Made by a program: the position numbers and the translations under genes. Positions 1 to 64,000 of a DNA stretch of 64,000 bases are shown here, piece after piece (positions within the stretch are counted from its first letter, which is position 1; every line of letters starts with the position of its first letter). The DNA comes from Plasmodiophora brassicae (taxonomy: Eukaryota). Under the pieces are notes generated by a model that was given only the letters and a program-made list of their open reading frames with translations, did no database searches and had not been told where the DNA came from. The stretch is taken from contig CP145416.1 of assembly GCA_036867785.1 (NCBI GenBank), positions 1,302,001 through 1,366,000 of the forward strand, in the 5' to 3' direction.

Positions 1-1295
1 CATCTGCACTGAATCCTCGCCATCGCACCAGAAGTTCCACTGTTCGGTTGCTGTTGTTGACTCTTGCATCGCTGATGCTCTCTACCTCCCATGTGGAATC
101 GTCATACGCGATCTGTGCTTTGAGTTCCTCGGTCAGGTTGAGGTTGCTGTCCGCATAGAGGTGCACTCTGCTTCCGTGTACAATTCGGGTGTCACCGATG
201 ACCATGTTCTTCACTTCGAATACGTATCCACGTTCAGCATTGATAATCTGATATGGGCCTTTCCATTTCAGAAACAACTTTTCACCAGCCCGTTCCAGCT
301 CCTTGCTGATTAGGACATATCACCCAATCCGAAGTTGATCTTCAGTCCGCTCTCTGAAGCCTTCTGCCTCCGGGGATTCCTCTTGGCTTCTGTTCCCTCG
401 GCAACCTCCTTGTGCATCATGGCTAATGCCTCAATGAATTCGTCCGTCAACTTGACGATTTCCTCAGTTGCCAGTGGGTTTCTGCCGAACCAGTTCTCCT
501 GCCAGATGGTGTGTCGTGTTTTCTGCCAGTGTTGACTGTGATTGGCGCTCGCCGTTCTAGTCTCTTCTGAGGGCGGTGGTTGAGTGTGTATTCAACGAGC
601 TTGAGCAGCCATGACCACTCCTCTTTCTGCCACCTCACATGAGAACAGATCTCTCGTAACAGTGCCAATATGTGCTTATTAACAACTTCTACAGTTCCGT
701 TTGGGAAATGCGTCCATGCTGTTGTCCAGTGCTGCTCGACACCGCACAGCTTGTTGTATTCCCGCATGAGTTCCGACGTGAAGTACGCCGCCTGGTCGGA
801 CACAATGTCGGGCGTGCCGGATGTTGTACTCCATTCCATCAGGGTCTGCACGGTTATTAGCGTGTCCGGCACCGCTGCTGGTACCAGATGCACCAAACCC
901 GAGAAGTCATCTTTCAGTGCTAGGACCCACTTGAAATCATTGGCGACCTGCTGCTCTTTGGTCGGCATGATGTACAGGAAATCCATGTGTACCACCTGTC
1001 CCGGCGCTGTTGCATGACACGCCCTCCCCAATGGCCTGTGGATGATGTTCTCTGCTCTGGTTGGGAGATAATGTAAGCACCCTTTGCAGATGCGCTTCCC
1101 ATCCTTCCTCATTCCCTTCCTGTAGAACTGCTCCTGTAGGATGCTGGTTGTCACGTTCATTTCGGTGTGGGCTAGTCCACCCGTATGCGTGATCACTGTT
1201 ATCCTAACTCTAAGGTCAGTGCCGGCGTGTGGAATGATCGCTTGTCCCTGACTGTTGACTCGTCAACCCTGTCTTCTCATCCTCTGCCAGTAGGC
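1..1295 (-). mobile_element. Degenerate Ty3/Gypsy LTR-retrotransposon pol fragment (integrase + GPY/F + chromodomain), runs off the window
   Basis: Minus-strand translation shows an HHCC zinc finger (HTGGLAH...CKGC), the DDE core (HMDF, SDQA, NGTVE), KLFLKWKGPYQI, then a chromodomain-like WEVESISDARV...ELLVRWRGF at the window edge. Frameshifts near 320 and ~500; no RT/RNaseH recognisable upstream of ~1295. Confidence 0.9.
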
Positions 1296-1720
1296 CAAGA
1301 CCACCAACACCACCCAGAACGAAGAACAAACCCGCACTGCTATGCGACCAATTACGAGATCTCGCGGTGCAGATTACCCTGCCCCGCCAAGGCCACAGGG
1401 CCTAAATGTTATGGGTGCCCGACAGCCCAGTAAGTGTCGTTTAGGAGTTTTCTTAGGGGATCACTTGAGCGGGTTGGAAGGCGAAGGGGCGCCTGTAAAT
1501 TAGGTGACCACCTCCCACAGGGGGGGGGGGGGGTGGATGTCGTAAGTAGTATAGTCAGATCAAACACAGTGAGGGAAATCAAAGTCTACGAACCTGTGGG
1601 GTGCTCAATGATCCCTCAGACTCGTCCCATATTCGCCAATCTGCGAGATTCCAGCACAGGTGACATGCCGGCACTGGCAGGCCGGGAGAAGCTGACGTCC
1701 CGGAAGCTGATCCTACGGTC

Positions 1721-1782
1721 CTCGGACCCGAGACCGAGGCGCCTGCATGAAAAGCGCGAAACACAAATAAACTAAACAAAAC
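1721..1782 (+). repeat. Copy 1 of a short repeat resembling a non-LTR retroposon 3' end
   Basis: ctcggacccgagaccgaggcgcctgcatgaaaagcgcgaaacacaaataaactaaac closely matches the reverse complement of 5241-5306 and ends in an A/C-rich tail. The 5' extent is unknown. Confidence 0.7.
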
Positions 1783-2038
1783 TGATTCCGGTATTCGTCG
1801 ACCCATTGGTCTCCGTCACCGCTCCCGACACCCGGCTTCAGCGCGTCTAGTCGCGCTGTAACCTCAGCCAAGTCATCGTCCACCATCGGCACCGATTCGC
1901 GCGTCGTCCTCGCAGCCATCGACCTTAGTTACCTGACTACAGTGATCACTTGTCGTATTCCTGCTGTGGCAATCTGCAGTCTGTTTATCCAGCCTCGACC
2001 ACAGCTCACCGAGTCCGGAAGTCCTGGCCAGCCCTGCT

Positions 2039-2821
2039 CTATGGCATGTGCCCCAACATGCCACAGGCGGCATCCTTCACGTTCCCCGCCATCGCATTGC
2101 TCTTGTCCTGGACGGTCTTCCCGAGCAGGCCGTTCTGGGCGGCAACCAGCATCACAGCAAGTGCTACCGCCGTCGATACGCCGCGAACCACCTTGTTGTT
2201 GACGACCGCTGGTGGCGGCCTCAACTGGCCTTCGAGTCCAGCAGAGTTCCAATTCGTCGAACGCACCCAGTTGCCGATCGTATCGCGCAGCGCGTTATAC
2301 CGGGTCTGGACGCCGGCCAAGGCACTCCCCACAAGAGCCGCGCTTGGTTTGTATGGAACAAACGAGCCAATACTCATCGACGCATGTGCCTTGTAGACGT
2401 CCTCCACGCCTTTAATCTTGTCACAGACCCTCTTCATCTTATCACCACTCCCGGGATCGGCCATGAACGCCATAGCAGCGACCATAACCTCTTTCAAGAA
2501 CTGATGAATCTGTTCAACGTCACCGGACTCAATGTCAAGCAACGCGATGGCCTGTTTTTCCAAGCGAAGCTTATCCTCCTCCCTGATCCCATGAAGGCTG
2601 AGAGGCGCGATCGCCGCGATGAACTCTGTCTTGGTGATGCGCGTCCCGTGATCAGCCGTGTCGTCCTTGTTGCCAAGGACGTGGCCCGTACCGACAATGT
2701 GATCCTTCTCCGCAGCGGTGACGTACTGCTCCTCGACAGTGAGATTGTCCGACTTGACAGCGCCGACGACGGCAACAGCTACGATAGCCGCTGCAGCAAC
2801 GGCCCACGTCGACAGCGACAT
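2039..2821 (-). CDS. Putative secreted/membrane protein of unknown function (paralog of 4657-4998)
   Basis: Signal-peptide-like MSLSTWAVAAAAIVAVAVVGA; ~260-aa ORF; helical domain aligns by eye with the 4657-4998 protein. The 3' end may be spliced differently. Confidence 0.65.
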   Translation of the reverse strand: MSLSTWAVAAAAIVAVAVVGAVKSDNLTVEEQYVTAAEKDHIVGTGHVLGNKDDTADHGTRITKTEFIAAIAPLSLHGIREEDKLRLEKQAIALLDIESGDVEQIHQFLKEVMVAAMAFMADPGSGDKMKRVCDKIKGVEDVYKAHASMSIGSFVPYKPSAALVGSALAGVQTRYNALRDTIGNWVRSTNWNSAGLEGQLRPPPAVVNNKVVRGVSTAVALAVMLVAAQNGLLGKTVQDKSNAMAGNVKDAACGMLGHMP

Positions 2822-3179
2822 CCCCACAGCCCCACGTCAACGAAATGAACTACTCGACGATGCAGCAAGAGGCCCTTTTGCTTGACTGGCGCCTGTCTGG
2901 CTCGATCGGATCGGAAACCCGCGCGGCATTCGCGGTGGGGCCCGACGAGAATTCCGCTACCGACTATATTCCTCCCCCCTTCCCCCGACCCGATCCCACG
3001 CCCCGGCAGCCGTCCGAGCCCGCTGCGATTAATCGCGGCGTGGTCCATCGGGGGTCTTTGGGGGTGCAACCGGGCCCCAGGTCATGGCCCATCGCTTCGG
3101 GCGCAGCGTCCCTCGACCGGGGCTCCGGTGTCCATCGCGCCCCTTATAACCCGTTATACCCATTACAGGCGACAACAAC

Positions 3180-4643
3180 ATGCAGTCCAACTACTACTTG
3201 GTCACGTTGGCGGTCATTGCGACGCTCATGGCGTTCAGCGGCGCGGTCTCCATCCGGGAATCTGTCGCGGAACGTAACGAACACCGGTTCCAGAAGATGC
3301 ACCGGTTCGCCACTACCGTGTGGGCCACGACGCTACTTGCTGTCTGCTGCCTCCTAGCGCATGCGTCCGCGTGCCTTGCGATGATCCTGAACAAGCAACG
3401 GCCCGTGTCCGGGTTCGCCGTCGTCTTCGCTGCTCATCTGTCCATCGCCGCCTTCGTGTTCTCCTTCTCAGGTATCATTGGTGCCGTCGCCCTGGTCGTA
3501 TTGGCCGCGGTTGCCAGCGCGCTCACCTGGGCCTTCTTCCGCCCAACAACGTTCGCGGTCGTTGCACTTCTGCTTTCGGCAGTCTTCGCGGTCCAGGCGG
3601 TGCAGGAGTGGCGATCCGCTGAGTTCGACCCGTACCTGGTTCTGGATTTCACCAACCGCAACCAAATCGACGAGGAGCACATGTCGCTGACATTGTCAAA
3701 GACGTTGGCCCTGATCTACGCCATCCCAACGCTGGCGACGCGTCTGCAACTGACGCACCTGTTCAAGTACGTCAGCGGGAGGGCCGGCCCGGTCTACTCG
3801 CGACGTCTGCAGACGGATGCCGAGAAGAAGGTCGCCATCTACGACGAGTTCATCGCTCCGCTGCATGTCAACATGTCGCTGTTCGAGCGACAGGACTACA
3901 GGCAGTACGAGTCGGTCAACGACTGGTTCGCCCGGTCCATCCGCCCCGAGGAGCGCCCGTTCCGCGCGAGCCCACCCCGCGCGCGCCCTTCCAACCGTAA
4001 TCTACTTCTGATGGGTATCGGTTCGCCTGCTGATGGGCGCATCCTCGTGTTCCCCCGCCTCGGCAGGGATGCGCGTCTGTGGCTGAAACACGAACCGCTG
4101 GCCGTGCACGACTTGCTGGGCGGGGAGCAACTTCCGGAACGGTTCCGGTCCCTCGATTTCACCGACGGCTATGCCGCTGTTGTTCGTCTGGCGCCCCAGG
4201 ACTACCATCGCGTGCACGTCCCGCGTGCGGCCCGCGTTCTGCATCAGTACTTGGTGGACGGGCCGTTGCTGTCGGTCAGCGCGATTGCAATGCGATCCGG
4301 GAACGGGGCCATCTACAACAAGCGCCTGGTAACGATCCTGCAGACCAGGGACTGGCTGAATCGCACGGGAACCTACATCGTCGTTTCGATCGGGGCAACC
4401 GCTGTCGGATCAGTGTCATCCGTCGTCAGCGAGGGCGATGTCGTTGCAGGTGGCGACACGCTGCACGAGTTCCGTTTCGGCGGGTCCACCACTGTCGTCC
4501 TCTTCCCGAACAGCCAGCTCATGATCTGGAGCCCCAGGCTAGTCGACAACTCGCGGGCCGGCGTCGAGACTCTCGTCCGCCAAGGGGATGCAATCGGCAC
4601 GACGTATTGGTTCGGCTATCCCGATATTCCACCGAGTCCATAA
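3180..4643 (+). CDS. PSD: Phosphatidylserine decarboxylase proenzyme (GGST type) with a multi-TM N-terminus, intronless
   Basis: Motifs YESVNDWFAR, SPADGR, RLAPQDYHRVH, IGATAVGS and the autocleavage motif FRFGGSTTV. The first ~140 aa are several hydrophobic helices. Confidence 0.92.
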   Translation: MQSNYYLVTLAVIATLMAFSGAVSIRESVAERNEHRFQKMHRFATTVWATTLLAVCCLLAHASACLAMILNKQRPVSGFAVVFAAHLSIAAFVFSFSGIIGAVALVVLAAVASALTWAFFRPTTFAVVALLLSAVFAVQAVQEWRSAEFDPYLVLDFTNRNQIDEEHMSLTLSKTLALIYAIPTLATRLQLTHLFKYVSGRAGPVYSRRLQTDAEKKVAIYDEFIAPLHVNMSLFERQDYRQYESVNDWFARSIRPEERPFRASPPRARPSNRNLLLMGIGSPADGRILVFPRLGRDARLWLKHEPLAVHDLLGGEQLPERFRSLDFTDGYAAVVRLAPQDYHRVHVPRAARVLHQYLVDGPLLSVSAIAMRSGNGAIYNKRLVTILQTRDWLNRTGTYIVVSIGATAVGSVSSVVSEGDVVAGGDTLHEFRFGGSTTVVLFPNSQLMIWSPRLVDNSRAGVETLVRQGDAIGTTYWFGYPDIPPSP

Positions 4644-4656
4644 ACGGGCGGTACTG

Positions 4657-4998
4657 TCAGGTTTGCAGCAGTTCATTATAGAGCATCTGCAGGCGGTCGG
4701 CCTTGTGCAAGAGCGTCACCGTCATGTCGTCGTCGTCCGGGTCGAGCAGGAACCCGTTGGCAGCGTCCATCATCTCCTGCAAGCACTGTTGAACCGAATC
4801 GACATTCTCGTGCAGGTCAAGCAGATCCCTGGCCTGGTGTGCGACCTCGTACGTGTCGACAACCCCGAAACGCCCTAGTGGCCCGATCAACGTCAGGAAC
4901 TGTTTCAGAGTGACGCGGTCCGGCTCGGCGGCGCCGCCGGCGGCCACTGCCACGACGGACGCTGCAACGACAATCCACATCGACGACGACGATCCCAT
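4657..4998 (-). CDS. Small secreted protein, candidate effector (paralog of 2039-2821)
   Basis: Signal-peptide-like MWIVVAASVVAVAAGGA (alternative ATG at 4980); ~113 aa; stop lies 13 nt from the PSD stop. Confidence 0.65.
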   Translation of the reverse strand: MGSSSSMWIVVAASVVAVAAGGAAEPDRVTLKQFLTLIGPLGRFGVVDTYEVAHQARDLLDLHENVDSVQQCLQEMMDAANGFLLDPDDDDMTVTLLHKADRLQMLYNELLQT

Positions 4999-5240
4999 AC
5001 TGCTCAATGTCTACGACTCTCGGGACTGTCAGGCGCCCTGCGCTTGAAGGCCACTGAGTCCCGGAAGATTCCGCACAACCGACGCGATCCGATCCGACCG
5101 CAGAAGCGACACCCGAGCCGGCGACGCCTGCGCTCGGCCCCAACGCTGAACGCAGGCCTGCCCGTCACCTGGGGAAGCAGCGCTCATTAAATCGGGTTCC
5201 GATGCCAACCCGCGTCACGAATGCTGGTTTCCTCATCGAA

Positions 5241-5306
5241 GTTAAGTTAAGTTAAGTCTATTTGTGTTTCGCGCTTTTAACGCAGGCGCCTCGTTCTCGG
5301 ATCCGA
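5241..5306 (-). mobile_element. 66-bp 5'-truncated non-LTR retroposon (SINE/LINE 3' end) insertion with a 14-bp TSD
   Basis: Flanked by exact direct repeats gtttcctcatcgaa (5227-5240, 5307-5320). On the minus strand it ends in (TTAAC)3. A related copy lies at 1721-1782. Confidence 0.8.
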
Positions 5307-6312
5307 GTTTCCTCATCGAACCCGTGACACCCATTTCACGCGGCAGTGCACAGGAACGCGTTGACGATCACCAGCGGTGCTTCGCGCGTTCAGCTTCGCG
5401 CGATCGGCCATGAGCACATGACCATGGTGCAATCTCTGGTGACCGCTGGCGTCTGCGTCTGCGTGCCGTTCCCATGGCCCCGAACCTGGAAAGCCCTGCC
5501 TCCGGGTTCGCTGTCGCCTCCATTGCTTACACGCCGACTGCCGCTGGCTTATTCTCGTTTTAAACCGGAAGTCCAACGGGTGGCTGGTAACTATACATCC
5601 TGCAAACCTCGTACGGGGACGTACCTCGTCGTATCGGTTGGGGCAGGAGGCCCGTCGGCGGATCCATCCCTGCCGTCCCGTTCCCAAACTCCGACCGAGG
5701 CGACGTGCTGATTGGCGGTGACTCCCGCGTGGGCGTCGAGGCGCGCTCCACCAATGGGGGCGCGCCTTCGTGTCGGCGCGCCGTCCAGACCCTGCCCAGC
5801 AATGTCCCCGTGCGAATCGTACGTGGCGTGCAATTCTGGTCAGATGGACTGCATGAGGGGCGGCGCGGAAGCTGGGCTCGTCTACGTTTTGCCTAGCTCG
5901 GAATCTCCACCATCACGACGCCACGTTTCGCTCAGAGGTTATCGGTGGTGTGTGCAGCAAATGCCCGTTACCACAATCATCGCCTCGTGTCTGACGACCG
6001 ACGGCGCAAGGGCGGATGGGCACCATGTCCAACTTCCGGTTCGTTCGAGGCGAACCTCTAGCAGTGAGGCTCAGCGTCGTCGTTTTCCAATCTATCATTT
6101 TACAAAGTTCAAATGCGATCGTTTCCGGGCATCCCCCAATACGTTGAGCGGACTGGAAAGTTCCTCTGCGTGGCGTGCTGTTGCTGCTGCTGCTGCTGCA
6201 AAACTGTCGGCGGGTGCGTGCGTGGCGCGTGGGGAGCGCGGCGGCGGCGCGGACTGCGGGGGAGCTGCAGCAAGGCCCGCGCCCTGCGCCGTCAGTCGTC
6301 AGAGACGGGGCG

Positions 6313-7763
6313 ATGATTGGTGGGTTCCGGGGCGCACGCCTGCTCGGACGCCGTCTACCCAGGTCGTCGCGTATCGCCGGCACCCGGGCCACGTTCTTCG
6401 GGTCGCCCTACACCAACGACAGCAAGCAGCGCGACCATTACGACGTGCTCGGCGTCAACAAGAACGCGTCGGCCGCCGACATCAAACGCGCCTACTATAA
6501 ACTCGCCAAGCAGTTCCATCCAGATTCCAACCCGGACCCGTCCGCGAAGGAGAAGTTCACCGAGATCAACAACTCGTATCAGATTTTAGGCGACGAGGAG
6601 AAACGCAAACAATACGACCAGTCAGTCAGCCACACGCGCCTTCGTGCGTCGTCAACCTCGTACGTGGTTCTAACGTTCGCCTCCAGGTTTGGCCATGCCG
6701 CCGAGCAGATGGAGGGCAGCGGCGGAATGCATCCAGGAGCGGCGGTAATGCGAAACGGGGGGTATTGCTAGGGCGGATCGCGGGTAGTGACCAATCTTGT
6801 TTGTACGTCCAGGGCGCCGAAGACATATTCTCCGCGTTCGAGCAGATGTTCGGCGGCGGTTTCCGAGCGGGCGGCCGGCCACGTGGCGCCGAGACTCGCC
6901 GATCGTCGAAAGGCGCCAACATCCAGGCGACCCTCAACCTGTCGTTCATGGAAGCCGTCCAGGGCATCTCCAAGGTATCGCGTTTGCGCCGTCACCCGCT
7001 CGTGACGCGTCGGTCTCTGACGCGCCCGCCGCCGTAGGACGTCTTCGTCAGGCGGCACGCCGGCTGCTCGTCGTGCAGTGCCACCGGCGTGCAACCCGGC
7101 ACGAAGCCGCGCAAGTGCTCCCGGTGCGGCGGGTCGGGTGAGATGGCCGTCGCCCAGGGCATGTTCCACATGGTGATGCCCTGCGATCAGTGCGGTGGCG
7201 TCGGCCAGCGCAGCACGCCGTGCTCGTCGTGCGCCGGGTCCGGCCTGAAACCGGAATCGGCCACGGTCCGCGTCACGATCCCCGCCGGCGTCGACGACGG
7301 CACGACGGTCCGCGTTGTCGGGCAAGGCGACGAAGGCGTGGGCGGCGGCGGCCGCGGCAACCTGTTCGTCCAGATCGGCGTCGCCGACCATCCCGTCCTG
7401 TCCCGTGACGGTCCGGACGTCCACGTTGGTGTTGACATACCGTTCACAACGGCGATCATGGGCGGGATGATCGAGGTGCCGACGCTGACCGGCCAGGCCG
7501 ACTTGAAGGTCCCGGCGGGCACACAGCCGAACGCGAAACTGCTGATGCGCGGCAAGGGCATCGCCGACGTCAAGCGGCGCGGGTACGTCGGCAACGAGGT
7601 CGTGCACCTGAACATCACCATGCCCGACTGGAACGACATGACGCCCAAGATGAGGGCGGCCCTGGAGGAGTACCAGCGCGAGGCCGAGCGCGTCCACCCG
7701 CAGAAGTCCATCGTCCGCAAGCTGAAAGACTTCCTCAAGGGCGGCGGCGCCAGCAGCGGCTAG
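6313..7763 (+). CDS. dnaJ: Mitochondrial type I DnaJ/Hsp40 (Mdj1/DNAJA3-like), 4 exons
   Basis: Arg-rich presequence; J domain with HPD (FHPDSN); G/F region; CxxCxGxG repeats; C-terminal domain. Introns at ~6621-6687, ~6745-6812 and 6976-7037. Confidence 0.95.
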
Positions 7764-7960
7764 CCCCGACGCATTCAACCCGTATTCGCATGATGTATTC
7801 GACACGTGGTTGTGTCTGTGCTCAGGTACATCGTCCCGTCGTGTACGTAGTGACCGGCGGGGTACAGACCGCGGGGGGACGCGCCCCCGAAGGCGCCACT
7901 GGGTTGCGCGCCACGAATAGGTCCACCTCGCGTGATTCGTGGCCGACACCACACGCAACG

Positions 7961-9210
7961 ATGGCGGTTGCTGCGGGCCGGCATCCGGTCATGTTCCGGG
8001 CGATACGGCGGTCGCTGTCGACGGCGGCGACGACGACGACAACGCAGATGAACCTGTACACGGCGCTCAACGATGCGATGCGGATCGCGTTGGAGACCGA
8101 CGACACCGCCCTGCTGTTTGGCGAGGACGTCGCGTTCGGCGGCGTGTTCCGCTGCTCCGTCGGGCTGAAGTACCCGCGCGTCCATTGCGAATCGTGTGCG
8201 ACGCCCGCCGATCTGACCTGGGGCGCGTCCGCCACCGCAGGGACCGGTTCGGCAAAGAGCGCGTGTTCAACACGCCGCTGAGCGAGCAGGGCATCGCCGG
8301 GTTCGCCATCGGCCTGGCGTCCAACGGGCACACGGCCATCGCCGAGATGCAATTCGCCGACTACATCTTCCCCGCGTTCGACCAGGCACGTACACCTAGT
8401 GGGCGTGTCGTGGATCAGGCGCGGGCCCGACTAACGCGACGCCCGCCACACAGATTGTGAACGAGGCGGCCAAGTACCGGTACCGGTCGGGCAACGAGTT
8501 CGACTGCGGGCGCCTGACGATCCGGTCGCCGTACGGCGCCGTCGGCCATGGCGGCCTGTACCACTCGCAGTCGCCCGAGGCGTACTTCGCGCAGACGCCC
8601 GGCCTGAAGGTCGTCGTTCCACGCGGGCCTCGACAGGCGAAAGGCCTGCTGCTGGCCTCGATCCGCGACCCGAACCCGGTCATCTTCTTCGAGCCGAAGG
8701 CGCTGTACCGGGCGGCCGTGGACGACGTCCCCGTCGACGATTACACGCTGCCGCTCGGCGAGGCCGACGTGCTGCGCGAGGGCGCCGATGTGACCGTCGT
8801 CGGGTACGGCGCCCAGATGCGCGTCCTGGCGGCGGCCTGCGACATGGCCGCCGCCCAGGACGGCATCACCTGCGACCTCATCGACCTGCAGACCGTCCTG
8901 CCCTGGGACGCCGACACCGTCGTCCAGTCGGTCACCAAGACGGGCCGGTGCGTCGTCAGCCACGAAGCGCCCGTCACGGGCGGGTTCGCCGCCGAGGTCA
9001 GCAACGCCGACCGGGGGTGGGGGACCGTCCGCCATGCTGACGACGAACCAGGTGTGTGCCACCATACAGGCGGAGTGCTTCCTGTCGCTGGAGGCGCCCA
9101 TCCAGCGGGTCTGCGGGTACGACACGCCGTTCCCGCTGGCGTTCGAGCGCGTCTACGTCCCCGACACGCTCAAGTGCTACGAGGCGATCAAGGCCGCCGT
9201 CAACTTCTGA
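7961..9210 (+). CDS. BCKDHB: Branched-chain alpha-keto acid dehydrogenase E1 beta subunit, multi-exon
   Basis: [68 protein letters not shown]. Alternative start at 7991; contains a GC-AG intron at 8386-8453. Confidence 0.95.
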
Positions 9211-9249
9211 TACAACCCGTCGTATTTAGTGTCCGTTATGACGACCGGA

Positions 9250-12200
9250 TCAGGGCCCGTCCACGTCGTCGTCGCGCTGCGCGATCGACAACCGGGAACC
9301 GCACGCGGGGCAGCACGGCGACGCTCGTGGCGATTCACATCGGTGGCAGTATCGCGCGGCGCCCTGTTTGCCCTGGTGCTGCGACCTGGGTGCTGGGGCG
9401 GCGGCGGCGGCCAGTATCCGGGCGGCCGTCGACCGGGGCCGTGCGATCGGCGAGTGCACCGCCGCACAGGCCATGCCCGAGGCGCTGTCGCTCAGGGCGG
9501 CCCAGCGCGACAGCGCCAGGCCGATCGTCCCCGTCTCCGACGGCGACGCCCCGAACAGGTCGATCGGCGTGCCGCCCTCGTGGTCGAACACGATCCGCAG
9601 CGCGTCGACGTGGACGCCGGTGGCACCTGCCCTCGCGAACGCACTCAGCGAGCGGATCCCCTCAGGCGAGCGCCGGCCGCACGGTCACCTACCGAGGTTC
9701 GTCCTGGCCACTGACAGGGCGAAGGTGCGACGCTCTGCCCGGTACGCGTGCGGGCGCTGGCAGGCGCCGGCGTAGGCGACGAGGACGACGACGTCCGGCA
9801 GGACGATCAACGTGTGCACGGCAGCAGGGCACCGCCCGTCCAGGACGGCCCGCACGGCCCAGCTCGACACCCGAACGGCGCCTGGAGGGCCCCCTGTTGC
9901 ACCGGGTCAGCGATCAGGCAGGGGCGCGGGCGGGCGGACGCGCTCCAGTGGACCATGAGGGGTGAGGAATCGCATCGGTACGGCGAGCGCCCGAGCCAGG
10001 CGACCCATGATGTACCGGGCGCGGACGCGTTCGATGAGGGCAACGACGCCGGCGTCGAGCTGGTGGGACAGGACCTGACGCGTGTCGGCGTCCACTGTGG
10101 ACAGCAGGGCGCGGCACCGGTGCAGGAACGCTGTGGGCCGGTCGGCCACCTGTCGAACGGCGCTGGCCGACGGCAGGCCGTCGATGGCGTCCGGGTACGC
10201 CCGAACGTAGATCCGGAACAGGGACGCCAGGGCCGGCAGGAACCGGGCCAGGATGTCGGCGATCGACGCGTCCGACGCCAGACGGCTCGTCAGCGCGTCA
10301 AGCAGGCTGGCGTACACGTCCATGATGACGGCGACGACGTCCAGCAGGACGTCCCGCATGGGGGACTCGTGCCGACCGCCCGTCCGCACGGGCACGATAT
10401 GGCCCTGGAGCATGTCGGGGAACCGTTTCGTCACCTTGATGACGTGGAAGTGTGCCGGCCTGGCCGGCGTCTCGGGCGGCAGGTACGCGAACGACCGCCC
10501 CGGTGCGGGCCCACTGTGCACGCGCCTATACTCGTCTCGTAGCGCGGCCAGGGCCTGGCGCTCGGCGACGAGCCATGCGCCCAGGAACGAGACGGGCGCC
10601 GGGCACGACTGGACGCCCGGGTGCCCACACTGGCCACAGTACGGGGCACACGCGCCCGGGTGGCCTTGCGCGTCAAGGCCGTGCCGGAACGACTGGCAGG
10701 CAGAGCACTGAACGACGACGACAGCGGCGCGCTCGTCGGTGCTGACGCTGGGTGGCATCTGCAGCGTCCGGCGAAGGTCGTCTAACGCGAGCAGGACCTC
10801 GTGCCGCGGCTGGACGTTGAGCACGCGTGCGTCCTTCTGCGCGCCCGTGTCGAATTCGCCGAGCGATCGCAGCCCCAGACGACGATTGTGACGCTGTCGA
10901 CGCGCCTCGTAAGAGTTCGCGGCCGGCACCTCGACGACCTGGGACGGCATCCAGAAGTCGTCGGTCGTACGCGTCGACCCGCTGGCCAGCGAGGGTTGCC
11001 CAGAGCGGACGACCATCTGGAACAGAGAGCGTCGGCAGGGTTGGCAGGTGGGAGCACGGCCGATGCCACTTGGCGCGCGGGGCAGCAGGACCGCCTGCGA
11101 CAGGCACGCGGCGCACGCCATCCTGCGGCAGCACATCTGGCAGCGCACCTGGTAGGAGCTCGGCAGCAATCGCCGGCCCGTCTCCCGGGCGCACCTCCCG
11201 CAGTACGGGTCCTCATCAGGCGACAGGCCGCCCTGATGCCGTCGAAGAGCGCTCTCGAACGCCGCCGCCTTGTCCATGTCGTCGAACTCGACGACGACGG
11301 TGGCGCTGCCCGGTGCGGTCAACTCGACGGCAGGCCCGGTTCGGACGCCGCGAATGGCCGAAGCGCGCCAGACAGCACGGACCGTGTGCGGATGCCGCGC
11401 GGATCGTACCACGCAGTGCTGCCCAACGACGTCGGCCACCAGCGCCGACGGCGCCACCAGGTCCGCGTCGTGCAGCTTCGGACATTCCCGCCGCGTGTCG
11501 TGCAGGGCGCGCGCCAGAGCCGCGCCGTCGACCGCTCGAATGCGGTACAGGCGGCCGTCGGCGCAGTGCAGGTCGACGACGCGCGTGGTGTTCGACGCGG
11601 GGTCCCGCGCCACAGCGGCCGACCCGGTCGGGATCACGTCGAACACGTCGACGGCGATGGACTGGTCGAGTGCGCGTCCCAGGACGATGACGTCGTCGAA
11701 GACGATCAGCTGGCAGGACAGGTTCCGGGCCGGGGACATCAGCAGCGTCGGGCGCTGGTCGCCCAGCAGTTTGGCAAGGACAGCAGGGCGGGATCGGGTG
11801 GCGGCTCGTTCCCAATCGAGGTCCTGCGCCTGCTGCTGCTGCTGCTGGCGACCGACAACCGTGTCCTCGTAGTCGATGGTGACGTCGCCGGCCCAGACCA
11901 GTGCGGAGGACGCCAACGGCAGATCGGTTCGCGATGCGGCCGACTGGACGAGTTGCCGCTGACGGGCGGCCTCCACCCGATCGGCGATCGTCGTCGTGGC
12001 GTCCCGGGCACGTTCCACGGCGGCAGACAGGTCCTGTGCGTCCGGGTGGCCCTCCGGCGTCAACGTCAGAAGGCGTCGTAGGGCGAGCTCGTAGAACGGG
12101 AGGCGGGTTAACGGTGCCCCCAGGCTGGCACGGACGCGGAGCAGGGCGTCGTCGTCGCTGGCGTCGTCGAGGACGTGCTGCAAAGCGGCGGACGCCATGC

Positions 12201-12684
12201 CGAATACGGGGGCGTACGATGCCAACAGGTCCCGGACGATGGCGATGTGCCCCTGCATGATGTGTCCGATACAGGACTGCATCGGGTCGTACTTGTCGAT
12301 GACGCGAACGAGGGCGTCGACCGTGTCGCTGTGCAGGTCGCGTAGCACCTTTGCGATCTGCAGGGCGGTCAGAAGCGACGGGAAGCGGAGGACGTCAGGC
12401 GACGCAGGGTCGTGGTCGTTGTACGCGTCCAGGACCGGGAAGGCGACCCGCTTCAATGCCCATTCCAGGGCGCTGACAAACTGCCAGACGCTGTTCAACC
12501 AGGCGGGACGGCCAGCTACGAACGAGACACGGCATCTGACCTGGCGTTCGTTGCCGGTCAGTTCGCCGATGATGTCCAATCGGTTGAGGCGGGCGTCGGC
12601 CGGCGACCAGGTCGCTGGCTCCCGCTGCGACGTTGACCGTGACCGGTCGTCAATGGGCGCCGCGTCCGTGGCGACGACCTCCAT
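9250..12684 (-). CDS. RhoGEF-like protein: DH-PH, FYVE-like zinc finger, second degenerate DH/PH region, C-terminal CxxC..CxxC
   Basis: DH end motif [31 protein letters not shown]-like [11 protein letters not shown]; Cys cluster [23 protein letters not shown]; later LAVPMRFL. The 3' exons are inferred from ORFs 9685-9870 and 9250-9591. Confidence 0.7.
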
Positions 12685-13237
12685 TTGGCGATGGCTGAGA
12701 CTCTGTCGTTCTGGGATATACGACCCTGGCCGTGTCGCTCGCTCGTTTCCCCTGATATTTACGCCAGTCCACGTTACAGCGGGAAGCTCGTCACTTGTGG
12801 ATCCACATTCACGTATAGCGGGTTCACCCGGCAGACGCGCCTGCCCATCGGCTAGGTAATGGATCCAGCGTGTCTACCCGCCAATGTTGTGCACACACGG
12901 GACGCCGTTCCATTGCGCCTGGAGAGCCCAGGTCTCGTTCGACGCTGTCGTATAACCGAGTGGGTAATGCGGGCACCGGGCGGAAGGTTGGGGGGTGGCG
13001 GAGGCCCCCGGGAACTGCCCCGCCCGCCTATCGCCCGCTGATCCTTTTCCGGGTCGTCCCCTTCGGGGCAGCGTTTTGGCGTGGGCCTGCGGCGCCGTCC
13101 TCCGGCGGTCCGCGGGAAGGCGGCCCTTCCTGTTGGTCTGAGCCCGGGCCTTCCGCATGGTATCGACCCGTCGCCGTCGCCAGGGCGATGACGGCGGGCG
13201 ACGCCAGGACGATGCGCCCGTGGGCGCCAGGCGTCCC

Positions 13238-14497
13238 ATGTCCCGTCTGAGCGTGCGACGTCCGAAGGCGTACCTGGACGGGTTGCTGGCGCGGGCCATT
13301 GCCGGCGTGTTTGCCGGGTGCGCCGTCAACAACGTCACGTTAGGTAACGCCCGAGGCGGCCCTGAATCCACGTGCGCACCCGGCGTATGACTGGTGACAG
13401 AGCTGCTGGTGAGAGCCGATCCCGGTATTGGGAATACGGTGACGGCGTCCCAGTTCGTGTTCATCGCCCTGGTCGGCCTCGTGACGCACCTGGACCGGCG
13501 CCTGCGACTGAAACCTCGTCATTCGCCGTTTTCGTTCGTCCTGGCGACCACGGCCGTCTTTCTCACTGTCTCCATCATCAACAACGTCGTCTTCAAGTAC
13601 AACATCTCCTTGCCGTTCCACATGATCTTTCGCAGCTGTAGCCTGGTCGTTTCGTTGCTCCTCGGCCTGACGGTCTTTGGCAAATCGTAAGACGTCGCAT
13701 GGTGCCGACCCCATCGCCCATTGCTGTTGTTGTCGACCTACGGTGCCATGCAGGTATTCGATGAGGCAGACCCTGTCCTGTCTGATGATCACAGCTGGGG
13801 TCCTGCTGGCCACGTTCGCCGACAGCAGTGCCCGGTCGTCGGCGCCATGCTGTGATAACGAGGGGAGGCAGACGACGGATAACGCCGCGGACGACGGCAC
13901 CCTGGCCACCTGGATGTTTGGCGTCAGCCTGCTGGTCATCTCCCTGGTGCTGTCCGCCGTCCTGGGCCACTGCCAAGAATGGGGGTACCGGAAGTACGGG
14001 CGGCATCCACAGTACGCCGCCATTGGATTGCCAATGTGGTACGCGCCCCGCATGCTGACACGCGCGTTGCTCGTCTCAGGGAGAATATGTTCTATTCGCA
14101 CCTGATGGCGGCGCCGTTCTTCCTGTTCCTCGCGTCTGATATTGGGCCGCGAGGGGCGGCTCTGCTGCAGTCGTCGCCCATCGACCTGCTCGGCGTCGGC
14201 CTTCACCCCGGCCTCATCCTGTTGGTCAACGTCGTGTCACAATGGGTTTGTGTCCAATCCGTGTATGATGTGACGGCGCTGTCCACCACGCTGACGTGTA
14301 CGTTCACGCTGACGATCCGCAAGTTCCTGTCGTTGATCATCAGCGTCGTGTTTCTCGGCAACGCCTTCACGCTGCTGCATTGGCTGGGCACTGCCATGGT
14401 GTTCGGCGGCACTGTCCTGTACAGTCTCCCTGCCGACCTGTTCGCCGACGCTGGCCCCCCGCCGTCGACGACGACGAAAACCAGGAAACATGAATAG
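13238..14497 (+). CDS. SLC35B4: Nucleotide-sugar transporter, UAA family (SLC35B4/YEA4-like), multi-exon
   Basis: GCAVNNVTLE, GNTVTASQF, YNISLPFHMIFRS, ENMFYSH, LTIRKFLSLIISV; C-terminal K-rich tail KTRKHE. Confidence 0.9.
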
Positions 14498-14903
14498 GGT
14501 GCCGTTTGCCAACGCAGCCAACGTTATTACGTGCGACTGTCGTGACCTGCCCAGACGGCATAACGATGTGGACGAGGATGGCAATGACGATAGCGGCGTG
14601 TGCGTGCTGGTGCGGCGTGAAGAACGTTCGAAACGCGCAGAGACGTGCGCCGACCCAATGACTAAGAGAACGCCTCGCGGGGCAAGGTGTGCGATGATTC
14701 TTGTTGCTGGTCGTCGGAGAGGTCATTACCGTCCGCTCCTGGGGATAGTCTCCACGACAAAGTCCCGATACGAATCGACGGGTTTCGATCTGGTGCCCGA
14801 GGCGAATCGGAATTTATGGGACCCCCCCGTGTGGTGAGTTTGGTAAGCGGGTTCCAGCAATGGACGTGCGGTACCGGTCCGGGAATTATGTGGCGCCCCT
14901 GCG

Positions 14904-16407
14904 TCAGCGCTGGCTCAGCGAGGTCTTGCGGTCCTTCGACTTGACGGAGAGGACATCTGGGAACGGACCGGCCATCGTATTCCCCGGACTGGAACGAAGC
15001 ATTGGGCCGAGGACCGCCTTCAGCCACCTGTGCACGAACGACGGTTTAGGTCGGAACGCGGCCATCTCGAACCAGATCTTGACGTAGGTCGCGCTGCTGG
15101 CCAGGAAGAATGTCAGCATGAAGATCGTGTAGTTGTCGACGGCGGCAGTGGCAACCCCGAAGATGAGGACCAGGACGACCTGGACCATCCCAGCACGGCC
15201 GGCACGCACCACGACCCTGGCGAAGTGCATCCGCTTCTGGTTCTCCGCCTTCCCGATCACGGTCTCCGACATGGACGTGAGCCGCTGCGCCAGCTTCTTC
15301 CCGTTCAGCGTAAAGTCAAAGTTGGTGTACAGGAACATGACCAGGTAGAAGAGGGCCAGGTACTGCGTACTCATCAGTTCGACCTCGATGCACGCCGAGA
15401 CGACCTTCTGCGCCATATCGCCGACGCAGAGGAGCACGACGACGGCCCTGTGGGGCACCGTTCCTGAATCAGCGGGCGCAGCAATGAGACGCGTCCTGCC
15501 GGCTGGCACCGTACCGAGTCGTCAACGCTAGAGCGCGGAACCACCGCGAGCGGTCACTGCCCTCGTTCAGCATATCGTTGAGCTGGAAAGATAGACAGGC
15601 CGTGCCCAGGAGCATGAAGGGGACGGACGCGGTCGACACGAAGGACTGCGGGCGCGCCTCGATGCATTGCAGGTCGCAGAAGGCGGCATTGACCGAGTAG
15701 ATCGACTCGATAATTGCCGACAGCGACGACGTCACCAGGACCACAACCGGGTACCGTGGAGCTCGACGGAAGCGCATCCGCTCGTCGAAGCAGAAGCAGA
15801 CGATCAAGGCGCTGGACGTGCAGAACGTGACCAGGGCGCTGAGTAGGAACACGACGGCCAGGTAGAAGGGCCCACTGGACGGAGATGCCAGCACGGCTGC
15901 CGCCGGATTGGCATCCCCAGACGTCATGACGATCAGCGCGTCCGGGTTGCTGCGAATCCAGTCGTACGTTGTCGCTGGGACCCGGTACGGCACCATGACA
16001 ATGGGCACCTGCCTGAACGCGCTCGTGTACGCCAGGTACTGATGCGCTATCGCGCCGTCCTGCGCGATCGTCCCGTGTGCGAACACGATGCCGAGGCATC
16101 CGGCCGAGGCGCACGACTGCGCCCAGAGGCGAGCACTGCTTCGAATGCGATAGTCGACGATGATGACGTGGTCGCGCGCGCCCTCCGACAGCACGTAATT
16201 GGCCTGGTCGGCCTCAGGGACGATGAACGTCGGCGCCATGACTCGGAACGACGCGTTGCCGCAAGCGAAGTGGTACGCGGTGACGCTGTCGAGCACGACC
16301 TGTTTCGTATCGGTGCCGTTGACGAACAGGAGCCCCGCTTGGGCAATCGCGACCAGGCACGAGAAGCCGATCGCGAAAGCGGAGGGCGGCACGTGGACGG
16401 CGGCCAT
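14904..16407 (-). CDS. Signal peptide + PA-like ectodomain + ~7 TM helices (GPCR-like orphan receptor), copy 1, 2 exons
   Basis: Ectodomain AQSCASAGCLGIVF...VPIVMVP resembles a protease-associated domain; seven hydrophobic segments counted by eye. Intron ~15449-15514; alternative ATG at 16428; clear paralog at 23138-24617. Confidence 0.7.
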
Positions 16408-16562
16408 CGGGCGCACCAAGCGAACCATATGATGGGTAGGCGGTGCTATCGCATAGGGGGGGCACCAGGGTACAGTTGAGTGAATCGTCGGGCGGATCCG
16501 AGACGACACCGGGTACGATTCCGTCGATCCCCGACCCGCCAGTATCAGCTGTCCCGACGATT

Positions 16563-17783
16563 ATGGCGACGACGACGTGCGCGTTTGCGCCCATGACCGC
16601 GCTGCTGAGCCAGCCCGTCTCCAACGCGGTTCCGGCTGGGCGTCCCGCCCCGACCACGCTGCGCGGGAAGGACACGATCGGGACGGCGCTTCGCGTGCTC
16701 TCGTCGGCACGTATCCTCGTAACCCGAGTCGTCTGCCGGCCGCACACCCATCGTGGCGTACCCATCACCCGCGTGATGTGTCACAGTCTGCGCCCGTGCT
16801 CGACGATACGGGATCCTGCGTTGGGATAGTCGGCTACCATAACTTCATCAAGGTCGGCAGGGCGTCTCCTGTTGGTCGTTGGACGACGACTCTGTTCTAA
16901 TCGAGCGGATCTGGTAGTCGTTCGGCATGGACACGGACAAGAGCGTGTTCCTGGCGACGCCGATCGAACAGGTGCAATGCCCTGGTCCGGTCCCGCCCCC
17001 CATGCTGACTGGCGGTTCATGTGCCCTCGCACCCGAACCACGCAGGTGCTCGTGTTCAGCCAGGAAGCGAACATTCAGGTGCAGCGGAGCACGACGATCC
17101 TCGACTGTGTCGCGATGCTGCGCTCGAAGGCGCACGTCCACCGGCTGATCACGGTCGTCAGCGACGCGGCGAACTCGATCGTGTCGCAGAGCGATATCGC
17201 GCGGTTCGTGCACGACCACCTCAGGACGGACGCCCTGCGCTCGTTCGCTCAGCTCAGGATCGCCGGCACGCGCCTCGGTAAACACATGCCCAAGAGCGTC
17301 ACGTCGACGGAAACGCTTCATGGCGCGTTGTCGACGATGATCCAGGAAATGGTCAGCTGCATACACGGCCCTGGCATTGGTGATGGTGACGACGACACTA
17401 TAGGTCACCTGTCTGGCGATCCTGGATCCGGCCAGCGGCGCGCTCGTGGGCAACCTAAGCGAATCCGACATTCGCGGCCTGGGCGCCGACACGTTCATGG
17501 CGCAGCTCAGCGAACCCGTTGGGCAATTCCTGTCCGAGTTCAGCATGCGCTCGCTGACGCCCGTCTTCGTGACGCCGCACGACACGATCATGACGCTGTT
17601 CGAGACCGTGGTCGGCAATCGCCTCCACCATGTCTGGGTGCAGGACGCCGACGGCAAGCCCACCGGCGTCATCACCCTGACCGACATCATGAATGCGCTG
17701 CTCGAGGTACATGTACTGATGAGCGCACGCCATGCCACCACCGCCTCTGACGCCAGTGACGCTCCCAGACAAAGGCGTCGTGA
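16563..17783 (+). CDS. Tandem CBS-domain protein (AMPK-gamma/SDS23-like), multi-exon
   Basis: Spliced VLSSARILSAPVLD, HVHRLITV..IVSQSDI, VGNLSESDIRG, RLHHVWVQDADGKPTGVITLTDI. The last exon and stop are uncertain (17759 or 17783). Confidence 0.85.
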
Positions 17784-17881
17784 CCGGTCGGGGCAGCAGA
17801 CGATCGTCGAGCAAATACATTCGCGGGGTCGGTCCCAATCGCGATCGGGCACACAGCAACACGACACACTGTTAACGAATG

Positions 17882-18949
17882 TCATTTTACGACCCAACGG
17901 TGACCCGCAGGCAACGTGGCACTGAGGACGCCGTCAGCAGCAGCAGCAGCAGGAGCGGCGAGGCGAGCATGCTTATCGCCCCGCGATCGGGACGACGTCC
18001 CGAATATGTCTGGGAAGGTGAGGACAGCGACGATGACCGAACAGACGAGTACGACGATCAGCAGGATGCAGCATTGTCGGCCGCGTGCATTCCTGGCGTG
18101 CTTCTCGGTCTTGATCAGGTTCTTCTCCGCCTTGGCCACGTACGACTTCGCGTCGCGCACGTTCCGCTCGATGACGTCCAGCGTCTCGCCCTGCAGGTCC
18201 ACCAGGTAGGCCATCTCGCCGAACAGGTCCTGCAGCTCCCGTACGCCCTGCTCGATGGCCAGAATGCCCTTGTGCCGCTCCTCGATCTCCACGACGGCAT
18301 CCACGGTCCGATCGTGCAGGCGCGCCATCGTCTCGTAGATCTGGCCGCTCTCGACCATCTGCTCGACCTGCGCACCGTGCCGTCAGCACCGTTCGTCGTC
18401 GTCGTGTTGGACAACAGACTGCGCGCCAGATCCCACCTGGTCATCGGTGACGTCCTCCATGATGATCCGGGCCTGGCGCGTGACACGTTGCTTGAGCGCG
18501 TCGCGGAACGAGTCGGCGGCGTGCTGGAACTCGGCGATGGCCTCGCGGAAGTGCCTGGCCTGCGTGTTGAGCAGGTTGCGGCGGATGAGGGCGATGGTGG
18601 ATCCGGGCGGCAGGCGAGCGTTGTCGGCGGCGACGCGGTCGAGTTCCGCTCTGACCAGGCGGGCGTTCCGTTTCGACGCGACCATGACGCGGTCCAGTTC
18701 GTCCATCAGGCGTCGCTGGCCGGCCTCCTCGACCTCCTGCATCGATCGGCGCCGCAGCAGGCCGATCAGGTCGACCGACTTGGAGATCTTGTCGATGCCG
18801 CCGATGACGACCGCGAACGGCGCCAAGGCCTCGTCCACCTCCGACGCCGTCGCCGTCGTCATGTCGCCCATTTCGACCTCGACCTGGCCCGCATGGCCGG
18901 CAACCACCCCCAGGTCGCCCAGGCGATCCACGACGCCGACGCGCTCCAT
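17882..18949 (-). CDS. Syntaxin (Qa-SNARE, syntaxin-1/SYP1-like), copy 1, 2 exons
   Basis: Habc helices, RQARII, SNARE motif EIEERHKGILAIEQGVRELQDLF..QGETLDVIE, TM CILLIVVLVCSVIVAVL plus a luminal tail. Intron ~18370-18437. Confidence 0.92.
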
Positions 18950-19374
18950 CGTGGATCCCGTCAGCGACCACGAGAAGCAGCAAGCAGGCAGGGTCGGGTG
19001 CCACTGCGACTTGCCGCTTCCTGGGCTTGGCCCGAAATAGCGACGGACGGGCCGTCGCCAGTCGCCAGATTTAGACAGCCGGAGCAGTGCCACTGTGTAT
19101 ATTAGGACGTAGGCACACCACCAGTACGCCCGCCGCCCGCAAGTCCTAGATGAGGACGCGGATTCGGGGAGCGAACCTGCCCAGGTGACGGCAGAACGCG
19201 TGCTGGATGGCCGAGCTGGGTCGCTCCGGGCCCAGGCTCCATGCCTCGGACGATGCTCGACGCGGCGCGGTGCATTGCGGATTGCCGGGGACGCCTGCAT
19301 CGGCGACCGGAAGCATTCCCGCATCGGAACCCGCGTCGTCATCGGTTGCAGGGGCGCCTGCGCACCCGCAGACG

Positions 19375-20743
19375 TCAGATGGCGCATAAGCGCGCCCAGT
19401 CAGCCAACGTACGTTGGACGTGACCCTTCCCGAACACGTGCTTGTAAGGGCGGTGTCGACCCGCTGCACTTCCGCTGCTGCCCTCATCGGGAGCGTCGTA
19501 GCGGATGCACAGAAGGCCATGACGTTGTGCGGGTGTGGGGTCGCTATCGGCGGCCGTGGCCTCGTTGACGAGCTCGATATGCCAGATGGGGTTCTCCTGG
19601 ATGCGAAGCATGGTGGTGCGTTCCCGAAGGTGAAGCTCGTGAAGCTCCGATTCCAGCGTGGCCAGCTGCCTATCGACGAACCTCTTCTCGCGACGATGGG
19701 CCTGCGCAGCTGGGTCCCGGGCGACGGCGTTCTGCACAAGCACGGCGGCCGGTCGACCTCTGTGAAGCCAGGCGCCGGGCACCACTTGCGATTCCCGATC
19801 CGCAACGCACCTGGGCGCACATCCATGAATCGACGGTGGTGGGATGCTAGCAGGCCGCGTGGAGACGTGCCTGGAATGACAGCCAGGTTCCTGTCGCGGC
19901 CGGACGGGCGACACCGGACCGGATGCCCGGCGACGACGCCCATCGCGACTCTGTCGCTGGACGTGGGCGCGCTGCTGCTCGGGAACAAGGGGATCGGGTT
20001 CGCTGACGGCAGGTGCGATGTCGGGCACGTCGATCAGATCAATGGGACGCAACTTGGGCTGGTGGCTGACACGATGGTCAGCGCATCCGCAGACGGCGAC
20101 AACGACGACGTCCTGCCGCTGCACCTACTAGAGCGACAGGGAGGAGATTCGTCCGCGTAAGACGGTCAGGAAATGGATGAATGCCTCAGCGTCAATCATG
20201 TCGGTCCACAAGTAGGCGAGCTCGAACACGGCGTCGAAGAACTGATCCCTGCTGAGCGCCGCCTGTCCTAGGCAGTCTCGATGCCAGTCGTTGACCGCCA
20301 TCTCCCGCATCTACATCCGTCAAATGGTTAGTCTCGTGAAGGGGGGTACTCGACGGATGGGGACCTGCGCCGGCGACTTGCTGCCGCCCTTGAAGATCGC
20401 TCGTGCCACTCGAGGGTGCCACTCTGTGACATACGCATGGCGCGACAGGCTCGCACCGTCGTCGTCGTGGTCGGGGACGACCATCATCCAGAACCTGCAC
20501 GACGGTCAGTCCTCGAACCTGGCGCGGGTCCAGCAACGACCCATCGTACTGGTGCAGCAGCCGCTCGATGCGAGCATCCTGCCGCAGGTCGAACAAGTCA
20601 ACAGGGCCCTCCCGAGCAACCGGTCTGCAATCACGCTTCCAGTGAGTCTCGCGACGTCGGCACGCGACGGGGCGTTACCGTGCCCAGCCGGGCTCGACCA
20701 GCGCTCGTTCGTGGTCGAACAGGCCATTGCTGTGCACGACCAT
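19375..20743 (-). CDS. Hypothetical protein with an EF-hand-like conserved block; structure uncertain
   Basis: Block DWHRDCLGQAALSRDQFFDAVFELAYLWTDMIDAEAFIHFL (20128-20310) looks like a conserved protist motif. Two in-frame TAGs at 20125-20130 require an intron or mark the true end. Confidence 0.45.
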
Positions 20744-21128
20744 GGCTCGCCCTAGAGCGGCCTGGGCGACTCAGTCGCGCGGCATCTATGAACGATTGGC
20801 GCCGGGGTACCACAGATCGGGCCGGGGGAAACATGGGACCAGACCGTATCTTGCTTGCTGCTCGTATTGACGCTGTCGCTCGTGCTGGGCACCAGGGCAC
20901 AGGCCCCCCAAGCCGGTCGAGCCGGGGCGCAAGTTTTTCGCCCAATCACCGAATGCGTTGCCGCGCTCGGTCCTGTCGCCTTTCCGGAGATCGGCGCGTT
21001 TCGTCGCTGGGGGTGGCGCCTGTGACCGGCGGCGATCCACGAGACGCAACGTCCGGCCATACTGCCGTCGTCGCTCGTACCGCCGTCTACCTGGGGCACG
21101 ACGGCGACGCACGCGACTCGCTGTCGCC

Positions 21129-22086
21129 ATGCAGAGCCGGCTCGATGACCTGAAGGCGTCGGGCGATTCGCCGAACGACAAGAAGGTCGAGACCAAGGTC
21201 GAGATGGTGAAGCTCGAGATCGAGCGCGGCAAATCCGAGGTCGACGAGTCGCTGGCGCCGTTCGCCGCCGTGATGGCCGGCATCCAGAAGATCGAGAAGC
21301 ACGTGGAGACGATCAACCTGCTGAAGCAGCGGTCGAAGCAGGAGGTCAAGGACGACGCGCAGCGCAAGATCATGGAGGACCTCGAGCGCACCATGATCGC
21401 CAGCAAGCGCGAAGCGCGCACCGTCAAGTCTGAACTGGATCGGATCGCCGCCGAGAACGCCAAGCTCGAGGACCAGGGGTCCACCACCGCCCAGATCCGC
21501 AAGAACCTCCTCAACACCCATGCCAGACACTTCCAAGAGGTGGGCATGGCGAGGAGCAGTACCCTGGCGCGCTCGACGTGCGCACTGACAGGTGCCCGCG
21601 TAGGTCGTGATTGAGTACCAGACCGCTGGTGACGCGTTCCGGGAATCGCTGAAGGAGCGCATCGCCCGGCAGGCGCGTATTGTCAAGGAGGACATCACTG
21701 AGGACCAAATCGAGGAGCTGATGAACAGCCCATCGCCCGGGGCAATCTTTCAGTCAGCCGTCGTCCGCCTGGACGACCGCATGATCGACGTCGTGCACGA
21801 AATTGAGGACCGGCACAAAGGCATGCTGGCCATCGAGCAGGGCGTCAAGGAGATTCAGGAGCTGTTCCAGGATATGGCTTGCCTCGTGGACCTGCAGCAG
21901 GAGACGCTGGACGTGATCGAGAAGAACGTGCTGGATGCGTCGAAGAACACCAAGGAGGGCGAGAAGAACATGATCAAGGCCGAGAAGCACTCCAAGAATG
22001 CACGCAAGGCGCAGTGCTGGATACTCTTCATCATCGCCGTCGTTGCCATTCTCATCGTCGTCTTCGTCATCCTCGTCAAGCATTGA
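21129..22086 (+). CDS. Syntaxin (Qa-SNARE, syntaxin-1/SYP1-like), copy 2, 2 exons
   Basis: MQSRLDDL start; EIEDRHKGMLAIEQGVKEIQELF..QQETLDVIE; C-terminal TM. Intron ~21540-21603. Confidence 0.93.
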
Positions 22087-22278
22087 GGCCCGCGCCCACA
22101 GCCGAGTCCAGCGGCCTATAATTACGTATACGACGAGTATTTATTCAGCATCCTAAACGAGGTCGCTGTACCTATCAATGGCAGCAAGCCCTGGTCAGCT
22201 GCCGACGATGAGCACAGTTACTCCCGGTTCCCATTACACTGCCACACTCTTTTAGGGCGACGGCCGCCGCGCGTTGTG

Positions 22279-22794
22279 ATGCCGCCGGTGTCGGTATGGC
22301 TGGTGCCGTCTCCGGGGTCGCCGAACGAGGCCTTCTGGCAGGAGCAGATCGCCGCTGCATGTGCGAGGACGTCGACGCCGCCGTTCCCGCCGCACGTGAC
22401 GCTGACGACGCTGTCGTCGGCCAACGCCGATGACATCGACAACGCGGTCACCGAGATCGTCGAAGCGTTCCAACCGATAACGCTGTCCTGCGCAGATGTC
22501 GGCACGTCGTCAACGTTCTGGATGTGCGTCCTCGCTGACATGGTCGTCTCGGACGAGCTGGGCGCGTTGCGGCGTGTCGCGGTCGGGCACCTGCGCGACA
22601 CGCGCTCGGGCATATACCGTCCACATTGTTCCCTGATCTACGCCGACATCAGCGCCGATGACCGACAGCGTATCGCCGACGACATACGGCAGCAGGGGCG
22701 CATCCCGGGTGCCACGTTCCAATGCGACAGGATCGTCCTGGTGGACACATCCGACCCCGATTACGCTCGTTGGATAGTAGAACCAGTGACGTAG
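22279..22794 (+). CDS. 2H phosphoesterase / cyclic nucleotide phosphodiesterase (CPDase-like), intronless
   Basis: Two HxT/S motifs (FPPHVTL, YRPHCSLIY); N-terminal SVWLVP. Confidence 0.88.
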   Translation: MPPVSVWLVPSPGSPNEAFWQEQIAAACARTSTPPFPPHVTLTTLSSANADDIDNAVTEIVEAFQPITLSCADVGTSSTFWMCVLADMVVSDELGALRRVAVGHLRDTRSGIYRPHCSLIYADISADDRQRIADDIRQQGRIPGATFQCDRIVLVDTSDPDYARWIVEPVT

Positions 22795-23137
22795 TGCGGC
22801 ACATATCGGGCTTGTAGAGCACGGGCCCCCCCTTGACGAGCGCGCCTGCAGACGGCGAGCGACAATACATAGCCTTGGCATCGGCCTTGCATGGAATGGC
22901 ACAGCGTCAAGTCGGAATGAATGATAGTCGTCCAAAAGCGCAGGTCGGATCGCCTCCCCGGTTGCTGAAATGCTTTCCCGGATGAAGACTATCGGGGGCG
23001 TTTGAACACATCGCACCCTAGCAAGTTCCTCGTGAAGGTGGATTCGTTTATTTGACGAGTGTAATGTTCGACGACGCGATACGGATGACTGGTGTCTTTC
23101 TCTCAAGGTGCATTTGGACGGACGCACAGCCAGCCTG

Positions 23138-24617
23138 TCAGCGCTGGGTCATTGTGCTCCTGCGGTCCGCCGATTTCGTGGACTGCATGTTTGGCAGCGG
23201 GCCGATAGACGCGTCCCGCGTACTGGAACCGAAAACAACGCCGAGAGCCGTCTTCAGCCACTTGTGCACGAACGATGGCCGAGGTCGGAACGCCGCCATC
23301 TCGAACCCGATCTTGACGTAAGTCGAAACGCAGGCCACAAAGAAGGTCGACATAAAGATCGTGTAGTTGTCAACGGCGGCAGAGGCAACCCCAAAGAGAA
23401 GGACCAGCACCACCTGCACCATCCCAGCACGACCTGCGCGAACCACGACACTAGCGAAGTGCATCCGCTTCTTGTTCTCCGCTTTCCCAATAACGGTTTC
23501 GGACATGGTCATGAGCTTCTGCGACAGTTTCTTCCCGTTCAACGTAAAGTCAAAGTTGGTGTACAGGAACATGACCAAGTAGAAGAGGACAAGGTATTGT
23601 GTACTCGTCACGTTGGTCTCGATACACGCCGAGACGATCTGTTGGATTATGTCGCCGACGCAGAGGAGCACGACAAGGGCCCTGTGTTACCATGTCTAAA
23701 CTAATGCAAACGGGCACAAACGCCAAGTCGACGTCTTACCGAGTTGACAACGCGAGAAGGCGGAACCACTTTGCCCGTTTTTCGGCGTTCTCGTTCAACA
23801 TGTCGTTCAGCTGGAACGATAGGCAGGCCGTGCCCAAGACCTGGAACGGGGCGGATGCGGAATACAGGTACAGTTCAGGGCGCGCCTCAATGCATTGCAG
23901 GTCGCAAATGATCGCGTTGGCCGTGTAGATGACCTCGAGAATTGCCGAAATCATCGACGTCAACAGGACCATAATCGGATACCGCGGTGGACGACGGAAG
24001 CGCAGCTGCTCATCGAAGCAGAAGCAAACGATTAACACACTGGATATCAAGATGGTCACGAGGGCGCTAAGAAAGAACAGGATACCAAGGTAAAATGCTG
24101 CATTCGAGGGAGATGCCAGCACGCCTGCCGCCGGATTGGCATCCCCAGAAGCCATGACGATCAGTGCGTCCGGGTTGCTGCGAACCCGGTCGTACGTTGT
24201 TTCGGGTACCCGGTACGGCACCATGACAATAGGCACCTGCTTGAACGCGCTCGTGTACGCCAGGTACTGATGCGCTGTCGCGCCGTCCTGCGCGATCGTC
24301 CCGTGTGTGAACACGATGCCGAGGCATCCGGCTGAGACACACGACTGCGCCCAAAGGCGAGCGCTGATTCGAATGCGATAGTCGACGATGATGACGTGGT
24401 CGCGCGCGCCCTCCGACAGCACGTAATTGACCTGGTCGGCCTCAGGGACGATGAAAGTCGGCGCCATGACTCGGAACGACGCATTGCCGCAAGCGAAGTG
24501 GTACGCGGTGACGCTGTTGAGCACAACCTGTTTCGTATCGCTGCTGTTGACCAGCACGAAATCCGCATGGGCGATGGCAAACGTGCATAAGGCGACGATG
24601 ATAAAAGAGGGCGGCAT
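23138..24617 (-). CDS. Signal peptide + PA-like ectodomain + ~7 TM helices, copy 2, 2 exons
   Basis: Colinear paralog of 14904-16407 with the same intron position (~23683-23738). Confidence 0.7.
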
Positions 24618-24720
24618 GACTATGACGAGCCCGCCAGGCGGTCTACATAGGTGGTACGATCCCCCTAGTGAGGATCAGGGCCTGGTACCCCCATGAATTC
24701 GCTATCCGATCCAAGTACCG

Positions 24721-25671
24721 ATGCGCGTCGATGCCTGGGCGTTCCAGCAGAGCTACGACGACATGTACCAGGAGGTGTGTGCCGAGTCGTCGTTGCCCGA
24801 TTGCTGGACGTTTGCTGACACACTGTGTCAGGCCCATCGGAAGGTCGACGTGGGGCAATCCGCATTGCACGACGTCGACCACGCGGATAGGTTCCATCAG
24901 CTGCTGCGGCTGATCCTGGCGGTCGGCCACGTGCTGAACGGCGGCACGCCGAAAGGGCAAGCCTGTGGCTTCGGGCTGCCCGCCCTCCGGCAGCTGGTGT
25001 CTGTGAAGGCAACGGACATCTCGGGCAGCAGTCTCCTGCACATCATCGTTCGGCACGTGCAGCAGCACTCGCCCGGCGTGGGCACCTTCACACAGCAGTT
25101 GGCCAGTTTGGCGCGCGTAACCGCCTGCCCACCTGCACACACAAGCCTGTCGCCGATTCGCTGGCTGCGGCCGTAATCGAAACAGGCGTCACGTGTCGAC
25201 AGCGACCCATGCGTCGCCGAGTGCCGGGACCTGGTCCGTCAGATGAAGAACGTCGAGTCGCAGATCGCGGCGTTCGACGACACCCGATCCGGCACGGACA
25301 AGTTCAAGGACGTCATGTCGGCGTTCCTCGCGGCTAAGGCTCGCCAAGCCACAGCGTTGATGGAGCAGGTTGACGCGTTGCTGGCTGACGTCGGCCGCGT
25401 GTCGGCCTGGTATGGCGGGCCGCCAGGAAAGGCCACATGGGGCACCCTGTTCAAGACACTGCACGACTTCTCGGGATCGTACGTGCAGGCGGAGAGGTCT
25501 GTGGCCAAACCGACCGGCGGCGGGAAAGGGGCCCTCGGCCTGCCGCGTGCGTGTCTGGCACCCGTGGAGACCGACGTCGTCTATTACTACATCGCGACCA
25601 GTATTGGGGCCAAGGGCCGAAACGGGTTGTTGGAATGTATCGCACGGAATTCGACATCCTTCCAACGTTGA
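24721..25671 (+). pseudogene. 5'-truncated formin (C-terminal half of FH2 only)
   Basis: LLRLILAVGHVLNGGTPKGQACGFGLPALRQLVSVKA..SLLHII matches the FH2 GNxMN/GF region. No FH1 or N-terminal FH2 is present, and only ~100 nt separate it from the divergent 7TM gene. Confidence 0.7.
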
Positions 25672-26259
25672 CGTTGTTGAGCTGCCTGTTGTATTCGTAT
25701 TGAGGTCTACCAGGGCATGTCGCTGTTACGTCGGCTGAGACGATGCAACCCGCTGTGGACGCTGTCCGACGTCAGCGCGTTGTCGAACATGCGGCTGCAG
25801 GCTGCTTGTTCGACACGACGCATCATACTGCGACACGATCCAACTGGACCTGTTCATGATGTGGAGGAGGCCCTGTCAACAGGCCGGGTCGGGTCGTGTC
25901 GCAGCATGACGCGCCGCGAGCAATCTACAATACCACATCGAGTCGCGCGCACCACCACCATATTCAAGTGGTTAATTCGAAAGGCAAACGGGTACCCACG
26001 TCCACTTCCCAAACCCCGATATTCAACTTCGTCAAGAAGCCGCGTTTGGAGAACCAGCCAACCTTGGCACGTCCGGCGTGCATGCGGAACGTACGCAGAG
26101 CGCGGGCCAACGGGAGGATGCCCCCCGCTCCTCCTTTTGGGGGGGCCGTGGCCTGGCGGCGGTCCCGCCCAAGTCCAGCGGGCCCGACGCCGTCACAGGT
26201 ACCTCCTTGTGTCGAAAAATAATCCCCACTTCGTGATTGACGGGGTGCCGTCCCCCACC

Positions 26260-29200
26260 ATGTCGTCCGTCTCGGTCTCCCAGATGGTCGACAAGTGGGA
26301 AGCGGCGGCCGGCCCCGCATCGCCGCCTCCGGCAACGGACGAGGAGCTCGCGCCGCCCAGCATGCAGGCCGCCGCGCCGTCGCCGCTTGATGCCGACAGC
26401 TGCCGACAGTTGCTGAGGCGGATTGCGGTCCAGGCAGCGGAAACGGCACAGGCACGGTCGAGACGCTTGGACCTGGCGGACGGATCCGGGTCGCCTCGTG
26501 TCATTGCCGTTGTGTTCGAGCACCTGCTGGACAAGTACTACGAGGGCATCGCCAAGGTCTACGCGGCAACCACGGGCGCCGAGCCGGTTGCCCTCCCTGA
26601 CGCATGGGGCGGTTTCCTGCGCTCCCTGGAGTTCGAACCCGCCTGCTTCGCAGTGCTGCGGCAACTGGCCAAGGTCAATGCCGAAGACGTCGTCGCGACC
26701 GCGCTCCGGATCGAGTTCAAGGCGGACCACGATGCCAGCCCGCTCTTGCGTGAAGCCATGAGCGATCTGACGGACCGAGTTGCGGCACGCGTCATCTCGG
26801 CCAGCCTGACGTCGACAAAGACAATGTCGTCGCACAGGTCAGCATACGCAACACGACATGCCATGCCTGTTCTGCGCTGACTCCTGAACGGGCAGCGTCG
26901 GAAGCCTACTGGATCGTGCAATTGCGGCTTATAGGACAGAACCGACATATGCTGACGACTGGGCGAAGGCAATTGGCATCATATCGGTCGACCACTTGGA
27001 CGCTGTGCTGTCGGCATTCAAGACGGAGTTCCAGCGGCACGAATCAAAATCATCAATCGGACCGCAGGCAGCTGAGGCGCTTGCAATGATGACATATGTA
27101 CGCGTAGTACTTGCGGGACTTACCGAAGAGGAGAACCGCACGCGCATCGTCAAAGTGCTGAACATTCATCGAGGTAAGACGCAGCAGCTGTCGTGAGGTT
27201 CTACGCAAATGACCGTCGATCCGTTTCAAAGACATATTTGCCAACAAGAAGCTGAAAGGAGTGCCTCCGGTTTCTGTCGCTCAGTTAACCGTTCTCGATG
27301 TCGCCCTGCGGCAGTGGGGATACCAGTCGCCGTTGGCGCCCGAGACGCTGGAGTGTCTGTATCGACGTGCGGAGAAGTTGTCACACACGCCGCAGTGCAA
27401 GGCACCAGCTCTGAAGCTCATGGCGACCATCTTGGAACGCAGCCAGCAGGACGTGTACCTGCGTCAGTTTGAGCCGTTCCTCCGCAAACGGGTCCTTCGC
27501 CATGTCGATAACCCGCGTAAGGTCGCGCACTGCCTGCGCATTCTGCTTCGCGTCCTTCGGGGACCCTACCAGTCGCCTGTTCATTACCATGGTACTCTCG
27601 CCGTCCATTGATGTGAGACCGGGGACTGACCTCCCTGTACGGTGCACGTAGCTTCAGATGCTACTGCCGCAAACAGTATCGGCGTGCATCCCCGCTCCGA
27701 CGATAGTAGTTTCCACCCGTACGCCTGCACGATGCGCGAAGAGTTGCAATCTTCAATTGTGGCACTCGTTACATCCTCCCTGTTCAACAAGAAGGTGCTG
27801 CAATTGGCGTGGCCTCGATACCAGATGGAGCTGGTGGAAATCGTCATGCAACTTGCTTGCATCGACGTGGACTGGGTTATCGAACGTATCGTCCTTAACC
27901 TGCTGTCTTTGAAACGATTTCCAAGCGCACACCTGTTGGCATTCGCAGTTACCAGGCGGCTTGCTGACCACACGGGGCCCTTCCAGAAATTTCACCGGCG
28001 GTCTGTTGACACGGGCATGCTTCGTACCCTTACCGACCGCATCGAAACCATGCTTGGCAAGGCCCTTGGTGATATTCCGTACGAACAGTCACGCGAACCT
28101 CTTCAAATCGTTGCGATCCCATCATCGATCCGCGCTGCTGATTTACAATGCGGGACAGGTGCTGCCCAATTGGACACTGACTACGAGGGCAGCGCTCATG
28201 GCACAAACCTCGATGCTTACGACGCCGATGGCGATTCTGACGATAGGAGCCTGGATGGGTCGCCATACCGTTCCACCAGCTACAGCTACAGCACAGCAAC
28301 GTTCACGCTTCGCATGCAGTCTGGAGGCGAATTTCCGTTCTTGCAAACGGTCGCCCCAGCAGATGCTCAAACAGTCGGAAGTCCTGGTCTCGGCATGCGT
28401 CGCCGTAGTGCTCCTACGATTGGCGTGGCGCCTTCAATGCTGGGCAGGTAGACGTCCGTTTGAACATTGTGACCTTGCACGGTCTTACGGTTTGCTGTAG
28501 ACGCAATTCAGTACCAGCGTTGGGTGATACTGCGAATCCTACAAGCCATGGAGTAAGCCCAAAGCAAGCAAACCTACTGCAGCTGGCAGAGTCTGCCATG
28601 AAAGCAGTTGCAACGTTGCCATCAGAGGCCAGCTGTATCAATGCGGAAAGTGCGACCTACATTCCTCGTTGGATACTGCACTCTTCAGCTTCGTTGGCTC
28701 TTTGCGCGTCATCTGCTATGCAGGAGATGTGCGCACACTGTTCCAGCGAGTGGTTCCCAGCCATCACCGAGTCTTGTGCGGGCTACTTGGCGAACTCGAT
28801 TGAACGACACGACATATCGTCGGTAACAACGCTGCTGCTGCAGTTGGCAGCAAACGTCGAGTGCTGGTCATGCAAGGAGAGAACAGAGAGTATATCCACC
28901 AGCGATTTCAAGGCATTACAGACGCTCGATGCGACTGCGTTGGCATATCTGGCGCACGAATCTGCGGTCGTTCGTCGCGGAGCTTATCGATTGTTAACTG
29001 CCAACCAACATGCTTATGAAGGAGTCGGTACCTCCGGAAAGACTTGGTGCCTCGGCTCCCATATCGAGCAGAACGGTTTGTACCAATCAGTAGCCCAGAA
29101 TGCGATCCTCCTGACTAATAGTTCGTTTCAGATGCGAACCTTGGAGCCTCAGCTGCATTGCTCTTGTTTGATTATCACAAATCGCAGTATCCTGGGGAAG

Positions 29201-32200
29201 TAACATCTCCTGCATTTACTCCCAAGCTGACCGATATTCTACTTGAGGATTCAATTGGCGCCGAAGCCATTGCGGCAGGGCTAGCATCTTTGATTAACAA
29301 TGTGGCCCTAAATGCCGACGCTCTACCGATTCTCGAGCAGGCGCAATCCATCGTGGAAGCTTATTTGTCGAGACTCCTCGTGGGCGAATCTGTCAATCTG
29401 GCCGAGACTGTTTCTCTGTCCATCGTTGTTCTGCTGTCCATCCGACCGAAAGCCGAACTTGCACTTAACGATACTTTTCTCAACATGTGGAAATGCCTGC
29501 TTGCAATGGACGACGCGCCTAACCAGGTACGCATTACTGAATCGCGCCCATCATATCTGCTTACTGACCCTGATTGCGGCGTTCGCCAGAACGTCATCGA
29601 CTTCGCGTTATGTGCTGCGCACGTAGACCACTTAGCACTTCTTCTTCTGACTCTTAATCGTGAGTTAAAGTCAGCTCCTTGTCCGGTACCTGGATCCAAT
29701 TGTGCTAACAGAGGCCCGTGCTGTACATACGCCATCGTCGACCAAGCAGCCGACACGGAGCCGGAAACATCAGCAGCAACAGTCGCCTGATCGTGCCTGT
29801 GTCGACAGGGCATGGGCACACTACCTCGTGGCACTGAGCACGCCGCAACGACTTCGCCATGCCTTCGCGAAATCACCACGTGTGCGGTCACTGTTCCTTG
29901 ACTTATGCAGGTTCGGCATTACCAGGTAGGATTGCTTGAGCGCGTTAAAATCTACTCCAGCTGTATTGAATCGTGTCTCTGAAGATCGGCAGTGAAGTGG
30001 GCACGGCATCCTTCCCATCTTTCAGCTCGTGCCCAATTCCTCGACAATGTTTGCTTTGCCCTCCGCCGCCGCCACAAATACGAAGGCGGTGAGTTCCCCC
30101 ATGTGTCGCGTTTCCTTATGGGTTGCTAAATGAGCTGCTAGTGGATTTCTCAGGGCCATTCCTTGAAGCTGATTTACCCGAATGGATACAAGAGGATCGC
30201 GCGTTGACACTAGTCGAGCTGAGGGCCTGGACCGAGTGCGGCGAAGTGACGTCCCCAAACGCCGAAGACCTGCTGTCGTTCATCAAGACGCAGTGGTCAA
30301 TGTCAATTGAGGAGAGCCTAGCGAAAGACAAGTCCCGTCGAGGTATTTCCGACAAGGAAAGGGCTGCGAAACTTGTCGAGTCGCAAGCCCACATGAACAA
30401 AAAGGTTCAATGTCTTGAGACTTCAGTCAGTCGTCTGATGTTGTCGATTAGTTACCGAAAGCTCTTCTGGACATGCGAACAAGGGCTTTCTGGTGCGCAT
30501 CCCGCTTGCTGAGTCTCGGCCCTACACTGTCCGGCGAGCAAGTCGATGAAGGCAGGTGGTCGTTGGCACCGCTGTCCTTCGTACGGACGACAACAGTGGC
30601 TTCAGGCGGATGGGTGGATTGGGCGTTGCGCGGGGAGGCACTTGGAGTACCAATCCTTCAGATGTTTTTATGCTTCCACTGGCATGAAATGAGAAAGCTG
30701 CTTGATCGCTTGTACGTGCGGGGCTAGGCATTCTGTTTCTGCGGTCAATAACGTGCGTTCAGGTACTGGGCCAGTAGTCAAAAGGACCCCCTTGCTCGAA
30801 ATTTGTTTGCTGGGTGCGCTTCCCAAATTGTTCCAGTCTTGTTCGGCCTCTCTGCAGCTATGCAGCGTCATGAGCTAGAAGATTGCGTCCCGTTAACTGA
30901 TGGCGACGTCCTCGAGCAGAATCAAAAGCGGCCACTGATCCACGAGATTCTCGCACCGCTGCTTGTGTGCGCCATTTTCCATCTGGGCAGGTCAGCGATG
31001 CGTAATGATTGCGCTGCTAGATGCGTTTGACGTTGGTTTCGGTCAGTCCGTCCCGTGACGTTTCGCAGACCGCTGCGTCAATGCTGGCTCGCCTATGTGA
31101 CACTCTAGTCCCCAAGTCATCCACAGCGGAACAGGTATGAATCGCATTGGATAGAAGGCATGCGGGTTCGTGATTGCCGTTTGCAGACGAAAGCCCTCGC
31201 AATGCTCCGGACACATCATCCTGACTTGCAAAGCCAGATCGTCTCCATTCGTTGCAAGAACGCAATGTTCATCGCGAGGGCGGTTGCCGACTTATGCCAT
31301 GTCGATGTAATCGCGTTGATTCTTCAAGAAGCCGTCCTTCGTTGGGGACAGTTCCACAACAAGCAATGGCAACAGAAGCAGTGGCTTTGCGAGGCCTTCG
31401 AACCGTTCTTCCTCGCTTTACCGCTGCGTCAGTTCGCATCAATCGCCGGTGAGGAAGCAGCACAGTTGCTCCTGGAAGTAAGCCCCCACATATGCATGCT
31501 TGTAAGGTCTGTATCTGAAACGGATAACCACAGGATATGGTGAACGTCACTCGGTCGCTTGTCCGCGATGATTCGCCCGCACTTCAAGCGCTCCTCAACA
31601 TCTGGCAAAGCATTGCTGGCGCTCGTGCCGATCCACATCGCAACGGGAACGTTAGGGAGATCTGCGAATTCCTGTTGGACCAGTCTGCCCGCTTTCTTGA
31701 CGATGAACGGTACAGCGATTATATCGAAGCGGCCAGGCTTATTGCCGTTGAGCTTCATCGGCATTCGTCGCTGGCGGTTCTCGATTGCCTCCTGCAACGA
31801 TTTGAAACCTTGGACGTGTCGTTGCAGGCGCAGTCGGATCCTGTTGCAGCATTGCGAACTCCATGCACGTTGTTGTCTGCCATCATTGGATCACGCTTTC
31901 AAACGTGCCGGGCTCGACTACCTGCTATCCTGCAGCACATTTTTGTCTGGCTCCCTTTCCCAGGATCACCATGTAGTGAGGTACCGCCATGCTCATGTCT
32001 CGTCAATGGGTCGTGTTCTGAATCTGCTCACATAGGTGCTTCACGACATTCTGCACTTTCTCCGCCATTCCGATCCAGGCACGTTGACGGGACTGATCCG
32101 TCCCATCCCATGCCTTCAAGGCGTCCAGTTCCAATGGAGCGGCACATCTTTGTGGGAAACGCAGGCACCTAATGATGCCATTGACGATGCGGCAATTCTC

Positions 32201-34282
32201 AAGTTGTTCGACCAAATTGCTCAGTGCACTGCAGCAATTGAGGACTCGTCATTCATCGTTCCGGTCGATTTCGTCTGCAACGTCGTGAAGCGATGGGCCG
32301 GGCCCGCCATCGCGCGGGAGTGGTCCCAGTGTATGCTTCGGTTCGCTTCTGGATCAGCACGTCCTGATCTGTCTTTAACTGCCCTACGCACCCTGACCGT
32401 TGTGTTACCGTACCCAGACCTCTCCACGGTTTCGACTCTGGGCCGCCTGCTGACCACGGCAATCACCGCTGGCAATGCTTCAACCGTCAGACAGATTCTG
32501 GCCATCTACTCGCGTCTCCTTACTCTCATCGTTTCGCTTCAAACAACGTACGATGTGTTCCGAGTCCTCATGCATCTCTTCTACCAAAGCAGCGCACTGC
32601 TATCATGGAGTGATGGTCCATCCGATTGCTATTTCGGCGCGTTGCGACTGACTCAGGCCCTGCTGTCCAATCCGTGTCTGGGACGAATCATACAGTCCTT
32701 CTCTGTGGACATTTCGTCCAAGAAGACGTCGTCGACCCACTTGACAGTCGACCTTCTGCAGACACAGTTCGCTCAGGTGGGCGCTGCGATCTGTCCGGTA
32801 CCATTCCCTGGATTGCAACCCATTCTCTGCGGCGCATGGAATCAGTACTCCAAGGAACCGCGCTGCCTGGACATCGTTCTTGAACTGTTAGCCTCGTTCT
32901 GGACAATTCCATGCAACTCTGTTGTCGACGTTCACGGCAGCGGTACCCGCGCCCTTGTTAACATTGTATCCGTTATACCCTGGCTGCACTCGCAGACGCT
33001 ATCGCCTACTGAGAACTCGAAGTCATCTTCTTATTGCCTTCGTTTAGCGCAGGCAATCGACGACTCCCACGTACAGTGGCAATTCGCCGAGGTCGCTGAC
33101 TCTCTCCGACTATACGCCCAGTCACCACGATTTCAGGTACCTTGTTATGAATGCGGTCATAGGTTGGCGCTCGGCTAAGGTTCGACCTTGACAGGCTCAA
33201 GCGCTGGCTTCCATCGCCAGCTTGCTATCCGACGCCTTCTTCCCTCGTCAGGCGAAGGCGTGCGCCGACGCCCTCCGTCGGGTTATGAACGCCGACGCCG
33301 TGGCATGCCTTCACGTTGCTGCACTGTTCCTGGACAAATCGCCCCGCGTCGATCGTACCGTCCTTCTGGCGTTCGAGCCCCTGCTTGAGCAAGCCGTCGG
33401 ACTCCTTTCCAGGGCGTACGGTGATTCGAAGCTCAGCGATGCCGTTTCCCATTTGCTGCACGTCGCCTGCGTCGTAGCCAATGACGTTGACGGGAACCCG
33501 GGCAGCCAGCCCCAGATTTCGACGCCAACTCATGACGCAGATACCATAACGCCCGCTATCACGACCCCGGCCGTTGCAGCATTGCTCAGCCTTGTAGCAG
33601 ACCCAACTGGTATTTGTCGGCACCGTAATCGCTGCTGGTCCTCTGAATGATGTCGTATCCAGGCGTGTTCGGCGCTACACCACCGTACGCCGGCCAGTCG
33701 CTACCGACTCTGTCGTCGAGTGAGGGCGCGGCCGCATCGTCGCCGGTGAAGCTGAAACACACCCGGATTGTGCTTCGAGAAGAACCGAGTGAAGACGGTA
33801 CGCGGGCGGAAGGTGCCGCGGCTGTCCAGTGCACTCTGGCGAACCTGCTCGACAAGCCTCATCTGAACCAACAGTTTCGCAAGTAGGACGCGCAATAACG
33901 GCCCCGACGCCGGGTGACCCTGATCTGATGTCCACACAGGTACGTTGCCGCCCATGGCGACGCCCGTGGGCTTGTATTCTACGAAGTCGTCATGACGGAA
34001 TTCTGCCCGGCCGTGACGCACACCGAGGCGGCGCGCCGAGTCGCGTGGCAGATTGCGAATCGGTTCCTCGTCGACGGAGCCCCCGAACGAATCGACATCA
34101 ACGCCCTGACAAGGAACGAGGTTCTCGAACAGCTGCGCAATGAGGGGCAGCGCATATCACCGACAATCTTCAACCGCGCTGTTCAAGACGTCAAGAACGA
34201 CCTCGTCGCCTGCTACACGATGTTTTGTGATTCACCAGACTGCGAGCGCATGATTCGCTCAGGGCAACTCATCGCCCCTTGA
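26260..34282 (+). CDS. Giant helical-repeat protein (Furry/Tao3/Mor2-like) with a C-terminal RGS domain, many exons
   Basis: Chain of + strand ORFs separated by short introns, with Leu-rich ARM/HEAT-like content. The last exons read TLANLLDKPHLNQQFRKYVAAHGDARGLVFYE...AWQIANRFLVDGAPERIDIN...SPTIFNRAVQDVKNDL..YTMFCDS (RGS). The Furry assignment is tentative; the RGS call is strong. Confidence 0.7.
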
Positions 34283-35010
34283 GACCAGTCATCAGCGCGC
34301 GCCCGTGTCAACATCGTAGTTGGAGAATACAAGGCCTGCGTCCATTGGACCATTGTACAAAGCCCGAATGGATGCAATGAGCGGACAGCACGTCATTGAG
34401 CAGGTCGCCTCGCCAGGATGCAACCGCCCTCCGGTAGGCCTGCGGCCACGAATTGCATTCGGGACTTGGAGTTGGGTTGAAAGTGCCCAGCGCAAGCGAC
34501 TCCAAACATGGCGTTCAGGAAGGTATGGGTACCATATCGTTTCCCGCTTACCACGCCGACAAGACGCCAACCGAAGCTCTTGACAGATTGCCGCCGTGCT
34601 CAGGGCCGGGTACGTCTGCACCGTTTCGTGGATTCTCCAACACGCAAGCAGGATCTGGAATCGTATAGTCCAGATATTTCGATTGGGCCAGGGCAGATAT
34701 CGGGTGAGTTTCAATAGCGCGCTCGTACCTTTATAAGGGCAGCGGCAGCACCACCGGCAAGGTCGGGCGGCGCCCCAGTGGGAGGTGGCCGCTGCCGGGC
34801 TGGCGGTCGTAAGTTGTTTGGGGGGACGGCTGCGAAAAGTGCGCGCGGAAGTGCAGTGTCCACGGACTTTTTTGGGGCTCGCCGTTCATTGTCGGAAGCG
34901 ATCTCAGCCAGTCAGCTGCGTGGCATTGCCGTTGGCGGCTACGATAGCGCGCACAGCCCCATACCCGTTGTGGCACACTTGCGTATACGCGCGTACCGCC
35001 GCCGACAAAC

Positions 35011-35652
35011 ATGTCCTGCGCCCCGTACACAGGGCCGGATGGCGCCAGCTGCCACCAGTGCAAGTCCAGGCGCCGCCTCACCGACCTCTACTTCTGCTGC
35101 TTCATGCCGTCGAAGACGCGGACGTGCCGGAAGAAGTTCTGCAAGCTGTGTCTCGACAAATTCTACGACAATGCCAAGCCGTTGAAGGGCGACGAGCTCA
35201 TGTGGACCTGCCCGTCGTGCGCTGGCAAGTGCACGTGCGCGTCCTGCCAACGTGGCGCCGACGGTAACGGCAGCGCGCCACGACGCCGCACGTCCAGCGA
35301 GATCGACCTGGAGATCTCGCGCGACAACATCATTAACGGCAAGACGAACGCCCTGGGCACCGTGTTCGAGAACGACGCCCGGCAGCTGCTCATGACGCTG
35401 ACGTCGTTGCCGGGCGTCCGGGCGCGGATCAACCAGTTCGTGGCGCTGAAGGGCGTCGACGACCAGAGCAAGATCGAGGCGATCGCGTCGTTGCTGAACC
35501 ATGGCGCGTTCCCGACCCCGCTCGGCGACCGGCAGGCGCAATTCCACATGCCGCCGGGCACGGACACCATCGTGGGATGCGACGACGGCGTCGTCGGCGT
35601 CCCCAGCGTGCCCGTGGCCGATCCCGATGACTCGCCGTTCAGTTTCCAGTAG
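35011..35652 (+). CDS. zf-4CXXC_R1 (CDCA7/JMJ-type RING-like) zinc-finger protein, intronless
   Basis: SCHQCKSR..CC..CRKKFCKLCLDKFY..WTCPSCAGKCTCASCQR. Confidence 0.85.
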   Translation: MSCAPYTGPDGASCHQCKSRRRLTDLYFCCFMPSKTRTCRKKFCKLCLDKFYDNAKPLKGDELMWTCPSCAGKCTCASCQRGADGNGSAPRRRTSSEIDLEISRDNIINGKTNALGTVFENDARQLLMTLTSLPGVRARINQFVALKGVDDQSKIEAIASLLNHGAFPTPLGDRQAQFHMPPGTDTIVGCDDGVVGVPSVPVADPDDSPFSFQ

Positions 35653-35777
35653 CACACGGTGGTACCCCTCATATGTTGCATCGTCTAATACAGATTTGCA
35701 GTAAGGGCAACCGGCGCGCTGGTGTAGTCGGATGTCAATCGCTGCCGGCAACGCGCTCCAGTGCTCCACTCCGGCAT

Positions 35778-37559
35778 CTAGCTCGCCTGCTTCCAGGCGG
35801 GCAGCGCACGAGACCCTGGGCCTGCACGACGTCGTTCAGAGCGGCACAGACGCGAGAAGCGCATCAGGCAGTGGAGCCGGGTACCCGTGTACAGCGATGA
35901 CGGGCGGATCAGCTTGCCAGCGGCGCGCTCTTCCAGGATGTGAGCCGCCCAGCCGGCTGTCCTGGCAATGACGAACACGGGCGTGAAGAACGGCGTCGGC
36001 AGGCCGCACTAGGTCGGACGTCAACAACGGCAGACGACGGACGCGACACACCACCAAACGGGTACCATGTTGTAGGCGGACGCCGTGTAGAAGTCGAGGT
36101 TAGGCGGGATCTTCTTCTCCTCCAGCATCAACTGAAACCATGTGGGCGCGTGAGACCTGCGCCCAAGGGCGGGCCTGCGCTAACCCAGACCTTTTCGATG
36201 CGCTGCGAGATGGCGTACAGGTCTGGCCGGCCACCTTCCGCTTTCGACAGCTTCTCCGAGCACGCCTTGATGATGTCGCTGCGAGGGTCGCGTTTCTGCG
36301 CACGACCGTCAGTCGAGCGTCACACCACCCAGGTCGCCCAGGCGGCCAAACCTTGTAGATCCGGTGGCCGAACCCCATGATCAGCTCTTTGTTTGCCAGC
36401 TTCTTCCGCATGCCACCCTCGATGTCGTCGTCAACTTTGAACTGCGAGATGAGCTCCATGGCAGCTTCGTTGGCACCCCCTGCGCGCACACATGCACTTG
36501 CCTTGGACGCAGGCCAGGGCATCCATATGCGACCAGGGCGTACCGTGCAACGTCCCTCGGAGCGTTCCGATCGCGGAGCAGACCGCCGAATAGACGTCGG
36601 ACCTCGTACTAGTCGTGACACGGGAGGCGAACGTGCTGGCGGCGAATCCGTGTTCCTGCCGAGACGCCGGTCAGTCAACCGGTGGCCGGAGCGGCGGGGG
36701 CAGCGTCACTGACCGCGTACAGGATCAGCGACAGGTCAACCGTCTGGACCTTGTCCGGGCTGATGCTGTCCGTCTGGAGCAAGTTGCGAAGGAAATGGGC
36801 GGCAATGGACTCGTCATCGCTCCCGGCCGTGTCGATGCGCTTCCCGGACGTGTGGAACGCATGCCAGTAGCACAGCGCCGGGCCGAACCCGGCGATCAGC
36901 GACGTGAACGCGTCATCGGTTGACACGCTTGTCGGACTGCCCGGCCAGGTCGTCATCAGTACCCGCAACGACAAGAAACAGCGGGCAGCGGCAGGCGGTA
37001 CCTCGACTGTTCGCCGCCGTTCGACAGGTAGCCGGTCTCGGGGCGCAGGCATCCCAGCATGGAACAGGTCGACCGTAGAACGTCCATGGGGTTGGCGGAC
37101 AACGGTATGTGTTCGAGCATGACGCGGACGGCCTTGGGGATGACGCGGTACTCGTTGAGGCGGGCCCGATACGACTTCAGCTGCGCCGGCGTCGGCAGGT
37201 CCCCGTAGATCAGCAGGTAGGCGACCTCCTCGAACTCGCAGGCGCGGCACAGGTCCTCGATGCTGTACCCTGTACCAAGGGCAGGGCTGTCGTCAGCCGC
37301 GGCGGCTGCTATGCACACCGCAGCGTACCTCGGTAGTGCAGGCCGTCGCCGCCCATCCCGACGGTGCATACCTTCGTCTCGCCCGCAATCACGCCAGCCA
37401 AGCCTACACACCGCCGTCAGCGACGGACACGGCCGGTACGACCTGAACAAGACAGCCCCGCGGAACGGCACCTTTCGAATACGACTTGGCCGGCGCAGCG
37501 GACCCTGCTGCCGACAGGCACCGGACGGGACCGCACCGAGCCAGGACGCGTCGCCACAT
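35778..37559 (-). CDS. prpC: Mitochondrial 2-methylcitrate/citrate synthase (PrpC-like), multi-exon
   Basis: Presequence [86 protein letters not shown]. Confidence 0.88.
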
Positions 37560-37980
37560 GGCAATGGATCGCGGGCCGAACGACAAAATGTGCCCCCAGC
37601 GGGGAGGAGGTCTCTCGAAAAAAGGGGGGGGACCGCGTCACCACGCGACCCCCCGGTCACATCATCGGCCGTCACCGTCACCGTCCGGCGCTGAATTCCC
37701 CACAAACACGGCAACCGGCTGTTTGCTGCTGCTGCTGCTGCTGCCCCGTGACGGCGCACTTGTACCATCCATGTTGGTGCGCGACAGGCCAGGACTGCCG
37801 CCGATGCAGTCATGCAGGTGCGTGCGCCGTGCCAGTGTGATGGTCGCGCTGCAGTTGCGGGGTTTTTGGTGGCGGGCGCGGCAGGTCCGGGTCCGGGTCC
37901 GGGCCCCCCTCGCCCAGGCGAGAGAGCGCAGCGCGTGCGGCGACCCGTTCAGCTCAGTTGGCCGACGAAGCGCACCGGTG

Positions 37981-39775
<1,795 letters not shown>

Positions 39776-39967
39776 TGATACGTCGGCGGCTCAGTATACA
39801 TATAGGAATTACCTGAGCAACGCGTCGCCCGTTTCGTGTCAGGTCTGGGGAATGGGACAGTACGAGGAAATGTAATGATTTCGTGGTCGTGCGGTCGTTA
39901 GTGCAGCATTGCCCTTTCGCTGGCAAGAATATCTACGCGTCCGAATGCGCGGTGGTGACGTCCGCGT

Positions 39968-40903
39968 TCAGCCGGATGCGTCCACGTCCTCGACGGTGAC
40001 ATCCTTATTCTGCTCGTCCTGGCTGTCTTGCGTCCACAGGGTTAGGTTATCACGCAGGAGCTGCATGATCAGGGTGCTGTCCTTGTACGATGCGTCGTCG
40101 AGCGTGTCCAGCTTGGCGATCGCATCATCGAACGCAGTCTTGGCCAGTTCGCAGGCCTTCGCCGGCTCCTTGAGGATCTCGTAGTAGCACACGGAGAAGT
40201 TCAGCGCGAGACCCAGGCGGATCGGGTGCGTCGGGGGCAGGGCCTTCCCCGACGAATCGTCGACGGCGATCTTGAACGCCTCCTCGTAGTTATCCTTGGC
40301 CTTGTTCGCCTGTTCTTGCGCGCTCTGGAATTCCGCCAGGTAGCGGTAGTAGTCGCCGGCCATCTTCAGGTAGAACACCTGCGATTCCGTATCACCTGCA
40401 ACGGGCAGCCGGCGTCGTCAGCAAAAGTGCCCCCTGAATCAAACGACGGCCGAATCGTGGGATGTGCCGAAAACATGCGCGCACCTGAGCCCCTGGCGTT
40501 TGGAATCAGCGCATCGTGGAGAAGCTTGAGGACCTCTTTGCAGATGGCGGACAGCTCATCCTCCACTTGTCTGCGGTACTTCTGGACGAGATCCTGGGGG
40601 GCAAACATATAAGTGGCCGTGGGGTCGCGACCGTGCGACGACGCCGGGTACCGTGTTCTTGTGCTCCTCCACGTTCAGTGTGCGCCAGGACGCGCGGCGC
40701 GCTCCGATGACGTTCTTGTAGGCGACGGAGAGCAGGTTGCGCTCCTCGATGGACAGTTCGTCGCTTCCAACCGAGGCCACGAGCTGCTTCATGAACTTGC
40801 ACATGTCGTCATATCGCTCGGCGGATTCGGCCGTCCTCGCCATCATCTTCAGCTGGTCGCGGGTCAGCGGCCCGAAATCGGCCAGCGAGAACTGCTCAGT
40901 CAT
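39968..40903 (-). CDS. 14-3-3 protein, 3 coding exons
   Basis: [72 protein letters not shown]. Confidence 0.98.
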
Positions 40904-42339
40904 CGTGCCTGGACCCGTCTTGACGATAGCCTGCCGGCGACCTGTGGGCACAGAGCACAACCGTCGACGTTAGCGGATCGGCCGAGCGCCCACCACGACC
41001 GGACGACACACACACGACCAACCTTGACCAAACTGACAATGCGCACGCCGCAACCAACTGGGTACGACGCTTTTTTGGACGGCAATACATCGGACACGTG
41101 CAGCGCGCAGCCCGGCCGCCTCCGCCCGCTGCTGGGCCGGACTGCCCCCGATCGACAGTCGCAGGTACAGCTGCCTGCCGGCCCCGGTTTCGGAAACTTG
41201 CTATATACGTGTGTGTGTGTGTACGTATACTGAGTAGCTGTCGGCAATGTGTGACCTGGTCTCCTGCCACGTGCAGGGCGCGGAAACCTCTGCCGTAGAC
41301 CAAGCCAGCTGAGTTTGCACTGGTTGCGCCAATACACCGGTGGTACGTACGCGAACCCGTCCGCGTGCACGCTCGCATGCCGAAACCTCGATAGGCGACC
41401 GTTGCAATGAGTTCCTTTGCAGGACGTCGTGGCATGTCCTGTCGTTATCGCCGACGTGTCCGTCGGGTCATGAGTCTTCCTCATCCCCGACGCGCCCCGT
41501 TGGCGAGTCACACCTTGGAACGGGCGATCAATGAGCACTTGAGCGCAACATATTGACGGTTTTACTCCCGCAGCATTCCTGTCGGGTCAATGGTCCCTGG
41601 CAGGCGACGGCGGTACGGAGGCGACGGTATTGTCCATACTCGATTGCATCATCGGCCCAAGTTCATCGGGGCCATCAATCTCGACACACTGCCGATTGAG
41701 ACCGGCCTGTTCGCGAACCACCAGGTGACAGCGGTCGCGACACTGCAGCTGAGAGATTCAGGGAGCGCGCCGAGCCTTGTCCCTGGTTAGGCGCCCTGGC
41801 CACAAGGGCGTCCCTAGCTGTTTGACACAACACGGTCTGACGCTGCCGAAGCAGTGACTGTCGTTGTTGTGTGCTGGCTATGACGACTATTTCGTGCAAG
41901 ACATCCCAAGGGACGGAATTGCTCACTTCCAGCAGGTACTGGAAACGAAGGCCCAGCCGCAGCAAGACCGCGACCGGAAACGTTGGCTGCTGGGACCATG
42001 GTTTCTGGGCGGCTTCATGAATTGTCCTGCGGGAGCAGCCGGCGGCAGATGATTGGCAACTACAATTCTGCAACGCTGTGCAGGTTCATGCATCGTTTCA
42101 GGCTGCCAACCCAACCGTCGCAGGTGACGGTGATGGCAAACATGGCCCCACCGGCAATTTTCGCCGCCAACGGAGACGTATCTGTTGGGGAACATTGTGT
42201 CCCGAACGAGGGCAACGTTCTGCTGCCTTAATCGGGCATGGGTTTCTCGGTCTATGTAGCTTCTGGGTACCGCAGGGATGTTGGCAGGTGCCTAAGGAGC
42301 GGAGAGCGTCTGGGCGCTGTTTACCTAAACGCGATGGCA

Positions 42340-44153
42340 CTAGGACATTGCCGGCGCGGGATTGTCGACTTGAATGTTGCGATCGACCTCGAGCGCTTGC
42401 GTCATGGCGTTGTACCTGACCTGGAACGGGCGCGGCAGCGAATCAGCAAAGTCGCGCATCTTGGCAGTCGCGTCGTCGAAGCTGCTGGCTAAGAAGTAGG
42501 TCGGCTGGTACTGTCAGGCACGTCATGTGAACCACACGACGAAGCACGCGCCAAACGTGTTGCGCCGACCGTTGTGATAGGATACTCGGTCTGGGCGGCA
42601 ACGTACGGATCCCATGGTAGAATGGCCGGCTTGTCGGACATGGCGTACTCCAGCTCGCCGAACGAGCTCAGGAGGCCTGCACCGTATGCTTTGCGCTGCC
42701 CATCCTGCTGACAGAGGCCAAATTCGACTAGCGACCATATCAGCCTGGGTAATCAGCAACATGCGATCGACAGCGTCAGCGAATGTGGAGACCTGTGAAC
42801 CAGTAGCACCGGGCCAGCATGGTGATCTGCTCCTCGCTGGCGCCGATCGACGCCATACCGATCTCTTGCGAGAAATCAGCAAACGCGGCATTGGCGAACA
42901 TTGGCGCATGCCTGGGCAAGCAGTCAGGACGAGAGCAACAATGTGTACGGCGATGAGGCCGGAGCCCACACGACGGGCCAGTCTTCGTATGGCGCAGCAC
43001 GTACCCCATGAGTTCGTGGACGACATCAGGTTCCGGTGTGTACCTTGAACAACGGCACGATTAGCAGGCGGGAAACCGACGACGACGCTCGACGTACAGT
43101 GGCTTGCTGTGATGCCGGATATACTGTGTCGAGTAGAACACCCGGAAGGCGAGGCCGCTGAAGAAATCACGCGGGGACAGCAGGCCGGCGACCGGGCGCA
43201 ACCGGAACCCGGTCCGTTTCTGCAGGAACTGGGAGATGTCCTCGAGCTGGGGGATGGAATCTCGCGCGTACCCGCATTGCGCTTCCATCCCATCCAGGAT
43301 ATCAGTGTACTCTTCGCAGGCGTGCTGCTGCAGAAGCGGGCGAAGCTTGTCCCAGACTGGCAGACACTCAACCGTCACAATCGGCCCATTCGCAGGGACA
43401 GGGTATGCGACGAATGCGATCACCTAGACCCCAGGTGCCGACCTCCTCCTGGCTGTAGTCGATACGGGCGATCGGCTCACCACTGCGACTGGCGTCAGCA
43501 CCGCGAACTAGCCGTACGAGGGACGATGTGTGTGGTACTGCTTGTAGGCGGCGGCCGCCTGGGTGATGCGGGCGCGCCGGTCACGGTAGGCCTGGTCGTG
43601 GAACCCCGGATGGTCGGATTCCAGCTCGTCTCCCGCGTCCAGCACCGTCTGCACAATCAGGTCCATATCGGTGACCCGCCTGGGAAACCACGGCACTGGG
43701 AACAGGGTCGAAGGTCAACGACGGACCAGCCACCGTGGACGACCAGATGGCATACCCTTGCGGCCCCCGATCAACATGACGGACCGACAGCAGGACTTCA
43801 AGTCGGCGACGAGCTTCTTCACGCGGTCGTCCTTGGCGTCGCCGTCAAAGTCGACATAAAACTGTACAAATCGTGGGCGCGCTCAGTGCCCGACACGCAG
43901 CGAATCGGCGCGGCACGCCAGAGCCACTGCCTACGTCGTAGTCGTTGGTGAATTTACTGGGCCTGCTCTCGATGCGCGTCATATTCACGTCGTTCTTCCA
44001 GAAGAATTGCAGGGCGGTCTGCAGGGCGCCCGGCCGGTCGCTGACGCTGAACACGGCCGACACCTTGCCGATGTCGGCACTGCCGCCCAGGGTAGCGGCT
44101 AGGCGGGCGCCCCGCCCCCATGCCATCGAAGGCAGCCGCCAGCCGGGACGCAT
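42340..44153 (-). CDS. PAH: Phenylalanine-4-hydroxylase (ACT + catalytic domain), multi-exon
   Basis: [80 protein letters not shown]. Confidence 0.95.
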
Positions 44154-44670
44154 GATCTGGTCGGGGCTCGCGACAGGGTGAGACCCCCGACGATGTTCGT
44201 TCGAAAACAACAAGACACGCGTGCGATGGGCCGAAGTTGACTGAGTAAAGATACCTAGCTCGGCCACGACAGCGTTTTTTTTTATGTGGCCGTTGGGTGA
44301 GCGCCCCCTCCTGCCTGGCCCGCCCCCGCACCGCCACCAGCGAACGCATACAGTTATTCGCAGGCAGACGTACTCTGGTGTCGACGGCCCGTGAAACGGC
44401 ACACACGGCAATGACAGCCCCCCTCCGCACCATTGTGCTCGCACTGTCCTCTTATCCCGCTGGGCGCAGGACGAACGTGTCGAGTGCGCGCGCAGAGACA
44501 CGCGGGACCCGCGCGATGATGTCGGTGGCCTCAACGTTAACGCATGCCCGCGTCCGTAAGGTACTTGCACATGTATCCTAGTAGGTAAAGTAGCCGGATG
44601 CCGTTTGCACAATGAATGCACACACAGACACACCGCGGGCCAACGACTAGCGAGGCGACCAGGTCGGTGA

Positions 44671-46348
44671 TCACCTGCGCGCGAGGAGGCGGATGGACGA
44701 GGTCGCTAGCGTCGACATGAGATGCCTGGAGACGTTGACGTTGCGCCCGGACAGGGACGCGTTCTTGTAGGCCGGCCATTTGCTGTGGAACGGGTCTGCG
44801 ATGCCAAACCGTTTCATGAAGGTGTACGTCTGCGGGTTCAACTCCAGCGCTGCGCCAAACCCAGGGATCAGACAATGCGGCTGCCAGCAGGACGGACGAC
44901 GCCTACGGGCCGGTAGCGGTTCGACAGTGGACAGCTGGCGGCGACGCCTGCCGGGCGTATACGGGGGGACCGTCGCCGTGAAGTTGGCCGGAACGGGCGG
45001 CTCATCTCCAAACTCGTTCCGAATGCGTTGCGTCTCCTGCGACATTGTCAGCATTTCGAGACGGGAGAGGGGTATGGCCGATACTGGTGAACCTCTGCGA
45101 TAGCATCGGGCGACACGACCTCGTCGCTGAGGAGCGGGGCAATCGCGTCTACAGAGAGGTGCGGGGCGGTTAATCGTTGGATAGCGAGCCACTCGGGATC
45201 GTAGCACAACGGGGCATCAGACGGAGCGTCGACGGGAACCGGATGCATGTCCATGAACTTGCGATTCGGGCCCGGCTTGTCATACGACATAAACGACGTG
45301 ACACGGTCGCCGTGAGGGACGCGCGCGTCGAACCGGCAATGCAGGTGGGCACTGAACCAGTAGTTGGGCTGCAGGCGGTCCATGATGTCAGGAAGGTACG
45401 GGTTGCCGAGGACCCCGGTCGCAATGTCCTTCTCCAGGTGCGGCTTCTTGGCGATCAACGCGGCACGATCCCCCCACTGGGTCACCCGCTGCGGCCAGTC
45501 GTGGGACATGAACACGTCGACGGTGCCCGTCAACTGCTGGAGCACTCAGCCCGGGCAACGTGAGGAAAAGGGGGGACGCATGCCGGACCTGCATGAGCTT
45601 GAAGATTTCACATTGACGCGTGTGGTAGATCGAACGGATATGCCTGCCCTGGAGCGGGAAGTCCTCATGGTACCCGGCATTGAAGTTGTCGGGATAGTAG
45701 ACGCCCGAGATGCCGGCGATGCGTAGGCCTCGATATCGTACACACCCGGAATTCCCCAAGTAGTACATGTTGGGGGCGACCCAACCGCCAAAGTACCTAT
45801 CATCACGGCGCACGAAGCGCATGAGCAGATCGCAGGCCGACGGGCCGCCAGGCGCGGGTACAGTTCGAAATTGTAGTTGGACGCCTCGTGGTTGCCCTGG
45901 TATCAGATAGCCAACCAGTTAGTTCGTCGGCTGTGCAGGAGGCGAGACGGCACCGACCCCGATGAGAATCGTCAGAACGGGAGCTGTCCGTTGCCCCGAA
46001 TAGTACCTGCGAGAAGCGATGCACGGCTGGGTGACTGACTCGCAGTGCCGACCAACGGAGCGCACACATACTTGTAGAACGAATGCATGTCCCGATACTT
46101 CTCGGGGCAGGACATCTGCTGCAAGTCGCCCGGGGTCCGGCAGGCCTGAAAGTCGCCACACACCTAAACAGCAACCACCGCCTGCATCAGCGTGCTGACA
46201 GGCGCCCCCGCTAGATGGGTCGGACGAGAAGCAGGTCGGCCTGTTGTTCGCGTCGTTCCTCGATCTGGGCGAGGCGCTCGTAGACGCGGTCCAGCTCGCC
46301 GTGCACGCACCCGGTGACGCCGACCTGCAATACGCCGGCGCCGTCCAT
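44671..46348 (-). CDS. DBR1: RNA lariat debranching enzyme, canonical copy (A), multi-exon
   Basis: All metal-binding and catalytic motifs present after splicing: [31 protein letters not shown]; also YDPEWLAI and LNPQT. Confidence 0.93.
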
Positions 46349-46577
46349 CGTCAAACGCCAATCGTGTAGCAGCTGCACTATTAACAGCCCTGAGCCGCTC
46401 GGGGCCTTCGCAGAAAGACGACGACGACTATGACCCTGATCGTTTCGACGACGCTGGTTATCCACCCATGTCTTTACGATAATTTTAGTCGCGCGCGCGC
46501 TGCAGACCGAATAAACAGCCGGCATCGAGGCCGCCATTGCGTCTGGTGTGGTCTGGCCGGTGCCGATGGGCGCTGCT

Positions 46578-48460
46578 CTAGAATTCGCTGTCGTTGTGCG
46601 TCATGGCCTCGTCCCAGTCGAGCAGAGCGTTCATCATGCCGCCGGGCCTCTGGACGTACTTCTTCTTGAGTTCTTCCAGCTTCTTGGCGTCCATGGGTGT
46701 CGCACTGCGGTACTGTAAGGGGATCTCGGGATCGACATCGGGGACCAGTTCAGCCAACGGCGGCGGTGGTGCCGGCCCCATATTGTCAAACAGCGGTTCA
46801 GACGGTATCGACTGTTTCACAGGCCTTGGTGTCACATTCGTGATGTCTCGCTTGTCGGAGAAAGGGTCGTCGACGTTGAGTCGGGCCAGGAGCGACGCCG
46901 TCTGGGGCAGCAGTTCCAGCTTCAGCTGTTCCCAGAGCGCACGCCGTTTCGTGGGCAACGTCTGCAACGCGACAATGAGCGAACAGATGTCGAACAGCAA
47001 ACGCATCGACAGTCATACGAGGCGCATGTGCTGGATGGTCTTATACGGCATCACAGTCTTGTCGCAGACTAGCGGTATTCGAAAGTCCCCGTCGAACTCC
47101 TCGTGAATGTTCTCCACTTCCTACCCGCGTTGTCATGTCACAATGGGACCCCCACGGCACAGCCAGCCAGGCGCGATCCGCAAATCTCTACCTGGCGAAT
47201 GAGGTCGGGGTTGAGCTGATCGTCAGTGATTCGAGGACAGTTGATTTTCTTGGACGACAGAAGTGGAGTCGTCAGTCGCAGGATCGCAAGCCATTCCGGA
47301 TCATAGCGCAGGACGGGGTCGCCACTGAATGGCACCTGGGCGGCACGTCAGGATTGTGAGCAGGCGCGGAGCACACAGCAGGTCGTCGTGCAGCGCACCT
47401 CAATAATTTCGAACGAGTCCTCCTGCTTCTCCACTTTAGGCAACGAATGAAAGATGGTCTGCTCGCCGTCGTCATGCATGTAGCAACCCCGCGCCCTTGT
47501 GTGAAACGCTCCCGACACCCAGAATGCTGGTTTATGCTTGTGCAGCAGCTCTAGTGCCATGCAGTACACCGTCAGGCAAGACTGATAAACGCCATCACAC
47601 ACACACACACATACGATCGAAATGAGGATTGCCCAGCTTGTTCGCTTCGGCTTTGGCTCCCAGGCTCGGCCGGTGTTGGAAGACGGCCTCCTTCTCCTCG
47701 ATGCACCCAATAATGGCACTGGGCCACTCATATGACATGAACAGGTCGATCTTGCCGGATAGGGCCAGGCCTTTCGACACCTCGTAATGTCTGGTGGCCG
47801 GGAAATCCTTGACGTCCGATTTGGACAGCGGGAACGCCTCATGGTACCCGCGATCGTACTGGACCGGGTTGTACATTCCGCCGACGCCAGCGATCCGCAA
47901 ATTGCCGAACTGGACACAGCCTGAGCTGCCCAGGTAATAGATCATGGGCGCGATAAACCCGCCCCAGTACCTGAACACGAACGATCGTAAGCCACATGGG
48001 ACGCGCGTCTGCGACGCGTTGCTACGACATTTCGAACAGGTAATTCGATGCCTCGTGTGACCCGCCGATCACAATGGCCGGCATCTTTGGCCGGATTTCC
48101 GATTTGTAGAACTTGTAGAACGACTGCCTGGGAGCACGCGCCAGAACTATTAGTATACGAGCGGGGCCATACACGGCACAGACGCCAACCCACTTGGACG
48201 TATACCGATCCGGTCTGTGCACCTGCAGCAGGTCCGTTCGGTTACGCGCTGCGAGAAACGACCCACAGAACTGAGGCACAATCGTGGGCGGGTGTCAGTA
48301 GAGGCAGACGGGCAATGGGTCGTCATCACTGTACGAGGAGAAGATGCACGCGGCGACGATGCCGTTGTTCGTACTTCAGAATGCGGTTGTAGACGCGTTC
48401 GATCTCACCGTGGCACTGCCCGATGACCGCAATCCGCAGCTTGTCGAGGGGCCTGCGCAT
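46578..48460 (-). CDS. DBR1 paralog B, predicted catalytically inactive, multi-exon
   Basis: Colinear with DBR1 but motifs read GQCHG, CGSF, GGSHEASNY, SYEWP, WVSGAFH. Retains YDPEWLAI; the 5' splice junctions checked keep frame. Confidence 0.85.
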
Positions 48461-48681
48461 CGCGACGGCCGCCGCCTTCGGGTTCGGCAGCGGTGCGGCA
48501 CGTGGCAGTCCACAGTAGGTACCGGGTTAGGAAGGCGGGGCGGGGCTTGCGCGCCTAGGTATGATAGGTATGCGCGACTGGTGCACGCAGTGGGAAGCTG
48601 CAGCCGCGCGCGGCCGGCACGGACTGCGCCAAACGCACACGACGACGGGCCCGCCTGCTCGCCCCGCACTCGTCAGGACCA

Positions 48682-50370
48682 ATGCTGATCGCCGTCGCCG
48701 GCAATGTCCATGGCGAGTTCTACCATGTGCACAAGGCGCTGCTGAAGCGCAAGAAGATCGTCGGCGACACCGTCGACCTGCTCATCGTAAGTCCCGGAGC
48801 TGGCGCTGCCCCAAGGACGTTGCATTGCAAACTGATCTGGGCGGGCGGGGTCCTTCCCCCGATAGGTCTGCGGCAACATGCTGGCGGCGCGCAACGCCTC
48901 CGATCTGACCCAGGTCGTCATGCCCGATCGCTACCAATCGCGTCACTCCTTCTACAAGTGCGTCTTTCGAACGTTTGCGTTGATGCGCCGGGTCCCTGAC
49001 GGCTGACGTTTGCCGCCCAGGTATTACACGCGGGAACTGATGGCCCCGACCAATGTCCTGTTCATTGGCGGGGAGCAGGAGGCGTACAACTTCCTGATGG
49101 AGATGTACTTCGGGGGATGGGTCGCCCCGCGCGTCTTCTACATGGGCCATGCGGGCTGCGTCCAGTACGGCGGCCTGCGTATCGCCGGCATCTCGGGCGT
49201 GTTCGACGAACGCCACTACGAGTCGGGATACTTCGAGTCGTACCCGCTGGTCAACGACGATATCGAGACGGCAACGTACACGCGACGAATGGAGATGCAG
49301 AAGCTGATGTCATTGTCGGGCCAGGCCGACATTGTCCTGTCGCATGACTGGCCGCGGGGCATCCTGCAGTACGGTGACGATGAGGTCCTGATCAACCATC
49401 GACCCCAGCTGGCGAAGCAGATTGCGGCGGACGCGTTTGGCAACCCGCACCTGGACGACCTGATGACGCACCTGAGACCCGGTCACTGGTTCTCGGCCCG
49501 TTGGCAACTCAAGTGGAGCGCCGCATGGCGACACGCGAACGGCCAGCAGACCTTGTTCTACTCGGCACCAAAGACCTGCCGCCGGAAGGACTTCCTGCAG
49601 TACTTTGACATACCGTCCAAGAACGATGACCGCGACATCCAGTTCGATCCGGAATGGCTGGCCATAACGCGACTCAGCTCGCCTTTGCTGTCGTGTGACC
49701 CTGCATCGCAGCCGATCGAATTGACATCGGAAGCCATCCAAGCCGTGCGTCTTCGTGCAGCATGGCCTGTCGAATGTCGCCTCGTTGTGCTGACGTGGTG
49801 ATGGATGGCAGGAAACCGACGTGGTGCGCGCCGAACTGAACGACCAACTCAAGGTGCCGCTCGAGTTCGAACGTACCGTCAAACCGCACAAGTTCAACCA
49901 CGCGCGTATGGTCTGCAAGCCGAAGCGACGCATGGATTACCTGGAACGTACCAGTAAGCACCACGTTTCCCGCGTGCATCGTCTGTCGCGACGCCCGGTG
50001 GTCTGACACCTGTTTGGTCACAGCCCTACAGCTGAACCCGTACACGTCCCACTTCATGGAGCGGATGCGAATCGCCGATCCGTTTGTTGACAAGCGCAAT
50101 CGGACGGTAGAGCGGAAGGTGGAGCCGAAGAACCGCCTGTCAAAGGAGGAGAAGATGGCAATGAAGATCGCGCCGTACGACGAACGGTTCTGTTTTGAGA
50201 ACGGGAAAATGCCGTTCGAGAACGGCGACCTGCTGGGCTTGAATCCGACTTCGACGCCTGCGTTCCGAATGCCGGCAGCAACGAGCCTGCGGCTCGACCG
50301 CTTCCGTCAATCGCGGGTGATGTCGACTCTGGCCACGTCAGCAATGAGCGTTGTACGACGTGTTCGCTAG
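48682..50370 (+). CDS. DBR1 paralog C, predicted catalytically inactive, multi-exon
   Basis: Motifs read GNVHG, CGNM, GGEQEAYNF, SHDWP, WFSARWQ. Retains [24 protein letters not shown] and LNPYT. Confidence 0.87.
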
Positions 50371-50850
50371 GTTTGGGCATCCAGCCGATGGCATAAACAT
50401 ATACGTACGATGTATTTCCGTGGCAGAGCGTCCGCTACTTCGTTATGGGCGACTGGCTGGTCCTGCGGATCGGGTCGCATGACACACCGATCTATGGGGA
50501 ACATGCGCGGCCGCAGGGTCCAGGAAAGATGCCGCAACGGGCCAGGCTCTGGCCGAATGAAGCCATTCAATGCCGTCGGTGCGTGGCACCCCCAATTGAG
50601 GTCGTCACGAGCCAGAGCGTTCCTGCAGGTGGTCTGGAATATTCTGGGACGCCCTAGCGGCCAATCGGCCCTGCCGTATTACAGGCCAGGGCCACATTGT
50701 AGTAACAGACGAACCCTTGCCCATTTCTGTGTCGTCGTCGTTCGGCAACCCCTCGTCGGCGACGTTGATCCGGAGTCGTAGCACAGCGCCGTCTCCCGCC
50801 CGCCCACCAGAACGGCCCATCGATCGCAACGTGAACCGCGCCGCCAACTG

Positions 50851-51732
50851 ATGAAGCATTGCACGCTCCTGGCCATTCTACTGTCGGGCCTCTTGTCGGC
50901 CGCTGTCGAGACCGACTTTTCGTACGCCGACCAGGGCGCCTGGCAGACGCTGCCCAACTCGCAATGCGGTGGACGTCGCCAATCGCCAGTCGACCTGGAC
51001 CTACGCAACGTGACCGTGGACAAGATCCTGGGTCAAGATCTGGCTTGCACCTGGCAGCAGAACAAGGCGGTCATAGAGGGCGACCTGGTTAACACCGGAC
51101 GGACGATGGAGCTGGACGTTCGGTCGCCACACACGTGTCGTGGCGTCCCTGGGTCGCCCAGTGCCCACTTCCGCCTCGCCGCCGTCCACATCCACTATGG
51201 CAGCGCCTCCGACCAGGGCAGCGAACACACGATCAACGGGCGAACGTCGGCGCTGGAGGTTCACATGGTGCACTTTGACACAAGGTTCGCCAGCTTGGAC
51301 AAGGCCCGCGAGCAGCCGGGCGGGATCATGGTCGCCGGCCTGCTATTCGACGAAGCTGACGAGGCGATCGCGAACCCGGAGCTGACGAAGATGGCGGTCA
51401 TCAGCGGGACGGCGCTACGGTCCACAGGAGGCGTGCTCGCTAGCCGCCTGAACGCGGCCCCGCTGATTGAAGGCACAGGACTGGATAAGGCTCGGGCGCG
51501 CTTCCTGACGTACGCGGGATCGCTGACGACGCCGACCTGTAACGAGGTCGTCACCTGGATCGTCGCCGCGGAACCTGGTCTGGTGGGCCACCAGACCATG
51601 CACCTGCTACGTACCGTGACGGGCCTGGGCAACAAGACGATCACGCCCAATTTCCGACAGGTCCAGCCGCTGAACGGACGCACGATCACGAGCTCGTTCC
51701 AGCCGGCCTGTGGTCTACACGGCCGCTGTTAG
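50851..51732 (+). CDS. Secreted alpha-carbonic anhydrase, intronless
   Basis: Signal peptide; QSPVDL, zinc ligands VHIHYG..GSEHT..LEVHMVH, YAGSLTTPTCNEVVTW, NFRQVQPLNGR. Confidence 0.95.
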   Translation: MKHCTLLAILLSGLLSAAVETDFSYADQGAWQTLPNSQCGGRRQSPVDLDLRNVTVDKILGQDLACTWQQNKAVIEGDLVNTGRTMELDVRSPHTCRGVPGSPSAHFRLAAVHIHYGSASDQGSEHTINGRTSALEVHMVHFDTRFASLDKAREQPGGIMVAGLLFDEADEAIANPELTKMAVISGTALRSTGGVLASRLNAAPLIEGTGLDKARARFLTYAGSLTTPTCNEVVTWIVAAEPGLVGHQTMHLLRTVTGLGNKTITPNFRQVQPLNGRTITSSFQPACGLHGRC

Positions 51733-54250
51733 GCGATTAGCTCGACGTGTTGCGGTGCGAGCACCGAGCCGTACTTGTTGGCTGACCTCTAAAACGATGC
51801 TGGTGTTCTGATGAACTCGCTTGTATGATATTGTGGCCGTAACCGCCGCGTCCTCAGCCGTAATCATACAGATGGAGGGTGCTTGACGTCAGCTGACGTT
51901 CACGCGTGGCATCGTTGCCGACCGGCTAAAGTGCTGCACAGGGAAGGACCGTACCGGCGACGACGACATCACCACGTTGTTGACAGGAACGTGTCGGCTG
52001 TAACATGCATTGATGCGCGCAATGCTTCTGGGGAGTCCCAATCGCCGGACCGTGTCTATGGTTGGCCACTGCTCTGCCGCGTCGTCTAGCTAGATGCCGG
52101 CAAGCGATGACGCATGTGACGTTTTCCGTCCCGCCATCCGCCGTGCACCCGGACCAGCACACAAGCGAGGGCACGTTTGAAACCGACACCGCAAGGTTCC
52201 ACGCTTTGTCCTGGTGTGATACGCAATGATGGCATGGTCCCGATGGCGGCCCACTATTGCCGTCTTGTCCCGTGAAGCATACTGCTGAACTAGAGAACGT
52301 CAGCTCGGTCAGCAGCGACAATGGATTTCCGATGCGTCGTCCTGTCTATGGTTCCAACAATCACATCTCTGGGGTCAGGCTACACGTTCGACGTATCTGT
52401 CAAAGTGTGTCACGGCACTGATGTTGTTCGTATCCCAGGCGTTTCAGCACCTCTGTACGCAACCGTCGAATGAAGATGCATTCAGGGCAACGTAAAGGAG
52501 ACACCGATCCCGCGGTGGGTGCTGTCGGCGCGACCGATGACCCGACGTCGCTGCCAGCCCCGAAGGCCGCCCTCTGCAACGCCCTGCATGGCCGCCCGAC
52601 ATGCCGTTGTTTCGGCATCACACAGCGCAGGTCGTCCCTGCCGTCGCGCCTGCCTGCACCCGGGTCGACGTCGCTGCCGACCAGTGACCTTCCCGCAACA
52701 GACCTACTACGACCACAACGCGTCCTGCTGGACGTATGACGTCGCGCGCGTCCTGGAACTCATTACGACCGCAACACGTCCTGCTCGATGCGTGCCGTCG
52801 CGTCCAGCATGTCTGGGGGACGCCCTGCATCTCGAGGACAGGTACGAATCGTAGCCTCTGGCACAGACCCAGGCCGTCTAACTCTTGCTGGACAGGGCAC
52901 GCCTGCCGTCGCCTGCCGTCTCCCGTCCAGCATGAGCACCTGCAGGGCAGCGGTCGTCCTGCCGGGGGGGGGCAGCGCCGCTCCGGTCTGATCCTCAGCT
53001 GAGGCGGCGTCCTGGCCGCCCGCCAGTCGTTACAATCGGTCTCGCGCGCCCCTGCCCTACATCATGCATCGATGGGTGGGCGGACCAACGAAGGGCGCCA
53101 CTGAGGTCCCCGCCTGCCTGGCGAGCGTCGCTTGTTTGTCCTGCAGGTCGCCAAGCAGGGCAGCGGCGCCCAGCGCCAGTGGGCGCCGGTTGACATGCGA
53201 ACGCGAGAGGCAACCGTTGCAGCCGCCTACGACGGGGCAGCATTCGCGTCGGACGCCGGTTCAGCGAGACGCCGCAGTGCTGCTGACGAACAGCTTGTGA
53301 AGCTGCAGAAAGGCAATAACGGACACCACAACATCATCTACCGTAAGCATCCACCGCAGTATCCGAACTGCTGACGGTGATTAACAGGCACCTCCTACAT
53401 ACGTTGCGCACCACCTTCCAAACTGCGCAGCCGCCGGCGCTCTCAGGACGAACGCCGTCTGGATATCGAGCTCCTCCAGGCGGGCGGTCCCGTCGAAACA
53501 GAACGCGAAACCTGCACGTCACGCCGGTCAGTGAGCCCCTGCCGACTGGAGGCCGGCCACTGACTGACGAACGTGATGGGGTCGCAGTCCAGGATCCAGC
53601 GGCTGGCACTTCGGGTCGCTGTTTGACGAGCGCCCACCTGAAGAACATCTCCGGTCAGGTGACCAGCTAGCCGCCAACAACGTCTAGACGCCGACGCTGT
53701 CCAGGTTCGCCTCGTCGCTCTGCATCTGATTGGCGAACTCGAGCAGCGACAGCATCCCGCTCAACGTGATTCTGGTCGTACCGGTCGGACTCCTCGTACA
53801 GGCGATCGGTCGACCTTGGCCTTGGAGAACTGCGCCTTGAGCCAGGCCAGCCTGCCCAGCTATCGTAACTGGCACGTCGGCAGGCGTCGCGTGGCACGAC
53901 CGTCTGCGACGTGGGGACTTGCCAGCGCAGGGCACCACTAATTTGGTGCCGGGGTCGCCCACGCCTTGGCCGGTGTGGGCGGGTTCGCCGCAGATGCGAT
54001 GCAACGGCGTCTGAAACGCAGGCAGACCGGCGACAGAGCGGCAGGGGTTCCGAAATGGGGTCGCGCGCAAGAACATGGGACGAAACGGGCCAAGCGGAAT
54101 GGGGAACCCGCAACGTTGCTCAACATCGGTGGCGACCTGGATGTCCGCCCACTGTGGACCGTCAGTCGCAATTTGAAGACGGTGTGGAGGGATGGCGTCG
54201 TCGTCAGCGTCGTCGGCCCGGGCGCGAGACTTGTTCCCGACGTCGCTGAG

Positions 54251-55006
54251 GTTGTGGCGCGCATGTTAATACCGTCACGTACGTCCGAACGGGCCGTATG
54301 GTCCGATACCAACAGGATGACAGTCGATGATCAGGAATGCCGGCCGCTGGTCGGTGCCATCGTCCTTTTTGTGCTGACGATCCGCTTCGTCGCCGCTTAC
54401 GTGTTGGTCGAAATGGTCACCGTCACGGTGGCGACTGATGTCGGACTTGCTCTCCTATTGCTCGTAATTCTCTGCAAATCAGTCATCATTGTGCGCCAAC
54501 ACCTGGGCCATCCCGCGAACGACCATCTCATAAGCGGCGGCAAAGCGGATCGATTACGCGTCATCGGTTTGTGTGTCTTGGTCGCGCAACAGCGCTAGCT
54601 CAGTAGAGGCATCTTGATCCGGGCCGACGTGAACATGGTGATGCGCGTTGTTCGCTGGATGGCCCAGGTGTTGGCGCAGAATGAAGGCGGATTTGCAGAG
54701 AATTACGAGCAACAGGAGAGCAAGTCCGACATCAGTCGCCACCGTGACGGTGATCGACCTTGTCAACCATCTCGTAAGCGGCGACAAACCGGATCGTGAG
54801 CACAAAAAGGACGATGGCACCGACCAGCGGCCAGCATTCCTGATCATCGACTGTCATCCTGTTGGTATCGGACCATACGGCCCGTTCGCACGTACGCGAC
54901 GGTAACACGCGCGCCGCAACATGTCCACGTCGGCCAGGATCAGGATGCCTCTACTGAGCTAGCGCTGTTGATGCGCGACCAAGACACACAAACCGATGAC
55001 GCGTAA
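54251..55006. repeat. Interleaved inverted duplication A-B-A'-B'
   Basis: 54251-54520 is the imperfect reverse complement of 54650-54920; 54554-54637 is the imperfect reverse complement of 54920-55006. Confidence 0.9.
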
Positions 55007-56516
55007 CCATGCTATTTTCTTTGCCATAAACTGCCCACCGTGATTGTCACGACTATACAACGATGCGTTGACGACGCCTGACAATGATTGTTCGAGATCG
55101 ATAGTGTGCTCAAGGCCTGATGAAGGCTCCTCGCTCGAACCGCAAGAGCGTGTCGAATGGTGGATCGACCACGCAGCTCAGCTTGGGATGCGTAGGCGGT
55201 AGCCAAGTTGGCACGCTTCTCTCTGAGCCAGTCAGGATGCTGAACTCGAAACCAGGGAACCTGAGCAACACGCGACGTGGCTGTATCACCTTCGTGCGTT
55301 CGCTGATGAGCTACGGCCAATTCATCGCCGCCCATAGGAGGACGTCGCTGAGAGAGATCGACGCCTGGATTGGTGCTGTTAACGAGTTCGAGGAAATTCT
55401 CTGTTTATTCGTGAGGGCGGCGCCCAACAACGTGAATGGGACGCCGGGTCGTCAGGCGATGGCCAATCGGCGATCGCTCGAGCAGGTGATGATACGCACT
55501 GCGCCGCTCAGCCGTTTATGGCGAGCGGCAGCAGTGCGGGCTCGGTTCGCGATGCGGGCGGTATGCACCGCAGCGCTGGCCTAGGTGGGGTGTCGGTAGA
55601 TGCCTTGCTGCATCGGGTCGGGGGCACCGTCACAGGGGGAGTGGGTGCCCGGCCGCGGCTCAGCACGGCATGGTCTTGGGGAGCGTGGGGGAAGGTGACC
55701 TTGAGCACGGCAGCGCGCGCTCAGTGGAGAGGCGCAGGCGGCGGGGCGACCACGGCGGGAGCCAGCGCGGGCTGGCGCCCCCGGACGCCTGGTCTTATGC
55801 ATCGTCGGCTGGCGCGTGCCTGTGACGGTGCGGCAGCAGGCGGGGCGGTTCGGCGACGTCGGGCGCCGGGTGCAGGACGGGATCGGCCGCGACCGACGAG
55901 ATCAGCAGCAGTAGTAGCGCGGCCGGCACAAGCCTGATCTTGAGGTCGACACGGCGGTCCGGATCCTGCTGGACGACAACGGCCTCGGCGGCGGCGACGG
56001 CGACTGCAGCGGCCTGCAGGTTGTCCGGCTCGTCGTGTAGGTCCGGCTCGAGGAACGCGATGGCGGCTGGTCCGGCCATTGACGCCACGCACTGGGCCGA
56101 GATCGACAACGGCGCCCCGTGCAGGCACTCGACGACGGTCGCGGACGTTGCCGCGCACGATGCTGCGGTTCCCGAAGACCATGGCCACCGACGACTTCAT
56201 CAACGAGTCCATGCCGGCGAGCAACGCTTTCGAATGATCCGAGAAGGCCAGGCCATACTCGGCGCGGGCGCGAACCCAGCAGAATATGAGCAATCGCTTG
56301 CGGGCTAGGGACAGGTGCGACCGGTCCTGAACAGCGCGTGCTGACTGATCCGTGCCGAAATGTTCCGTGATGAGGGCTGCGGGGATGTTGCGTGACGTGG
56401 ACACGGGGAGGGGAGGGGGCTCTCGGGGATGCCGCCCGCACTCGCATACCGCCGCCGCCGCTCGCTCGCATCGCCGCCGCTCGCCGCCACCGCTCGCCCG
56501 CAGTACTCCGACCGAC

Positions 56517-58868
56517 ATGGACAGCAACCGACGCATCACCGACACGACGACACCCCAGGAGGTCGCCGTCGTCGTACGCGACCTCAGTCAAGGGCGGGCT
56601 CGTCTCATTGGCAGCTTTGACGGCATTGTCCTCCGGGACGTGAGACGCTCATACCTTCACCAATACTTCGTCTGGGATGACGAGGCGCCCAGCGAGGGCC
56701 GGACCGCGTTCATCGACAACTTCTATTCGTGCCTGCATCGGCCCGCACCGTTGCCTGCCGTCCCGTTCACGTGCGGCAGCATTGCCGTGGTCGCGACAGA
56801 TGTGGCGTCGATGTATCTGGCAGCGAATCCTCGCCGTCGAGGCGCACCCTACAAGATCGTTTCGGTGGCCAGAGCGCACTCCTTAGCCGGGTACGGGGTC
56901 GTCCACATGGCGGCGTTTGCTCTCGCCGGCCTGTTCGATTCGCATAGGCGGTTCTCTCCGCTCCAACTACCAATGCCCGACGTCCTGCACGAGGCCGCCA
57001 TGCCCGACCGTGATTTCTCATTCTCTGCCAGCCACATCCTGCGCCCGAGCCACAACAGCAACCTGAGCGTCACGATCGCGTACCTGCTGGCCGCGCTGCC
57101 GCTCAGGACTTTCGTCCCGAGCCCGCTCTGCCGCCCCGAGCTCCAATTCCACGGCCGGGTGTGGGATCGCGTGCTGGACGCGGCGTTGCGCGTCCCCGAA
57201 TCGCAATCGCCCAGCATCTTCTCGCATGTCGAGTTTGCGCTTGCCCAGGTGCTGGACGGGTTTCCTGACCAGTTCGTCGACTACGCGGTGACGCTGTCGG
57301 CGACGCCGGTGACCGGCAACGATGATCCGATGCGGCGCGCCCGTCGTCTCCCCATATTGCTGGCCGAGATCGGCGCGCACGACGTGATGGAAGACTGCGA
57401 CCACAAGGACTTCCGGAAGATGGCTGTCGACATGGCCGCCTCCCTCATCGCTCAGCTGGGCGTCCTGCGCGAAGCGCCTCGCGACGATCGCGCCCGGCTA
57501 CGCGTCTTCGGTCTACTGTGTGGCGGTGGCCGAGCTCAGCCGTATGTTCTGGTCCCAGACCTCGCCGACGAGGGCGACCGTGACAAGTCGGACGAGACTG
57601 TGCGCGCCTCTCTCGTCCTGCACCCGTTGCCGTCGTTTGATCTGTTCGGCAACGACGTGGAGCAGGATCCGGTTCCGCTGGTCGTCCCGCCCGGTGATCT
57701 GTGCAATCCGGACGACGTCGACCAGCTCGACCGGAACGACCGCGCCCGCTACGACGGCCGTTCGGTCCGAGGGCCCAGTGCTCGCGTCTTTGCCGAAGAC
57801 GGCACCGTCAAGCTGGAGTACCTGCGCCCACTGTTCACTTTTGCCGACGCCGTCCGTCAGTACGCTGCCGAGTACGACCGCCTGCTCGACGGCCACAAGG
57901 CCGACCTGTCGCCGCCGTTCCCCTATCCGGACGAGTTCGGGTCGCCTCCGCGCTCGAGGTCCAGTCACGCGCTGCGCTCATCGGCGCGATCCTCGCAGCG
58001 TTCCTCGGGGACGTCGTCACAGCGTCCGCCGAAGCGCCCTCGCACCCGGGACGTCGTCGAGGCCGAATTCGACTCGTCGTCGGGCGTGTCGGTGTGCCTT
58101 CTGCGGCGGCCGGACGGGTCCCGTGTCGCCGTCAAAAGAAAGCCGAAGAGCAGGCAGCTCGAGATCGACCTGCTGCGAGCGGCACAGGGCCCGGGCGTCG
58201 TCCGCCTTGTCGAGGACCGGGGCGACGCCGGCATCGTGCTCGTTGAGCAACGCCTGGATCGTATCGATCTGGCCGACCTGTCGCTGGCGGGCATGGCCGC
58301 CGTCCTGATTCGCTTGTTCGTCGACGGTCTGGACGCGTTGCAGACGATGGAACGCGCCGGCATCGTGCACCGGGACATCTCCGTCAACAACCTCATGTAC
58401 TCGATGGAGGATCGTCGGTGGCGCCTCACCGATTTTGACGCCGCCTGTCGCGCGACCGACCTGGTGGACGGGGGCGACGGCGTCCTGTATGGCACCGACG
58501 GGTTCATCGCCCCGGAGGCACTGGCGCCCGAGCGCCGGTACACGTTCGCGTCGGACCGTTGGAGCCTGGGCGCGTGCGCTCTGTACTGGATCAACGCCGC
58601 CGAGGACGAGTACGGGCGCCGTCGCGACGTTGGACACCTGTTCGGCGCCCTGCTCGGCCAGTTGCTGGTGTTCGCGTACCATCTGCAAGTCGGCGATCGT
58701 CGCTTGCACGACGACGAGGTGCAGGTGCTGACGGAGTGGAAGATCGAGAGGCACCTGCCCGGGTGGCCCCGGAACGGAGAGGGCACCGAACGGCCATCGG
58801 GAAGCGTGCCAGTCTCGTCCAGGACGCGCGACAAGGAGTCCCACCTGGACGGGTCGCCCGTGCGGTAA
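56517..58868 (+). CDS. Crinkler-like protein: restriction-endonuclease-like domain + C-terminal protein kinase, intronless
   Basis: Kinase motifs VAVK, IVHRDISVNNLM, LTDFD, GTDGFIAPE, SDRWSLG. Upstream FVDYAV...PILLAEIG...HKDFRKM resembles a PD-(D/E)xK fold; NLS-like PPKRPR. The kinase is certain, the REase/CRN call is inferred. Confidence 0.8.
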   Translation: MDSNRRITDTTTPQEVAVVVRDLSQGRARLIGSFDGIVLRDVRRSYLHQYFVWDDEAPSEGRTAFIDNFYSCLHRPAPLPAVPFTCGSIAVVATDVASMYLAANPRRRGAPYKIVSVARAHSLAGYGVVHMAAFALAGLFDSHRRFSPLQLPMPDVLHEAAMPDRDFSFSASHILRPSHNSNLSVTIAYLLAALPLRTFVPSPLCRPELQFHGRVWDRVLDAALRVPESQSPSIFSHVEFALAQVLDGFPDQFVDYAVTLSATPVTGNDDPMRRARRLPILLAEIGAHDVMEDCDHKDFRKMAVDMAASLIAQLGVLREAPRDDRARLRVFGLLCGGGRAQPYVLVPDLADEGDRDKSDETVRASLVLHPLPSFDLFGNDVEQDPVPLVVPPGDLCNPDDVDQLDRNDRARYDGRSVRGPSARVFAEDGTVKLEYLRPLFTFADAVRQYAAEYDRLLDGHKADLSPPFPYPDEFGSPPRSRSSHALRSSARSSQRSSGTSSQRPPKRPRTRDVVEAEFDSSSGVSVCLLRRPDGSRVAVKRKPKSRQLEIDLLRAAQGPGVVRLVEDRGDAGIVLVEQRLDRIDLADLSLAGMAAVLIRLFVDGLDALQTMERAGIVHRDISVNNLMYSMEDRRWRLTDFDAACRATDLVDGGDGVLYGTDGFIAPEALAPERRYTFASDRWSLGACALYWINAAEDEYGRRRDVGHLFGALLGQLLVFAYHLQVGDRRLHDDEVQVLTEWKIERHLPGWPRNGEGTERPSGSVPVSSRTRDKESHLDGSPVR

Positions 58869-59225
58869 CGCGTTCGACCGGTCAAGACGTGCGCCCAGAC
58901 GTCGACCTGAATATTGGAAATGTGTTCGTTCAGAGGCCGGTCCTGTCCTGCTCGTGGGATGATGGCAGGGCGCACGACAGCAATAATAACGGTCTGCCTA
59001 TCGTCCTGGATTCCATCGACCACCTTGGTGTCCACCTGAGCGCTGAGCAAGCAGCTCGTTGCCATCTTGGAGAGTGTGAACGTTCGCTGACGGTCGCCTC
59101 GTCGAGTCGATCCTGTGGGGCATTCGTAACCGTTTACTGTACGACGTGTTCGACGAGCTTGCGCCCGACATCGTTGTGTGAATCGTCGAGAGCTTCCACA
59201 TCCTGCACTCGGAGTTGAGGACGTA

Positions 59226-59254
59226 CTACTCCGTTTCATCTGAAGAGTCCGATC
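59226..59254 (+). repeat. Left terminal inverted repeat of the mariner element
   Basis: Starts CTACTCCGT, similar to Stowaway/plant-mariner CTCCCTCCGT ends. Its core gaagagtccgat recurs subterminally at 59278-59289. Confidence 0.92.
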
Positions 59255-59308
59255 CCACGGCGTTTTTCGTTCCAACAGAAGAGTCCGATTCGTGCATTCA
59301 TGCCGACA

Positions 59309-60697
59309 CTAACAGTTCTGGCGCTCGAACGACGTCACTTTGGCAGCTAGAGCCTTCCATGCATTCCCATGAGAGATAGGGTCATCCCTCACGGCCTTGC
59401 TTATCTTGCGTTTGGCATTGCGGAGCGCAGATGAGTCGCAGTGGATAGCAATCGGAAGCATATTGTGGCGTCGCAGGTGCGCCTTGCGCATGTGAGGAGG
59501 TTTGAACCCGTTCCCGCCCCCATGCGTCATACATGCTTCCATTGTCTTCTGTAGAGACAGGAATAAGTCATCGATTGTTTGCCACTCAATGTCGTTGAAC
59601 GCTTCTTCGATATTCGCGACCATGTCATCAATTGATTTGGCCGGCTTCCGAAGCTGGCGCGCCTGAATAGCCGAAAACAACCCAAGATCAAGAATGTTCA
59701 GGTCGGGGGAATGAGGTGGTTGAGGTGATATCGATATGTTCCAGCCGTCCGAAGATGCCGCTCGCAGAATCGCTTCATCTCGATCGACACGTGAATGCGG
59801 AGGAGCATTATCATGTTGAACTCGGATGGGCATGGATTTGGAACTCTGCGGCCACTTCACCTTGATCGCAGGGATGACCTTCTCCACCATTGTCCTGATG
59901 TACTCGCCCCTGTTGATGGACTCCAGGGCCTTCATGACCAGCGTTCCCTTGGGTCGGTTGCGAGAGGATCATTTGGCTGGTTCGCTAACGGTAAAGGGGA
60001 AGCAGCCTATTTTACCGTCAAATATAACCCCCGTCTCGACGACGAACCGCGGTCTCGCCACAGCAACGAGAACCATGACCTTCTTGATAAAGCGCCGATT
60101 TTGAACATGCCGCGCGGGTGTCGCCTCGCCCCGAACGATGTAATAACCTTGCTTGGCTTTGCAGATGTAGAAGTACTTCTCGTCTACATGTACGTAGTCA
60201 AGCATCGGCTGGAAACACGTCAGATCGTCGGTCAGCATCTGGATGCAGTGAACAAGACGCGTGATCGCATTTTGAAAAGTCAGCGTTGGTGCCACCGTGC
60301 TGGATACGTGCTGGATCAGTCCCTCTTCCTTCATGCGAAACGTGGTTGACAGCGAGACGTTCAGCGACGACGCCATTGTCCGAAGGCTGACGCAGTTATA
60401 CTCTGGCAAGTTCTTCGCACGCTCGAGGATTGGCCCCCTGTCTATCAGTTTTCTGCCCGGACCGTGCTTCCTTGAAGCAACATCCGCCACCACAGCGCCG
60501 CTCGCGTAGCATTCCTTGGCACGATGCCAGATTCTCGAAATGGTCTTAGTGCACACCTCGAAGTGGTTTGCTGCTGCTGATATCGTTCCCGCCGCAAGCT
60601 TCCCGTTGTGAGATTTGATCAGGAGATATTGTAGGACTCCTTGGCGTTGCTCGTTTGTCAGGTTGGGGCGCTTCTTGCTTAACTTGCCGGCGACCAT
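59309..60697 (-). pseudogene. Mariner-family transposase with one in-frame premature stop
   Basis: N-terminal HTH region; HVDEKYFY, IKKVMVLVAVARPR, DGKIG, QHDNAPPH, QPPHSPDLNILDLGLF (40 residues between the 2nd and 3rd Asp by my count). TGA at 59969-59971 splits ORFs 59969-60697 and 59309-59935, which share one frame. Confidence 0.93.
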
Positions 60698-60924
60698 GTT
60701 GTCAGATGGCGCGCAGATCGATTTCAGCCAGTCGTCTCCAGGGGTGGGCTATTTTTGGATATCTAGGCGTCAACCGGCAAAAGGTATAGGTTGGAAGATA
60801 ATCCATATCATGAGACATATGTCGCCGGAATGATACCTCTCTGACCTAGTGATAGACAGAGTTCAATAAAGGTACGCCCTGTATTTATAACTATATACTA
60901 CCTCAAAATACGCCGTGTATCGTC

Positions 60925-60988
60925 CCTACCAACGGTCCTACCAGGGTCCTACCACGGATCCTACCGCACCCACGGATCCTACCAGACG
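60925..60988 (+). repeat. Cluster of five (T)CCTACC motifs upstream of the recombinase ORF
   Basis: ccctaccaacggtcctaccagggtcctaccacggatcctaccgcacccacggatcctaccagac; two further copies, tcctaccatcctaccac, lie at 63381-63397. Confidence 0.75.
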
Positions 60989-61073
60989 GCGCCGCCACCC
61001 CCTCCCGGTACAACCAAGCGCACCGCCGCACGCATCCCCACGCAGGTTTCCACACCGCATTGTCGACGACGTC

Positions 61074-63251
61074 ATGGGTCGATCACGATCGTCTGGAGGG
61101 CAACGAACGCGCACAGCGGCCCAGTTCCGTGTCAGCAACCGGGCCAAGTACCATGTCCCCGCCGAGTTATGGGCGGACGCCGTTGTCGGTTTGGGCCTGG
61201 TTCGTCGCCGCCTTCGCGTGTCGGAAGGAGCGAGCCGCCCTGTCACCGGGAGCAAGCCCCTGGCCAAGAACTCGGTGCATGCCTACGGCAAGCACATACG
61301 TGGACTAAGGTACTACTGTTGCCTGGTCGGTGACTACGACAGCCTGCTTGTCCTGCAGGACGATGCGCCATCTGACCACTGCCCGTCAATGAGTGCGAAG
61401 ACCTTATCGAACTTTGTTCGGTTCAAGAGGGGCGTCCAGGGGACGCCGCTTGTCGATGCCTCGGGCGTGCCCGTCCTGGATCGGCGTGGGCAGCCTGTCG
61501 TCTGCCAAGGCGGGTGGAATGGCCCTGGCAACGTGGAGCAGTTCGAGTCGGCCGTTACGGCGGTGCATGCGGCGCGCGATCAACGTGGCAACTTTGAAGA
61601 CGCGTGCAACGCCTGCTGGGACGCGTTCCAGGCGGCGCGTCAAGCGAGTGCCTGCGGCCGGCATGTTGGACAGCATGATGATTCTTGCGACACATGCTGG
61701 GCGACGTTCTCGAGATCGAATCAGTCTTTCGGCTGCTTTCATCACGTCGGACAGCCACGTCTGTGGCGGCGCGGCAATCCTGTGCTGAGTCAAGTTGCGG
61801 TCGACACCAAGCAATGGGTGAAACGCGAGACGCAGGGGTACAAGGCAGAGGGTAACTTCGCTCTGCTGCCTGACCAGGTGCTGGAGATCAGGCGGCAGCT
61901 CGTTGCGACTGGCTCCCTCCGAGACTATTCCACCTGGGTGTCGATCCTGCTGGGCGTCCACCTGTTCCTGCGGGCCGACGAGATCGTCGACATCGCGCTT
62001 GAAGATTTCTTGCTCGAGATGACGGCCAAGGACGACCTGGACCGCGTCGATCAGCTCGTCGTGCAGGTCTGCGGCAAGTCGGAGAGGGCCAAGGCCGAGG
62101 GTCCCGTCAATCTGGTCTTGTACCGGCTTGATTCGCACCCGAAGCTATGCCCCATCCGGGCGTTGTTCACGCTGGTGTCTCGGACACGCATCAAGTCCGG
62201 GTTGGTCTTCGGCACGAAGCAACACCTTGACGCGATCGACCGAGGCGCCGCTTCGTTCGAATCGTTCCCGGATGGATTGTCCTACGACGAGTTCAACGCC
62301 GAGTTCGTTCGTGTTTGCAGGCCTGTCGTCGGCGACGACACGATGCACCGGTACGGCCCGCACTCGATCCGCAAGACGGCGTACCTGTTCGCCATCTGGG
62401 GTGGTGGCGACCTCGATCACATCAGGCAAGCGGCGCGCCACAAGACGCTCAAGAACGCGGAATTGTATTACCGCGATTCGAAAGCTCTGCTGGCCCGGGC
62501 GCGCAGGACGAACAGCCACGTACTGGCGTTGACGCCCAAGTGGGAGCCGATCTTCCTGGAGAACCTGCGCAACGCTCGGCGGATCGCTCTCGATAGCAGG
62601 TGCCCGCCGCAGTCGAGCTCGATACCCGGGTTGGCATCGACGTACGTCGCGACACAGCTCCGGGTCGATCCGGCGTCCGTGTCCCTGATGCAGCTCATCT
62701 CTCTGGCAGAGCGCGATATCCCTGAGACGCCGGCGTTTCAACAATTGGAACAACTGCTTCAAACGCATGTGCCCCAGCTGGCACAGACGATGATGTCGCT
62801 GGTTAACCAGGTCGTTCTCCAACGACTCAACAATTCGGAATCTCAGCCAGCCATCCAGCAGCCACCGGCCCCGCCCCCAGTCCAACCGCCGATGGCGTCG
62901 TCATTGTCACCTCCGCCGCCGCTGCCGCAACCTGATCCGAACGATGACAACCGGGGGCGCGCGAGGCGAGGCGGTAATGTCGATCTTCCTGGGCGTTCAC
63001 AGCTGGCCAAGCTTTCGACTTCGTCGGAGAAGATTGTGCTGCTTCTATCCATCGAGGCGTCGCTGCCGGCCAGCAAGAAAGACCTGACCGAGCGTGCCCG
63101 CACGTTCGTCAATCAGGTCGTGACGCCAGTGCTGCGGTGCTACCGCGAACATTGCGCCTCGTCGTTGCCCGAATTCGTCGACAAGTGGGGGGCCAACTTC
63201 TCACACTCCCGGTTTTCGAAGGGGTGCGGTTGTGTGGAGCCGGCCCAATAA
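61074..63251 (+). CDS. Crypton-type tyrosine recombinase, intronless, intact
   Basis: Catalytic set R (FLRADE), K (CGKSE), HxxR (PHSIRKTAY), H (AARHKT), Y (ELYYRD); Cys/His-rich N-terminal region; Pro-rich linker; C-terminal helical domain. Confidence 0.9.
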   Translation: MGRSRSSGGQRTRTAAQFRVSNRAKYHVPAELWADAVVGLGLVRRRLRVSEGASRPVTGSKPLAKNSVHAYGKHIRGLRYYCCLVGDYDSLLVLQDDAPSDHCPSMSAKTLSNFVRFKRGVQGTPLVDASGVPVLDRRGQPVVCQGGWNGPGNVEQFESAVTAVHAARDQRGNFEDACNACWDAFQAARQASACGRHVGQHDDSCDTCWATFSRSNQSFGCFHHVGQPRLWRRGNPVLSQVAVDTKQWVKRETQGYKAEGNFALLPDQVLEIRRQLVATGSLRDYSTWVSILLGVHLFLRADEIVDIALEDFLLEMTAKDDLDRVDQLVVQVCGKSERAKAEGPVNLVLYRLDSHPKLCPIRALFTLVSRTRIKSGLVFGTKQHLDAIDRGAASFESFPDGLSYDEFNAEFVRVCRPVVGDDTMHRYGPHSIRKTAYLFAIWGGGDLDHIRQAARHKTLKNAELYYRDSKALLARARRTNSHVLALTPKWEPIFLENLRNARRIALDSRCPPQSSSIPGLASTYVATQLRVDPASVSLMQLISLAERDIPETPAFQQLEQLLQTHVPQLAQTMMSLVNQVVLQRLNNSESQPAIQQPPAPPPVQPPMASSLSPPPPLPQPDPNDDNRGRARRGGNVDLPGRSQLAKLSTSSEKIVLLLSIEASLPASKKDLTERARTFVNQVVTPVLRCYREHCASSLPEFVDKWGANFSHSRFSKGCGCVEPAQ

Positions 63252-63442
63252 ATTGGATGATTCGTTCCGGGCCTACCTGCGTTCCCAGCTGGCAATGCGT
63301 CGGTTTGCTTGCACCGCCCGGCTAAGTACATAGGCCTTAGCGGTCACAAAAGTGCGCAGTGCGCGCATTTTTTGTGACCCTCCTACCATCCTACCACGAC
63401 AGTAATGAAACTTTATGACGTTAATCCTGGGGTACAGTGCAC

Positions 63443-63471
63443 GATCGGACTCTTCAGATGAAACGGAGTGG
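63443..63471 (-). repeat. Right terminal inverted repeat of the mariner element
   Basis: Reverse complement of 59226-59254 with one mismatch, followed by TA. Confidence 0.92.
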
Positions 63472-63485
63472 TATTTGGTAGGGAA

Positions 63486-63675
63486 GATCCGATCGACGTC
63501 GACCAGCTCGACCGGAACGACAGCGCCCGCTACGACGGCCGGGTTGGGGAGCCCGGGTACCGGTTGCAGATCCACGAGAGGACGGCGTATGCGTCATCGC
63601 CAGCACAACACGCCTCGGGATGCGGCTGGTTGAACGGCTGGACATGCAGCGCCTGGAGCTATATTCGTCCTGTCT
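63486..63675 (+). pseudogene. Remnant of a paralog of the 56517-58868 REase-kinase gene
   Basis: 63494-63541 matches 57713-57760 almost exactly (DVDQLDRND[S/R]ARYDGR). Downstream ctggagctatattcgtcctgtc echoes LEYLRPL with a frameshift. Confidence 0.6.
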
Positions 63676-64000
63676 GCGGAGGCTGGCGGCGGACTGCCGT
63701 GAATGCGACCGTGCCGAGCAGGTGCCCACTCCGAGGTGGGCGTCGTCAGCGCCGCAGAAACGACGCTGCCGCCAACGGCGACAACGTACACTGCCGCCCC
63801 GTCGGCACCGTTCGGCACAATTAGTCGTCCTGGCCCAGATGCGCCTGCCTGCCCTGTACGTTCGCGACGACGTCGCCGCCAAACAGAGGCACGGGTCAAT
63901 GCGACCACTACGACCTCAATACGGTCTGCTGGACGCCAGGCGACGTTTCCGCCAGGTCTGCGAGATCGTACTGCACCTTGACGATAGGTACAAGTCATCG

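Follow-up and report, generated by a model that had tools for sequence, protein, structure and literature searches.

The passages cited here present DBR1 as the only activity that debranches lariats (PMC12238851; PMC11139901; PMC9202583). According to the cited portion of PMC4176325, Asp45, Asn90, His180, and His230 of Entamoeba Dbr1 bind metal, His91 serves as the acid, and the branch adenine is stacked on by His16 and Tyr64; neither the C14A nor the C14S mutant complements. Part of PMC13736545 describes how human DBR1 is held on the intron-lariat spliceosome: its C-terminal peptide I (ALSSINPDEIMLDEE) tethers it to CWF19L1 (C19L1), whose MPP domain, although catalytically inert, binds the peptide, and DBR1 lacking peptide I fails to rescue growth. 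Drn1 is presented in the relevant section of PMC4105757 as a conserved protein acting in lariat turnover, with a Dbr1-related phosphoesterase domain that has lost its essential active-site residues; it is defined by C-terminal CwfJ domains, which Dbr1 lacks.

In a full-text literature search, no publication turned up that deals with DBR1 paralogues of the clubroot parasite Plasmodiophora brassicae or with a DBR1 pseudoenzyme that has kept the C-terminal domain of DBR1. To our knowledge, Drn1/CWF19L1, a protein of different architecture, is the only dead relative known. Here, a fourth, canonical DBR1 of P. brassicae, a clade of three neighboring paralogues and one metagenome protein, the transcription and splicing of two paralogues without most active-site residues, and strain differences that are far rarer in exons than in introns are reported as new.

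Organization and transcription of the locus

Three complete, intron-bearing DBR1-like genes, copies A, B, and C, are situated side by side at positions 44671-50370 of the window (the whole 64,000-nucleotide stretch of DNA analysed), exactly where an earlier note had placed three adjacent DBR1 paralogues. The gene models were built by hand, and their exon borders are GT..AG throughout. Copy A (44671-46348, minus strand) contains eight exons, stop included (46348-46226, 46163-46072, 46006-45958, 45896-45862, 45796-45589, 45533-45093, 45036-44907, and 44849-44671), and encodes 418 aa. Copy B (46578-48460, minus strand) encodes 479 aa in eight exons, stop included (48460-48335, 48270-48194, 48127-48029, 47970-47615, 47550-47399, 47335-47192, 47120-47019, and 46961-46578). 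Copy C (48682-50370, plus strand) encodes 469 aa in five exons, stop included (48682-48786, 48866-48957, 49021-49744, 49812-49953, and 50024-50370). B and C are arranged head to head across a spacer of 221 bp from start codon to start codon (48461-48681). On the other side of B, a spacer of 229 bp (46349-46577, minus strand) separates its stop codon from the start codon of A and accommodates B's 3' UTR together with A's 5' UTR. A tblastn search with all copies reveals no additional DBR1-like stretch in the window.

The translation of copy C is 100% identical to the deposited P. brassicae protein P0001. Copy A corresponds to P0004 from another strain, except for three residues and an N-terminal extension in the P0004 model; this extension of 62 residues would fall in 46349-46577 and has no support from the RNA contigs. 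Exon 4 of copy B finds no match among proteins of 208-2000 aa in a collection of 5.8 billion proteins.

In the RNA contigs of runs X1, X2, and X4, which derive from three studies, the introns of all three copies are spliced out at GT..AG borders, showing that B and C give rise to spliced transcripts. Fifteen joints are listed in each run, all GT..AG on the correct strand, and they include every intron of B (7/7) and of C (4/4) and four of the seven introns of A, the other three being compatible with the bin depths of the contigs. No splice joints are present in the DNA run X15. In X1 and X2, the contigs run continuously across 48335-48786 over the B/C spacer; in X4, the B contig extends to 48616 and the C contig begins at approximately 48665 (calculated from the contig records). 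Within the B/A spacer, the B contigs start at 46455-46465, and the A contigs stop at approximately 46376-46416 (calculated from the record lengths). The segment 48461-48681 is probably a shared bidirectional promoter carrying the 5' UTRs of B and C, through which the two genes may be co-regulated.

Family membership and fold

Like canonical DBR1 (Entamoeba Dbr1 4PEF/5K77 and P. brassicae PBRA_002668), all three copies have a two-domain build, with the metallophosphoesterase fold, in which the arginine of the lariat-recognition loop is kept, and the DBR1 C-terminal domain PF05011. In a Pfam scan, PF05011 matches exon 6 of A (E=3.6e-12), exon 6 of B (E=1.9e-6), and exon 3 of C (E=1.5e-9), each above the cut-off of 26 bits, and (Y/F)DPEWLAI is present in the three translations. 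Bit scores against a profile built from 304 canonical rows are 496 for A, 379 for C, and 331 for B. Against Entamoeba Dbr1 chains, exon 3 of C gives E=1e-30 and the whole of C gives E=4e-43. By these comparisons, the kinship of A, B, and C with DBR1 is far above chance.

The AlphaFold model of C has a pLDDT of 83.6, exceeding 90 across approximately residues 1-330. Its first nine matches in the PDB are all Dbr1 chains with E of about 1e-32, the best being 4pef (TM 0.83, E=7e-33). The next-best structural match is chain 8ro2_L1 (TM 0.69, E=7e-18), which belongs to the human intron-lariat spliceosome and which we take to be CWF19L1. In the precomputed annotation, PF00149 (Metallophos) is listed for A (P0004) and for PBRA_002668 and is missing for C (P0001); in B, which was scanned exon by exon, there is no PF00149 match, single exons being perhaps too short. 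B and C thus belong to the DBR1 family by descent and fold and not by catalytic signature, as they keep only three (B) and two (C) of the eight active-site residues.

Active sites and RNA-docking features

Eight active-site columns (Cys14, His16, Asp45, Asn90, His91, His180, His230, and His232) were followed through a MAFFT alignment of 358 rows, 306 of which read CHDNHHHH. Copy A is among these rows and retains all eight residues in the motifs GCVHG, CGDF, GGNHE, SHDW, and AHLH, in line with the complete metallophosphoesterase ligand set that the earlier note had ascribed to it. The motif strings GQCHG, CGSF, GGSHE, SYEW, and GAFH in B and GNVHG, CGNM, GGEQE, SHDW, and ARWQ in C are likewise exactly those noted before, and the alignment confirms the ligand losses, the columns reading QHSSHYAH in B and NHNEQHRQ in C. 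Unlike canonical DBR1, B is without Cys14 and all four metal ligands of the beta pocket; C is without Cys14, three of the four metal ligands, and also the catalytic acid His91.

Across 95 conserved columns, A keeps 87, B 57, and C 64, compared with 94 in PBRA_002668. In B, 54 of the 87 non-catalytic conserved columns are kept and five of the eight catalytic ones are lost, so that its catalytic loss is not significantly above its general loss (Fisher p=0.26); in C, the catalytic loss significantly exceeds the general one (Fisher p=0.014). From the published mutagenesis of Entamoeba Dbr1, we infer that B and C have lost activity: both would be unable to bind the catalytic metal and appear catalytically dead. 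Copy A is probably still a 2'-5' phosphodiesterase.

Parts of the substrate-docking surface are kept. The columns of His16 and Tyr64, placed by aligning C with chain 4peh in HMMER, hold His and Tyr in both B and C, and the invariant arginine of the lariat-recognition loop (Arg158) is retained in A, B, C, and the metagenome protein P0121. The Tyr and His located two and three residues ahead of this arginine, which are 98-99% conserved in canonical rows, are kept in A and replaced by PA in B, TY in C, and PF in P0121. With the loop Tyr and His altered, RNA recognition by B and C may be changed or lost.

Phylogenetic position and a fourth DBR1

In a careful tree of 22 hand-picked rows, B and C group with P0121, which is also without active-site residues, at a support of 100/98, and A joins them at 98/97; in a quick tree of 56 rows, the support for these groups is 97 and 99. 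B and C are placed inside the DBR1 tree beside A. C and P0121 have 12 derived residues in common at the 95 conserved columns, including Asn45, Glu90, and Arg230. By these trees, A, B, C, and P0121 form a separate, fast-evolving, strongly supported clade. B has the longest branch, and B, C, and P0121, all of them on long branches, may be drawn together artificially. Furthermore, if P0121 is a fifth paralogue of P. brassicae, it provides no evidence for retention across species. Two intron positions are common to A, B, and C and three more to two copies, from which it follows that the copies arose by duplication at the DNA level.

The canonical DBR1 of P. brassicae is PBRA_002668 (P0002), located on another scaffold and assigned at the level of the species; its active-site columns read CHDNHHHH. 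A, B, and C are 35-46% identical to it, A at 46%, and by its grouping with B and C, copy A is itself a divergent paralogue. Of the earlier picture of one enzyme and two pseudo-enzymes, the intact site of A and the missing ligands of B and C stand; the picture is incomplete, since PBRA_002668 is a fourth and canonical DBR1, and A has diverged as well.

PBRA_002668 contains the peptide-I motif twice, at residues 403 and 427. Unlike this protein, A, B, and C are without the tether motif NP(D/E)(D/E)I.L(D/E): it is absent under both the strict (NP[DE][DE]I.[LIVM][DE]) and the loose ([NDS]P[DE].I.[LIVM]) patterns. The strict pattern is found in 88 of 305 canonical rows and is not a universal mark, so that its absence from the three copies is weak evidence; it would suggest that the clade works away from the spliceosome tether.

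Another mostly replaced active site occurs in P0191, a full-length DBR1 homologue of 832 aa with the columns AGDRNYRN, including, as in the group of B, C, and P0121, a His180 to Tyr and a His230 to Arg replacement. P0191 groups with the canonical rows P0141, P0129, and P0172, away from A, B, and C (quick tree, support 91), and thus probably represents an independent loss in another eukaryote.

Signatures of selection

A comparison with X15, a second strain, covers all of A and the 3' 769 bp of B (46578-47346), with C outside it, and lists 40 of 72 differences. In A, 10 of 1257 exonic and 12 of 421 intronic nucleotides differ (Fisher p=0.004). In B, the counts are 3 of 630 and 9 of 139 (p=2e-5); the rate of difference in exons is 14-fold below that in introns, and all three exonic differences are synonymous. 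Meanwhile, GC3 is 0.74-0.80 compared with an intron GC of 0.59-0.63, and the frames are whole despite identities of 35-42% between copies (35% for B and C). A crude dN/dS is 0.37-0.39, with dS saturated. This selection signature points to purifying selection on B and C.

Several points of the earlier note's reading of the two copies are supported. Spliced transcripts of both are present in three runs from three studies; the fold, C-terminal domain, whole frames, and splice sites are kept, as seen in the Dbr1 and PF05011 matches and the GT..AG introns; and the polymorphism of the 3' 769 bp of B agrees with the codon-bias pattern in presenting B and C as selected genes.

Discussion

The reading we lean towards, with reservations, is that A, B, and C form an old cluster additional to the canonical DBR1, in which B and C bind to 2'-5' branched RNA without cutting it and shield lariats or pass them on. 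The tandem cluster of three paralogues would have arisen by DNA-level duplication, and its clade would act away from the peptide-I/CWF19L1 tether. B and C, presumed still to dock on branched RNA through the features kept, would either protect chosen lariats from debranching or channel them towards one of the two enzymes, A and the canonical DBR1. On the sequence evidence, B and C probably persist as non-cutting binding proteins. Drn1 offers the precedent for such a binding use: like Drn1/CWF19L1, B and C are dead Dbr1-related domains (PMC4105757; PMC13736545, in the passages cited). Unlike B and C, Drn1 has CwfJ domains and no Dbr1 C-terminal domain, and it is ancient, ranging from yeast to man, whereas occurrences of the type of B and C are so far confined to P. 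brassicae and a single metagenome protein.

A more elaborate form of this reading, tentative and on balance doubtful, unites the three copies in a spliceosome-independent branch-RNA module. B and C, co-regulated by one bidirectional promoter, would clamp branch points uncut and so choose the introns that persist as stable lariat or circular RNAs, and A would be the off-spliceosome debranchase releasing them.

Rather unlikely, in our estimate, is a role of B and C as Drn1-like protein adaptors, whose dead domain would attach to PBRA_002668 through the peptide-I motifs of its tail and recruit, sequester, or regulate this real enzyme. The binding of peptide I by the inert C19L1 domain (part of PMC13736545) and the two motifs in PBRA_002668 are consistent with this role, as is the rank of 8ro2_L1 directly behind Dbr1 among the structural matches of the C model; B and C are nonetheless far nearer to Dbr1 itself (TM 0.83 against 0.69).

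It is improbable that B, C, or both are still enzymes with an altered site, acting on branched RNA or another phosphoester through Cys15 of B or through metal-free or differently liganded chemistry. B does keep His16, His91, and His232 with a Cys beside the lost Cys14 (GQCHG), C keeps His16 and His180, and purifying selection would fit catalysis too. However, the metal ligands have become Ser, Ser, Tyr, and Ala in B and Asn, Glu, and Arg in C, which makes metal binding in the same mode impossible, C has no Metallophos match left in its precomputed annotation, and a single C14A or C14S replacement already ends complementation by Entamoeba Dbr1 (PMC4176325, in the portion cited).

That B and C are decaying duplicates transcribed by chance is very improbable. 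The loss of catalytic residues, the long branch of B, and its lack from the deposited protein sets searched would suit pseudogenes, but whole frames of 479 and 469 codons, with seven and four canonical introns removed in the RNA of three studies, persist in two copies that have diverged to 35% identity. The scarcity and synonymous nature of exonic differences in B, the excess of GC3 over intron GC, and the substitutes Asn45, Glu90, and Arg230 common to C and P0121 also argue against decay.

Hardly credible is a role as host-directed effectors disturbing plant lariat or small-RNA metabolism, a thought raised only by the life of P. brassicae as an intracellular plant parasite: the N-termini (MRRPLDKLRIAV... 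and MLIAVAGNVHG...) enter the phosphoesterase fold at once with its first strand, just like canonical DBR1, and have no hydrophobic leader. Although Drn1 is likewise a dead phosphoesterase homologue of Dbr1, orthology of B and C with CWF19L1/Drn1 is rejected as having a negligible chance, for both copies carry PF05011 (the sole precomputed Pfam annotation of whole C) and sit beside A in the DBR1 tree, the C model matches Dbr1 first, and eight exon translations, among them the last exon of each copy, contain no match to CwfJ_C_1 or CwfJ_C_2.

P. brassicae possesses four DBR1-fold genes, two of them apparently dead by nature, with substrate-docking parts kept and retention by selection indicated. 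For clubroot biology, an expressed and so far unannotated gene (B) is added, and the model of copy A is corrected. Laboratories make C14S and H85A-type DBR1 mutants as lariat traps, and B and C would be the natural counterparts of these mutants. If they bind branch points, they would offer a handle on how cells stabilize some lariats and may serve as ready-made lariat-capture reagents; if the module also proves true, they would constitute the first case of a natural, selected protein, made from the debranching enzyme itself, that inhibits or reads lariat branch points.

Three adjacent DBR1-like genes

Both strands of 44500–50700 were read and the exons joined by hand, resulting in three complete genes: A (44671–46348, minus strand, eight exons, 418 aa), B (46578–48460, minus strand, eight exons, 479 aa) and C (48682–50370, plus strand, five exons, 469 aa). 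Each intron is 55–79 nt long with GT..AG ends, and B and C are arranged head to head, separated by 221 bp. The earlier note had placed here one DBR1 enzyme and two inactivated copies; the three DBR1-like genes and all of the motif strings it quoted are present in the translations, and three comparisons agree that the genes belong to the DBR1 family. The Pfam DBR1 C-terminal domain matches A, B and C above the cut-off, Entamoeba Dbr1, of solved structure, matches C with E=4e-43, and a profile built from 304 canonical DBR1 rows yields bit scores of 496 for A, 379 for C and 331 for B. No DBR1 copy beyond these three was found by tblastn of the window.

Directly downstream of C lies a single long open frame (50782–51729, plus strand) for an alpha carbonic anhydrase of the eukaryotic type (PF00194, E=2e-53). 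A is adjoined by a match to the ACT domain that is weak and does not reach the Pfam cut-off (43848–44102, minus strand), and which we take to resemble the regulatory domain of an aromatic amino-acid hydroxylase. An OB-fold tRNA_anti-codon domain (PF01336) is located further upstream (37447–38766, plus strand).

Active sites and fold

The three proteins were aligned with 355 fetched sequences (358 rows), of which P0199 (a protein of 2101 aa, with CHNHRHHN at the active-site columns) and a small number of further aberrant rows may be misaligned. In the order Cys14, His16, Asp45, Asn90, His91, His180, His230 and His232, the active-site columns read CHDNHHHH in 306 of the 358 rows, A among them, QHSSHYAH in B and NHNEQHRQ in C. 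According to the Entamoeba Dbr1 structure study (PMC4176325), the metal is held by Asp45, Asn90, His180 and His230, His91 is the acid, and Cys14 is invariant, with complementation abolished by C14A or C14S; His16 and Tyr64 stack on the branch adenine, and Arg158 organises the lariat-recognition loop. B lacks Cys14 and all four metal ligands; C lacks Cys14, three metal ligands, His91 and His232. Both retain His16, Tyr64 and the loop arginine, and the highly conserved Tyr-His just before that arginine is substituted in both. Outside the catalytic positions there are 87 conserved columns, of which 79 are retained in A, 62 in C and 54 in B. For C, the AlphaFold model has a mean pLDDT of 83.6 and is confident across residues 1–330; its closest structural match is Dbr1 (TM 0.83, E=7e-33), followed distantly by a human intron-lariat spliceosome chain.

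Transcription and splicing

Contigs of four sequencing runs from four studies (X1, X2, X4 and X15) were compared with 44500–50500; X1, X2 and X4 were taken as RNA-derived solely because their contigs contain spliced forms. In these contigs introns are spliced out at GT..AG junctions in the correct orientation, and the joints listed cover seven of seven introns in B, four of four in C and four in A; for the other three introns of A, the bin depths fit removal by arithmetic. The spliced B and C transcripts that the earlier note had called for are found in all three runs, with every intron of both genes removed. The joints in A place an acceptor at 45533 and an intron at 44850–44906. Contig depths of 47, 35 and 63 for A and 80–147 for B and C give no basis for ranking expression, and in two runs a single contig spans the 221-bp gap between B and C.

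RNA contig coverage of A stops at about 46376–46416, and that of B begins at 46455–46465. P0004, the deposited 481-aa model of A from another strain, has its first residue 62 positions before that of the present model, with which it otherwise agrees apart from three residues. The contig ends lend no support to this N-terminal extension (within 46349–46577), which therefore falls in the B 3' UTR and an unsupported gap; it is probably an annotation error. The deposited Plasmodiophora brassicae protein P0001 is 100% identical to C. B seems to be unannotated and missing from the deposited protein sets, though its spliced transcript is complete in three studies; its exon 4 (118 aa), searched against proteins of 208–2000 aa in a 5.8-billion collection, returned 121 candidates, none significant.

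Selection

The X15 contigs run unbroken through the introns and differ at about 1% of bases, so X15 is read as DNA of another strain. They break at a (GT)n microsatellite in B intron 4 (about 47596–47612), where depth spikes to 392 and one loose end reads ACACACACA; the strains probably differ in the length of this repeat. Of the 72 differences in X15, all but 32 are covered by the counts below, which span 44500–47346: the whole of A, the 3' 769 bp of B and no part of C. In A, 10 of 1257 exonic nt differ vs 12 of 421 intronic nt (p=0.004), the residue being changed in three of the differing codons and unchanged in five. In the covered part of B, the counts are 3 of 630 exonic vs 9 of 139 intronic nt (p=2e-5), and all three exonic differences are synonymous.

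GC3 of 0.74–0.80 vs an intron GC of 0.59–0.63, frames that are whole nonetheless at a pairwise identity of 35–42% among the copies, and Nei-Gojobori ratios all point in the same direction as the strain differences, namely selection. Those ratios, about 0.38 between paralogues, serve only as a rough upper-bound hint because synonymous sites are saturated (pS 0.65–0.69).

The canonical DBR1 and peptide I

The housekeeping DBR1 is elsewhere in the genome, a fourth copy recorded only among proteins deposited for the species: PBRA_002668 (P0002), 444 aa long and encoded on another scaffold, has a full active site and keeps 94 of 95 conserved columns. Its acidic tail bears two NP(D/E)EI.LD motifs. 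In PMC13736545, this motif, termed 'peptide I', binds CWF19L1 through that protein's inert phosphoesterase domain, and human DBR1 without it gives no growth rescue. Peptide I is absent from A, B and C under both a strict and a loose pattern, which is suggestive and not decisive, since only 88 of the 305 canonical rows satisfy the strict pattern. A is probably an active, untethered paralogue.

The tail of B is acidic. Those of A (44671–44730) and C (50311–50370) are alike, basic and of the form ...MSTLATS...RR; disorder is predicted for this tail in C, with pLDDT below 50 from residue 410.

Descent

Two trees were built from hand-picked rows, a quick one of 56 and a careful one of 22. Both unite B, C and P0121, an unnamed metagenome protein of 344 aa with a dead site (GMNEHYRY), and then A: support in the quick tree is 97 for B, C and P0121 and 99 with A, and in the careful tree values are 100/98 for B, C and P0121 and 98/97 with A. 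Long-branch effects may contribute to this grouping. P0002 falls with these four on one side of a weakly supported branch (73.7). Inside the trio, C+P0121 has a support of 72/19, B+P0121 is equally good, and B+C is not rejected (p-AU 0.085). Five intron positions are common to copies, two of them to all three of A, B and C, which points to genomic duplication.

At the conserved columns, P0121 and C have 12 derived residues in common, Asn45, Glu90 and Arg230 among them. A read-through tail and no introns suggest that P0121 comes from another organism; the Atlas contains an identical sequence, whereas scans of metagenome contigs with P0121 and with the C+P0121 alignment, and of prokaryote genome contigs, gave no match. 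P0191, an unnamed representative of 832 aa, is likewise a DBR1 homologue whose active site is dead (AGDRNYRN). It clusters with the canonical rows and not with A, B and C, suggesting that a dead DBR1 paralogue arose independently in another eukaryote.

Putative role of B and C

B and C are expressed, maintained DBR1 paralogues, predicted from their active-site residues to be catalytically dead. The main rival to a role on RNA is that they are putative Drn1-like protein adaptors. Identity with CWF19L1 is rejected by the presence of the Pfam DBR1 C-terminal domain and by the closeness of the C model to Dbr1; a pseudogene status is also rejected, both genes being expressed and maintained. Full-text literature searches found nothing in print on DBR1 paralogues in Plasmodiophora brassicae, nor any DBR1 pseudoenzyme with the DBR1 C-terminal domain. 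The putative role of these two paralogues is most likely to dock on branched RNA without cutting it.
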